A stretch of 64,000 nucleotides of DNA from Piedraia hortae CBS 480.64 (Eukaryota): the NCBI GenBank assembly GCA_010093745.1, contig MU005958.1, positions 496,001-560,000 of the forward strand, in the 5' to 3' direction. Shown piece by piece: positions 1-64,000 of the stretch. The translations under genes were made by a program, and so were the position numbers. The notes under the pieces were generated by a model that did not search any database, was not told where the DNA came from, and saw only the letters and a program-made list of their open reading frames with translations. Position 1 is the stretch's first letter. Each line of letters begins with the position of its first letter.

Positions 1-269
1 ATTGCCTCCGTATGTCAGCGTCGAGCGCTCTTCACTAACTCATTCCGAGGAAACTTTCGAGAATCTCTACTGAGACGACGAGTTTTCCCCGAGCAGGACT
101 GTACGTTAACCTTCCCTGCTCATCAAAAAGCTCTGAGTAGTCACTTAATATCTCGCCGACATTGCTGCAGAAAATCAGAAAAGGCATGGTAGAAATGTAT
201 TGGTGTAGTTCATGTCATAAGATGACGATAGTTATCCTCCGACTACTCATCACTGCCAAACCACCCCCA

Positions 270-570
270 CCCCAGCCTTCTCCCCCTCTCCCCCCGAAAA
301 CTCATCAAACCTCGCATCCCTATCCCACACATTCCCCAACTCTGATTCCTCCCTCCTTCGACGCAGCAACACGCTTAAAATATCGAATCCGATGCATCGG
401 GATCTACTTCTCCTTATCTTTATCCCTAACCCACGCATCTGCATGAAGCTCCTTCATCCCCTCAAACCTCTCCGCGTATCCAATCACATAGTCCGCAACG
501 TCCAGGTTCGGGTCCCAGTAGAGTCTATTCAGAATTTTCGGTCCGGGTGTTAATTTTCCTTTGGGGCCTT
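270..570 (-). pseudogene. Degenerate MJ1316 (RNA cyclic-end recognition, LENG9/DUF504-like) domain remnant
   Basis: Manual minus-strand translation gives KLTPGPKILNRLYWDPNLDVADYVIGYAERFEGMKELHADAWVRDKDKEK*IPMHRIRYFKR, then VWDRDARFDEF after a frameshift. This matches the family pattern (ILNRLxWD...YVIGYxDRF...IPxHRIxYF...VWDR). In-frame TAG at 404-406 and a frameshift near 330. Confidence 0.7.
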
Positions 571-2146
571 GAGATTGGAGTTGGGAGGGGGGGGGGTTAT
601 CCTGCGTGAGTTCTTTGCCTTGGAGTTGGTGTGGCGGTGTAGTTCGACACGCGGGTTGGTGTGCTCGGTGGCATTGTTGTGTTTAAATTTAGGACAATGG
701 GATAGTGCGAGAGTATGCTGATGGGTGCGCCTTGCCATTGTTTGAGCTGAAAAATAATCGTGGTGTTTGTTTAAGTTGTTGAGTTATGTTGGGTGTGGTT
801 GGGATTTTTATGGAGGGATGCTGTGTGACTGACTTGTCGAGGACTACTGTTGCGAGGTGTCTTTTTCCATGGCAAAGGGGGGGGGGGTTTCTGTGTATCA
901 CCAGACCATCTTGTCGTTTTTGACCCTAGCGGACCCAATTGCATCGTCACACCACTTCCATATCGCAATGCCACATTAGCATCCAAGATAAATCATCTTA
1001 TGACCCATGAGCTTTCAGTCGATCTGTTCACTGATCAACACCAAGCTCACAAGATCTTTCTATGCGAATGAGTCATGATGAGAATATTCCGCTGTCTCAC
1101 TTACGAATTTCACACACATATTAACAATATTGCTTGGATTGATTCTTGGGTTTGGTTCAAATCGTTGTGGATGAACATAATTCAGTCAATATTGGCATGA
1201 TAAGTATCTCCAGGCGATTGGTAAATTTGAAGGACTCAACCATCCTAGGAAGATAGAATTGTGCGTACTATGATACCTGCCTACTTTTATGTGCTGCAAC
1301 GCAATAGTGCACGGTCATACGTTATCGGACGCCGGCGTGGCACCAAATCTGTTATGGAAATCTGATTGGCTTCAATCTTCTATGAGAACACTATTCTACT
1401 ATACCACCATGCATCGATTAGCTTCCATCGCAAACGTCTGAAAAGCTTGCTTCGGTGGGAAAAACTATCTTTCCCTGCTTCATCCAAGACAATATCACAA
1501 TCGCCGAGCAGCAGATCCGTCACGGCTTGTGACATCTCCAGTGTTCATTCCCCCTCAATCCGAAAAAGACTCCTGTGATGCGCAGTTCGGATGAAAAGGC
1601 ATGAATACACCCATGTTGCCCAGTTCCTAAGGCGGGAATGGAAACTGAACGGAGAGGACCATGTACCGTATACCTCATGTTAAAGGTGATTAGGTTTCAC
1701 AGACCTACTTATCCCGTCATCTGACATCAAGTTCTATGTACTTGGTATATATCTTTTTCTTTTTTCTTAAAAAGAAAAAAAAGCCGAAAGATGAACAGCC
1801 GTGGCAGTCTTACCCCCGTTGCCAGAGTGCCGTGGCAATTTCAGAGGTATAGATGTACAGAGATGGGTTCGAAGATATCAAAGTTTGAGCTGTAAAGGAA
1901 ATCTGCTCAGCTCGTTTTTACTTCTTGGCAGAGGGAACTCCGCCCATGCTGCAGATTTTGTAATTACAACCCTTTCCTCGTCGCGAGGCCTTCCTATCCT
2001 ACACCATTCTCTACACTTTGTTATCGCTACACCATGCTGCGAAACCCACCGCATCTCCGCAAGACTTCCACACGGAGCATCTCTACTGTACACCAACCCC
2101 ATATTCTTACACGAGTGAAGTAATCATACACGCCGCAAAACCCACT

Positions 2147-2168
2147 CCCCCCCCCCCCCCCCCCCCCC
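2147..2168. repeat. Poly-C (C22) homopolymer just 3' of the IF2 stop
   Basis: Directly visible. Shorter G tracts occur at ~587-596, ~876-887 and ~50398-50410. Confidence 0.9.
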
Positions 2169-2183
2169 TTTCATCTCAAACAC

Positions 2184-4967
2184 CTAAATATCAACCCTCC
2201 TCCTCTCCCTCCCAACCTCCAACATCTGAATCACATCGCCCACCTCAAACCCCTCAAACCCCTCAACTGCAACCCCACATTCACTCCCCTTCTTCATCTC
2301 CTCCACATCCTTCTTCACATTCTTAAGCGAAGCAACCCTAGTCTCAGTTACCTCCTCTTGTCCCCTGACAACCCTCACAGGACAATTGATCCTGATACTC
2401 CCATTTCGGACTTTACACCCCGCAATGCGGATCTTCTTCTTCCCCGCAACGGCAATGTCAAAAACCTGACAAACCTCCGCCTCACCTACAACCCGTTTGA
2501 TTTCAATCTCCGGGAGGAGTGATTCCATTAGCTCGCGGAGCTGGTCGCGGAGGTGGTAAATGATGTTGCTTGATAGGATGGGAACGTTAGCGCGTTTGGC
2601 CGAGGCTTTGGTTGATTCGGGAACGGGGAGGTTGAAGGTTAGGATGTGGGCGCGTGAAGCAGAGGCGAAGTCAATGTCGCTGGGTGTGATTCCGCCGATG
2701 CCGGTTCGGAGGATTAAGGGTTTGATTAGGGGCGTGGTGAGGGTGTGGAGGTAGGGGGTTATGGCCTCGCAGGAGCCGGAAACGTCCGTTTTGAGGACTA
2801 GGGGGACGGTGATTTGGCCTTGTTGGGGGATAGGGGGAATGTTTTCCTCCTCCTCTTCTTTGGCGAGGGCTTGGCGGCGAGAGGTGTTGATGGCTTCAAT
2901 GTCTTTTTCGCTTTTTCGGCGGGAGAAGAGTTTTTCACGGTATGAGACGACGCTGGTGGCATGGTGTTCGGACGAGGCTTGGAGGACTTCGTCTCCCGCC
3001 GTGGGCTGGTCGCGCCAGCCGTCGACCTCAACCGGGAATCCGGGGGTTACGGAGGTTAGGGATGCTCCGCTTTCGTTGCGAAGGGAGCGAACCCGTGCCC
3101 ACGTCCGGCCGGCGACTAGAATGCTCCCCACTTTGAGGGTTCCGCGGCGGATGAGGATGGTCGCTACACGGCCAAATTTTTTTGTAGATGCCTCCAATAC
3201 CCAGCCTTCAACGGACCCGGTAGCAGAAGCACGGTGATCGAGGATTTCGGACAAAGTTACGATGCTCTCCTCTAGGGAGTCCATCCCTTGGCCTGTTTTT
3301 CCCGAGACTGGCACAACTTGGACATCACCGCCGTAGTCTTCAATCTCAACGCTGTGACGGCTGAGATCGCTTTTGACCTTTTCCAGATCTGCACCGTCTT
3401 TGTCGATTTTGTTAACAGCCACGATGATGGGAACGTTGGCGTTACGGGCGTGTTTCAGCGCTTCCAGCGTTTGCGGCTTGACCGAGTCGTCTGCTGCTAC
3501 GACTAGGACGACAATATCGGTCACGTTCGCTCCACGCTGACGCATGGCGAGAAAGGCAGCATGGCCGGGCGTGTCTAAAAATGTAATGGTCTTCGCGGAA
3601 TTTGCAAGAGGCACGGAAAAGGCTCCAATGTGCTGTGTGATGCCGCCAGCCTCGCCTGCCGCCACTGAACTCTTGCGGAGGTAGTCCAGGATGGTGGTCT
3701 TGCCGTGGTCGACATGGCCCATGATGGTTACTACAGGCGGTCTGGCGGGCAACGAGGATGTGTCATCCAATGCCGGCTGGGCTTTCAAGTCCTTGTCAGA
3801 GTCTTCGCTGTCAGCTTCAAAGACTGGCTCAAAGTCGTATTCCATGGCAATCAAGCCGCTGGTTTCCGAGTTCAGCACCATGCCGGGGAAGATGTCGTCG
3901 TAGCCGAGCCTCTGCAGTCGACGGGTGAAGCTTTCATAGTGGACGCCCATCATCTGTGCCAGACGAGCCACGTCTATGAATTCAGGGAGGTGGAGCTTGC
4001 TCTTTTCCGTTTTGTCATTCTGTTCTCTCTGCGCACGTTTGGCAGCTTTGCGAGCGGCCCGCTTCTGCCTGACCGTTTGCATGTCATCGTCTTCGTCGTG
4101 CTGTGGACGTCCGCGTTTGCTTTTACGCGGTTCATCGTCGTCATTTACCGCCCACCTCGGGCGACGCTGGACAGTTTCCTGTCTGACGTGCTGTCTTGCA
4201 GCCGACTTATCAGGTTCGGCAGCGATATTCTCTTGCTGAGAAGGCTCCTTAGGTTGCTCAAGACTGGCTGTGGCTTCCTCCCCCGTCTTTTCAACCGCCA
4301 TTTTCGGCGTCTGCACCAATCTCGTCACATCAGCCGACTGTTTAGGCTCTTTCAATTCCTCATTCTGATCAGAGTGCAAGCCTTTTGACTCTCCCTTCTT
4401 CACCCCCCCTTTTCTATCCTTATTTACCACTACAGACCCAAGTTCAATCCTCCTCCTCACACCATCACCGTAATCCCCTCTCTCCTTGACGTGTTCCCTG
4501 AACCTCTGCTCAATCTCTTCATCCGTAAGGGGGACTTTTTTATCCTTGGCATCCACTTCCCCCTCCTCAACTAAGCTCTTAACCCCAGCCCCCGACCCCC
4601 AAGCCCCGGTCGAGGGGAAACTGAACCCCCCACCATCACTCTTCCCCCCGAAGACAGGTTTCTTGATGGGAACTCTGGGAGGGGGTGTCCATCGCGGTGC
4701 TGCCCTCTGCGGAGCAACCCTCTGCGAAGAATCTCTCCTGAAGGTATCGTTCCGGGGAGTATCCTTCTGTGGAGTCTCCCTCCTCGTCTGTGCATCATTC
4801 TTAGGCGAAGCATTCCCCCTCCTCTCCCCCCCCAACCCAAGTAGCTCAGCAATAGGTCTAACCCTCCTCCTTTGCGCCTGCTGTATCGCATTTTGTCTCT
4901 CCTCCTCTAATCTAAGTTTCGAGGATGTGGCAAATGACCTTTTACAGGGGAGACATATTCGTCGCAT
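2184..4967 (-). CDS. IFM1: Mitochondrial translation initiation factor IF-2
   Basis: GTPase motifs [14 protein letters not shown] and NKID; IF2 signature [11 protein letters not shown]-terminal [19 protein letters not shown]. The first ATG (4967) gives an Arg-rich presequence-like N-terminus. Intronless. Confidence 0.95.
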
Positions 4968-5128
4968 GGTCCACGAAAGTGGATGGAGGATTTTGTGCAA
5001 CAGAGAGCGCAGGTTTCCTGATTGAGACTAGCGCAGTCGTGGGGACACGGATATTTTCTTTTTTTTTTTTTTTTGGGAGGGAGGGGAGGAAAGGGGGTAG
5101 ACGGGACTCGGATTTTTGTGGAAGAATA

Positions 5129-6043
5129 ATGGCAGAGAAGAAGTTCAAGAGCGAGGAGACTGTGTCATCTTCGGAGGAATCGGAAAGAGAGGATGGGGCG
5201 AGGGATGGTTCTGCCGAGTCGGAGTCTGCGCAGTCTGCCTCAGAGGCATCAGATGCAGAGTCAAAGTCGGACGCAGAATCGGACGTAGAACCAGGCGCAG
5301 ACGCAGAGTCCAGCAGCAGCAACAGCAACAGCGACAGCAAACCCAAGAGCAAGAACGAAACCAAGAACGACGACAACAGCAACCCCCCCACCACGACAAC
5401 TCCTCAGAAATACAGCCCCCCACAAGGCTACTCTCTCTCCACGCACACCCAACCCCCCCTCCCGGATCCCGAATCAGAGATTTATATCCTCACAGCCCCA
5501 TCCTCCCTCCCCCTCTCAGAACTGACCGCCCACCTCAAGCTCCCCGCCCCTCAGAAGTTAAAGCACAATGGGAGGGAATATAACCTGCACTCTCGCGAGA
5601 TACAATCTACAGTCCTCTTTCCGCTTGAGGGGGGAAGGTACGGCGAGGGGAGAACCGTCAAGGGCGGGTTGAGGATTGAGGAGAGCGTACAGTTGGTAGG
5701 CAGAAAGGATCTAGGGAGTGCTGCTGCGGCGAGTGTAGCTGAGCCGGCGGTGGAGAGGTCGAGGGAACAGCCTAGAGGGTTGAAGATGAGGTGGAGGCCA
5801 CCCGGGACGGGGGAGGGGAAAAGGGGGTGGGAGAGTGAGCAGGAGGAAGAAGAAGAAAAAGAAGAAGAAGAGGAAAAGAGGGAGGAAGGATTGCAGTTTC
5901 CAAGCGCGTTGGGGGGATGTAATACCGAACTGGAGGGGAAGAAAAATAAGACGAAGAAGAGGGAGAAACATGGGGAGAAACATGAAAAGAAGAGAAAACA
6001 TAAAGATGACAAGGACAGTCGGAAGATAAGAAAAATAACATAG
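5129..6043 (+). CDS. RPA34: RNA polymerase I subunit A34.5-like protein
   Basis: Acidic/Ser-rich N-terminus, YSPPQGY, IYILTAPSSLPL, QPRGLKMRWRPPG and a Lys-rich C-terminal tail. ATG at 5129. Confidence 0.75.
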   Translation: MAEKKFKSEETVSSSEESEREDGARDGSAESESAQSASEASDAESKSDAESDVEPGADAESSSSNSNSDSKPKSKNETKNDDNSNPPTTTTPQKYSPPQGYSLSTHTQPPLPDPESEIYILTAPSSLPLSELTAHLKLPAPQKLKHNGREYNLHSREIQSTVLFPLEGGRYGEGRTVKGGLRIEESVQLVGRKDLGSAAAASVAEPAVERSREQPRGLKMRWRPPGTGEGKRGWESEQEEEEEKEEEEEKREEGLQFPSALGGCNTELEGKKNKTKKREKHGEKHEKKRKHKDDKDSRKIRKIT

Positions 6044-6096
6044 CTCCAAATACTCGTGTCTCGTACATCTCAGTGACTAGGAAGGATTACTCACCT

Positions 6097-8483
6097 CTAC
6101 CTCGTGATGATCAGGCCAAATCCGTCTATCCACGCTCCGCTACTGCCGTATACACCGGCAACGCTGTACCCCCTCGGTGGGATCAGCGTGTGTCTGTCCA
6201 AGGTCAGCCTAATTTCAATTGCATATGTATATAACCTACCCGGAACCACCAGTAGCATTCCCAAACATGTCACTCCTTCGTCCCGTGTTGGTCAATATCT
6301 GGATGCCGTCAATCCAAAACCCGGCTCGCACGTTGAAGCCGATAATCATCTCCCCTCTTCTGGTGTCGAGCACAAAGTCTGATCCGCCCTTCTTGCCGCC
6401 TCGCTTGCCAAAAAGCTGCTTTTCCCCATCGTCGTAGAAGAACTCCAGCCCGTCCAAGCTGTTCCCGTGATAGACGCGCACGCTGCGGAGCAGACGGGAA
6501 GGCTTCAGACACCAGCCCAGGATCAGCTCCTGCGGCTGACTACCTTGCATCTGGGAGAAGCCGAGCTGGGAACTCTTGAAACCTGGACGTCCATCCGGCA
6601 GTTTGATGCGAGTCTGCTTGGAAACGAGCTGTGAGAAGTCATCGACTTCCTTATCGCCGCCACCGCACGAAAACACTTTGATCTTCAGCTTCTTCTTGCG
6701 CTTATCAGCAGGCAAGGGCTCCTTGATCATGTCGTCGGTCAGCTGTACCTGCTTAGGGGATGCCACCGCCGGCGCTGCGTGGTCGGCGTACTCGATCCAG
6801 TGATGACACACACCGTCACCTTCGGGAAATAGCTCTATCCAGGCAATTCCCGTGGCGGCTGTGATGAGCACGTTTCCGTTCTCCACGCCCCAAACCTGCA
6901 CGCTATTGTCAGGACTGGCAGGGGCATCAGACGGCAGCCGAAAGCAGGGATGATAACGGAAGCGTAGAGCGTCCAGCCGGTGCCACGAACATTCGTCTTG
7001 CGGTCGGCACAACCTCAAGCCTTCGCAGTTCCTACGCGTCGAAAAGGCTTCGCGAGAAAGAAACGACCGGTTTAAGCGAGTGTAATCGCGCAACATGATG
7101 CCCGATTCTTGATGTGGACAGCCCAGCAAATGGCCCGTCTCGTGCAGATGGGCTCCGATGCCGATATTGGCCGCTTCCCAGCTGCATCCAGCCTCGTTGC
7201 AGTCGTTGGCCACAAAGTTTGTGTCGGTCGGCGTGCAGTCGGAGAAAGCGGGCACAACCTCCTCAATGTGAGACGGATAAGAGTAGAGACAGTGAGATCC
7301 AAAAATGGCCAGCCGGATCAAATCGTCACCGCCGCCGAGAGCCGCGTGTCCGCGGATAGTGCCGACTTGCTTATCCCAATGCGAGTCCAGAAACATGCAC
7401 GATACATACTGCGGATAGCCTGGTCGCGGGGCAAAGTAGGCTCGCACGGCATCTTTTGCGATGCTGAACAAATCGCCCTTTTTCTGAGCTGGCCCATACT
7501 GCTGAGCAAGATCCAAATCTTGAATTTCATTGACCGACTGCTTCAGCCTGATGATGTGAACTTTGACTTCGTTTCGCATCTGACCCGTAGTGTAATCACG
7601 CCATGAAAGAGTGCCTGGTTGCCACTCTTCTTCGTATCTATAACACCTCCGACCAAATCCGTTCTTGTTCATCTGCTCGGCGGTATAGCATTGCCAAAGA
7701 TACGCCATCATCTTGAACTTTCTGACGGCTGTTGCGAGACCATTGCCTTCTCTCTGCACTCTCTGAGGCGGTGCATCAAACGTTTCTGGAGAGTCCCTCG
7801 CCAGCAGGATGCACAACTGCAAAGGAGGCGCACCGATGAGCGGGAGAAAGTTGATGTTGAACCACGAAGTATGGACAACTGGCTGATCATTTTGAGAGGG
7901 GAGCTTTGGAGAAGTAAAGTCTAGACGGATGCGATTGGGACCCGGCTGCAGATGGATCAGCGCTTTGAAATAGGAATCGCAAACGGGCCATTGCGTTTCT
8001 GGAAAGGTATTTTGGTGGTGCCAAATCGTCATCGTCCCATCGATCGGACGCTGAACATCGGCAGCTTCGCCGTATATCAAAAGCACCTTTTGGTGCACCT
8101 GAACTGTCAGTTCTGCGCCTTCCAGATACCAAAATACTCACCCACGACCCGTCGGATATGGAAAGTACCCGCGGTGCCAGGGGAGACGTCGTCATCTTGT
8201 TCACGTTCTCGGTACTCTGGTGTAAGCTATATCGGGTGGAATTGCTATTATGGTGCCACAGCCCCGAAGTTGGTCTGCTAGCTGGAGATTTCCGGCGATT
8301 GCCGTTTGAAGCTGCTGTGTTCACTGCGTTCGCGTTGAGATCCGCATGCGAGCTTTGGGTGGAAAGCGAATTGTTGTCGCTCGCGCCCTCGTTACCCGTC
8401 GAATTGGACAATGCATTTTTCCCCGAACTGTGCGTTACCTTGTGGAGTCCGCGTAGGGTTAGGTCCTTCATGAACGACGGCAT
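6097..8483 (-). CDS. Zinc metallopeptidase with C-terminal jacalin-like lectin domain (YIL108W-like)
   Basis: HETGHLLGCPH zincin motif; jacalin-like C-terminus (GFNVRAGFWIDGIQI...GAWIDGFG). Three exons with GT-AG introns at 8099-8141 and 6194-6239 that restore the frame. Confidence 0.85.
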
Positions 8484-8610
8484 CGCCAATGTCGCCGTCA
8501 GACTGGTGGCTAGCTGTGAAAGTGGCGCCGATGAGGTCAGCTCTTACTCGATTTGATCTCCGAGCCCACTCCAGCCGTTGTACGTCATCCGGAAGTTGAC
8601 AGAGCTCTAA

Positions 8611-8696
8611 TCACGTGACAACTCAATGACCGTTCGTCATTCTTTCCCTCTGGCCGTCCTTTCACATGCGACATGACGTTTCAAAGTATCACGTGA
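8611..8696. promoter_or_regulatory. Two TCACGTGA E-box (Cbf1/SREBP-type bHLH) motifs in a divergent promoter
   Basis: TCACGTGA at 8611-8618 and 8689-8696, between the peptidase and Whi5-like genes. Similar motifs at 14551-14558 and 29913-29920 lie in other divergent promoters. Confidence 0.45.
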
Positions 8697-8895
8697 CCAA
8701 CATGCAAGGAGGGGTTAGCTTTGGCGGCGCGGTAGGGTTAGGACAGGCCAGCGGCACACAAACTCTAACGTGGCCAGGAAACCAAGCGCAACGACCGGAT
8801 GTGGAATCGTGCGGTGTAACGTTATTGGCCGTAGCCGCCCGTCTGGCTTTGCGAAAAGACTTTTGATTAGGGGAATCCTTCCCTTCTGCACCACC

Positions 8896-9978
8896 ATGAA
8901 CGAGACACACGGGGAAGATGTGGCCAGCAAGGTGCTGAGACGGGTACAGGTGTCAAAGGTGAGACCCGACATGTTGACATCGACATTGACACGTTGCTTA
9001 CGTTTGGCTCAGATTGCCCGCACTCTGCAGGACCGTCTGGCGCTGGCCAACGTCAAGATGCAAAACGGCTGGGAAAACATGAGCCTGGAGGCCATTGAGC
9101 CGCAGATCAAACGGAAACGACCAAACTCCAGCAACGAGGCATCAGACACGGCGTCAACCGTCTCAAGCAGGTTCAATTCAAGCAGCGGCATCGATTCGTC
9201 GCCGCTGACTGGGCCAATGTACTCGGACGATTTCGTACGATCGTGCAGCAGTCCGAGCAAGAGACGCAGACTGCGGCCAGCAGCTTCCTTGCCATCGTTC
9301 GACACTGCCCTCGGCCGGTCAACGAGGTGGACGAGACGGCAGACGCTAGTGCAGTCGTCGCCGTTGTCACGAGACAGACAGATTACGATGCCGCCGGCCA
9401 GCATCCTTTCCTTCATCTCCGAAGCACCAACAGCTCCGGGAAGCTCCCCTTCGCCGTCAGAGAGCGAAGATGACGATTCGGATCTACCACTTCACAGCTT
9501 TAGCCTGGCCAACAGCATCTCTTCTCCCCCTCGCACTCCCTCTCCCGACAGACGGCTACGTAAGAGCCAATCACAGTCCATTCCGTGGTCACGCACACCA
9601 AGAGGCGATGGCGATTGGTTCACATGTCAGACCAGCACACCTGGAGACGACGACACAGAACGACCTACTAGGATCACAGCACAGCCTCCATCGACTCCGC
9701 CTTGTAAGCCAACACCACTGCCTTCGAGCCACATGACACCTGGGACGACGGGTGCCGGGTTCTTGGCATTGGCACCGGCAACGCCAGGCGGACAAGTTAA
9801 TTTTGCAGAGTTTGTGAACATCACACCGAGCCCAGCGCAGGTGCCATGGACTCGAACTCCCACAACATTTCGCACGCCAGCACGACGCAGGCTAAACTTC
9901 GATAACATTATCCCCCCACCACGAACATGCCGCGGGACGGGACTGGGACTCGATCTGGGTGGAGAACTTGAGTCATGA
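8896..9978 (+). CDS. Whi5/Nrm1-family cell-cycle transcriptional repressor
   Basis: Whi5 motif LQDRLALANVKMQNGWENMSLEAIE and many S/TP sites. ATG at 8896; in-frame GT-AG intron 8959-9012. Confidence 0.7.
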   Translation: MNETHGEDVASKVLRRVQVSKVRPDMLTSTLTRCLRLAQIARTLQDRLALANVKMQNGWENMSLEAIEPQIKRKRPNSSNEASDTASTVSSRFNSSSGIDSSPLTGPMYSDDFVRSCSSPSKRRRLRPAASLPSFDTALGRSTRWTRRQTLVQSSPLSRDRQITMPPASILSFISEAPTAPGSSPSPSESEDDDSDLPLHSFSLANSISSPPRTPSPDRRLRKSQSQSIPWSRTPRGDGDWFTCQTSTPGDDDTERPTRITAQPPSTPPCKPTPLPSSHMTPGTTGAGFLALAPATPGGQVNFAEFVNITPSPAQVPWTRTPTTFRTPARRRLNFDNIIPPPRTCRGTGLGLDLGGELES

Positions 9979-10154
9979 TGAGACTTAGGGGGTGGGGGAG
10001 AAGAGAAGAGGGGGGATCTGTACGAGAATTTTTCGTTTGTTACATGTAGTCATGAGCCAAAATTATTTGAGACGCTAGCTGCTTCGAGACTGGGCGCTAA
10101 GCTGATCTGGGACGAGGCCAGGTGCAAGGTCAACGACAACGAAGACGCTCTGCC

Positions 10155-11753
10155 ATGGCTACGCTGGCCGCCTGCAACACGTCGGCTGCCCTGCTGGCCA
10201 TGCAGGGCACCGAGCTACCAGCGTCGGCTATAAAATTCCTCGACAAAACCCTCGTCCTCCTCCAGCAGATTCCAGGGTCAGCCATAGTAATCCGCTACAT
10301 TCGCTCTTCGCACCAAAACGACCCTATCCGCACCCTTGTAGAGCTCTTCCTCTTCGTATTTGCCGTACGCTACCTGCTGGCGCCGTCATACTCGACCAAG
10401 AAAGACTCGCAGGTGTCTCTAACGGAGGATGAGATTGACGAACTTGTCGATGACTGGTCGCCGGAGCCGCTGGCCGACGAAGAGACGGAGCTCGAGCGGG
10501 CGGAGAATGAGAAGCGGCCGATCATCGTCGGACCGGCGGGACCCAAATGCAAAGTCGCCGGCAGCGGTAGCAAGGTCGTCACCAACCTGGCATCGTACAA
10601 CCACTATAACTTTGCCCACAACCCAGCGCTGCAAGAGAAGGCGATTGCCGCCGTGCGAACCTACGGAGTCGGCCCATGCAGTCCACCAGGCTTCTACGGC
10701 ACACAAGACGTACACATGCGCAGCGAAGCAGACATTGCCGCCCACATCGGCACGCCAGCATGCATCATCTACGCACAAGCATTCAGCACCATCTCCTCCG
10801 TCATTCCCGCATTCAGCAAGCGAGGCGACATCATCGTCGCCGACTCGAGCGTCAACTACGCGATCCGCAAAGGCCTCCAGCTCAGCCGCAGCACAGTCCG
10901 GTGGTTCTCTCACAACGACATGTCTGACTTGGAACGGGTCCTCTCACGGATCGTATCCGAAGGCCGCGGCAAAAAACTAACCCGCCGCTTCATCGTCACG
11001 GAATCCATCTTCGAAAACGTCGGCGACATGGTCGACCTCCCGCGCCTCATCGAGCTCAAATCCCGCTACAAATTCCGAATCATCCTCGACGAGACGTGGT
11101 CCTACGGCGTCATCGGCCGCACCGGCCGCGGTCTCACCGAACACTCCCACGTCGACCCCACTCAAGTTGACATGATCGTTGGTTCCCTAGCCGGGGCAAT
11201 GGCCAGCGGAGGAGGTTTCTGCGCCGCATCGAAAGAAGTGGTCGAACACCAGCGTCTCTCAGCGTTAGCATACACCTTCTCCGCTGCCCTGCCCGCCTTC
11301 CTCGCAACAACGGCAAGCGAAACCGCACACCTACTCCAACAAAACCCCGCGTTGATCGAGTCCCTAGCGGAGAATATCCGTACCATGCGCGCCCAACTCG
11401 ACCCGCGGAGCGAGTGGGTGAGGTGTACTTCCTGCATTGAGAACCCCGTTCTGATGCTTGTGTTGAAGGAGAGCGTCGTGCACGAGCGCAGCCTCTCCCT
11501 CAAGGAGGAGGAAAACCTCCTCAACGACGTCGTGGAGGAGTGTCTCGCTAATGGTGTTTTGGTTACGAGGTTGAAGGCCATGCCGCCCGCGCTGGGGGTG
11601 GCGGATAAGGATTTGGTTAGGGAGTGGCAGCCCCGGCCCGCGATAAAGGTTTGCGTTTCGGTTGCGTTAACGAAGAGGGAGATTGAACGTGCGGGTACGG
11701 TCATAAGACATGCGGTTACGGCGGTGTGTAGGGGGAGGAAGTGGTTACGTTGA
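10155..11753 (+). CDS. LCB1: Serine palmitoyltransferase subunit 1
   Basis: YIRSSHQNDPIRTLVEL, YGVGPCSPPGFYGTQDVH, FSKRGDIIVAD and ILDETWSYGVIGRTGRG; PLP-dependent aminotransferase class I/II fold. Intronless. Confidence 0.95.
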   Translation: MATLAACNTSAALLAMQGTELPASAIKFLDKTLVLLQQIPGSAIVIRYIRSSHQNDPIRTLVELFLFVFAVRYLLAPSYSTKKDSQVSLTEDEIDELVDDWSPEPLADEETELERAENEKRPIIVGPAGPKCKVAGSGSKVVTNLASYNHYNFAHNPALQEKAIAAVRTYGVGPCSPPGFYGTQDVHMRSEADIAAHIGTPACIIYAQAFSTISSVIPAFSKRGDIIVADSSVNYAIRKGLQLSRSTVRWFSHNDMSDLERVLSRIVSEGRGKKLTRRFIVTESIFENVGDMVDLPRLIELKSRYKFRIILDETWSYGVIGRTGRGLTEHSHVDPTQVDMIVGSLAGAMASGGGFCAASKEVVEHQRLSALAYTFSAALPAFLATTASETAHLLQQNPALIESLAENIRTMRAQLDPRSEWVRCTSCIENPVLMLVLKESVVHERSLSLKEEENLLNDVVEECLANGVLVTRLKAMPPALGVADKDLVREWQPRPAIKVCVSVALTKREIERAGTVIRHAVTAVCRGRKWLR

Positions 11754-11911
11754 TGGGCTGGGATCATTTGGGGGTGTTGGGGTGTTGATGGTTGTATTCG
11801 TTGCGCTACAGAATCCGTTTAAACGCCTCGCTTGCCCTTTTATGCCGTGTGCAATCCCTTGCCTGTACAGTTCCCTCGCTTGTATCGTTCCCTCGCCCAT
11901 TCGTGTGAACG

Positions 11912-12481
11912 TTAATACCTATTCCCCCCCCTCGACGATCGCGCAACCATAGCCGCCATGAAGAGCATCCACAGCAGGAACAACGTGCCAATAATCCAAA
12001 ACGCAAACACGGCCTCCCATTCACTGCAAATCGAATCCTGCTCCAGCCACGCGAGGGTATTGATCGACAAGCCTTTAGCCTGCTGGTTTTCAACATATTT
12101 GTTACAAGCGTCGAGGACGCGGCCGGGGCCGAAGAGCTGAATTGCGGTTTCGATGAGGCCGGTTAGGTAGAGGACGAAGAGGATGAATGCGCCTAGGATG
12201 ACGACACCGGGGAGGAGACGACCTTGAGAGATTAAGGCGAGAAGAATGATGATATAGAGGACCGTAAGCGCGCCGACGGTGATGCCAAAGGGCATGATCC
12301 AGGGAACTCCGAGCCCGAGATGCTGTTGCTGGACGAGGAAGGTGGAGTAGATCCCGATTAAGACGCCGCCGGTGGCAAGCATGATTAGCGTCCAGAGGTT
12401 GAGCTGAAGGTCCGGCCAGAAGTAGGACTGCGTTACGGCGACGCGCGAGACGCGCGAGCGGGAGTGCGTTGAGCGAGCCAT
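11912..12481 (-). CDS. Four-transmembrane membrane protein (MARVEL-like), function unknown
   Basis: 189-aa ORF with four hydrophobic helices and a Cys pair in the second loop. Confidence 0.65.
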   Translation of the reverse strand: MARSTHSRSRVSRVAVTQSYFWPDLQLNLWTLIMLATGGVLIGIYSTFLVQQQHLGLGVPWIMPFGITVGALTVLYIIILLALISQGRLLPGVVILGAFILFVLYLTGLIETAIQLFGPGRVLDACNKYVENQQAKGLSINTLAWLEQDSICSEWEAVFAFWIIGTLFLLWMLFMAAMVARSSRGGNRY

Positions 12482-12512
12482 GGTGGTGAGAAGGTGGTGG
12501 AGGTGGATGTTT

Positions 12513-12662
12513 GGAGGAGGAGGAGGAGGAGGAGAAGGAGGAGGTCGAGGTCGAGGTGTCGCTCGCGGAATGAGGTGCGCGATGTGTCGCTATGCGGAAG
12601 CGATGCGCGGTGAATGCCGAGTGGTGGTGGTGGTGGTGGTGGTGGTGGTGGTGGTGGTGGTG
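12513..12662. repeat. Microsatellites (GGA)~10 and (GTG)14 upstream of the 4-TM gene
   Basis: Directly visible at 12513-12543 and 12621-12662. Confidence 0.9.
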
Positions 12663-13362
12663 TGCGGTGAATATCGAGTGGTAGCGTGTTGCGCAAAGGG
12701 AGCGCAGAAGCTCTTCTAGAAACCTGCGACGCTAAAATTCGTGGCTGGAAGTCTTTAGCGTGGCGGGGTGGATGTCACACTTCCAGCCCCACGCGACCTG
12801 TAATTTGGTGACGTCATTGCGAGAGCGCGTTCGCACAGTCGAATCACCCGACGGGGTGCGAAGTGCGATAACTCGACCTTTGAGTCGTCAGTTTGTAGCA
12901 ACTGAGATAGCACTCTCCTGAAAAGCTTCAATGCCAAAAAGCTTACCTCATCCCGAGGTACCTTTTCCTCTTCGTCCAATTTCCCCGCCGCCCTGAGAAC
13001 GCAACGGAAAGCTCTACGTATTCTTATGACTTGAGATGTTTGGACTCTGCAGATACCACGTGGCTGACAGTCGAGTCTCCTTGCGCAATAACGTCCGCTA
13101 ACAAAGTCTTTTTGCAACGGCTGTGCATTGCGCAGGGGCAAGTGAACCCTTTACAGATACCTCAGCTGTCAAAACTGTGTGCAGAATGACAGTTTATGAG
13201 GATCGTTGTCATAAACCTGACTGGCGACTATGTACATCAACAACCGTACTTGAGCTGCAAGTACTTTTCCATGCGTGAATCCGTTGTAAAAACGCCCAAT
13301 GCCCATCAACGCCATGGAATGCCCGCCCAATGCTCTCTACTCGCTCATTACTATTACCCTTC

Positions 13363-14266
13363 TCATTCTGCCAATCGTCGAACCATGGAAATGCTGAGGA
13401 TCATACTCAACAAGCCAATGGTGACGATGAGGAGCAACGTGAACCCGAACCACCCGAGCACCATTGCTGCAGTGCCGACTCCGCTTCGTACGACCCCGTT
13501 GCCGAAATCTTGTGCCACTTGTGCCGCTGCCACACTGGCTGTGTGCTGCCATAGGACGCTGACCAGGACAAAAATGCTGCTGATGAATATCAGAGCCAAT
13601 GCGACCTGTGACACTGCCCGTGACGGGAACGGCTTGATGTCAATGTCTTTTCCGTAAGCATCTCGCTCTTCGTGCCAGCCTGGGAACGTCGCCAGGAGCA
13701 AGAGAGTTACGAATGCCAAGATGAGGGCGATGATTCTATAACTGTCAGTTTTTCTGCTACTGCATTTCGGCCTGATGGATACTAACATCAAGTAGGGAAA
13801 CACGACGAGGTTCTTAAAGGTCTCGGCCACCCAGATCAGATTCAGAGGGTCTTGGTCAACGCTGACCTGCTGGGCCAGCAACGTGGCGTTGTCCGAACAC
13901 AGAAAACTGCCGCCGTCCGGGTTCACGCAGACGCCAAAGTATCCAACGCGGACTTCCAACTGGGCCTGACCGACAATGTTGGCCAGCGCCGCACTGACGC
14001 TCGGATCGACTTGTGTCGGGTTATACGTCGGCGTGTAGCCGTTGTAGAAGAAGGATATGAGGAAGATGCTTGGAATGAGCGGCGAGGAGGAGGAGCATCC
14101 GGCAAGAAGGAGGGCTACAAGGGCGATTGTCAGTCCAGTCTTTGGTTCCCCTGGCACTCTACTCACACAATAGGATTATGGCAATGGCGATGAGGATCAT
14201 CAACAGATGATGGAGGCCCAGAAACGGGATGAACCGCTGGAGAGCAACGGCATGCCGCAGCGCCAT
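13363..14266 (-). CDS. FIG1: Ca2+ regulator and membrane-fusion protein Fig1 (claudin-like)
   Basis: LEVRVGYFGVC...C claudin-like motif, DPLNLIWVA, ATFPGW and LWQHTASVAA. Exon 1 (MALRHAVALQRFIPFLG...) starts at ATG 14266; introns 14115-14166 and 13736-13786. Confidence 0.85.
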
Positions 14267-14599
14267 TGTCTTGCGCGTGTGGAATGTATGCGCTGGAATG
14301 CGCTCGAGGAATGCGCCGAGTCAAATGGCAGTCGCTCGGCTGTGAGAAATGTGTCAGAATCTGTCTCCGTGTGTTGGGGAAGATGCTCAGCTGCGCCCAG
14401 CGAATCCGTAGGGCAAATCAAGAGTTGGATGAAATCAGAGAGGTCGGTGTGTGGCTGGTTGTGCATCCTGTCACGTCCCCGTTGGCCCAGCGATCATGTT
14501 ACAATTTGCCCCACCTGAAATTTCCCCGGTGATACCCATGACATAAACCATCACGTGATAAAGTCACATGACTCATTAGCCAGCAATGATAGCAACCAG

Positions 14600-16169
14600 A
14601 TGGCGATAACGATGGCGGCCTCAGACCGGCCATTGAAGAAGGGGAGTGGCTGCTGTAGGGGACTAATAGCTTGCCGATAGCTTTTGGCTGACAGAAATAG
14701 ACCATGTTCAAAGGCTCATGGAAGCAGCCCACCAAGATGCGGTTGAAGGCTATACCAAAATCGTGAAGGCTTTGAAGGCTGGGCCTGGAATAGCTACACA
14801 GACGTACAGGGTCCCTCAAACCCAAGAAGTCCGCATTTCCATCCAACCGTCCTACATTTGTCTCCAATGCGGCCACGTAAGCAAAAATCGCGAAAGGCAC
14901 ATTAAGCAGCACCCTTTCGGTAGAATTTTCTCTTGGATATAACAATTGGCATACTAACCAACATGAACAGCGATCGAGTCTACGGAAGGGCTGGTGTACT
15001 GTTATGATTGTCACGATTTCGTCTACCACAGGGAATTCGAAGAGATTCGCACTGGGGGGAGGGTGAAAAGTGCACGAGTAAACGCCGAGGAGGAGCAGAT
15101 GATATCCTCACACACTTCCAAACTGCCATGTTCAGCCGTCGGTCTCCGTGGGCTGTACAATATGGGCCAAACATGCTTCATGTCTGTGATCCTACAAGCC
15201 TTGCTTCACAACCCTCTAATTCGGGCTTATTACTTGGCTGAAGGCCACAAAAGCTCGGAATGCGAGCGAGAAACTTGCACCGCCTGTGCATTGGACGACA
15301 TGTTTACGCAGTTCTACGGCGACGAGAAGCACGAAGGCTACGGCGCTGTGAATATGCTACAAGCTAGCTGGAAAGGCGACGGCGGCCTGGCCGGATACAG
15401 CCAGCAAGACGCTCATGAATATCTGGGTTTCATCTTGAACAGCCTCCACGGGGCACTGACTGAAGGCGATGAGGAAAACACATCAAATCGCGACTGCCAT
15501 TGTGCTATCCACCAAACCTTTGGAGGACTTCTCAGAAGCACAGTTACTTGTGCAGACTGCGGTGCTGTTAATAGCACCGTGGATCCGTTCATGGACCTTT
15601 CACTCGACCTTAAACTGGCCCCTTTGAATTTTAAGAAGAAAAAGCTCCCCGCCACTCAGCAGACGGTCAAGGAAATCCTCCCTCTAGATCTAGCCGACTG
15701 TCTCGGCCGCTTCACCGGAGCAGAGACTCTTGGACGAGAGAGCGAATACAAATGTCGCAGTTGCGCATCCGCATCTGGCGCGAAGAAGCATTTGGAAATC
15801 GAACGCGTACCGCTTGTGCTTCCTATCCATCTAAAACGGTTCTCACACAGTCGATCGCTTAAAGAAAGCAAAAAAATCGATTCAAAAGTCAGGTTTCCTC
15901 TCAATCTCGACATTGCGCCTTATGTCGTTGGCGGGACCCTGGACTCTTTTAGTGCTGCTGATCAAGGTTTGCAGTACACCCTCAGCAGTGTCATAGTGCA
16001 CAAGGGTAAGATGGACAGCGGTCACTACATTTCGTACGCTAGACAGGGACCGCACGAATGGTTCCGGTTTGACGATAGCATGGTGGTCGAGGTTGATGAG
16101 AGGGAGGTTCTCGGAGCGGAAGCTTATATGCTCTTCTACGTCAATGTTGCTCCTCCGATTGAGCAGTGA
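14600..16169 (+). CDS. UBP8: SAGA deubiquitinase (USP family with N-terminal zf-UBP)
   Basis: Cys box GLYNMGQTCFMS, QQDAHE, His box VHKGKMDSGHY and WFRFDD; zf-UBP CxxC motifs. Introns 14655-14700 and 14920-14970. The start could be 14600 or 14612. Confidence 0.9.
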
Positions 16170-16572
16170 TTGCATTGGTTTGTTTGAAGTTTACAATCAA
16201 TAGTTTGTCACTCGGTTCTGGACAGCTTTCAAATTCTTCCGCCTCGAAGCCTGTCTCCCATCTGCTGACTCTCTGTGCTTAGTGTTAAACCATCGGCTGC
16301 CTGATCGAACAACTATGGGTCAACAGGAAGTCAAATTTGCAACATCATATGCCTCATCGGGTAAGGGCTCCCAGCATTCTGGAATCCCATGAAGGAGGCA
16401 TCCGATCCACCCCGATGGAAACATCCACGCAATCAGCCTGGACGCACTGTCTCGCCCGCCACAGTGGAGAAAAACCAAGCAACCTGTAATCTTTTCAAGG
16501 AGAAAACCGGCCCAGTCCATCTCACTGTCATGTCCAGTACCATTCTCCCACCACATCTCCCATCCCTCCAAG

Positions 16573-18229
16573 ATGGCAAGGCACAACAACACGGCTGAAA
16601 AGCAAAGCACCTCAACCTCCCTCGAAAACGGCAACCTCTTCCAAAACGGAAATCTAATCTACCAACCCGCGCCCACCTCCGACCCGCGAGACCCTCTCAA
16701 CCTTCCCTTCGGACGAAAATGCCTCAGCATAGCGCTCCTCTGCCTCTTCGGTGCGTTAGCAGCCGCCGCGGAGGTGATTCTGGGCGGGCTCCTCCCCGTC
16801 TTCGTATTACAATACGCAGGCCAGAACCCCTCAGAAGTCCTCCTCGCGCTCTCCAATATCGGAGGCCTCCCGGAAGGGGAGCAGCCTCTCTCCTCGTTGG
16901 AAAAACTCTCAAAAGCAAACGGCGGCCTGCCGCTATGGCAGGTGTATCTCCTCGCTTCGCTGCCGGTGTTGATGATGGGGTTGTGTAACCTCCTTTTCAT
17001 ACCCATTTCAATCGCAGTCGGGAGGAGGCCGGTTATGCTGTCTTGCGGTGTGTTGGCTATTGTTGGGGCCGTTTGGGCGGGTTTCAGCCAGAGTCTGCCT
17101 TCGCATCTGGGCGCGAGGTGTGTTCAGGCGCTTGGGGCGGGGACGGTGGAAAGTCTCATCCCTTTCATTATCCAGGATTTGGTATTCGTGCACCAGAGGA
17201 ATACTTGGATCTCGACGATTTTCGCTACGCAGGGTGTTGTTATCGTTGCGTTGGGGGCGGCGGTGCCGCATGTGATTCTCTACTTGGGTTGGAGGTATGC
17301 GTATTGGATCACGGCGATCGCGGCGCTGGTGTTATTGATGGGAGTGTTCTTCACCCTGCCGGAGACGAGGTGGGCTCGGAGTATAGCTGAGATGGGTGAG
17401 TTGGTAGTCAACCCTTTCAAGCTTGCCTATTGACAGACTTTTTGTAGATGGAATCCCAAGGGAAGAAGACAAAGACGCACCTCCATACCCCCAAAGAACC
17501 CTCAAACACGACCTTGCCCTCTTCCACGGAGATCTGTCCTGGAAACTAGGCTGGGAAGCACTCGTCTCAATCCTCCAAACCTTCTTCTACCCCCAAGTCC
17601 TCTTTATTACACTCCTAAACAGCATCATGATCGGCGCAACCTTCGCAGCAACATACACCCTCAGCCCAGCACTACTAACCCACCCATGGTCCTGGAAATT
17701 CAGCCAGTTAGGCTACAGCCTCCTCCCGGGCCTCATCGCAGCGTTAGCAGTCGCAGCAGTAACCGGCAAAGCCGCCGACATGCTCGCCAATCTCGCCGCC
17801 AAACGTCGCGGCCGCCGCGTCCCGGAGAACCAGCTCATCAACCTCGTCCTACCCACGGTGAGCGGGATCGTGGGATCCACCATCTTTGGGGTCTCCGGAA
17901 GCCGCGCAGGGGAGTACCACTGGGGCATCTTCCTCCTCGGAATGGGCCTCCTGGTATTCGCTTTTCTAGGAACAAGCACCGTCGGCGCAGTGTACGTATT
18001 GGAAGTGTACCCCCGCCTCGCGGGTGCGGCGTTGGCGAATATCGCCTCCTTCCGCTGCCTCGTGGCATTCATCCTCTCGTTCCGAATATCAGAATGGGTG
18101 CTCGAGATGGGATACTTACACTCCATGCTAATCTACACATCCCTCATGTCCGCTTTCGCGCTCATGATCCCGGTGCTATACATCTACGGACCAGCGTGGA
18201 GGAAAAAATGGCCGGGTTACTGTTCGTAG
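16573..18229 (+). CDS. Major facilitator superfamily transporter
   Basis: PAPTSDPRDPLN leader, VGRRPV motif A-like sequence, LPET and ~12 hydrophobic segments. Intron 17396-17447 joins the two ORFs in frame. Confidence 0.85.
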
Positions 18230-18234
18230 CTAAG

Positions 18235-19716
18235 CTATTCTAACCATCTCTTTTTGAATTTGACGCGAAACCCAGCTCTCTTGACGAACCAATTGTTCAC
18301 GCACTTCCCTTCACTCACCATCTCGAGGTCGTAACTCCTCATAAGGGTTGGTACGAGTTTATAGATTTCTAACAGGCTGACATGTCGTCCGAGACATGTC
18401 CTCCCCCCTGCTCCGAATTGGAACATGGCTGCTTTCATTTTATTTAGTTGTGTGGGTGGGACGTCGAGCCAGCGTTCCGGACGAAAGGAATCGACGTCTT
18501 CCCCGAAGACTTCCGGACGGCGGTGCAGGACCCACGCGTTGCAGCCTACGATCGTCCCCCCCGGTATGAATGTACCGTTGATGTCTGCTCCGCAGGGGGG
18601 AACGATCCGTTCGAGAGTGAGCCCCGCGGCGGGGTGGAGGCGGAAGGATTCGCGGATTACCGCGTCGAGGTAGGTGAGGGATTGGGCTTGGGACCAGGAG
18701 ACTATATGGGAGGTTGGGGTTGAGTCGAGTTCATGCTGGAGTTTGGTGTAGCAATTTGAGTGTTTGAGGAGGTGGTAGAATACTGCGCAGAGGGAGATGG
18801 CGGTTGTTTCGGAGCCAGCGAAAATCATGCTTGTGCAGGAGGCCAGGACTTGGGAGTCGGTCATGATTGTTGGGTGGGCGTGTTGCGCCGAGTGGAATTT
18901 CGAGAGGAGGTCTCGTTGAGAGGAGGAGGGCTGCTTCGCGGCTCGCTCTGATTCCCGTTCGAGAGCAAAGCGCGTGATGGCAAAGACGGTTGTGCTGATT
19001 CCAAGTTTCTGGAGGTAGAGACGGAGTGGGTTCTTCAGCCAGATTTTGTCTAGCCAAGGCATTTGGCCCACGGGGCTTGCGTAGGCGAGGAATTTTCCTA
19101 GGAAAGAGATGATTCCATCAACGTCCTCACCTCGCTCGAGGAAGCCGATTCGCTTGCTCCAGGTTAGTTCGCCGACGACGTCAAAGGCAAAGTACTGCAT
19201 CCAGGTTGAGAGGTCGCATTCGGCACCAGTGGATGCGTACCGTCGATCGGTCTCGCGCATGAAAACTTTCAGCGTTGAGTCTACGAGAGACTCGTATTGG
19301 ACGATGGTTGTCATGCTAAAGGCTGCGTTGATGCAGCGTTTGTACCGCGCGTGGTAGGCTTCGTCTTGCGTGCTGAATAAAGACTGAAGCCGTTCACCCT
19401 TGGATACTGCCTGTTGCACGGGATAAAAATCCGACTTGATCATGCCCTTGTTGAGGCCGTAGATGGAGGGAATGCATGCTGGGTCGGCAAAAGAGAGTGC
19501 ATTTGGGCCCAGTCGGACTATATCGCCGTGCTTTCTGTGTAGCGCCACATGAATTTGCTCTGTTTGTCGTCCTAGAGCACTGAAGAACCGCCATAGGTTT
19601 GTGTATCCGGCTAGAGCTGGACCGGGGTACTGTGAGAGTCCCTTGTTTCGTTTGTTAACAATAAGATGGACAACAAGCAGAGCTGCTACCACAATCAACC
19701 AGATTATCAATGTCAT
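18235..19716 (-). CDS. Cytochrome P450 (pisatin demethylase-like group)
   Basis: N-terminal TM anchor and PGP hinge, AGSETT I-helix, ESFR (ExxR), FRPERW and heme motif FGAGGRTCLG. Intronless; ATG at 19716. Confidence 0.93.
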   Translation of the reverse strand: MTLIIWLIVVAALLVVHLIVNKRNKGLSQYPGPALAGYTNLWRFFSALGRQTEQIHVALHRKHGDIVRLGPNALSFADPACIPSIYGLNKGMIKSDFYPVQQAVSKGERLQSLFSTQDEAYHARYKRCINAAFSMTTIVQYESLVDSTLKVFMRETDRRYASTGAECDLSTWMQYFAFDVVGELTWSKRIGFLERGEDVDGIISFLGKFLAYASPVGQMPWLDKIWLKNPLRLYLQKLGISTTVFAITRFALERESERAAKQPSSSQRDLLSKFHSAQHAHPTIMTDSQVLASCTSMIFAGSETTAISLCAVFYHLLKHSNCYTKLQHELDSTPTSHIVSWSQAQSLTYLDAVIRESFRLHPAAGLTLERIVPPCGADINGTFIPGGTIVGCNAWVLHRRPEVFGEDVDSFRPERWLDVPPTQLNKMKAAMFQFGAGGRTCLGRHVSLLEIYKLVPTLMRSYDLEMVSEGKCVNNWFVKRAGFRVKFKKRWLE

Positions 19717-19829
19717 GATGATGTCTTGAATCGTTGCATGTTGAACTACTTTGGCCCACAAGTGAGGGGATGTCCTCCCCCCCGGCGGTTGTGCAAGGCC
19801 GCAGAAGTACATGCAGGGCTAAATATAAA

Positions 19830-21002
19830 TCACTCCTCTTCGCTAATTTCTTCTTCCTCCTCTGCCCTCTGTGCCTCTTCCAGCGCAGCCGCGAGTTGGG
19901 CGCCGAGATCATCACCGTCTGAGTCCGGCTCGGCAATGGCAGCCGCGGGCAGCTCTTCAACATCTCCGTCGTCATCATCAGCAGGCTCCTCGTCAACATC
20001 GATGACTTCTTCTTCCCGCTTTGGAAGCACTAGAGGCGCTGGGTTGGCAGCCCCATCCGACTTGTTTAACAAAGGGGGTCTTCTTTCCTCCTCAGGCGTG
20101 GGATTGTCCAGTATAAGCTCCCCAAAGTCTGAGCCCGCGGCGTCGACACTGGTTGGCGTATCCGCGCGGGACTTTGGCTGCGGAGTCGGTTCCTTGGCGC
20201 TGAATTCTTTCTTTTCTACTGTCGCTTTAGCAGATCCAGATGCTGTAGGTCTTGGCTCGGCCGACTTTGGCTTGCCGCCGGATGGCGCTTTCCTCGTCCC
20301 GTTGGCCGGTCTCGCTTTCGCCGCTCCTTTTGCTTCCGTAGTCTTCTTCTCCGTGACAGTCGTCTTTGGCTTCTTTTTGACGCTCTCGTCTGCAGATACA
20401 GGTGCCTTCCGCTTCCTATCCAGAGGCAGCGTCTTTGCAGCGGCGGGCCTTGATGGCGCTTCAACCGGCTTGCTGTCGGGCTTCAATGCGCCTATCGCCG
20501 GGCTGGCCTGCGTTTTGACAGCCGGTGCAGCCTCCTCCTGCAGATAGTGTCGATAGTCATACGGGTTGTCTGCGTCCGGCCCACTGGCTCCCCTCATGTC
20601 TGCAGCCGTAATGTGCGCATGCTGCTTCTGCGTCTCGTCCGGCCCAGCTTGAGGCGTAGACTGCAGATTCCACACAAACCGTCCGTCCAGTTTTTCCAAC
20701 ACGGCAGTCCTCGTCTTTCCCTCTCCCTGGAACGTCAATACGTATCCGCCTTCGTCTCCCCCCACCTCCTCGCCGGTCCAGCGCCACACATTGCTCGTTC
20801 CACCTTCGTCAATGCTCAGCAAGCTCCCCGTCTGTTCGCGCAAAACAGTGCCCTTGGAGTCCGGTCGCAACTGCGGCTTGTGGTTGTAACAAAGGCTGAT
20901 GTAGCGTCGAGCCCCGTCGGGCTTGAGTATGCTATCACCCAGGCGGATAGGCACGCCGCCGGGCGCTTCTAGATCAAGCTGGATTGACACTGCGGCAACC
21001 AT
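19830..21002 (-). CDS. Putative ELL-associated factor (EAF)-domain transcription elongation protein
   Basis: PIRLGDSIL...YNHKP...YVLTF...VLEKLD N-terminal domain, NPYDYRHYL and an acidic C-terminus ending ISEEE. Confidence 0.55.
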   Translation of the reverse strand: MVAAVSIQLDLEAPGGVPIRLGDSILKPDGARRYISLCYNHKPQLRPDSKGTVLREQTGSLLSIDEGGTSNVWRWTGEEVGGDEGGYVLTFQGEGKTRTAVLEKLDGRFVWNLQSTPQAGPDETQKQHAHITAADMRGASGPDADNPYDYRHYLQEEAAPAVKTQASPAIGALKPDSKPVEAPSRPAAAKTLPLDRKRKAPVSADESVKKKPKTTVTEKKTTEAKGAAKARPANGTRKAPSGGKPKSAEPRPTASGSAKATVEKKEFSAKEPTPQPKSRADTPTSVDAAGSDFGELILDNPTPEEERRPPLLNKSDGAANPAPLVLPKREEEVIDVDEEPADDDDGDVEELPAAAIAEPDSDGDDLGAQLAAALEEAQRAEEEEEISEEE

Positions 21003-21147
21003 GGTGCTGATGTTTGACAAAATTAGCCTGGTCAAGGGTATAAGGGTCAAAACGTGACACACAAGACGTATGGGGCAATCACACAATGCACGTGATGAGT
21101 CATGGAAACAAAGACGGAAAGCTTTTCATCCGAGCCTAGAACGCTAT

Positions 21148-23955
21148 CTAAACGTACCACATGGTACCACGAATGCCTCCCTGGTTCGGCATGACCATCA
21201 GCTTCTCAGCGTCTTGCGGGGCCTGCGACGACGGTCCAGACGGTTCCTCATTGCGAATTTCAGACGTTCCGCCACTCCACTTCGGATCGTGCGGGACCGC
21301 CCGGTTCGAGGCAATGTGAGCATAATAGATAGCAGGATGCTGCGAGATGGGAGTCGTCGCCCGAATATACTGGTAGCAGTGCTCATAGATCATCGTCTGG
21401 ATGTCTTCATTCGACATCCTCGTCTCGTTCAGCAGCACATGGTAGTGCATGGGGCGAGCCGTGCCCTTGATGGCGGCGTGCGAGCACAGATAGAAGTCGT
21501 TCTCGTATGGATGAGTTACGCCCGACTCGACCAACGTTCCAGGAAGAGGGTTTCCATTGCGATCACCCCTTTCAGGGAAGAAGCGAACGTGGTGGCGCTT
21601 GGATCCGACAATCACCAGGAATTGGGGCATTACACCCTGGTTGGCGCTCTTCAACAGCGCCTTCATGTCGTGAACCTCAGAGTCCAGCACTTGCTGGTAC
21701 TGGCCCTCAGAAACGCCATCACGGAAGTAGATGATCGTTTGGGGGAAGCGGCCTCCACCGCAATTCTGCATCCATTCCTGAATCAATGGTTTGACCATGC
21801 CATTGATGTTTTCCGTCGTGATCATTTCCTGGCGGTAGCCATTGGTCTCGCACGTAGCAGCATAACGCAGCGCAAGCTTATCCACCGAACACGTCATGGC
21901 AGCCATCGAGGGGGCCTGCGAACCGGGGGCCGCGTGCGACACGTCTGCACCGATGATGACTGTCGGGGTAGGGAACAGTCCAGTTGGGCCTCCGGACTTT
22001 GGTCCAATGGCGCGGGCAGACGAACCACCGAGCTTGGCATTGACCTTCATGCACACATTAGAGATGTACTGGCCCTGGGCCTTTTGGGCATGGGCGTACT
22101 GGACGCATTGAGATACCACGCCATAGCGGCAGTCGCAAGACCGCTTGATACGACCGTAGTTACCACTGTCCTTGTCTGGTAAGATGAAGAATAGGAGCTG
22201 CGGCCGGTACTGAGCTTGATTCCCGGCCGCGTTCCAGGCTTCAGTTACCATTCCTCCGACGTCCTCGCCCGTCCCAATGGTGATCTTCGGGTTTTTGTTC
22301 TCAATGTTCCCACCATGGCCTTGGTACACGCGTACGAATTCGCGAACAAAGTTGTTTACGACAGAGGTGTCTGGCTTTCCGCCTCGGCGTCCTGAAAGGA
22401 CGCAAACGGCCCAGGATTTGAGAGGGGCAGCGTTGCCCTGGAGGAATTTCTTCCCCTTGAGATCCCAGCGTCCGGATGTACGTGGGTCAGCAACGCCAAC
22501 GCCATACTGAACCTTGGGAGTCGTGATGAGACGGGCGTCAACCGTTGTACGCTGCGGCGCAATTTTCACGTTGAAGCTGTTCAGGACCGGATCATTGGCC
22601 CAATCCAGCATCTTTAGGCCGTGCTGGATCGATTGCCAGCGTTCCGGTGGCGCAGTCACCGCAAACTTGATCATGGCGGCGGTTTGGCGTTCATTGATCT
22701 TGAAAGGGTAGCGCTGGTTCTCTTTGATCAGGAGAACCTCCATGGGCAGCACAGGCCCATTCTTGCCCGTCATCTTTATGAGAGGCAGATCCGGGAACTG
22801 CAACCGGATGCCGTACTGGCTGGAGAAGTAGTTAAATATGGAAATTTGTTGTCCATCCTTTTCAAACTTGTGATCGCGAGCATTTTGGAACAGAACACGC
22901 TCGATCACGTATTCATCTGCTTGCGGTCTGTTGCGGTGACGGGCATACACACGCAGGCGTTTGAAGCGCTTACGAATGGCATCTCCAACCTTGCTTCTCT
23001 CGCCCTGGCGGAGTGAATAAGTCAAATCATTGACGTCGCGACGATCCGTGAGCTGGACCGCGGCAATATGAAGAGGCTGGCTGATCCAGAATGTTCCGTT
23101 GGCGACATCGACAATGATCGACAGTCGAGCCGGGGCCTGATTATTGCCATGAGTGATACGTAGAGACTGGTACACACCCTTGAACGCCTCAACGCCACCG
23201 TTAAGGTTGTAACGCTGCTGACCACGGGCGAAGAAGCTGCGCTTGATGGACGAATATTTCTGCGACGGCGTCTCACGCAGCATGTGGTCGAAGAAGTTGA
23301 TCGACTCCAGGATTGAGTTATCAAAGTCACACTGGTGGTTGAGGTATCCCTGGAGAATTTGGAAACTAATGGGGTTTGTCGGTTTGATGACGCAGTGGTG
23401 GACATTGGGCTTGCCCTCGCGAGGCTTGCGTCCTTCCTCCTTATCGAGATCGACCTCCACGCGCATCTCGCGCTGAAGGGGGTTGGCGGACCAGGCGAGC
23501 TTGTTGCCATCAAAGATGGTGTTGGCGCCCACAACTTCCTGAACGGCCTTGGAGTTCCACACGCGCTTAATCAAGCCACGTTTCTCGCTGCCACTGTTGA
23601 CCGTGACATCGAACTGATAGACCTGTTTCGTGGGGAAGTTTGTAACTTCAAACGCGTTCAGGCCAACCTTGCAAGGCTGACCGAGCTGAGACGGCTTCGG
23701 GCGAGCAGGGACCAAGTGGGAGTTATTGTACCCACGAACCGTGGACCAGGCGCTGACGCCGAGGTCCAAGTTCTTGGCCGTAATGTTGTGGGGATTGGCG
23801 TTACCATGTCTCTGCGGGCGCTGGCCCTGGCCCGCGTTGTCGGCGGCACCGTCGTAACTGACTACCTTGGCCTGGCTATTAGTGGCATCAGCGGCCGGAG
23901 CGTCAGCGATGGGCGCTTTAAACGCCGCCACCTGGGCAGCACGTCCTGCGGGCAT
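21148..23955 (-). CDS. AGO1: Argonaute (QDE-2/Ago1-like), intronless
   Basis: ArgoN/L1 (GVEAFKGVYQSLR), PAZ (LQFPDLP...LPME), MID (GVVSQC, CMKVNAKLGG) and PIWI domains. The catalytic residues GADVSH, RQE, RDGVSEGQ and YYAH form an intact DEDH tetrad. Confidence 0.96.
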   Translation of the reverse strand: MPAGRAAQVAAFKAPIADAPAADATNSQAKVVSYDGAADNAGQGQRPQRHGNANPHNITAKNLDLGVSAWSTVRGYNNSHLVPARPKPSQLGQPCKVGLNAFEVTNFPTKQVYQFDVTVNSGSEKRGLIKRVWNSKAVQEVVGANTIFDGNKLAWSANPLQREMRVEVDLDKEEGRKPREGKPNVHHCVIKPTNPISFQILQGYLNHQCDFDNSILESINFFDHMLRETPSQKYSSIKRSFFARGQQRYNLNGGVEAFKGVYQSLRITHGNNQAPARLSIIVDVANGTFWISQPLHIAAVQLTDRRDVNDLTYSLRQGERSKVGDAIRKRFKRLRVYARHRNRPQADEYVIERVLFQNARDHKFEKDGQQISIFNYFSSQYGIRLQFPDLPLIKMTGKNGPVLPMEVLLIKENQRYPFKINERQTAAMIKFAVTAPPERWQSIQHGLKMLDWANDPVLNSFNVKIAPQRTTVDARLITTPKVQYGVGVADPRTSGRWDLKGKKFLQGNAAPLKSWAVCVLSGRRGGKPDTSVVNNFVREFVRVYQGHGGNIENKNPKITIGTGEDVGGMVTEAWNAAGNQAQYRPQLLFFILPDKDSGNYGRIKRSCDCRYGVVSQCVQYAHAQKAQGQYISNVCMKVNAKLGGSSARAIGPKSGGPTGLFPTPTVIIGADVSHAAPGSQAPSMAAMTCSVDKLALRYAATCETNGYRQEMITTENINGMVKPLIQEWMQNCGGGRFPQTIIYFRDGVSEGQYQQVLDSEVHDMKALLKSANQGVMPQFLVIVGSKRHHVRFFPERGDRNGNPLPGTLVESGVTHPYENDFYLCSHAAIKGTARPMHYHVLLNETRMSNEDIQTMIYEHCYQYIRATTPISQHPAIYYAHIASNRAVPHDPKWSGGTSEIRNEEPSGPSSQAPQDAEKLMVMPNQGGIRGTMWYV

Positions 23956-24599
23956 GACGGAGGTATCGGGCTGGAGAGCGAGTGAGTAAAGGATGTGAGG
24001 AGGTGAGGAGGTGAGGAGGAGGTGGTGGTGGTAGTAGTAGTGGTGGGGTAGGTGGGAGGTGAGGAGAAAATAACGTTACTTTGTGCAATTCCAGTAAAAA
24101 AATATAATGTAACGTACCGTACCGGAAATACGCGGCGGGGTTGTTGTTTGGAGGTCACAAACAACCTTCAATGTATGGCGAACGAGATGGTGGCGTGAAA
24201 GACAAAGGGTTGTGCGTGCGTGAGAGTGTGAAGAAAAGAGAAGAAGAACAGAGCTGAAGGCGAAGTTGCAGACGCCTGAACAATGTTTTACTTGCCGCCC
24301 AAACTCGCAAGGGGCTACATGCACCCCCACAATAGATGAGACAATGAAGACCAAACGGCATGGATGAGAAGATAGATCAATGGATGCGTGAAGCTGCTTG
24401 CATATGATGCGGTGTCTACATAACAATCGCTTCATTATCACCAACGCATGCTTAATATCATGCTGGCGTTTGGGGATTAGGTCCTAACTCGAGGCAAGAC
24501 TTTCACGCCTCAACATAGGGGATTTCCAAGCAGGGCGGTAACTTTCCGCGCGGCTGGCTACCGCACTGCCTTGATGATGACAAGACGACCAGTCTGCGA

Positions 24600-26200
24600 G
24601 AGGCCGAGATGGCATCGTCCCGCTGGCACCAACGACTTTAGGATTTGTCATTACGGAACCAACGCCAACTCATTCACCACTGAGTTGTTGGTTCAGCTCT
24701 TCAAACTTTGAGCGTTAAGCTAAGCAGCAAGAGGGTATGGAGATTTATATTACATAATTATCGCCATAGGATACAATAGATGGCATCACTTTCGCCTGCC
24801 TAGTTAGATGTATTGATGGTATTATCATCCGGCCCATTTCAGCCCGTTGCACTGCAAAGCCATGCGCATAGGCCTTGAGAACTGGCCATGGGCTCTTTTG
24901 GGTCGATTTTGCACAGGAAGAGCATATTGGGAACCGCTTTGACGTCAATACTAAGAAAAGTCACGTTGTTCGTGAGCATCTTCATCTGATAGAGCAACTC
25001 ATGGTTGCCGTGAAACCACCACCGGTGAGTGCGTTTGCGTGATAGCTAAGCGGGTAATGTGCAATTACTAGCTTTTGGATGGAAGCTGCGCAACGGCATG
25101 ACAGGTATCTCCCGCTTGAGCTAGAAAATCAACGGAGGAAGGTGTTTTGGAGTAGAACAGGTCTAGCGGGTTATAAGGCGGTCAGCTCGTGGCTAACATT
25201 GTCTCCATGACCGTCTGCCCAATCCACGGAATGGAAGGTTTAGACTCGTTCAGGCATCATATCATGGACGGCTCGCAGGAGGAAAAGAGATCATCTGTCG
25301 TAGCCGTCATAATGACCTGTCTAGAGTGAACTAACCCAGTCCGTTGCTGGAGCTCAACCAACCTATGGCGTACAACTGAAGATAACCAAACTTAGCAATG
25401 CATCGCGCGATAGTATGACATCTGCTCTATCCAGTTAGCCCATTTTCAACCGTTCATAAGCTTCACGGCGCATATTTGCGGTTAATCGACCAGTACAGGC
25501 CACAGTGCAGTCCGCTGCATACATGCCATCGCCAGCTGAGTCCGTGGGGGACACTGAGCCACCGGGAACGTTCTTGCAATATTGCCTCCAGAATTAAACA
25601 GGGTAGGCCACTGCATACGAGTCTCAACACATATGTTGAATGGTGCTCTTGACAGCAATTGGCTTGCCATGACAGCAGCTGCAATTAAATAACGGCCGAT
25701 ATTCGTCTCGACCTTGAAACCATGCAATGGAGGCGCAATATATTTGGTGGGCTGTACCAACATCTCACTGGAACATTATCAATGGTCGCCGATCATGAGG
25801 GAGAATTGAACGATCAGGGACAGAAGGCACTCAAGCAGAGAAGTGATCTCCACGGCGATCTCCTTATGGTTGTTGCATCTGGAATATTTGCTCTCCGATA
25901 TGTCAGTCTCGTGCATGAAATGGAGGGCATTATAGTGCACGCATTGCACGTTCCTGGAGCCTTAGATGACAATCTCATAGGAAATCCGAGCCCTGTATTC
26001 CTGGCGGTTCAAGGTTTTCTCCCGCCGCCTGTATCGCCCATTAAGATCACGCTGACTTCGGCGGTTGCACGACTGGTGGAAACCACGACCAGGCCTGACA
26101 AACTCGCTTTCGGGCTGGAGGCGGCGGACCCTGGGGCAGCGGTGGCACGTCGGGAAATCTTCAGCGACGGGTGTTTGCGGATGTAGAGGGGACACGCGAG
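24600..26200 (-). mobile_element. Highly degenerate Helitron (RepHel N-terminal/Rep region) relic
   Basis: Collinear Helitron-like motifs across stops and frameshifts: TCHRC...CN (~26150), NVQCVHYNALHFMHE...YSRC (~25950), FKVETNIGRY, REAYERL, PPYNPL (~25170), GRMIIPS...YGDNYVI (~24830) and FEELNQQL...NPKVV. A GC-rich hairpin lies at 26356-26380. Confidence 0.6.
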
Positions 26201-26670
26201 CGGCGATGATCGAAACAGTACGGCATGTTTCAGAAAGGAAAGGAGAGCTGTCGCATTGAGCACCACGAGATGAGGCGACGTTTAGGTCACGGACATCTTG
26301 CAGACGACTGCTCCATAAATATTAGACGTGGGATCGGTTAGGTAGCTTATACCCTGACGGCGGGGTTTAATCCCGCCGTCTAACGCCCAATAGGGATATA
26401 TATAGACTTACTTAAAAAAAAAAAGACGTGCTTACCAAAAGGTAAAGATCGCCATTCCAGCACACGCCTAATGCGTCTAAGCAGGCATCAGACAAACGCT
26501 TCCAAAAGTGACCTTCACGTGAAATTCTCGATCTCTCCGCATATGGATGATACCAAAGTAAAGCGTCACGCGATTATGGTAGCATGGAGGAGACGCTGGC
26601 TATTGGTTTCCTTCTGGACTAGGCTATCATTGTATTCTACAAACCCATTCAAAAAAAAAAAAAAAAACTC

Positions 26671-29667
26671 CTAGTTGCCATGCCGGCCGAGGTACATTTG
26701 AGAAAACTGCTGGGCCGACATTTTGCCCATCACAGGCATCGCCGACCGTAACCTTTCCACATCTATGTCTCTCATTAGGCCCACCATCCGCTGAGCATCA
26801 AACTGCCTTGAATGATAGTCCCGCGCAGAGGGAAGCATCTGTAAGAACAACATGACTTCCTGCGGCAAGCGAGGTGGTAGGGGAGGCGCCGGCACAGGCT
26901 GTGGTGCTCCAGCCGGAATATATGACTTGGTAATGAACGCTGAGCCACTGCTGCCCGCGTTGGTGATGAGTGTTCCGCCACCTGTACTGGTAGTTGCTCC
27001 TCCGCTGTTTGCAATTTTCCGCCCAGCCGCGCCTTTGAGGGGAGGGCTATCGGTGCGCAAGAATTTCCGGCTGCGGCCCGACTCTTCTTCGTCCTCTTCC
27101 AGGCGCCTTTTCGGACTGGCAATGTACGGTCCATTTGGACCCAGTTGCAATTTGCCCTCCGGTGCTGTCTCCGCCATCGGCTCGGCAGCTATGGCCACTG
27201 TTGGCTTCGTCCTCTCCTGCTGTGGGCTAATTGCGACTTCGTCAAGTATTACATCAAACGTCTCTGAGCGGAACCGGTGGCAGAATCGTAAGAGTTCCGG
27301 CTCGTCAGGAAACATGTCCCGCATTCGCTTTTCCAGCTGCTGCATCTGCAAAAGGTCGCCATACTCGGCCTCGTACCTGTGCATAAAACCGAGAAGCGGT
27401 CGACTCTTGGCACGTCGCTGTTCTTCGTCCAGCGGACTGTCTTTGATTTTAGCCATCGTCTTCTCAAACACGACGCGGGCATTTGTGATATCGTAGCTGT
27501 GTACGAGGTGCTGCATGTATTCCAGCGCAAACACTTCGTCTGTGGGGAACAGTTTAAGGCCACGCTCGAAGATCTTGTTGCAGGTGGCAGTGTCTTTAAA
27601 GCAGTACCGCTCGATGAGGGCAGCAGCAATGTAGACGTCGCGCGTCAACTGGCCCCTCGGCCTAGACTCTGCAAAGACACCACGTGCGCCCTTGAGAGGC
27701 CTCCCGGGCACGCCCTGGCCCTGCACACGCGCAAAAGCTCGCATCTTGGCGATCCAGACTTGCGAAATCAGGCGCCTGATCGTCTCCGCCCGTGTTTTGT
27801 AGGCATCGCGTACGCTGGTCTTCTCAGCTTCTAGTTTTTCCTCTTTGGTCTTCGCACGGGGGGCATCTTCGTCGTCGTTGTTGCCCCTGGTGATTTCTTC
27901 TGTGTCTTCCTCTGGGGACAGCTTGGCAGCATGATCCTCGACTTCTTGTAGCGCCTGCTTCTCGCGCTCTGCGAGCTTGTCCCGCAGTGCATAAAGAGCC
28001 TTGTGGCAGAACTCAAATGGTACGTTCAGCTTCTCTCCATTGTCGATGGCGATCTGATTGGTTGAATTTGGTGCCAGACCCTGTTCGATTCGATCAGCCT
28101 TCTTCAGCGCAAGCAGCACAGATTCCGGGTTGGCTGAGATTCCAGAGTCCAAGAAGCTCTCTCCTTGTGCAGTCAGCTCGTCGCCTCTAACATCTTTGGC
28201 TGCTTCATCAAAGCACCACTGCGCGGCTTCGACCCAGATGGCAGGATAAAAGCGGAGGTGCATACATGCTTGCTTATAGACGTATAGCACACGCTGGCGA
28301 TAGAGTGCCAGCTCGTCATCCTGCAACACCAGCGGATCTCCACGTTCCCATTCGATCCAGCGTTCCCACAATTTGACCTGGGTCTGAAAGGCCTCATCGC
28401 CCTCGCAACCGTGCAGAGGAGGTAGGACGGGCAAACTGCCGCGGTTTATTCCTTTGACGATTTCTTCCTGCTGGTTTCGTGCCGTCTTGGCTTGCACATA
28501 ATGGGGGCTCTGCTCGTTGAGGGCCTTGCGTCCGTTGGCCTTGTTTAGGCTCATCTCAAAGGCGTCGTAGTCTTTCCAGAGTCGAATCAGTTCAGATGTT
28601 GGTACTCTGATGGCGCGCTGATACGCGGCTCTGATCAGATCGGCCTTTTGTAGGTCTTCCCAGCGCTCGCCGCCCACGGTGCCCCGAGCAGACTTGTGAA
28701 AATCAATGTATTCGCGCCAGAGAGTCCCCGCATCTGGATCGATGCCGACCGTGTTCAACACCGCTTCAAAGGCTCGTAGCACCACGCCGCGACTCTGGTT
28801 GGTAGGGTCGGAGATGATGGGGAAGATGCGGCGCACATGGTCCAGATAAAGGCTCCAGAGCTCTACGTCTGGCACCTGCGGCAAGGCTCGGGTGAACACA
28901 GCCTCGACTTGCTGTCTGTTGTTGGAAAGCGTGCGCGCATACTTGATCCAGAGCATGGGAGCAATAGGAAAGACCTCCAGCATGCGTTCAAACACTGCCT
29001 TCATCTTGTCCGGCTGGTCCTTGTCCTTGTAGTGAGCCAATAGCTCAAGCCACGCGGCAGTGTCGCCCTTGGGGTCATCCTTAATGCGATCCTCCAGGCG
29101 GCCGACTTTGTCGTGCGGCAGTCTCTGGGTTGCAACTGATAGCTCAGTGTCTATGTGTGCATTGACTTCGTCCGGCTGCACTGGGTGCGGGTGACTGTCA
29201 GGGGCTAAGGCATGGGAGGGTTCCTTACTCTCTTGGCGTACGACTGGATCATTACTCTCTTGATGCACCGCTGGGTCCTTACTCTCTTGACGCACTGTTA
29301 AATCTGGGAGGGCACGGGACGCGGAGTCAACAGGAAGTGCAGAGAAGGAGTGGTCAGTACTGGCAGCATCTGAAGCTGCGCCGGGGAGTTGTGCGGGTTC
29401 GCTAGCTATGGAAATATCCTGGACGGCGCCTGCTCTACCCGCCTGCAACGGGGAAGCCGGCTCCGTATCCTGATCTTCAACATCGCTATCGTTCATGATG
29501 AAGCCGGCGGTCATCTTGGGCGCGCTCGACTGCTCTGCGTTGTGCGCAAATGACGCGGGCTCATAATCTTCGTCATCGCCAGCTTCTGGCATCGTCATAT
29601 GGAAGGCGCTCTGTTGCGCTACGTCCACGTCATATTGGATGATTGCGGCGGGGTTATAGGCCGCCAT
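26671..29667 (-). CDS. RNA14: mRNA 3'-end processing factor (CstF-77/Suf family, HAT repeats)
   Basis: RLPHDKVGRLEDRI, VELWSLYLDHVRR, IRAAYQRAI, KIFERGLKLF and NARVVFE. Intronless. Confidence 0.93.
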   Translation of the reverse strand: MAAYNPAAIIQYDVDVAQQSAFHMTMPEAGDDEDYEPASFAHNAEQSSAPKMTAGFIMNDSDVEDQDTEPASPLQAGRAGAVQDISIASEPAQLPGAASDAASTDHSFSALPVDSASRALPDLTVRQESKDPAVHQESNDPVVRQESKEPSHALAPDSHPHPVQPDEVNAHIDTELSVATQRLPHDKVGRLEDRIKDDPKGDTAAWLELLAHYKDKDQPDKMKAVFERMLEVFPIAPMLWIKYARTLSNNRQQVEAVFTRALPQVPDVELWSLYLDHVRRIFPIISDPTNQSRGVVLRAFEAVLNTVGIDPDAGTLWREYIDFHKSARGTVGGERWEDLQKADLIRAAYQRAIRVPTSELIRLWKDYDAFEMSLNKANGRKALNEQSPHYVQAKTARNQQEEIVKGINRGSLPVLPPLHGCEGDEAFQTQVKLWERWIEWERGDPLVLQDDELALYRQRVLYVYKQACMHLRFYPAIWVEAAQWCFDEAAKDVRGDELTAQGESFLDSGISANPESVLLALKKADRIEQGLAPNSTNQIAIDNGEKLNVPFEFCHKALYALRDKLAEREKQALQEVEDHAAKLSPEEDTEEITRGNNDDEDAPRAKTKEEKLEAEKTSVRDAYKTRAETIRRLISQVWIAKMRAFARVQGQGVPGRPLKGARGVFAESRPRGQLTRDVYIAAALIERYCFKDTATCNKIFERGLKLFPTDEVFALEYMQHLVHSYDITNARVVFEKTMAKIKDSPLDEEQRRAKSRPLLGFMHRYEAEYGDLLQMQQLEKRMRDMFPDEPELLRFCHRFRSETFDVILDEVAISPQQERTKPTVAIAAEPMAETAPEGKLQLGPNGPYIASPKRRLEEDEEESGRSRKFLRTDSPPLKGAAGRKIANSGGATTSTGGGTLITNAGSSGSAFITKSYIPAGAPQPVPAPPLPPRLPQEVMLFLQMLPSARDYHSRQFDAQRMVGLMRDIDVERLRSAMPVMGKMSAQQFSQMYLGRHGN
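29222..29296 (-). repeat. 27-nt coding tandem repeat (x~3) in the RNA14 N-terminal linker
   Basis: Encodes VRQESKDPA-VHQESNDPV-VRQESKEP. Confidence 0.85.
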
Positions 29668-30022
29668 GGTTGCGCGGCTGACCTCGGCGCGCCGAGGATA
29701 GTGTGTTCGCCTAAGAGGTCTCTCGGCTTGTACAGAATGAAAAAGCAGTGCTGATGTATCCGAATGTTATATTTTGGCAATTGCGCGTGTGTGGGAGAGA
29801 GAGTGATGTTGTTGCATGGAAACAAAGACTGGGACTGATACGCGTCAAGATTCACTGAAGTGAAGTTGCGCCGCACGCGGCCCGACGGGTCGTCCCGGCC
29901 CCGCACCGTTACGTCACGTGCTGCATGTGCAACTTTCTTTCCGTTTTCGGACAGCAAACGTCAGCACGTCGTTCCTGAGAAGGTCAGACAGACTGTCGAA
30001 TTGCTGTAGCCTTTGAATTGCC

Positions 30023-31046
30023 ATGTCCTCGGGTCCGGGATGGAGCTCCGTACGAGTCCCACCGTTCTTCCGTCGATTGCTCAAGTTTACGTCAATGGAC
30101 TTTGAAACTGTACGAAGCTTTCGTTGATAAGGCTATCATGTTTTAATGCTGAAACTGATCAGGCTGTGTGGGAGATGACACAACTTATTGCTGCTCCGAA
30201 GAAAGTATTCCGCAACATCTATTACCATGTAAGACCTGGCCCTTACCCTTGTGTGGCCTCGCTGATGTCAATACAGAAACGTAAAAATGGCCATCTGGTC
30301 TATCCAAGCCTTTTTAACGCTAACATTGGACCCAGAGACGAAGAACTCGTATCACCGTGCTGACCCGGCGTTTACCTATCTCTTACTCCTCTTCTATCTA
30401 CTCTCAGGCCTTGCCTGGGGCCTAGCTTACGCCGGTGGTTTCGGTCAAACAGCAAGGATCGCTTTTGTCTTTGGGTTCGGTCATTTCCTTGGCGCGGCGC
30501 TCTTAGTCTCAATTTTCATGTATTTTCTGGTCGGCCGAGTGTTGGGCAAGCGGCGACAGGGCCTATTTGGTCCTCCCAGCCGAGATCAAGAGTTGCTTGA
30601 ATTCGGGTACTGCTACGATGTAAAAATACCCTGCTGGTGTATCTAGGTGATTGTGCTGACCTTTTCTTCCTAGGTCTCCATCCGCGCCTTTTTCCCAGTG
30701 TGGTTCTTTTTATATGTCCTGCAGTTCCTCCTCATGCCGCTTATTGCGCAGGACTACTGGGTTTCAAACTTTTTTGGCAACACAATGTACCTTGCTGCGC
30801 AAAGCTATTATTTCGTTGTCACGTTTTTGGGCTACAATGGTACGAGTTGGCCCACCAAAACGTTATATACTCTTACTTTGGCTAACTCGCATTCTAGCTC
30901 TACCGCTCCTTCGTCGAACAGAGGTTCTTCTTACTCCCATACCCGTTCTTGCGATTATATGGTTCATCAGCATCTTCACTTTCGATTGTGCGACCAACCT
31001 GGCACCTGTATTATGGTGCGGCGTGGACTTGAGAAAGCCCGTCTAG
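30023..31046 (+). CDS. GMH1: UNC-50/Gmh1 Golgi membrane protein, six exons including a 4-nt micro-exon
   Basis: Spliced product FRRLLKFTSMDFETAVWEM...YYHKQTKNSYHRADP...LEFGYCYDVSIRAF. Introns 30110-30162, 30229-30276, 30281-30335, 30620-30673 and 30840-30897. Confidence 0.9.
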
Positions 31047-31583
31047 GTTCTTGTCTCTCTAATGTAAAGTCAGGGGTTTAACAGCTGATAAGTTTAATAG
31101 ACATGGCGTTTCGGGTCATTTTCATGATGCATGTATGAAATTTGTTACAATCGAGTGTGAATGTAGGTAGTAGAATGAAAGTCCAAGTCCGCCAACCTTC
31201 AAGGCTGTAAATCGCGTACAGTCTGAAACAAGGCCGTTAAGAAGGTAAATAGGAATAAATAGTGGGGCATTCAGGCACCTTCATCAGACATCATGGATCG
31301 ATCCGACCCGAGATTACGCGGAAATGCTAATGTAGTCCCAGTTGATCTTCCTCAAACAGAAACTTTCAATGATTCACAGGGTCGGGCCGGTCCTTGAAGT
31401 CTGGTTGATGCCTGAAAGCCCCACAATTTATCCCTATTTACTTTCTTAACGGCCCTGGCCTGAAATTCAGACTTGAATCGATGACCGGAGCTAAATGCCT
31501 TGTTGCTGTGGCAACGAGTGTGCGTCAGTGCAAAGGTCAAGTACAACAACCACATCTTAACCTTCCCCTGATACGATAGACAC

Positions 31584-33314
31584 ATGGCACGGCTTAGAGT
31601 CAAGTCTCATTGCAAAGATGGAGAGGAATATGCAATCGAATCAACCGATCTTCATGAGAATAACGAAGAATGCAACAGTTACAAGAAGTCTACCATCAGG
31701 CGCACATCGCCACGCAAACCTGCTACGAATGTATACAGCTATGATCAACTTGAACACTCGCTCCAAAAGTCGCCCAGGAAGTTAGCGAGTGCCATCAAAC
31801 GAAGCAAGCAGATTCGGCTTATTCCCCTCAATGCACTCGAAACCGCGCAACCTTTGCAACTTATTTCTGACGAGGAACGGAAAAAAGAGAGGAAATTGCC
31901 ATTGGAAGAACGATTTCAGTCACAAACATCATTACAGAACAATAAGGAGCCGGGGTCATTAGCCCAAACTCTCAGGACTCACAACTTGGAAACGTCTGCT
32001 GAAATTAAGGAGAGCCTATTTGACGATTCCTTGAGCAGTTCTGATGAAAGTCTGCCTAGTCCTAGCCGGTTTATGAAGGCAACCACGAGAGAGCCGAACC
32101 CATGCCATGGAGATCAGGCCAAAATCGACGAAAGCTGTGAAAAATACGTAATGGCCAGACTGGAAGAATTCAGGATAGAGTCTGACAACGAGGACAATAA
32201 TCCTGCAATTCTGCGATTCTCACCACCGCGATTGTACAGCCCAGAAAAGCATATATCCTCTAGAATCCCCTCAGCGAATTCCCCATGCGTTGGCAAGCTA
32301 AAATCCCCATCGAAGCGAGCAAACCGCTCTGCAGATCAGCCATCATCTCCCTTGCCAGATACCCCCCAAGAATTGAGCCGCCCGCGCATCAAAAGCATGC
32401 CAGAGGCCAGCCCCGCAAATCAGAAAACCGCAAGGCATAAAGGGCAGCCCCCACTCACGCAGCCTCGAAGCCCAACTAAACCCACGAAGAAAGCATGGGA
32501 GGCTCGTAAACGCCAGCTTGCTGAGACTTTCCTCGAGGAGCTCGACACGGTAGTCGCTAAAGGCCAAATTCAAGCACTGAGCGCATCCACAGGCGGCGTG
32601 CGGCTTGTATGGAGCAAGACCCTCAACTCAACCGCAGGAAGAGCTCACTGGAAGCGCGAAACCACACGCACACTGCGCGCCGATGGCGTGAAAGAAATCG
32701 TTCACAAGCACCACGCCAGCATCGACATTGCGGAAAAGATCATCGACAGCGAGGTCCGCCTGCTAAACGTCATCGCCCACGAGTTCTGCCACCTCTGCAA
32801 CTACATGATCTCGGGCATTAAAGACCAACCGCATGGCGCGCAATTCAAGGAATGGGGTCGCAAGTGCTCGACTGCCTTTGCCAATCGTGGTATCGTCGTC
32901 ACAACGAAGCATTCATATGAAATTGACTACAAGTACGTCTGGCAGTGCAGCAATGATGCCTGCGCCGTGCAGTTTAAGCGCCATTCAAAGAGTATCGATC
33001 CCACCCGCCAAATGTGCGGTTCGTGTAAGAGCAAGCTTCGCCAAATTAAGCCCGTTCCGAGAGCATGTCAAGGCGGTGTGGGCTATGCGACATACGTGAA
33101 GGAACACTTTGCGGAGATCAAGGCCGCGTTGCCGGCTGGTACTGCGCAGAAGGACGTCATGAAAGAGGTTGCGAGGCGGTATAGAGCGGATAAAGCTGGT
33201 GCTGGTGCGAAGGATGAAGAGGTAATTTCGGATATGGGGAAGGGCATGGATGGTATTGTAAAAGTCATGGAAGTTATCGATCTAGAGGATCATGACGGTC
33301 CACCACTTTCTTGA
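31584..33314 (+). CDS. SprT-like metalloprotease with Zn ribbon and HMG-like tail (GCNA/ACRC-like)
   Basis: Disordered N-terminal half, WSKTLNSTAGRA, HEFCH (HExxH), HGAQFKEW, two CxxC-type pairs and YATYVKEHF. Confidence 0.85.
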   Translation: MARLRVKSHCKDGEEYAIESTDLHENNEECNSYKKSTIRRTSPRKPATNVYSYDQLEHSLQKSPRKLASAIKRSKQIRLIPLNALETAQPLQLISDEERKKERKLPLEERFQSQTSLQNNKEPGSLAQTLRTHNLETSAEIKESLFDDSLSSSDESLPSPSRFMKATTREPNPCHGDQAKIDESCEKYVMARLEEFRIESDNEDNNPAILRFSPPRLYSPEKHISSRIPSANSPCVGKLKSPSKRANRSADQPSSPLPDTPQELSRPRIKSMPEASPANQKTARHKGQPPLTQPRSPTKPTKKAWEARKRQLAETFLEELDTVVAKGQIQALSASTGGVRLVWSKTLNSTAGRAHWKRETTRTLRADGVKEIVHKHHASIDIAEKIIDSEVRLLNVIAHEFCHLCNYMISGIKDQPHGAQFKEWGRKCSTAFANRGIVVTTKHSYEIDYKYVWQCSNDACAVQFKRHSKSIDPTRQMCGSCKSKLRQIKPVPRACQGGVGYATYVKEHFAEIKAALPAGTAQKDVMKEVARRYRADKAGAGAKDEEVISDMGKGMDGIVKVMEVIDLEDHDGPPLS

Positions 33315-33627
33315 ACACTGTACCTTTACTAACTTGCATGTGGCCAGTTGATACCTTGATAATCGGCGAATGGATCACACATGGTATACGCCAGGGATTA
33401 AACTTGCACCATTGAGACATCGAGCCAGATCTTCAGCAAACAGATCCACATTTTGGGATGTTGTGGCACAAGCCTATTTGGGCCTAGCACCTGCCAAGAC
33501 CCACGCTGTCATGCTAATTTCGTTAGTAAAATGTCACTGCGACACCGGAAATTTCTTTATCTCTTTCGACATCATACTCTGCAACCACATCCCCCTCTTT
33601 GACACACAATTCTGGTCTTACTAAACA

Positions 33628-34308
33628 ATGTCTTCCGCCAGTTCCGCGGCCGGACCATGTCTGGCGGACGAGATCGGATTACACATTCTCCAATATCTTG
33701 AGGGCGACGCTGCCTCGCTGGCTAGCGTGGCAAGAGTATCCCGTGAGTGGAACAGTCCTGCAACCGAAATTTTATGGCGACATGTCGACTTAAAGGCCTT
33801 TAAAGGGGCTTCCCGTAGAAATTTTTCATACTTTTCGGGACAGCTGAGAACACTGGCAATTCATCTTGACAATACAGTCCAGCCAGACTTGAGCAATCTT
33901 TCGTTTCCCCGTCTAGAGCATGTGACGATTGTGTTTGAGGATGTGCCATTGGGCCCGATGGCTCCGGACGTGGACACTCTGATGCATATTCCCAACGATG
34001 TCAAGCACCTGACCATTGAAGGCGAATGCAATAACCTGGCTCTTTTGTCCCAGATGCTAGATCGCCTTACCCAGCTCCAAACGATCAACGTCGAGTATCT
34101 GGACTGCGTTGGCGTTTCTACGTGGTCTTTGGTTATGCTGTTAAGTTCACACTCAAGCTTGTGCAATATATATGTCGACCCTCAAGAGCACAAGAGGCTG
34201 CTGGAAAACTTCGCAAGGCATGCACCATCCAGACCCCCGAACACAAAGGCCCTCAAAGCCCGGTCCATGCTAAACAGCAAAGTGACTTCCTTAGAGGGCC
34301 TTAGATAG
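33628..34308 (+). CDS. F-box-like/LRR protein, possibly truncated
   Basis: LADEIGLHILQYL...LASVARVSREW...ILWRHV F-box-like motif followed by LxxLxI repeats. Confidence 0.55.
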   Translation: MSSASSAAGPCLADEIGLHILQYLEGDAASLASVARVSREWNSPATEILWRHVDLKAFKGASRRNFSYFSGQLRTLAIHLDNTVQPDLSNLSFPRLEHVTIVFEDVPLGPMAPDVDTLMHIPNDVKHLTIEGECNNLALLSQMLDRLTQLQTINVEYLDCVGVSTWSLVMLLSSHSSLCNIYVDPQEHKRLLENFARHAPSRPPNTKALKARSMLNSKVTSLEGLR

Positions 34309-36382
34309 AAGTCGAAGCTCAAGGGTTTACTCTACGAGGGAGGAAGTATTTGCTGGGACGAGGTACGGTTCTATTCGTGTTCCGTATGTGCTCGGTGGCT
34401 ATTGTAGACCTGGCTTAACGTGGGGGTGACGTTCCTTGCCTGAGCAACCCACCACACATAGATGACGGCTCTACGCACCACCGTCAGTGTCGAATGACCC
34501 GCTACACACAAATAAGGCGTTCATGTAGATATCACTTCCACCACCGGAGGTTTCAAATCCGACAGTCATGAATACGGAGGCTTAGCCTCCGACAGGCTTC
34601 CATCCAGTAAGTTATTTCTGGCCATCACCAGCAACGATTGGCGTCAGGTGAAACCGCCTGCTGTTGTGACAGGAAGCCCGATTGGTTAAAGGGACAGACA
34701 GAGGTATGTCGATCACGGTTTGAGAATGCCAATCTTCGAAACAACAAACAGGTGCCAAGCCGAGTGCCAATAGCCTAGTGACCACTGACATATACAACCA
34801 AGCGATGAAGAAACGGGGGCAGGATGCTAGTGACATAGCCATCCTCCCAGCATACCAACCAAGCCAACCACACCTTAATCGTTCGTCAAAGTTTGCATGG
34901 GCAAGTTGGTAACTGGGCGGGAATTGTTCCAACTAGCCATACAAATGCCTGTACCTCAGTTCACACGAAGGAAATAACTCGCGAAGTCTTCATGCCCGAG
35001 CCCAGCCGACACTGGTTCAATCAGAGTCTCATAGGAGGAGAGGCAGTTGGTCCGAGAGACAGTGGCCGGGGAGCGAGTATCTTATGGGGTACCACGTACG
35101 GTATCCACCCCGGTTGCAACGACATATTCGCCAACAGGGAACCGAAATACTATGCCCGTTCAGAAGACGTAAACTGCAGCACTAACTTGTGCTTGTCTCT
35201 GAAGGTATTAGATCATGAGTGGAAAACGCGGGAGTCCAAGAAGGGCCACTTGAAACATCCAACTTGCCCGTATTTGCGGACATAAAAAGTATCGTGCGAA
35301 TCGGTGGGCAGGATGTTCTCCCTAGCAAATCCAGTAAACCTACCTTGGTGTGGTACAAATCCTTTGCCCTTGTCGACAGGATATCGCGCGCAGTCTTACA
35401 CTACTATGGAAGCCACGACCTTTCCCAAGAAAAGGCCTGGACCTTCGCCCGCAGATGGCAAGGCAGCCAAAAAAAAAAAAAACAAAAAAAACCCCCAACT
35501 TTTGCAATGAGTTCGTGTCAGCGAATATCTTTTGTTTCCCCGTAATGTTAGGTCCTCCCTGACACACACGGGTGGATTACCTTGAATCGTTTACAGGGGC
35601 TTCGGATGACCGTCGAAATCGACCCTCCGGGTACAAGTATGATCAACCATAAATGGAACAAGTTCGTGGTCGCAGTTGCCCAAGATCTGGCGCATCCAGA
35701 TTTCGCCCCATTCAGCCGGGCTCGCGTTTTGTTATAACAATGTCACTATTGCTCTACAAACAGACAAGCAACCTACAAGGTACGTCGAGCAAATCGCTCA
35801 TGTACTGTGTGACTCGGAGGGCTCTACTCTTGTCTATCGCAGCCACAAGCTATATGGAGAGCGGCCACTCAGAAACCCCGTTGTATGCTGGTTCTCTGAT
35901 TGAAATGTAGTTTAACGATAACTGTAGTTTTTACAGACCGAAGATGCAGTTTCATGACCCACAAGCAAGGGTTTGTAATTCACACAGTTGGAATTGTATC
36001 CGTTAGGAAGTGGTTGAAGATAGCTACATATTCTACACTTGCAATAATGACAACTTCTCATCCTCGATATACTATGATGCCTCCATAATTGGATGAGTGA
36101 TATGATTGGTCGAAAAGTTTGTCAAGGTTCTGCAAAAGCCGGGGTTGGCGCATACAGCGCTGTATATACATAGTAAACTCAGATGAAAGCGATCAAAGCA
36201 GTAGGCGAAATCATAGTATCCTAGAGAGTTCCAGCTCAATCGCATTCTGCTGAATCCCTCCAGTGCCGGAAAGATGAAAATCCCTAGTGCGTCACTACCG
36301 AGCAACTCCAAGTACCATTTCTGCCTCAGGCATAAACAATTTGATCACACGAATCCATTGCACGAGCAAAGCGCGCTTCAAA

Positions 36383-38707
36383 ATGGACTCGAGGGTGCAG
36401 GATTACCTGGAAGATAAGCTCCAAGCGGCTGCGGATCTTGACACGCTCGACACGCTCTTGGACAATGTGAAGAGCCAACAGCAGCTTCTGCAGCGACAAC
36501 TGGAAGATGCGAAGCAGAACCACGAGGTCACAGTGGCGGAGGCACAGAGACGGGGGGCCCTATTGCGGTCGCGGGCAGTGGACTTTATGAGGGAACAGGC
36601 CGAGATCGACCGTGGCATGCTGATTGTCACGCAGTCCAAGACCAGCGACGAAGCGGTGCAGAGGTTCGAGCGGAGCATGGAGCGACTGCAAAAGCTCGAT
36701 GTTGCTGCCGGCTACATCAAGCTGCTGACAGAGGTGGAGGCGCTGCAGAGAGAATGCGCGGCGCGCCTGGCAAACTCGGATGACACGGCCCTGGAGCCCT
36801 ACAGGAAGCTACAGCATCTTGCTACAGGCATGCAGCCGCTCCAGCGTGCGGCTGAAGATGCGGCGCCGTATTTGATGGACCATTTGACCCACCAAGCCAA
36901 TGACTTGCGTGAATCCATCCGCAAATCCTACGCCGACGACCTTGAGAAAACCCTCAAGAAGCTACAGTGGCCGAAGCCGCTCCAGGCCATACCTTTGGCG
37001 TTGGAGAAGGAGTGGGCCGGGAATATTGGCCGAGTGCTGGAATTGCAGAGGTCAGAACTGGAGGACCGCCCACAATCTGCCGAACCCGCAGTCCTGTTGC
37101 CCATGGAGGTGTTGGTCCATCCTCTTGAGCAGCGATTCTCATTTCACTTTTCCGGGAACAAGCCTACCAATCGTCTTGACAAGCCAGAGTTCTTCTTGCA
37201 GCATGTGGTAGAGGTCATCTCCACGTACTCGGACACCATACAGGCGTCCATGCAGCCCTTGCTCCTCCAAAAGTTTCGCGACAGTAATCTTGTTTCGACG
37301 CCAGCCTACATGGATGCAACATCAGCGCTAATTACGGCTTTGTTGCCGATGGTACGACGCAAAATATCAAGCGTGGCTTCCCAGGTAGGGAATCAGCCGC
37401 AACTCCTAAGCCATCTGGTGCAGGAAGTCATCAACTTTGACACAACGCTGCGGGAGTCGTACGGCTACTCGCCCACATCCCCAACAGTCGAGTGGCCTGG
37501 GCTTGCCCATTTTCTGCTGGACACATGCAACTACTTTAACAAATGGCTCGCAAACGAGACGCAATTCGCGCTGGATCGCTACCAGGCGATTGTCAACGCG
37601 CCGGATGCTGGGCAGCTTGACTACGACTCGGTCAGCGCCGACGTCAGCAAGCCCACTAAGATGGCCATCAGCGTCAACGATCTCTTGGAGACGGTAACGT
37701 ATCGCTACAGGTTTCTCTCCGACTTTGGCCAGAAGATGAAGTTTGTCGTGCACGTCCAGGTTGAGATTTTTGATCGACTGTACGAGCGACTGGGTGCGAG
37801 CCTGGATGCTTACATAACGCAGACTTCGTCGGTTGGTCGTGCAATGCAGGGCATCACAAGGGAAGAGCAGGCCAAGCTGCGGGGCCGGGAAGGACTCGAT
37901 CGCCTGTGCCGCGTGTTTGGCTCCGCAGAGTATCTGGAGCGGGCCATGCGTGACTGGAGCGATGATGTGTTTTTTGTAGAGCTCTGGGATGAGCTGCAGC
38001 GGCGCAACGCCAATATGCCAAGAGCAAATAGCCTGCCAGAGGGAGAGGACGGGGAAGTGCAGGGAGCCTTATTTGAGGAAACGGCTAGCCACTACCGTGG
38101 CCTGCGAGCGAGGTGCGAGCAAGTTCTCGTCGAGATGCTTACGTACAACATCCGCGAGGCGCTGAAGCCGTATGGAAGGGTGACGAGCTGGGCAGCCCTT
38201 TCCAGTTTTTCCAGCGGATCCGTCACTGCTGAACTGGTCCCTCTGCTAGACCTGCTCAAGGAGTATTTTGACTTCCTCAGCAAGGCGCTCGGTCGAGTAC
38301 CGTTGCGGCGCGTGACCAGACTGGTTGCTCATGCGATTCAAAACTACATATGGGACTATGTCTTGACCTGGCACTCTTTCTCGACGCTAGGAGCCAAGCA
38401 GCTTCAGATCGATGTCAGCGGAATATGCAAGGTCATAGAACGATACATTGGCAGCGAACAGGCAAGACGCGGCATGTGGAAGCTTATAGAGGGCGTGACT
38501 CTGGTGAGCCTCCCTGTGGGAACAAGTGAAGATGACAATGGGGATTCAAGTTCTGAAAAGGCCAAAATGGGATTGTTTGACGTTGAGCGACTGGTATTCA
38601 TGGACAATGAAAGTGCCCGCCACGCTCTGGAGCAGCTCGGAATGGAGACGCTGACAGAGAGCGAGGCCAGGACGGTTCTGGAGAAGCGGGTGGAGTTGAG
38701 CAGCTGA
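36383..38707 (+). CDS. TIP20: RINT-1/Tip20 (Dsl1 tethering complex subunit)
   Basis: RVQDYLEDKLQ, RFSFHFSGNKPTNRLDKPEFF and WSDDVFFVELW. ATG at 36383; intronless. Confidence 0.92.
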   Translation: MDSRVQDYLEDKLQAAADLDTLDTLLDNVKSQQQLLQRQLEDAKQNHEVTVAEAQRRGALLRSRAVDFMREQAEIDRGMLIVTQSKTSDEAVQRFERSMERLQKLDVAAGYIKLLTEVEALQRECAARLANSDDTALEPYRKLQHLATGMQPLQRAAEDAAPYLMDHLTHQANDLRESIRKSYADDLEKTLKKLQWPKPLQAIPLALEKEWAGNIGRVLELQRSELEDRPQSAEPAVLLPMEVLVHPLEQRFSFHFSGNKPTNRLDKPEFFLQHVVEVISTYSDTIQASMQPLLLQKFRDSNLVSTPAYMDATSALITALLPMVRRKISSVASQVGNQPQLLSHLVQEVINFDTTLRESYGYSPTSPTVEWPGLAHFLLDTCNYFNKWLANETQFALDRYQAIVNAPDAGQLDYDSVSADVSKPTKMAISVNDLLETVTYRYRFLSDFGQKMKFVVHVQVEIFDRLYERLGASLDAYITQTSSVGRAMQGITREEQAKLRGREGLDRLCRVFGSAEYLERAMRDWSDDVFFVELWDELQRRNANMPRANSLPEGEDGEVQGALFEETASHYRGLRARCEQVLVEMLTYNIREALKPYGRVTSWAALSSFSSGSVTAELVPLLDLLKEYFDFLSKALGRVPLRRVTRLVAHAIQNYIWDYVLTWHSFSTLGAKQLQIDVSGICKVIERYIGSEQARRGMWKLIEGVTLVSLPVGTSEDDNGDSSSEKAKMGLFDVERLVFMDNESARHALEQLGMETLTESEARTVLEKRVELSS

Positions 38708-38964
38708 TATGGGCAACCGATGCAGACAACTGTATGGCAGCGTACATGAAACTATATGCTAGATACGAATAGACACGAGGTTACGACGCGCAAATGAGCC
38801 ATCAGCGAGCGTCTCTTGGTTGATGGATGATCATGACTCGAGCCAACGGTCAACGTTGGGGCTACTTGACTCGATAGGATGCTGTCTAGGACGAACAGGG
38901 TTAGCCAAGCAACGTCAGGTTAGCGTCGAGTCGCGATGCCCACCCCGGAGCGTGGGAGAGCGGA

Positions 38965-41900
38965 ATGACTTATTGGCCGGGGGTGCGCGGCGGCTTCCGC
39001 GGAGACGGCGGCTTCCGGGGTGAGTATGTGTCGCCTTACGCAGCCAGCCCCCGGCCGCGCGCCCATACGTCGGCTGTCATGCAGTCGCCGGTGTCGCAGC
39101 AGGACCATCACAACCGCTCTGCCGTCTGGGCTGCCGGCCGCATCATGAACGACCACCGATACGTACCGGGGCAGCATGCGCCGCCGCCGCCACCTGCCTT
39201 GGTTCCTGGCCATAATGCCGCTCCGCTGCCCGGCCCGCCGCCGCGTCCACCCGTCAGCGCAGCCCCACCGACCGTCTCCGTACCCCCACCGCCGCCTGGC
39301 AGGCCGCAGTTCTATCCGCACCACCAGCAGCAACCCCTTCATCATCAACATGTCCAGCAGCAGCAGCACCAGCAGCACCAGCGGAACCACAAGCACTATG
39401 ACCCAACGGTCTATGCCGATTACATGCAGTATCCGGTGCCCAAAGGCGGCCCACTCGTGTCGGCGACTTATATCCCCGGCTGCGACAGCTCCGACTCGAG
39501 CGGATTTGCGCTTCAGCTGCCGCCGCCACCTCGGACCCTCTATCACGGCCAGCAGCCGACCCCATACTCGGCCTACCGCAGCGATGAGAGCCACCAGGTG
39601 CCGCCAAGTCCGCGTGAGCAGAGCTGGCCCATGGACCGCGTTGTTTCGTGGCTGGCCGCAAACAACTTTAGCAAAGAATGGCAGGCCGCATTCCGGGACC
39701 TGAACATATGCGGTGCCGCCTTCCTAGATCTGGGCAGGGAGCCGTCCAAAGGCCCAAAGAACGCCGTCTTCATGAACCACCATGTGTTGCCTCAGGTGGC
39801 CCGTCAGTACGCTGCCAATGGCGTTGTGAGGGAGCAGGACAAGGAGAGACAAGAGGTAAAGCGGTTTCGGAAACTGATCCGCGAGGAGATGACTTGTGAA
39901 TCTTCTGGCGCTCGGGATTCCATGACCAGTTCGTCTCTGGAGCAGCTTTCGGCTGAGCGGACAGACAGCAACAGTCCGAAGCCTAGTAGAGCCGACATCT
40001 TCCCCAATGCCTCTCCTACCACGGCCATGAGCACAGAGGGTCCTTCACCGGGTGCCCAGGATTCCCATTCTGGTGATGGCCGTAGTCCAGCCATAGCCAA
40101 AGGCGAGACGGCCAGCGCCATTGGTGGCCGAAGCGTCAGCAGCCCCGTATATAGCCCTGGTGTGGGCAGAAAAGCCTACCATCGCCATAACCTCAGCGTC
40201 GAGAAAGCCAGTGTCACACCCTCGATCGAGCGAGAGAGGCTGCCGTCGGTGCTGGTGCCCCATCCTCATCGGCTTCAGCGAGCTCAATGGGGACCAGACG
40301 AGGAGCCAGAGAGAAAGGATGTAGGCGTCGAAACGAGCCATAGCTTGTCTCTGTTGCCAGTGGACCAGCCGAGAAGTCGTTCTCGAGCGTCTAAGAAGTA
40401 TATCTTCGTCACGCCCGATGGATGGAACTATCGACTCATAGATGTCACTGACGTCGATACGGCCGACTCGTTGCGAAACCTCATTTGCATGGAGCTCGAC
40501 ATGGCGTGCCAACCCGAAGTAACCATTCACCTGACCAGCCCAGGCCAGAGAGAAAACGAAGAGGCGCTCAAGGGCCAATCGCTCCTGGAAGCCCGGGACC
40601 AAATGGCCGATTCGCTGGGCACGTTGAAGCTGTTCGTACGTGCGCCTGGGCCGAGTGTGTTGGACGATAGACTATACTCGCGGCCCTTGACAGCGACCTC
40701 TCGACTCAGCGTGCACCCAGGCAAAGAGACTTTGGAATCGACCAACGAAGAGCCCGAGGACGAGGACGAGAGACAGGCGTTGCTGGAGGCGAGGACGGAA
40801 GAGTACCGGAGGATGACGGCACAGCGGCAACGCGAGTACCTCGCACAGCGTCGTCGGAAGGTGTCTGAACAGCCGTCCGGGAGGATTTTCCACGATTTCG
40901 ATAAAGTGCGTTCGTCAACGCAGAGTACCCACATGTCTGTTCCCAAGCCTGGTGAAGGCCTTGTCCCGATGAGGGAACCTCCGCCAGTGCCTGAACCAAC
41001 CGGCACGCTGGTAAAGGCCAACAGCATCTCCAAGAAGGGCACTGGGTCGATGGCGTTGCCATTCAAGAGGGAAGATGGATGGCGGCCCGGCTCGATTGCT
41101 GAAGCAGGATCAAGAGGCCGACCAGCTGCCAACAGCATAGCAGCCGCCTTGACCAATGTCGGACGCAGCGCAGGCGCCATGGGATTTGAGGCAGTGCAAA
41201 AGGGCCGGGCGGTTTCCGACACGGTTGGTGGACGTCGCATGCCTCGGGCACTGGCGAGTTTTGATATCAACGGAGCCATGATGTCTGGCCGCCGCAGCCC
41301 CGGCAGTCCGCGGTCAACAATGTCCAAAGGAGGCCAGGAGTTTAGGGTGCCAGAATACGTAGAGAACGAGGAGCAAGACGAGGACACGCTGCGGGCGAGT
41401 CAACACAAGACCAGTCTCTTACCATCGTTGGCAACTGGCAAAAGCAGCATGGGCAGCAACCTGACTGTGCTCGAGTCGTACTCTGATAAAGGCCATAGTC
41501 CGGACATCAGTCCCTCCTCACGGCAACCTCCACCAGACAGTTTCAACACCAACATCCAGCGCATGCAGTCGAATCGTGGGCCGAGCTTCAAACTGCCTGA
41601 CCGTCCCGTCGAGTTTGACACCGCGCCAGCCATGTTGAACGAGTTTGACAGCGACGACAGCGACGACGGGCTCTTTGCCATCCCTCCCAGGCAGTCTGTC
41701 GATCCACTGCAGACTCCTCCGAGGGCTGCTTCAACAAGCACTAGGAATGGGCCCACTCGAGCGAGTCGGCCAGAGTTATGGATCCGAACAGAGTCGACGA
41801 TTCCAGAGGAAATGAAGCAAGATCTCAGCCCTGCCACGTCCGGACCCAAGACGGACAGCCCGGATCCATTTTCCGTGGCTGGATGCAGGGAGAGTTTCAA

Positions 41901-43490
41901 GACGGATCTCTGGGCAAACCGTCCTCCAGCCGAGGGCATCGTGGAGCATCTAGATGACTTCTTTCCTCACGTTGATCTGGATCAGCCATTGGTACAAGAG
42001 GAAGACGGTGTGGATGGTAGTCAGACTGGGGAGAGGAATGCCCTCTTGCACAAATCGTCTGGCACAGACTTGTACGATGACTCGACGCCGGTAACGGACA
42101 CCGACAGTTTGGGTGGCGATATGGGATTGCAAAGGGGTAATACTGGAGCGATGAGCGTGGCTCAGCGGAATCTGACGCGGTCTGGCGGATTGGGCAGGAC
42201 GAAGAGCATCCGTGATGTTGTGAAAAACAATTACAATGTGCAGCCTTTGCCGGGAAATTCAAGCATCAGCTCGTCGGCATCCAGCAGGGTGCCCAGTGGC
42301 AGCGAAGCGTTTGGTCAAAGCGCAGGACTCGGGCAGACGGCGTTGATGAACCGAGTCAACATGCTTAGGAACAACGGAGCGGCTGCGCTCGGGCGGAAAA
42401 AGAGCACAAAGATGTTTGGCGCCAAGATCGAACAAGTCAAGCCCCAGCGTGGTGGGAAGCTCATCAACAGCCTGCAGACCATACCGCAGGACACGATTGC
42501 GACCAAGCATGCGCCAGAGCGCCAGACAACGTTCAAATGGATGCGTGGTCAGCTTATCGGAAAGGGCACCTTTGGACGCGTCTACCTGGGCATGAACACG
42601 ACTACGGGCGAGCTTTTGGCGGTGAAGCAGGTCGAAGTGAACCCCAAGGGACAGAATGCCGATGCCACCAAAGTTCGTGAGATGGTCAAGGCATTGGACA
42701 CGGAAATCGAAACCATGCAGCACTTGGATCACGTCAACATCGTGCAGTATCTTGGGTGCGAGAGGCGGGACTTTAGCATCTCCATCTTTCTCGAGTACAT
42801 TTCGGGTGGCAGCGTTGGCTCGTGTCTACGGAAACATGGCAAGTTCGAGGAGGCTGTTGTTTCCTCTCTCACACGGCAGACGCTCACTGGCTTGGCATAC
42901 CTGCATTCCGAGGGCATTCTGCACCGAGATCTGAAGGCGGATAACATCCTGCTTGACTTGGACGGGACGTGCAAGATCTCCGACTTTGGCATTTCCAAAC
43001 GCTCGGCTGATCCTTACATTAACGACATTACGAACAGCATGCAGGGATCGGTGTTTTGGATGGCGCCTGAGGTCATTCGTGCACAGGCATTAATTACGGC
43101 GGGCAACGAGCCCGTTAACCAAGGGTACAGTGCCAAAGTGGATATTTGGTCACTGGGCTGCGTTGTGTTGGAGATGTTTGCTGGCCGACGGCCGTGGAGC
43201 AAGGAAGAGGCTATTGGGGCTATATACAAGCTCGGGTCGCTGAACCAGGCACCGCCCATTCCAGACGATGTGTCGACTGTCGTCGGGCCCGCAGCGCTCA
43301 GCTTCATGTACGATTGCTTTACAATGTAAGTCGTTGCCCGCGAGCGTGCAACCATACGCTGACGGTAAACAGCAACCCGAGCGAGCGGCCAACGGCGGAG
43401 ACGTTGCTGCGGGCGCCATTCTGCATCTTTGATTCGCACTACAATTTTCTGGACACGGCGCTTTATGCCAAGATTCGCGGAGCATTTTGA
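38965..43490 (+). CDS. BCK1: MAP kinase kinase kinase of the cell wall integrity pathway
   Basis: GQLIGKGTFGRVY, AVKQV, HRDLKADN, DFG, GSVFWMAPE and the Bck1-type WANRPPAEGIVEHLDDFFP. Intron 43326-43372. Confidence 0.94.
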
Positions 43491-43592
43491 ACTAACGACT
43501 GTCATGACACACATCTTGGGTTTTATGTAGATTGGAAGTGGGGCCCACCAACGTCCCACGTCAAACCTCAATCAAACCTGTCAAACTCAACA

Positions 43593-44040
43593 ATGGCATG
43601 CATCTTCTGCCGCATCATCAAGGGCAAGCCCTCTCTTCCTTTCCATTCGAGGCTTCCCTAACAATCACCAAGGTGAAATTCCCTCGATGAAGCTCCTGGA
43701 ATCCGAGCGCATCTTCGCCTTTCTCGACATTTCGCCACTCTCCCGCGGCCACGCGCTCGTGATCCCCAAACACCACGGCGCGAAACTGACCGAGATTCCC
43801 GATGACTCTCTCGCCGAGATCCTGCCCGCGGCCTCCAAAATCGCCCGTGCGGCCGGCATGGAGAACTACAACGTGCTGCAGAACAACGGTAGGATCGCGC
43901 ACCAGGAGGTTGGACACGTGCACTTCCACGTCATTCCCAAGCCGAACGAGAAGGAAGGCTTGGGAATCGGCTGGCCAGCAAAGGAGGCTAATACGGAGGA
44001 TTTGAAGACCTTGGCCGAGGAGATTCGCGGGAGGTTGTAG
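43593..44040 (+). CDS. HNT1: HIT-family nucleotide hydrolase (Hint), with a GC-AG intron
   Basis: MACIFCRIIKGEIP after splicing out 43624-43672; HVHFH HIT motif. Confidence 0.93.
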
Positions 44041-44284
44041 AAAGCAATGGAGCTATATGTGTAGTGCGACGCTTCCTGATACCGTACCCGTTGGGAGAGC
44101 TCTCTTAATGTCGTCGCTGCTAGCTTACCGTACATGCTTTATTGTCGTCATTACCATCATGTCGTCATAGTTCTGTCCCGGCAGTCCCGCCAGTTCCGAC
44201 GTCACAAGCGGCTTGACCCGCACCCGATCCTACACACACTTCAAATCCGATCGTCATCATCACCATCACACATACCTTCCAGAG

Positions 44285-44314
44285 GCTACCTGCAGGGACG
44301 CTACCTGCAGGGAC
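44285..44314 (+). repeat. Perfect 15-nt tandem duplication GCTACCTGCAGGGAC x2
   Basis: Directly visible. Confidence 0.9.
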
Positions 44315-45779
44315 AAGTGGTGCATAGCCTCCCATGGCCACCTCACAAACTCCGTAAAGCACACGATTGATGGCAGCGCTGCCTGCGCCCCGGTAGCTAT
44401 TTATTAGCTCGTCATCATGTTCCCGAGTGGGCTCAGAGGTCAGATTTGCATGGACACAAGACTGAGAAGGGCTTGATCGGCATCTCGCCCTCTTCCTCCG
44501 GCGTGCGTTAGTGTGATTTACCCGAAGTCGCCCTACCTCATCGCCGTTGGGTGGTATACAACGGTACAAGTCAAGAACATCGAAGCCGCCAATCACATTG
44601 CAGTCACCAACAGACATTGTGGGGGAACCTGCGAACACTGCTTCTTTTGAGCCCACTGCTTCCTCACCTACGAAAAGGCCTGAACCTTTGCCTGAGGGCA
44701 AACTTTCCAAGAGACAAGCCATTGACAACAACCCGTCAAAGACAAGACAAACATCCTCCAGATCGCCACGGATCCCGACGCTGCACACTCTCAAACACCT
44801 CCCCGCCCAACCAATAACCTCATCCGGGCAAATCTTGCATATCAACTACATACTCTTCAAAATGCGTTCCAATCTATGCTTATAAGCATTCAAGTCCACC
44901 TGGGAGAAAAGTCTCGCCCATTGGTTTCCTCTATCTTGCCAAGCTTCCCACCAAGCGGGTTATCCATGATTTTAAACAGGGCAATGATGAACTGATTCTC
45001 ATCTCACAATCTCTGTTCCACAGGGGTTAGGTCGTCATGAATACGCAAACACTATATATTAAATTGCCCCTTGGGGGGGAAAGGGGGGAAAGTATACCAG
45101 AAGTCCAGCGGTTTATATGTCTGTCTTTTCATCGAGTTTGTCGGGAAAGAGGAGCTCGGGAGAACAGTATGGAAGCCGGCCCGATAGATGTGATTCTTTA
45201 ACGAACCACCTTTGCATTGATTTTGCGAGAGAGTTAAAGAGGCTATTTTTCCCTACGACATGCAACATGCGATTGTGGCTACCTTGCGCCGTGATTGGCT
45301 ACTATCTGCCTCGCTAGCTGCCTTGTTTTTTATTTCTTTTGATTGGCTGATAACGCACGCGGCGAATATGATAGCCGCTGCTTCGATGTACATATTGTAG
45401 TTATATATCTGTTATGCAGTCTCCAAGGACCGTACAGCCTCTCATCGGTTTATTGAACATCTGAAGCACACTTGACATGAAGTCCTCCTTGTGAAACCGA
45501 AGAGCGGCAATTGGTTGTCTTGAACGAGTGTTTACATTAGAAGGCGACTCGTAGGTTACAGGCATTTGTATGGCTGACTAGAACATCGCCTACCTAGCGG
45601 AGCAATTGACTTGTTTGGTTTCTTTGGAAGATGACCACGACACGAGCGTCCCGCGTCCCCTTTCCTTCTGTAACGATGTAGGATAATTGACCAGCTTAAC
45701 CTCAGTATTCACATTCACTGCTCGGCAATGTTCTGACGACTGAAACGGTCGTCAACCGTTTGCCAATACCCTACTTAAA

Positions 45780-47023
45780 CTAGTCCAACTCAAGAGCTTG
45801 TCCTGCGGAAATGCGCTCTCTGAAATCCCATCGTAGTAACTTCTCATACAATTCACCAGCTCTGCCAAGTACCTCTTCGGGCAGATCCTGCAGGTTTTCC
45901 ATGTCCTCCTCATAGCGTGACCTAATCTGCGCTATTCAAATCCGCTGGGGTAGTATCTCGTACTTCCTTCCTTGCAATGCTTCGAGCCAACGTGCAGAGA
46001 ACGGATGATTGATCACATTGAACAGGCTAACGAGGAGATCATGTTCATCCCACGCTCATACTTGAATAGACAGGTCAGAGGATTAGAGCATGAAGCACTA
46101 TTAATGTTAGCTGTTTGGGGTGTCGGAAGTACAGAAACATACCAAGAGACGAGCAGCCACTCATCTATCTTTTCGTCGACAATGTCATGGATCAGAATCT
46201 CTGAAACACGGTACGGAAGCCGGACTGTTAACTTCTTTGGTTGATACCCCTCATAGAACGATTTCCCGTAATCTATGAGCATGATATTCGTCTCATCCCA
46301 CACTTTGTCCGGAAATAGGCATGCGACAAAAGGTATCGGGGTGCACTTGGTGGCAGAGGCGATCCATCCTTGCTCTTCAATTCATGAAAGTATGAATAGC
46401 TGAAGAAGTTCAGAAAGCCCTCTTCGATAAAGTCATTGATGCCAAGTGCTGCCCAGACAACATTGTTGAGGTGCGAGTCGCCATGCACAATGACGTGTTG
46501 ATGCAAACAGCCGACGGCCTGTGGAAGTTGTTTTTGAAGCCTCCTTGCAGCACTGGTAGCATGTGGGAGCAGAGCTGCCCGCAAATCGAGCCCGAGCGGG
46601 AGCACCTTGAACGTCCGTCACAATACAACTATGTGTCCCGTTCGGCCCAATAAGCTCGAACGCATCATGCAGGACGGGTATGTAGGCCATGCCGGTGTGC
46701 TCAGACTGACTTGCTGCGAAAATTTTCAAGATGTTTGCCTCGAGGACCGAATCATCCACAACGGGGATCTACATAGCTATGTATCTGTGCTCCCTGCAGA
46801 TCGATAAGCTTGCTGGTCCCAAAGATCAAGGCGTAAAGGCCTTACTGCACATCCATCGCCGCCCAGACGGTTGCTGAGAATCCCAAGTTTTTAGCTTGGC
46901 CATGATTCTATAACGCCCGTTGTGCAACATGTCTCCGATGTGCACGTGGTGGGATCCACCCGGTACATAGCGATCGAGTGGTTCAAACAAGCCTTCCTCG
47001 CACTCGTAGGGAGAAAGAGGCAT
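45780..47023 (-). pseudogene. SRPK/CMGC-like protein kinase pseudogene
   Basis: EPLDRYVPGGSHHVHIGD...RYRIMAKL, a frameshift to GFSATVWAA, YIAM*I (catalytic Lys is TAG, 46769-46771), GPNGTHSCIV, HGDSHLNN, IDYG, YRVSE and KLLRWDFRERISAGQAL. Several frameshifts and stops; intron signals are retained. Confidence 0.85.
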
Positions 47024-47225
47024 TCTGGTAATGCGGCATCGGAAACCAAATCTTGTCTCAAGTACAGCTTCGTCACCCAAAATCCGACTTTTCTAGTCAC
47101 ATCGCATGAGTCGCGACGTTGACAAACGGCCCGCTCCGCGGTCCGACCCACTATCGAAAATCCCCCACCCCACCACCTCCACCACCTCCACCACACCAAC
47201 TCTCAGCCAAACGCAAATCGCAATA

Positions 47226-47636
47226 ATGAAGCTCGTCCGGTGCGTCTTCCCCGCGAAGCATCACACCCACTAACGAAAACCCAGGTTCCTAATGAAATGT
47301 ACCAACGAAACCGTAACCATCGAGCTTAAGACCGGCACGATCGTTCACGGCACGATCGCATCCGTCTCACCCCAAATGAACACGAATTTGCGCTCGGCAA
47401 AGATGACTCTAAAGAACGGCACGGCGGTCGAGGGAGTGGATAATATTTCTATTCGTGGGAACGAAATCAGGTATTTTATCCTGCCGGATTCGTTACCGTT
47501 GGATTCGTTGCTGGTGGATGATGCGCCGAAGGCAAAGAACAAGGCTATGAAACAGAAAGAGGAGAAGAAGGGGGGTGGGACCAGAGGTCGCGGGAAGGGG
47601 AGGGGACGAGGTCGAGGAAGGGGGAGGGGGTTCTAG
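47226..47636 (+). CDS. SMD1: Small nuclear ribonucleoprotein Sm D1
   Basis: [20 protein letters not shown] after intron 47240-47284; [20 protein letters not shown]-repeat tail. Confidence 0.95.
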
Positions 47637-47669
47637 GGTATTGGATAAGCATTGTCTCGTTTGCGAGTT

Positions 47670-48080
47670 TTATGGGAGTTTTGTGCTAATGGGAATTTCT
47701 GATGTTTGTATGGCTTGCTCGGAGTTGATTTTGAGCCAGCCTTCTTCTTCCTCTTCGGTGTTGGGGGGTTTCTCCTTTTCTGTATCCTTTTTCTCACTTC
47801 GTTCGTCGTTTTCGCTTCCTCCAACCCTCTGTCGTTCCCTCTCCCGTTCACGTTCGAGCTCGGTGATGAACCAGGCTACTGTCGCCCATAGCATAGCGGC
47901 AATACAGCCTAGCACGGCAAAGTGTATGCTTCGAGTTGCGAGCAAGAGTAGGAACAGGAGCATCTGCAGCGATAGGAATGCGGCGTGTGTTGCTTGCACG
48001 AGCGAGGGCGTTGGCCCCGCTGTCAGTATCGAGTTGACTACTGTTTCCACGAAGGATTGGTCTGCGGTTCGAGGGTCCAT
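47670..48080 (-). CDS. PKR1: ER V-ATPase assembly factor Pkr1-like
   Basis: SILTAGPTPSLVQATHAAF...SIHF...LWATVAWFITEL; two TM segments and a charged tail. Confidence 0.8.
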   Translation of the reverse strand: MDPRTADQSFVETVVNSILTAGPTPSLVQATHAAFLSLQMLLFLLLLATRSIHFAVLGCIAAMLWATVAWFITELERERERERQRVGGSENDERSEKKDTEKEKPPNTEEEEEGWLKINSEQAIQTSEIPISTKLP

Positions 48081-48376
48081 GTCCGGAGGGTTAGGTTGAG
48101 CTTGTTTTGAGGGAGTCCGAGAGGGATGATTGTCGTTTCGGTGGGGGCTTTTGGTTGAAGCTTGGTGGGAGCTTTACGGCTTGCGAGGAACTGAGGCTTG
48201 ATACGACTGCTTGACAAGGCTTCCCCCTGAATTGCACAACTGGGGGACTCTGCACAATTTACCTACTGCTCAAGAGACACCTGACGTGGTCAGAATACGC
48301 CGGCAGATGATGGTGACAGATGACTGGCAGCACGTGCCCCTAGGCTAGACCCAAAGAAGAAGGCACGCAACTGCAG

Positions 48377-49777
48377 ATGGAAACAGAAACACAAGAGCCC
48401 CTTCTCGGCGATGGTACTGACGGCAAGGACAAGGGCAAGGGCAAGAATGTGGTCCCTTTACTCTGCTCCCATCTGTCCAGCATCGCGGGCCTCTTGTTTG
48501 GCTACGACCAGGGAATGCTATCCCTCTTACTCGTTTCCCCTACATTCAATGCAGCCTTCCCTGGCTCTGCCAGCGGATACACAAAGGGTCTCCTGACAGC
48601 GATTCTCGAGTGTGGTGCTTTTGTCGGGGCCCTAGCGCAGAGCTTCATCTCCGACTCCTTCAGCAGGCGGTACTCGTTCCTTTTTGCCGTGGCTGTGTTT
48701 GTTACCGGCGCAGTCATTCAAACTGTTGCCCAAGGCTACGTGTCGCTGCTGATAGGTCGCGCTGTGGGCGGCACGGGAGTGGGCATGCTGAGCATGGTTG
48801 CACCCGTGTACATCAGCGAGATTGCGCCAAGGGAGAAGAGAGGCTCAATGCTGGCGCTACAGGAGCTTTCGGTCGTCCTGGGCATCTTGCTGGCCTTTGC
48901 CGTTACGCTGTGGACGACATGCCGTTGGGAGTCTCGCTGGCAGTGGAAGTTACCGTTCGCCTTGCAGTTGGTGCCCGCACTTTGTCTCGCTGTCGGTGTT
49001 CTTTATCTGCCCTTCTCGCCCCGGTGGCTTGCCATGAAAGGGCGACTAGATGAGGTGAAGCTGACATTGTGCAGACTTAGAGGCTTACCGGCAGACGATG
49101 AGAGACTCAGAGAGGAACTCGAGGCCATCGTAGACGAGGCTGCGCGCGCAAAGAACATAGAACTCGCGTGGAAGGACCTTTTTGTCTCGTTCAGGAAAAG
49201 GACAGCCGTCGCTACCGGACTCATGTTCTTTCAGCAATTTGTCGGCATCAACGCCCTCGTCTACTACTCGCCCACGCTTTTTGCCATGCTGGGCCTGGAC
49301 GACACATGGGTGCTTTGCTCGTCCGGCGTGTTGAACGCTCTGCAGCTGGTCGGCGTCCTTTCCTCTTTGTGGACCATGGACAGGTTCGGAAGGCGGCCTC
49401 TGCTGCTGGTCGGCAGCGCCGTCATGTTTTTCTGTCACGTCGGCGTGGCCGGAGGCCCTGCTGCGTTGGGCGTTGTCCTTCTATTCATCTACATGGTCGC
49501 CTTTGGAGCAGGTTGGGGCCCCGTGCCTTGGGCCATGCCCAGCGAGATCTTCCCTTCGCCTCTGCGTGCCAAAGGCGTCGCCATCGCCACCTGTTCCAAT
49601 TGGTGGAACAATTTTGTTGTTGGACTAATCACCCCACCCCTGATGGAGAGCTCGGCAGGAGCAGCATATCTCTTCTTTGCCACCTTCTGCCTGCTCAGCG
49701 GCATCTGGGCGTGGTTCTGTGTGCCCGAGACAAACGGAAAGACGCTGGAGGAAGTGGATCTTGAGTTTTCTATCTAG
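48377..49777 (+). CDS. MFS sugar porter family transporter
   Basis: GLLFGYDQG, YISEIAP, PFSPRWL, QQFVGINALVYY, DRFGRR, SEIFP and PETNGKTLEE. Confidence 0.92.
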   Translation: METETQEPLLGDGTDGKDKGKGKNVVPLLCSHLSSIAGLLFGYDQGMLSLLLVSPTFNAAFPGSASGYTKGLLTAILECGAFVGALAQSFISDSFSRRYSFLFAVAVFVTGAVIQTVAQGYVSLLIGRAVGGTGVGMLSMVAPVYISEIAPREKRGSMLALQELSVVLGILLAFAVTLWTTCRWESRWQWKLPFALQLVPALCLAVGVLYLPFSPRWLAMKGRLDEVKLTLCRLRGLPADDERLREELEAIVDEAARAKNIELAWKDLFVSFRKRTAVATGLMFFQQFVGINALVYYSPTLFAMLGLDDTWVLCSSGVLNALQLVGVLSSLWTMDRFGRRPLLLVGSAVMFFCHVGVAGGPAALGVVLLFIYMVAFGAGWGPVPWAMPSEIFPSPLRAKGVAIATCSNWWNNFVVGLITPPLMESSAGAAYLFFATFCLLSGIWAWFCVPETNGKTLEEVDLEFSI

Positions 49778-50328
49778 AATCTTCTTTCTCGTAGGTAGCG
49801 CAGCACTCGTTGCTTGTGGTGGCCGTCCAGGACGACATGGCGCGTCACCGGGTTGATGCTCCCTTTCAGTCCTAGATCTTGCCATAGACGCTCCTTGAGT
49901 GCCTCGACTCGTCCGTCCACCTTCTTGATCTCTGTCAGTTCCAGGTTCCCGCCACGCTTCCGTTGCTGGTAGATGGGCAGTTCTCCGTTGCGTGTGCGCA
50001 TCACAAAGTACGGTAAGTTTGGCGCCGAGTGCTCCGCAGGTAGAAAGTCGACGGGCTCTGGCGCGAGCTTGCTTCGTTGTACGCCCTCGTGTGTCTGCTG
50101 TCGCGTCGGATACGCGCGCACCGGTCGTGGATGGCTCGTTCGGTGTGACGCCCGAGACTCTTTTGGTCGCGGCAGAGAGTTGGAAGGCGGAGGATACGAA
50201 GGCGATGCTGTCTTTGATGCGACCAGATTCGGGTCTATCTGATCAGCATCTACTCTCTCTGTCTTTGGCTGAGACTCACCCTCACAGCGGCGGCTAAGAG
50301 CCGAGAACTGTCTTATGAAGTGCCGCAT
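49774..50328 (-). CDS. IMG2: Mitochondrial ribosomal protein mL49
   Basis: LPYFVMRTRNGELPIY...GGNLELTEIKKVDG...GHH; presequence-like N-terminus. Confidence 0.85.
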   Translation of the reverse strand: MRHFIRQFSALSRRCEGESQPKTERVDADQIDPNLVASKTASPSYPPPSNSLPRPKESRASHRTSHPRPVRAYPTRQQTHEGVQRSKLAPEPVDFLPAEHSAPNLPYFVMRTRNGELPIYQQRKRGGNLELTEIKKVDGRVEALKERLWQDLGLKGSINPVTRHVVLDGHHKQRVLRYLRERRF

Positions 50329-50512
50329 TGTCGGCTTCTTGAACTGTTGATTTGGGCTCTGACACCAAAATTCCTTTCGTCGCAGTCGGAGGCCGGCGGG
50401 GGGGGGGGGGTGGGAAAGGCCTCGCGCAAACGATCCAGACCCGTGCAGCAGTCACGGTGACATTTTTGTCACAACGTCACGTCTTGGCGCTTCCCGCTTC
50501 CACCGACACACA

Positions 50513-51854
50513 ATGACCAGCATACTGCCCCAGCTGGTGCGCAACCTCGACCGTCACCTTGTCTTTCCGCTGCTCAGCTTTGCAGAGGAATTGACGCCCG
50601 AAGACGAAGATGTTAGCCACATCACGCAGCTCAAGTTTGAGCTCCTGCAGCCCACCAACATGAGCGATTTTATCGGCAACCTGGACGCGCAACTTAAAGG
50701 CGTCGATGAACTGCCGCCCGAGTATGCCAAGAAGCGCGACGAGATCCTCGCGCGTAGCAAAAAATTCGCCGGTGACTGTCAGAAGCTGCTCGGCCTGCTG
50801 GGCGACCAGGAAGTCGTCGGCAACCTGCGGGCGGACAAGGAAAGCAACATGAACTATCTCCAGGAACACCACGGCGTCACGCCCGACATGGTTGCCGAGC
50901 TGTACGATTATGGTCAATTTCAGTACTCGTGCGGCGACTACGAGACGGCTGCCGATCTGCTCTACCAGTTCCGTATCCTGTCGACGGACAACGACAAGGT
51001 CAACGCGGCCACATGGGGGAAGCTCGCGTGCGACATCCTAACGACCAACTGGGAGAGCGCAATGGAGGAGGTTCAAAGGCTCAAGGAATCCATCGACACG
51101 CGTCTCTTCAACAACTCCCTCGCTCAGTTGCAGCACCGCACCTGGCTCATCCACTGGAGCCTTTTCCCCTTCTTCAACCACGAGCCTGCCCGCGACGTCC
51201 TCACCGACCTCTTCTTCTCGCAGCCATATATCAACACAATCCAGACGTTCTGTCCCTGGATATTGCGCTATCTTGCCGCCGCCGTCATCACAAACCGCTC
51301 GCGGCCTGGCAAAGCGAACTTCATGTATTCAAACTACCAGAAGCAGCTCAAAGATCTCGCGCGCGTGGTCCGCCAGGAAGGCTATGAGTACAGCGATCCC
51401 ATTACGCAATTTGTCAAGGCGCTGTACCTCGACTTTGACTTTGAGGAGGCACAGAAGCGGCTTGTAGAGGTCGACGAGATTATGCGGTCCGATTTCTTTC
51501 TTGCAGCCTCTTCGGAGGCTTTCCTCGATGCCGCTCGCCATCTCATATCAGAGCTCTACTGCCGTATCCACCAGAGGATCGATATCAAGTGAGTGGGAAA
51601 ATTTTAGTGTTTGTCTTTCAACTAATCAACGGGGCTGCAGGGATCTTTCCAAACGGCTTGGGCTTACAGACGTCGAAGGCGAAAAGTGGATCGTGAACCT
51701 TATTCGCGACACGCGCGTCGATGCCAAGATCGATTACACGGCCGGAACCGTCATCATGAACCATCCGCCCGTCTCCGTCTATCAGCAAGTAATCGAAAGG
51801 ACAAAGGGCGGCTTTTTCAGAACGCAGGTGCTCAGCGCTGCTGTGGCCAAGTAG
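50513..51854 (+). CDS. INT6: Translation initiation factor 3 subunit E (PCI domain)
   Basis: [22 protein letters not shown] and [13 protein letters not shown]. Intron 51589-51640. Confidence 0.95.
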
Positions 51855-52487
51855 ACTACTGTGGATACCCCCATACGACTTTGCAGGCGGTGATAAAATG
51901 TACATTCCAGATTTCAACAATGTTTTGCATCGGAATAGTTTTGCCCCGTTGTCTCCAAAAAAAAAATTGCTTCGTTACACCACTGTCCACATGTCCACGT
52001 ACTCATCCCCTCATCCTGACAACGTCATCCGCCTACGTCACACCATCACATGCAAATTTTTACTTGCCAAGAACACCCAAAAACGGTCCAACAAGTCCCG
52101 ACGAAGCCCGGCCGCGTCCGTTAATTCACCATGCATATACCTTAGCTAATGGAATAGGAAGAAGAAAATAAATAAAATGATCGTCACCTCGGCCACACAG
52201 GTGGTGGCTAACGGACGCGAAAGTGACACCGGCTTCGAGTGACACTACATGTGCATGAACGGTCATATCTTCATAGGCCATGCGATTATGTAATCCGACA
52301 GTCTGATTAATTCGGAACATCCAAGGAAAGGAGAGGGGCCAGTGACAAATCAGGCTCGCTCATTGCACATCGTCCGAACCTGATTTGACGGGTTTCTATG
52401 TGCATGTGATGTGTTTAGGTGTGCATGTGTTAGAATTATGCATGCACGCATGCGCTGATTTATGGGCCAAAGGGTGGAGATGGGTAG

Positions 52488-53969
52488 TTATCTTCTCTTG
52501 CCTTTTTTCTTATTCTTCCCGGATTTTCCCTCGCTGCTTTTGAGTGCAGCATGGGAGGGAACGTCTTCCAGATGCCTAAACAGCTGCGTTCGAGTTGGAA
52601 AACTTGCACTGCATGCCAGGCATCGGATCGACGTGTTTGGACTTGATGAAGTGGCTGCCGCCTTGCGAAGACGTTTTTGGGCCGCCTTGCCTAAAACTGG
52701 TTTGGCGGTGTTAGGGCCAGGATTGGGCTCGGAACCAGGACTGGGAGGTGGTGGCGGCTCTTCATCGTTGGACCCGGGTTGGAGTGGCTCATCTGGATCG
52801 CATTGGCCTGGTTCCTCTGCATCGCTGGGTTCAGATTGGAGTGCTTCTGATTCTTCAGATAATGACCCTTCCAAGACCATATCCTCTATTTTGTCAGCCA
52901 GCTCCTCGTCAATGTCTCCAGCACCAGCTCCTCCTAGATTATATTTCTCGTCGTCCCTAACCATCTTCTTCCTCAACGCCACAATTGCCTTTTGATGTTT
53001 CTTGCTCCTCTCGTGGGCTAACCATTGTTTTTCGCTTTTGAAAATCTTGTTACACGCCACACATTCGATTTCCTGCCTGGTTTCGTCGTCTTCGTCAAAG
53101 TTGCCCTCGTCAGGGTCAACAAGGCTCTGCTTAGCCCACTCTGGTAGAACTTCGCTCTTCAGTCTCTCCTCGTTAGCCGCTCTGGCTCTGGCAGCTTGTG
53201 CAGCGGCCGCGTCTCTCAAAGCCTGCTGTCTTTCAACTTCACTCTGCACTATAGGCGTATATCTTGGATCGCGCTTGCGTACAAAAGCAACAAGAGATCT
53301 CACCGCCTCGTTAAACTCCCGAATTGCATCGAGGCGGGCTTTTTTATTCTCCTGCTCCATCCTTCTGCGGGACCAACGGTCCGGGGCTTCGCTCAGCCGC
53401 CATTTGTCTTCCCAGGAGAAAGATTTGGCCGTGGAGAACGAATGCCAGGCAGAGTAAAAGGGCCTGACAACATCATCGTAGGCGTCCTCCTTGTGTCCGA
53501 AAGAAGGATAGCTCTTCCCTCCGGCCGCCTCCTCCTCCTTGATCAAGTGATCAAACGTATCTCTCAAAAACCCGTAGAAGCCGGACGGGGCATCGGTAAA
53601 CTCAATCTTATGATTGAATTTGGTCACGAGCCGGGTAAGGTCATTCGCTGTTGTGACCCGTACATCTTGATATATGGGGCCCTCGGCTCCGTCATGGCCC
53701 AAAATGGTGGCTTCATGGCTGTCGTACCAAGCCCTCTCCTGCGGGTCTGATAGGACCTCGTAGGCAGCCTGCACCTCTGCAAAGATCCTGGTCGCGTGGG
53801 CCTCGTTGCCGTAGTTTCGGTCAGGATGCAGCTCCAAGGCTTTTTTCCGATAAGCGCGCTTCAGGTCTTCATCAGTGGCATAGCGATCTACATCCAGCAA
53901 ACGATAATAACTGATTTTAGCTTCGGTGCTCTGCACCTCGCCACGGTCAGATGATTGACTGGCACCCAT
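52488..53969 (-). CDS. JJJ1: J-domain protein with C2H2 zinc fingers (DNAJC21/Jjj1)
   Basis: HPD J-domain, CVACNKIFKSEKQWLAHERSKKH and a second C2H2-like motif near the C-terminus. Confidence 0.92.
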   Translation of the reverse strand: MGASQSSDRGEVQSTEAKISYYRLLDVDRYATDEDLKRAYRKKALELHPDRNYGNEAHATRIFAEVQAAYEVLSDPQERAWYDSHEATILGHDGAEGPIYQDVRVTTANDLTRLVTKFNHKIEFTDAPSGFYGFLRDTFDHLIKEEEAAGGKSYPSFGHKEDAYDDVVRPFYSAWHSFSTAKSFSWEDKWRLSEAPDRWSRRRMEQENKKARLDAIREFNEAVRSLVAFVRKRDPRYTPIVQSEVERQQALRDAAAAQAARARAANEERLKSEVLPEWAKQSLVDPDEGNFDEDDETRQEIECVACNKIFKSEKQWLAHERSKKHQKAIVALRKKMVRDDEKYNLGGAGAGDIDEELADKIEDMVLEGSLSEESEALQSEPSDAEEPGQCDPDEPLQPGSNDEEPPPPPSPGSEPNPGPNTAKPVLGKAAQKRLRKAAATSSSPNTSIRCLACSASFPTRTQLFRHLEDVPSHAALKSSEGKSGKNKKKGKRR

Positions 53970-54139
53970 AGTTAGGCGAAAGATGACCCCTCCCCCCCTC
54001 CCCGCACGCGGCTGAAGGGATGCGGAACAAAGGAGGCGTGGAGCAACGTCACAGAACTACGTCTGACAGCATCACGTAATTTTGACAGGTGTCGTATATA
54101 TAACTACGACCATCAATCAAACTTTGCCACACAAACATC

Positions 54140-54706
54140 ATGGAGTTCCAGTCCACAGAGCTTTACGGTGGTGCCATCAAGGTCGACCTCCCCAAGAACT
54201 TCATCGATGCCAGCCACTTGCGCGATATCCCCGACCATGAGGAGCTTTTCATCGATGCCGAAGGCTTCACTTCGATCATTATCGACATCACTGAGCACGT
54301 TGCAATGCCAACCGAAAGCGAGGCTATGGAGACCCACCTACAGGACGTTGTCGAGGAGGACAGGCCTGCAACCGAGGTGGCAAGATTACGACAAGCGCCA
54401 TTCGCAAAGTTGCCAAACACAATGGCAAGCATGTTGATCGCGTCAACGCCACCGTCAGAAAGACATCATGGCCGGCCCAACGCCCCAGATGTGGTCGGGA
54501 TGGTCATGATCAGGGCCACTCTGGCGGAGCAGAACAGCGACGTCGTCATCACCATCAATGTTCCCCATGTTCCGGGATACTACAACAGGGAAGAAGTGGA
54601 CATCCAGAATGGAAGGTACGGGACGTTAATGGAGCAGGCAATAGAATGTCGGGATAGAATTTTGGCCACCTTTGAAGTGGTCGACTGGAATTTGTTCAAC
54701 GGATAA
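54140..54706 (+). CDS. MOG1: Ran-binding protein Mog1
   Basis: LYGGAIKVDLP...DASHLRDIPDHEELF and C-terminal FEVVDWNLF. Confidence 0.88.
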   Translation: MEFQSTELYGGAIKVDLPKNFIDASHLRDIPDHEELFIDAEGFTSIIIDITEHVAMPTESEAMETHLQDVVEEDRPATEVARLRQAPFAKLPNTMASMLIASTPPSERHHGRPNAPDVVGMVMIRATLAEQNSDVVITINVPHVPGYYNREEVDIQNGRYGTLMEQAIECRDRILATFEVVDWNLFNG

Positions 54707-54815
54707 AAGACCTCATATCGTCATAAAGAGCGCCGTAGTGCTATGATACGTCACTCGTACCTGTCAAAGCCGTCCTTGTGCGCTTCACAAAGGCGGGGCG
54801 ATCGAATGAATGATG

Positions 54816-54985
54816 TCACTGCCCCGCCATGATGCTCATCACTGCCCCCGCCATGACGATGTAAGCATGAGGTATAAAGCACTCTGTTTTCCTCCTCTTC
54901 CTCTTCCACCGCAACCTCTCTACCCACAACCACTCTACACCCACAACCAATCTACACCCACAACCAATCTACACACACAACCACT
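54816..54985 (+). repeat. Promoter/5'UTR tandem repeats of HSP12: TCACTGCCCCGCCATGA x2 and a ~17-nt TCTACACCCACAACCAA unit x~4
   Basis: Directly visible at ~54816-54856 and ~54919-54985. Confidence 0.8.
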
Positions 54986-55007
54986 ACTACAAACACAAGT
55001 CTTAATT

Positions 55008-55314
55008 ATGACTGACTCCACCCGCAAGGATTTGGGCGACAGTATGTCCCGCCACCGTCTGCTCTTTACACGGCTAATGTGAACCAGAGATCGCCGACAA
55101 GGCCACCCCCAACGAGAGCAAGTCTTACACGGACCAGGCCAAGGATAGCCTCACCGGCGCTGCCGACAAGGCCCAGCGTGACTTTGTTCCCGACAACCAG
55201 AAGTCGACCGGCCAGTCTCTCCAGGATAAGGTTTCCCGCACGGGCTCGAGCGAGGCGGACAAGGGCGAGGGTCTGCTCGACAAGGCCAAGGATGCCATGG
55301 GTATGAACAAATAA
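55008..55314 (+). CDS. HSP12: Heat shock protein Hsp9/Hsp12 family (absent from the ORF track)
   Basis: MTDSTRKDLGD|KIADKATPNESKSYTDQAKDSLTGAADKAQRDFVPDNQKS after intron 55042-55087; TAA at 55312-55314. Confidence 0.88.
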
Positions 55315-55425
55315 GTTATGGGCATGACGACGCAGTTGCTGTTCAGTAGTCCTAGTATGATGTTCGGCCCCTAAACTGTGTATTCCATGTGATAACGGTG
55401 TGGCGTGAGAGGCGCAGCATGTAAT

Positions 55426-56228
55426 TCACCGATGAGCCACCCACTCTCGCCATTGGTGCCAATCGTCGTAAGATAGCCCGACCTGATTCCCTTGATACGT
55501 TGTCAGCTTTCCCTCGCCGTCTTTCCACGTCTTCTGCCAGTCTTTCCCTTGCCATCCCGCCTTGTGCATCAGAGAGACAATGGCGTCTTCCTGTTTCCAT
55601 CCCTGATCCTTGGCCACGTACGGAAGGTACGTCGCTCCCATCTTCCGCCCCTTGTATGTAAACGATATTCTGATGCCATGGAATCCAACGATCCAATCCA
55701 AAGCGTCCTTTGACGGCTCCGAAAAGTTCGTCAACAGCGTGACGTGAGCGCTCAACTTTGGAAGCAACCGCGCCGTGATAGGTGAGAATCGGGGATCCTC
55801 CAAAGCGCTTTTTTCAACGAATTAGAACAACATTCCCAGATGAAGAGACAGGCACAAAGAGATTGGAATTTTAATTCTCCTTACCTACTCAACGCGAAGT
55901 TCTTCAATCCGGGTTCCAATCTCTGAGGCTCAAACGTCCCCAGACATCCGCGCAGCACCTTGCCCGGGTGCGTGTTGTAGCTTACGAATAAAGGATACTT
56001 TCCATCTCGGGAGGGACTGGAGACGTTGCCGTTTGGGAGGGACTCGTTCAGGGATTTTCCATCCGGTAGGGACGTCCCGCTTGATGAAGACGATGAGGAC
56101 GCTTCGCGGCTACGAGACTCCCACTCATCCCAAAGCTGCAGCACCGTTTCAAGACTGAGCGGTTTGCGGCCTTGGAAATTGGATACCAGGCATTCGAATA
56201 CATAGGCGCAGTGGCCTGTAGTGGCCAT
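55426..56228 (-). CDS. AMMECR1-domain protein
   Basis: PLFVSY...LRGCLGTF, SALEDPRFSPI, GFHGIRI and ATYLPYVA. Intron 55808-55884. Confidence 0.9.
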
Positions 56229-56599
56229 GCCTCCTATATTTTGGACAGGGGGGTGGTAGGGATGTTGATGGAGGGGGTGGGGGTGAGTGAGGGTGATGGA
56301 ATTTTGACATGTGGGGATGATGACATTGCTGACGTTCACAAACCTGACATTCATTTGTATACTACAGATGGACACCGATGACTAAAGCACAGTGATCTAT
56401 TTTAGCCACCTGTGTCTTCGCCTCCGACTGAATACCAGAAAATACGGCTATGTGGCTAATTGATGTGCGGCGGGTGGTGGTATCGGAGGATTCAGAGGCA
56501 ATGGGTCAACAGATCGTGACGAAGAAAAAAAGTCGTTGCGGAGAGAGATCGGAAGCTTCAACTACACGGCGTGAGCCTGTGAATCCAGTTCGTTAGACT

Positions 56600-57150
56600 G
56601 CCCGATTCTCGGTGTGGCAATCCGAAAAGCCACCAACGAAATCCTGTGCGAGGCACAGATGACTCTAGTGCGCGGATATTGTATCAATGTTTTCATATTT
56701 CGCTCCTTCTTTTCTGCTTTGCTGGGTTGCCATTTCCATGGTCGCGTTGGGAATCACCCATGTGTCGATCATCTGAACTAGAGAATTACTCTACAGTTGC
56801 TTGAGAGTCATGGTGTATGCGAGTGTAACTCATCGTTAGTCATATACCTTTGTATGCGAGATCGAACAGCTGCATTGTTTATCCATTGTCATGTTGACAT
56901 AAAAGAACAGATACCGCCTCGGGCTCAAGAGCTCGTTTCCATTGTCTTTTCTCATGCGTGCGAGTAGTCTGGTACCTCACAGTTCAAGTCTATGATAACC
57001 TGCGTAACGCTTCTCCTTTCCTCGGCCCAATCGAGCAGACACAATTGAAAGCATCCTTACCTCCGCCATTTTCATCAAAAGATATCAATGTCAACCAGGT
57101 ACTGTAGCCTACCGTCTTCTTTTACATGTGGCAGGGGTCAACATTTTCAG
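56600..57150 (-). pseudogene. Very degenerate second SRPK-like kinase relic
   Basis: Collinear fragments GYSTWL (~57092-57109), HDNG*TMQL, KGI, ID/MGDS (~56750-56770), QY/RALE/VI (~56655-56685) and WLFG. All are separated by frameshifts or stops. Confidence 0.4.
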
Positions 57151-58387
57151 GATCTGGAGATTGGAATTGGTAGAACGAATTATTAGGTGTGTTCATGTCC
57201 CGTGAAGGTTTATTGTTCAGGCTGGAGTTCGAGGTTTGCGATGTTGTGCTGACGTCTATCTGTGCAGTGGATTATGTTGAGAATTCCGTGTGGGGATCAT
57301 TTACATCGATGTATAATTAAATATGGTGTTTCAACTTGGCCAGAAGCTGCTTTTGGTTATATTTGTATGCGTTCTGCCATTTTAGTTTTGCTTTTCTTGG
57401 GGTTGGGACGTTTCGCAGTGCTTTCTTAAAAATTGTCTGCCAGTTGTAATCAATCCAATGTCTAAAGAACATAATTGTTAGGTAGAATCGTTAGTGATGA
57501 TGATCTCAACTTGAAAGCGCAGCTGTAGTTAGTATGTATGAGCTTTTTCGCCTGGCGACATGGAAAGTTGTCCAGGGTTTTCCGACTTTTCTGGATGAGT
57601 TACAAGTTGAAACACTTGGCAATCTCATCTATCTGCCTTGACCGGGTAACCAGGATAAGTCAAGCGACCGAGTTTGCAATGAGGCAACGTGGCGGATTTG
57701 TGGACGGACCATCGGAACATTGTGGGCAAGCCGGGGTTCTAGAGCCGCTTGAGCAATTACCTGGTCATGGCGACAGGTCAGTGATGACAACGAACAGGTG
57801 TCACCAACGGCGAACTGATTTATCCACCAATCGCACTGTGCGACAACTATGACATATGTAGGATCGCCTCGATCCCTGCCGCACGTAACTGGCGGCGTTT
57901 TACGTAAACTATGTGGTTGGATGACGACATTGCTTTATCTTTGGAAGAGAGCGTTCGGCATGCTGATTAGGCTGGAGACACTCGAGTGTAGATAGATTAA
58001 AAAAAAACATGTATTCTACAGCGAGTCGAAGAATCGGACCGTGTCTGGGCCAGGCATGATCAAATGAGTCCGTATTAGCGACAACACACCTAACGCAGCT
58101 CATTTCTTCTGCGGCAGCCTGGTGAAAAGCACAGGCCGCCACAGCCCCCGCACTGAGAAACTGTTGACGTCCAACGTCTTCCAGTCACTGTAGACTATCC
58201 CCAAATTGATTGGTTCGCATTCCGCGACGTCTCGGCCCGGACCACTTAGAGATTGGATTGTAGTCCCCGACGCGACACCAACTACTGGACATGGTCCAAA
58301 TTGTCCGGTAAATGTGAAAACTGACGGCTGAACGCGTGGAAGCCAGGCGCATATTGACTTCTGTACACAAACAAACACTGAACCACC

Positions 58388-59450
58388 ATGTTGGCGGCAC
58401 TCGTCGTGCTGCTACTCTCCGCCTCCTCCGCCGCCGTGCGCGCCCACGATGCGCTGCTGCAGAGGCACGGCCTTATGAAGCGTCAGTCAATGACGTACAG
58501 TGGCTGCTACTCTTCGTCGGGAAGTCTGGACGATCAGGGCCCATACATGTACCAGACCTCGGGCTACTGTCAACCCATCTGCCTGAAGAAGAATAACGCC
58601 GTATTGGGCTTAAGCGGCGGCAGCGATTGCTGGTGCGGCGATACGTTACCACCCGCCAACACCAAGGTTGACGATTCCAAATGCGACTCGCCCTGCAACG
58701 GCTACGGCTCAGACAAATGTAAGTCTGGCAGCGGCCGCGAGTGACTATTCTAACATCTTGCAGGCGGCGGCCAGGGCTTTTACTCGGTCTATCTCACAGG
58801 CCTTAAAGCCAACGTAGGCAACGATAAACCTATGTCGGGCACTACTGCCAACAATGATGGCGCAGCTGCGCCTTCACCCTCCTCAGCTAGCACGGTCGCT
58901 AGCCAAGCAGAGAGTAGCGCTGGAAGCAGCTCATCAGCCGCGACCATCACCGGTTCCACCACCGACCCGAGCGATTCAGTTACCGGGCCCGTTGTTTTCC
59001 GTACAGATCCGCCAACTACCCTCGTCGTGACCGACACATCGACTGTTTCGACACCAACAGCGGCAGCCCCACCGCCTAAAAGCAGCAAAGGCGGCGGCAA
59101 ATCAAACACAGTCGGCATAGCGGTTGGCGTGGTGGTAGGAATACTAGCACTTCTTGCTCTTCTAGTTGCGTTCTTCTTATATCGGCGGCACAGGAAGCGG
59201 CAAGCAGAAAAAGCGGCCGCCCAAACGGAGAAGATCAAGCCTTTCTTTGCTGAGAGGGATCCAAACCACATTCCACCGAGCACAACAATAACCTCGAGAA
59301 GAGACTTTGACAGGGACAGCATTGGCAGTTTAGTGGACGAGGACCGCCCCATAACGCAGCCCGGAAGGGTGCTGGTGGTGAGTCTTCTTTTTTGTGTCAA
59401 GCGTTCAGCACTGACAGGTCTTGCAGGTTGCAAATCCCGATCGGGAATGA
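58388..59450 (+). CDS. WSC-domain cell wall stress sensor
   Basis: Signal peptide, 8-Cys WSC domain, S/T-rich stalk, single TM segment and C-terminal RVLV|VANPD. Introns 58719-58763 and 59378-59426. Confidence 0.9.
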
Positions 59451-59771
59451 AAGCGTGTGTGACTACATCCTAGCAACGAATACCCACCGAAACGATGTGC
59501 TTCTGTCCAAAACATAAATATCCCTTTGTTTCTTCATTGTATTTGTGCGAAAGCGTTTTTTGCATGACGGGAAAAATGGACATTCGATGTGAGGTTCGGT
59601 TATTGAGACCGGCCACATAGTCCTACATACCTATCCAATGACTTAAAGTTCGTTTCAATGACACCTTCATGTCAACCTTGAACGCTAATCGAGGCCAGGC
59701 TAGGGCCGGCCCGACGGGAATCCCCGCTACATCGAGCAATGAACTGAGCAGAAACCAGGCTGTGATAGCCC

Positions 59772-62658
59772 ATGGCACATCTCTTACGAGGCAAGCAAGC
59801 AGGCTTACAAAACGACCTATCCGCAGGCTTATCAACTGAACTATTTGGCATCGACGACATCTCCCGTTGCGGCGTCAATAGCGAGATATCATGTTTAGCA
59901 TATGACCCGGTCCAGTCTCTCCTAGCCGTGGGCACCAAAGCTTCCCGCTTCGGCCGGGGTCAAGTATACATCTTTGGGCGGAACCGCATTCAAGTCATCC
60001 TACCCCTGCCTTCACCCAGAGGCACGAGTGTACAAACACTTCAATTCTGCGCCGACAAGTTGATCTGCCTGGATGATAAGCACGACATTGCAGTATTCTC
60101 CCTCGAGCGCAAGGACGTAGTGGCTGCATTCACACCGCCGGGAATTGTCACGACGGTTTGCTCGGATCCCACTCTCGACTATGCTCTGCTCGGGACAAGG
60201 GTGGGAGACGTACTCGCTTATGATCTGGATCGTGTGCGAATGACGAGCTTCAAAATTCCATGTCTGTGGACAGAGACTAACCCCACCGTGCGTTCGTCGG
60301 AAATCATTGGTTTGCAGTTTCATCCGAGAGATATTGGGGTGTTGTTGATTGGGTACTCATATGGTGCTGTTGTGTATAATTTCAAAAGAGAAAAGGCTCA
60401 ACGATTCTATCATTATGAGCAGTCAAACGGCAAGGGACCCAGGCTCACACAAGCCAATTGGCATCCTACAGGCACTTTTGTCGTGACGGGATACGAAGAT
60501 GGTTCAGTTGTGTTTTGGGACGCCGCAAAAGACGGCCGCATGCTACTGGCTAGGACATTGACCGAGGACAACTCTTTGGTCAAACAGCCAATTTTCAAAA
60601 TGGCATGGTGCGCAGGCCAGAACCCAGAGGACACGTCGATTCTGATTGCTGGAGGCCAGCCACCGCAGGATCCGATGAAAGGTTTAACGCTCTTCGATAT
60701 GGGTCGCACGCCAGCCTACGCAACCTCAACCTGGGATTCGCTGTCGAATTACTTGGCATCGCCTAAGAGTCAGCGCATATTTCCAACCCCACCCGGTGTG
60801 GATGTGTTGGATTTTTGCTTGATACCTCGTACGTCGCCGCATTATAATGGTGCTCATGACCCGTTGGCCGTCATTGCCGTATTGCCTTTTGGAGAGTTGT
60901 ACATGTTGGAATTTCCTTCTGGCGAACCTGCAAGCCCAGTGAATCGACTTCCAACTTCCCTGACGTTGGTGGATCCTTTTATCAAACAGGTCAACGTGAA
61001 CATGGCCGATCGGGAACGGTGGCTTGGCTTGATGGAGAGGAGACGACAGAGTCCGGAATTCCTCAGAGGAGGCGCAGAGGTCATCCGTACCAGGCGACGC
61101 TATGAGTCTCGTATGATTGTGCAAGCCGTGCATTCCAATGGATCCGTACGCCTTTACGACATTGGCCAGGGTGATGAGGTTGAGAATTGCCAAGTCTTAC
61201 AGGTCGATGTGGGGAGGGCTGTCCAGCGATTCGAAAATATTGCAGTGGCTCATACGAGCTTTGCATCGGCCAGCTGTGAGCTTGCTGTTGGTATGACGAC
61301 GGGAGAGCTGGTCATCTTCCGTTGGGGCGTCAAGCGACAAGTGCCCACGCAGCAGGGTCAATTGAAGAATATCTCTGACCGGGCGAGTCCTGATCTAAGC
61401 GAAGGCCTGTTGCCACTTACCTTATTGGAAGGACAACATGGGCCCGTCACGGCCGTGAAAATGAGCGACGTGGGTTTTGTAGCTGCTGGCTACGAGAATG
61501 GTGCTCTAGTGGTCATTGATCTAAGAGGGCCGGCTGTAATTTACTCTTCATCAATCTCGGACCTCAGCAAAAGCAGCAGTCGGGGCCTGCGAAGGAAGTC
61601 GAGCATTGGACATACAGACTGGGTAACCCGGCTCGAGTTCAGTGTCATGATGCTCGAGGGCGAAGATTACAGCAGCATTCTGTTGCATGTGGGGACAAAC
61701 TTGGGACGATTGGGCACATTCAAGATCCTTCCCAGTGCCAGTGGACAGTATACGGTTGAGCTCGCCGGAAGTGTTTCACTGGACAGTAAAATCGTGCAAT
61801 TTTCGCCAATTCGCACCGACTCGGGCAAGTCCGCAGCTGCTTCACAGGCAGTTGTAGGCAGTTTGCGAAACGGACTCAAAGTCAGTGGGGTTCTTATTGC
61901 AGTGAGCCAGAATAGCGTTCACATATTCAAGCCTGCCAGCTCAAAGGGCGCACACAAGACATTCGACAGCGCACTTTGCGAGAATGCGGGCGTGGTGAGA
62001 CATCAGGATCAAGGCTATGCGTTGGTTTGTCTGTTTTCTGACGGAACTGCGCGTGCTTATAGCATTCCATCCTTACGAGAGCTGGCTTCTCTAAGGCTGG
62101 GTCAAGTGCTTGATGCTAAAAGGTTCCACGAAGCTACGGTTGCGCCTACTGGGCACATTGTAGGGTTTGCTGGACCTTCGGAGCTGGCTGTGGTTTCTGT
62201 CTGGGGAGATGTTGAACGTCCAAAGAATCCTGACAAGCTGTTCAATGTTGAAGCAACTATACCACCTCGACCCACAATATCTGCTGTGCAATGGGTCACG
62301 GGAACGCAATACCTCACTCCTTTGGATCTTGATGTGCTAATTGGTGGTCCTGAACGTCCGCCTTCTAAGCGAATGCTGGCAGAGGCTGAAGCAAACCGCC
62401 CTGCTCCAGTACAAGGCACTGCAAACCAAGAAGGATACTGGGCTTATATGCAACGACAAGTGACCGAACGCACTCAGAACCTCAACCTAATGGGTGATAC
62501 GATGAGCGACATGGAAGAAGCCAGTGCCACATGGGCAAAGGATGTGAACAAATTTGTTAACCAGCAAAAGAAAAAGGCTGTGACGGGGAGTGAGTCTTTC
62601 ATACATCACAAGACGCAGGCTGACAACTCCAGTGATCAAGTCGAAATTCGGATTTTAG
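59772..62658 (+). CDS. SRO7: Lethal giant larvae/tomosyn-family exocytosis regulator
   Basis: [16 protein letters not shown]40 repeats, [15 protein letters not shown] and [10 protein letters not shown]. Intron 62590-62632 gives the C-terminus MIKSKFGF*, so the real end is 62658, not 62801. Confidence 0.92.
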
Positions 62659-62743
62659 ATTGGCGGCGGGTAAACCCCGGGACGGGCACGGGCGGGGGAG
62701 AATTTCGCCCACACGGCATTTCACCAAACACCACTCCAGCACA

Positions 62744-63640
62744 ATGCGCTTCTCCTTTGACTACTGCCCCGACCGGCCCGAAAATATTGACCATATCCTG
62801 AACGGCCTTGATCGGTATAACCCAGAGACGACTATCATCTTCCAAGACTACGTAGAGCTGCAGTGTGAGAACCAGACCTATGACTGCTATGCGAACCTCG
62901 CCCTGCTAAAGCTGTAAGTACTGCAAAAACCCCTAGCCCTCCAATGATGACCAAAAAACGTTTCCTATTACCTGAACCTATGGTGATGTTCAACGAATAT
63001 TAGCTCTATCTGACCCTTATTTGCGTCCACTTGTAACCTCTAGCCGCGAGCAGCTGCTAACCGGACTAGATACCAATTCAACCCGCAGCTTACGCGGGAT
63101 GAAACCATCACAAACATCCTAGTTAAAGCGTTGACGGTTTTTCCATCTCCCGATTTCAGCCTCTGTCTCTCGCTACTTCCTCCCCATGTTGCCGGAACGA
63201 CAAAACAGCAGGGCGCCTCGTCTGCCTCAGCGGGAAGCATTACCGAGGCCGTACAGCAGCTCAGCGTGCTGCACGCACAGCTAAAAAACGCCCAGTACGC
63301 GCAGTTCTGGACCACGCTCGAGAGCGACGATCTCTACGCCGACCTGGTGGCCGACGTGCAGGGGTTTGACGAGCTGATGCGCGTTAGAATCGCCGTCGTC
63401 GTGTCGCAGTGCATGCAGGAGGTCGACCGCGACGTGCTGGAGCGCTGGCTGAACCTGTCCGGGTCCAAGTTTGATAAGTTCGTCAAGGACATTTGCGGAT
63501 GGGATGTCGACAACAGTGGGAAGTCCATCAAGATCCCGCTGAACAAGGACAACGAGGCGCGCAGCACAACAGTCAGGGAGGATGTCAAGTTTGAGCAGTT
63601 TGGACGCATGATTAAAAGGGCTTACGAGGTCGGCGCATGA
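62744..63640 (+). CDS. Translation initiation factor 3 subunit K
   Basis: [12 protein letters not shown]...[17 protein letters not shown] and [10 protein letters not shown]. One 156-nt intron at 62914-63069. Confidence 0.93.
62940..63016 (+). ncRNA. Intronic box C/D snoRNA, double guide (U44/SNORD44-like D guide)
   Basis: Box C ATGATGA 62944-62950, D' CTGA 62972-62975, C' GTGATGT 62983-62989 and D CTGA 63010-63013. Guide TATTAGCTCTA is complementary to the conserved 18S UAGAGCUAAUA. Guide ACGTTTCCTATTA is complementary (one G-U) to the conserved LSU UAAUAGGGAACGU. Confidence 0.85.
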
Positions 63641-63733
63641 GCGGTGTATCGTGTATTACATTTGTTGTTTTTTTTTCCAAGCGAGGCGTATAACAAAGGA
63701 TTCTGGGGGCATCAAAACGGTGGTTTCATTACT

Positions 63734-64000
63734 CTACTGGGTCATAACGGTGTCCTTGCTGGTTTCCGTGGTGTGGGCGGCAGTGGATGGCTCGACTTCC
63801 ATCTGGTCGTCTTCCTCCTCCTCACCTTCCACCTCCACCTCGTCCTCTGAGCTTTCGGCTTCCAGATCCTCAGACGCGTTTTCATCATCGTCCTTGTCCT
63901 CAGCAGTGGCTGTGGCGGCGGCAGACGGCTCGGTGCCTTCCATGTGATGATCCTCTTCACCTTCAGCACCCTCAGCTGCACCTGTCTTAGCCTCTTCCTC
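63734..64000 (-). CDS. 3' end of a gene running off the window; acidic low-complexity C-terminus
   Basis: Open frame from the window edge to TAG at 63734-63736: ...DDDENASEDLEAESSEDEVEVEGEEEEDDQMEVE... Confidence 0.6.
   Translation of the reverse strand, partial: EEEAKTGAAEGAEGEEDHHMEGTEPSAAATATAEDKDDDENASEDLEAESSEDEVEVEGEEEEDDQMEVEPSTAAHTTETSKDTVMTQ

Follow-up and report, generated by a model that had tools for sequence, protein, structure and literature searches.

A predicted double-guide box C/D snoRNA in the eIF3k intron of Piedraia hortae and other fungi

Box C/D snoRNAs assigned to one and the same adenosine of 18S rRNA are described from human, plants and Neurospora crassa. The human representative is SNORD44/U44, which serves Am166; it is hosted by GAS5 and carries a single guide. 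In Arabidopsis, snoR18a/b are assigned Am162 of 18S rRNA and Am2935 of 25S rRNA, both of which stand in the RiboMethSeq table of PMC8583080. The same source equates Arabidopsis A2947 with yeast A2946, so that Am2935 corresponds to yeast A2934; in the comparison-table rows for that site no human equivalent is entered. The Rfam family RF00359 (clan CL00060), which we equate with AtsnoR18 by matching guides and targets and not by a database statement, likewise has a D' guide directed to the H92a region of LSU rRNA and a D guide directed to 18S A162. Among fungi, the N. crassa snoRNA Nc CD32 (snoStrip family CD_32) is intronic, was cloned from cDNA, is assigned 18S-Am161 and is listed as homologous to snoR18 and U44 (PMC2780460). 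Its D' guide is directed to Um167 of 18S rRNA, and its host gene was not found in the searched passages and supplements of PMC2780460. As far as stated by Canzler et al. (PMC5824354), family CD_32 has been reported only in Sordariales.

We analysed a window of 64,000 nucleotides from Piedraia hortae, a dothideomycete of the order Capnodiales, in which a gene for the translation initiation factor eIF3k is interrupted by one intron (Table 1). The intron begins with GTAAGT and ends with TAG, and its excision yields an eIF3k reading frame of 246 amino acids extending from 62744 to 63640; the unspliced frame runs into stops within the intron. The translation of exon 2 is 100% identical to the 246-aa eIF3k of Piedraia hortae at NCBI (P0001). 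Two sequencing runs contain matching DNA, and one of them (X1) covers the stretch without interruption and may be where it comes from. A contig from X2, which we guess to be RNA although this is not on record, leaves out exactly 62914-63069; it bridges the intron with the snoRNA part uncovered and has no bearing, either way, on the presence of a small RNA. The restored frame, the identity to P0001 and the X2 junction thus bear out the 156-nt intron named in the preliminary description of this locus: it is real and spliced. For the other introns, which the preliminary description puts at 43-77 nt, a crude motif scan of the window operated at noise level (9 candidates of 43-52 nt, against 8.8 in shuffled sequence). 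The eIF3k intron folds no better than its shuffles (z -0.16). Upstream, the neighbouring gene reaches its stop about 85 nt ahead of the eIF3k start; near the end of that gene, 62590-62632 resembles a 43-nt GT..AG intron and includes a CTGAC branch motif, and the X2 contig continues for more than 4 kb upstream of 62700.

Table 1. Positions of the eIF3k exons, the host intron and the elements of the predicted snoRNA within the window.
Feature	Position	Strand	Remarks
eIF3k coding exon 1	62744..62913	+	56 codons + 2 nt; X2 contig cover up to 62913
Host intron	62914..63069	+	156 nt, phase 2, GT..AG; excluded exactly by X2 contig
Predicted mature snoRNA	62939..63016	+	about 75-78 nt; ends inferred from box positions
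Box C, ATGATGA	62944..62950	+	from the sequence
D' antisense element	62958..62970	+	13 nt; LSU, yeast-equivalent 2932-2944; predicted +5 = U2935 (E. coli 2566, H92a)
Box D', CTGA	62972..62975	+	invariant in window + 11 distinct orthologues (among the matches listed); next base variable
Box C', GTGATGT	62983..62989	+	6/7 consensus; core GTGATG 62983-62988
D antisense element	62998..63008	+	11 nt; 18S; predicted +5 = A162 (L147 numbering)
Box D, CTGA	63010..63013	+	56 nt ahead of 3' splice site
Branch-point motif, GCTAAC	63056..63061	+	intron sequence
eIF3k coding exon 2	63070..63640	+	PF10075, E 3.9e-31; 100% identical to P0001

Within this intron, the ordered C, D', C' and D boxes claimed in the preliminary description are indeed present at 62944-63013, with a span of 70 nt from box C to box D. 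The element thereby has the features of the box C/D class, namely RUGAUGA and CUGA near its ends, internal D' and C' boxes and rRNA-antisense sequence of 10-21 nt before D and D'. A pattern of the four boxes in this order, drawn post hoc, had one match in the window and 0.007 per shuffled window (300 shuffles). The ends of the mature RNA were placed by the convention that applies to Neurospora snoRNAs, with about 5 nt in front of box C and 2-3 nt behind box D. A terminal stem was absent from the predicted fold, in which the flanks of C and D are unpaired; such stems are common in C/D snoRNAs and are not required for intronic copies. At the gathering score Rfam had no match in the window, in agreement with the suggestion that the snoRNA is unannotated. 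The best match over the snoRNA was to RF00359 (snoZ102_R77), with 21.5 bits and E 2.1 against a gathering threshold of 40. On the same model a plant-type locus (L018) scored 98.1 bits, and the fungal loci L112 and L029 gave no match at E up to 3. An antisense match to ctRNA_p42d upstream was at chance level and was rejected. The intron of eIF3k almost certainly contains a real snoRNA.

Targets were evaluated on rDNA of other eukaryotes, among which one locus (L147) provides a full 18S, 5.8S and LSU unit. The two guides lie where the preliminary description had placed them, at 62958-62970 and 62998-63008. For the D' guide, its prediction of a 13-nt pairing with LSU rRNA and of the U in AAUAG as +5 nucleotide was reproduced on L147 rDNA: the duplex of 13 bp, including one G-U, is the best in L147 18S, 5.8S and LSU rRNA (runner-up 9), and its strength was matched by 1 of 150 shuffles. 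The D guide forms 11 Watson-Crick pairs with L147 18S rRNA; as 14 of 150 shuffles did equally well, this duplex is not significant alone. Support for the D guide comes from elsewhere, since guide and box are identical to those of Nc CD32 and equal the RF00359 consensus in 16 of 16 letters; the N. crassa counterpart of the duplex is published (PMC2780460). Its +5 nucleotide, A162 of L147 18S rRNA, corresponds to Am161 of N. crassa, Am162 of Arabidopsis and Am166 of human. The proposed equivalence with U44/SNORD44 is supported by the listed homology of Nc CD32 with snoR18 and U44.

The predicted LSU target is the U located 14 bases past the A-loop U of L147. Given that yeast Um2921 equals E. coli Um2552, it corresponds to yeast U2935 and, assuming no indel, would correspond to E. 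coli 2566, which closes the H92a mini-hairpin connecting H92 with H90. The LSU core was identical in 41 of 41 rDNA matches from other eukaryotes, which were chosen on that motif. Budding yeast is not known to carry Nm at U2935. The tables of the plant-yeast comparison give only those yeast sites that are common with plants, and a report of Um at the U2935 equivalent was not found in the literature searched, with most subscription papers and the Chaetomium Nm positions outside its scope. The G-U pair of the D' duplex (62963) and an unpaired C at position -1 (62971) were constant in 12 of 12 rows among the matches listed, and the rRNA base at the wobble site is G in all 41 of the motif-selected matches; this might reflect a second target or an upper bound to the strength of the duplex. 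Position 62970 is A in the fungal guide and G in plant-type guides. At the yeast-equivalent LSU position 2932 the 41 rDNA matches carry T in 21, C in 17 and N in 3 cases, and the A/G difference between the guides is likely compensatory to this U/C polymorphism.

The preliminary description had proposed to look for conservation in orthologous eIF3k introns. A metagenome scan with a pattern made of box C and the D guide only listed 117 matches, which is a lower bound. Among these matches, eIF3k is encoded around the match in 23 of 117 loci, and in 21 of the 23 the intron lies at the same codon as in the window, with lengths of 138-406 nt (the comparison of splice boundaries ended without L112). 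The 18-nt segment comprising the D' guide and its box was unchanged in 12 of the 23 listed eIF3k loci, 11 of them distinct, as L116 repeats L025. As the D guide was itself searched for, its conservation is circular, which does not apply to the host gene or to the D' guide. In a comparison of 10 loci, neighbouring segments of the intron had 13-50% identity to the window. In a 10-row alignment the A-T-G-A-x-G columns of box C are invariant, in loci partly chosen on that motif, and box C' is degenerate in the orthologues. Pairing of the D' guide was extended by 1-3 bases in 7 of 12 rows, the window counted. Across fungal classes, conservation extends to the boxes and the two guides but not to the remainder of the intron. 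The double-guide box C/D snoRNA hosted by eIF3k that had been proposed is supported.

Loci that carry the D' guide comprise an Aureobasidium-like one (L112, 99% identical to eIF3k of Aureobasidium pullulans), other Dothideomycetidae-like ones and a Chaetothyriales-like clade, within which L029 is 77-79% identical to Exophiala and Rhinocladiella proteins. From 11 of the 23 eIF3k loci among the matches listed, the window's D' guide is absent, which indicates that it is dispensable in some lineages. Five of these 11 form one clade within the Dothideomycetidae-like group. Three others (L075, L097 and L102) are distant, with about 38-55% identity to named proteins, and imply either that the eIF3k host is older than the D' guide or that the guide was lost there. 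Placement of the loci is coarse and gives no order of events, as the eIF3k tree was a quick version with 26 of 49 branches open.

Some loci contain other elements in this region. In the eIF3k introns of the nested clade of L003, L017, L021, L022 and L062, the LSU guide is replaced by an element ending in TTAGCATG before the CTGA box; this element resembles the D' guide of Nc CD32 and, by its sequence, could pair with 18S rRNA just 3' of the D target. In the distant L102, 8 nt agree with the guide region for Um167. Longer copies occur in L010, L065, L086, L115, L112 and L106, with a common internal GGAG..TGAATCC-like motif that follows the D' region and precedes the D guide. Of these, L010, a Pleosporales-like eIF3k locus, lacks the LSU guide.

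One claim of the preliminary description was not supported, namely that the combination of guides is new: both guide regions recur in RF00359, in unchanged order, and Arabidopsis snoR18a/b guide Am162 and Am2935. The two D' guides further have the core CCTATT in common but differ in register. In 12 fungal rows among the matches listed the core is followed by AC and CTGA, which leaves a spacer of 2 nt to box D', whereas in 26 plant-type rows (among the matches listed, near-duplicates included) it is followed by GGT and TTGA, with a spacer of 3 nt. In fungi the guide thus lies nearer to box D' by one base, and the predicted target is U2935 and not the A2934 of RF00359. The fungal snoRNA is moreover a single copy in an eIF3k intron, while rice snoR18b is reported from a snoRNA cluster. 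From Nc CD32 it differs in its D' guide, which pairs with LSU rRNA instead of the Um167 region of 18S rRNA. The RNA would hence work like snoR18 and U44, yet it scores below the RF00359 threshold, has another D' register than that family and lacks the D' guide of CD_32. It is a real and conserved RNA below the Rfam thresholds and a modest variant of a known family. The recurrence of the same two sites in the same order would favour inheritance in common with plants over convergence, but elsewhere among eukaryotes this D guide is joined to differing D' guides.

Other published snoRNAs were considered as precedents and set aside. Tetrahymena TtnuCD4, a candidate precedent for U2935 through a weak Rfam match, has a T. 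thermophila sequence without the guide, and its element is assigned by the authors to tRNA. The Aspergillus fumigatus RNA AM921920, given as a double guide of Pezizomycotina by Canzler et al., is Afu-191, with targets in 5.8S rRNA and U2. No entry of the A. fumigatus Table 1, which includes 10 orphans, is assigned the 18S and LSU sites predicted for the Piedraia RNA, and the T. rubrum paper makes no mention of RF00359, snoZ102, SNORD44 or U44. The survey of Canzler et al. could list an RNA of the Piedraia type under another family.

Taken as a whole, we consider it likely that the locus encodes an intronic double-guide C/D snoRNA for Am at A162 of 18S rRNA and Um2935 of LSU rRNA. Going by the known C/D pathway, the RNA would assemble with Snu13, Nop56, Nop58 and Nop1 during splicing, and trimming of the debranched lariat would leave an RNA of about 75-78 nt. 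The D guide would then direct 2'-O-methylation to the 18S counterpart of human A166, and the D' guide to the equivalent of LSU U2935, the last base of H92a at the H90-H92 junction beside the A-loop.

Alternatively, the snoRNA could methylate 18S A162 with a D' arm devoid of methylation activity, which would only pair with the H92a/H90 strand to chaperone its folding or to dock there. Chaperone C/D snoRNAs exist, yeast snR190 being an example, and the duplex spans one strand of a three-way junction that has to refold. Such a role would also be consistent with the poor conservation of box C', with the loss or replacement of the D' element in 11 of the 23 eIF3k loci among the matches listed, and with the lack of an Nm report at the U2935 equivalent in the literature searched. 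We nevertheless consider it unlikely, as a perfect CUGA stands at a fixed distance from the guide in 12 of 12 rows, which fits selection on the methylation register, and as the plant counterpart methylates its own LSU site.

Quite unlikely, too, is that the D' guide acts in a non-canonical register and methylates the plant snoR18 nucleotide A2934, or both neighbours. The equivalent of A2934 is the mapped site in Arabidopsis, the guides have their CCTATT core in common, and two sites are reported from one element of Nc CD27 (PMC2780460). The +5 rule, however, leads from the invariant CUGA to U2935, and if the box were moved by one base, its last letter would be variable (A in 2, C in 4, G in 4 and T in 2 of the 12 rows). 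Very improbable is a further reading, in which the motifs are a relic or serve the splicing or regulation of the eIF3k intron, and Piedraia hortae makes no functional snoRNA: although the missing terminal stem and the want of an Rfam match at gathering score (best 21.5 bits against 40) would agree with it, the window has four boxes and both guides intact, each conserved block is complementary to rRNA and terminates in CUGA, and the D half equals a cloned Neurospora snoRNA.

Under the favoured reading as a double-guide snoRNA, the class of RNA, the 18S site, the combination of the two target regions and intronic hosting are already known. What may be new is that eIF3k serves as host in several fungal classes and that the register is shifted by one nucleotide to U2935; a snoRNA in a fungal eIF3k intron was not found reported in the literature searched, most subscription papers being outside its scope. 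We see an even chance that an old double-guide snoRNA of plants and filamentous ascomycetes slipped by one base in its D' guide, moving the methyl group from A2934 to U2935, that this state became fixed in at least Dothideomycetes and Chaetothyriales and was lost or swapped in nested lineages, and that the D' arm on the U44 scaffold has been exchanged across eukaryotes.

If the U2935 assignment is true, fungi have an LSU modification at the ribosomal A-site junction (H92a) that is unreported in the literature searched, and the sharp prediction for black yeasts and Dothideomycetes is a Um at the yeast-U2935 equivalent beside the A-loop. The one-base shift relative to plant snoR18, together with close relatives in which the guide was lost or replaced, would make this a natural case for register-driven moves of a modification. 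The locus also fills a gap in the annotation of fungal snoRNAs, the RNA being under the Rfam thresholds and the nearest family, according to the survey, covered only in Sordariales. The mechanism itself is unchanged, since intronic C/D snoRNAs in housekeeping genes and the swapping of guides are well described in fungi.

Among the loci outside eIF3k, nine (L004, L011, L014, L047, L049, L054, L073, L087 and L088) combine a U44-type D guide with an snR38-type D' guide. The latter is directed to LSU rRNA near 2811-2824, and L087 reached 33.5 bits on RF00213. In L002, L043, L016, L033, L051 and L100 the D guide has yet other D' partners, for other LSU sites; these start near yeast-equivalent 2956, 2877 and 2914, and two lie in the 5' half of LSU rRNA. 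The same D guide accompanied by different D' guides in other eukaryotes argues that the D' arm is labile and has been widely exchanged. The snR38-type guide and the core of the plant snoR18 guide differ by one base, and relative to the latter the fungal guide is shorter by a further base; more speculatively, slippage of an snR38-type guide may have given rise to the H92a guide.

Of the records with eukaryotic rDNA (L118-L158), 40 are prokaryote genomes and 1 is viral. The full 18S-5.8S-LSU unit of L147 lies, together with a group I intron, within a bacterial MAG and is apparently a contamination.
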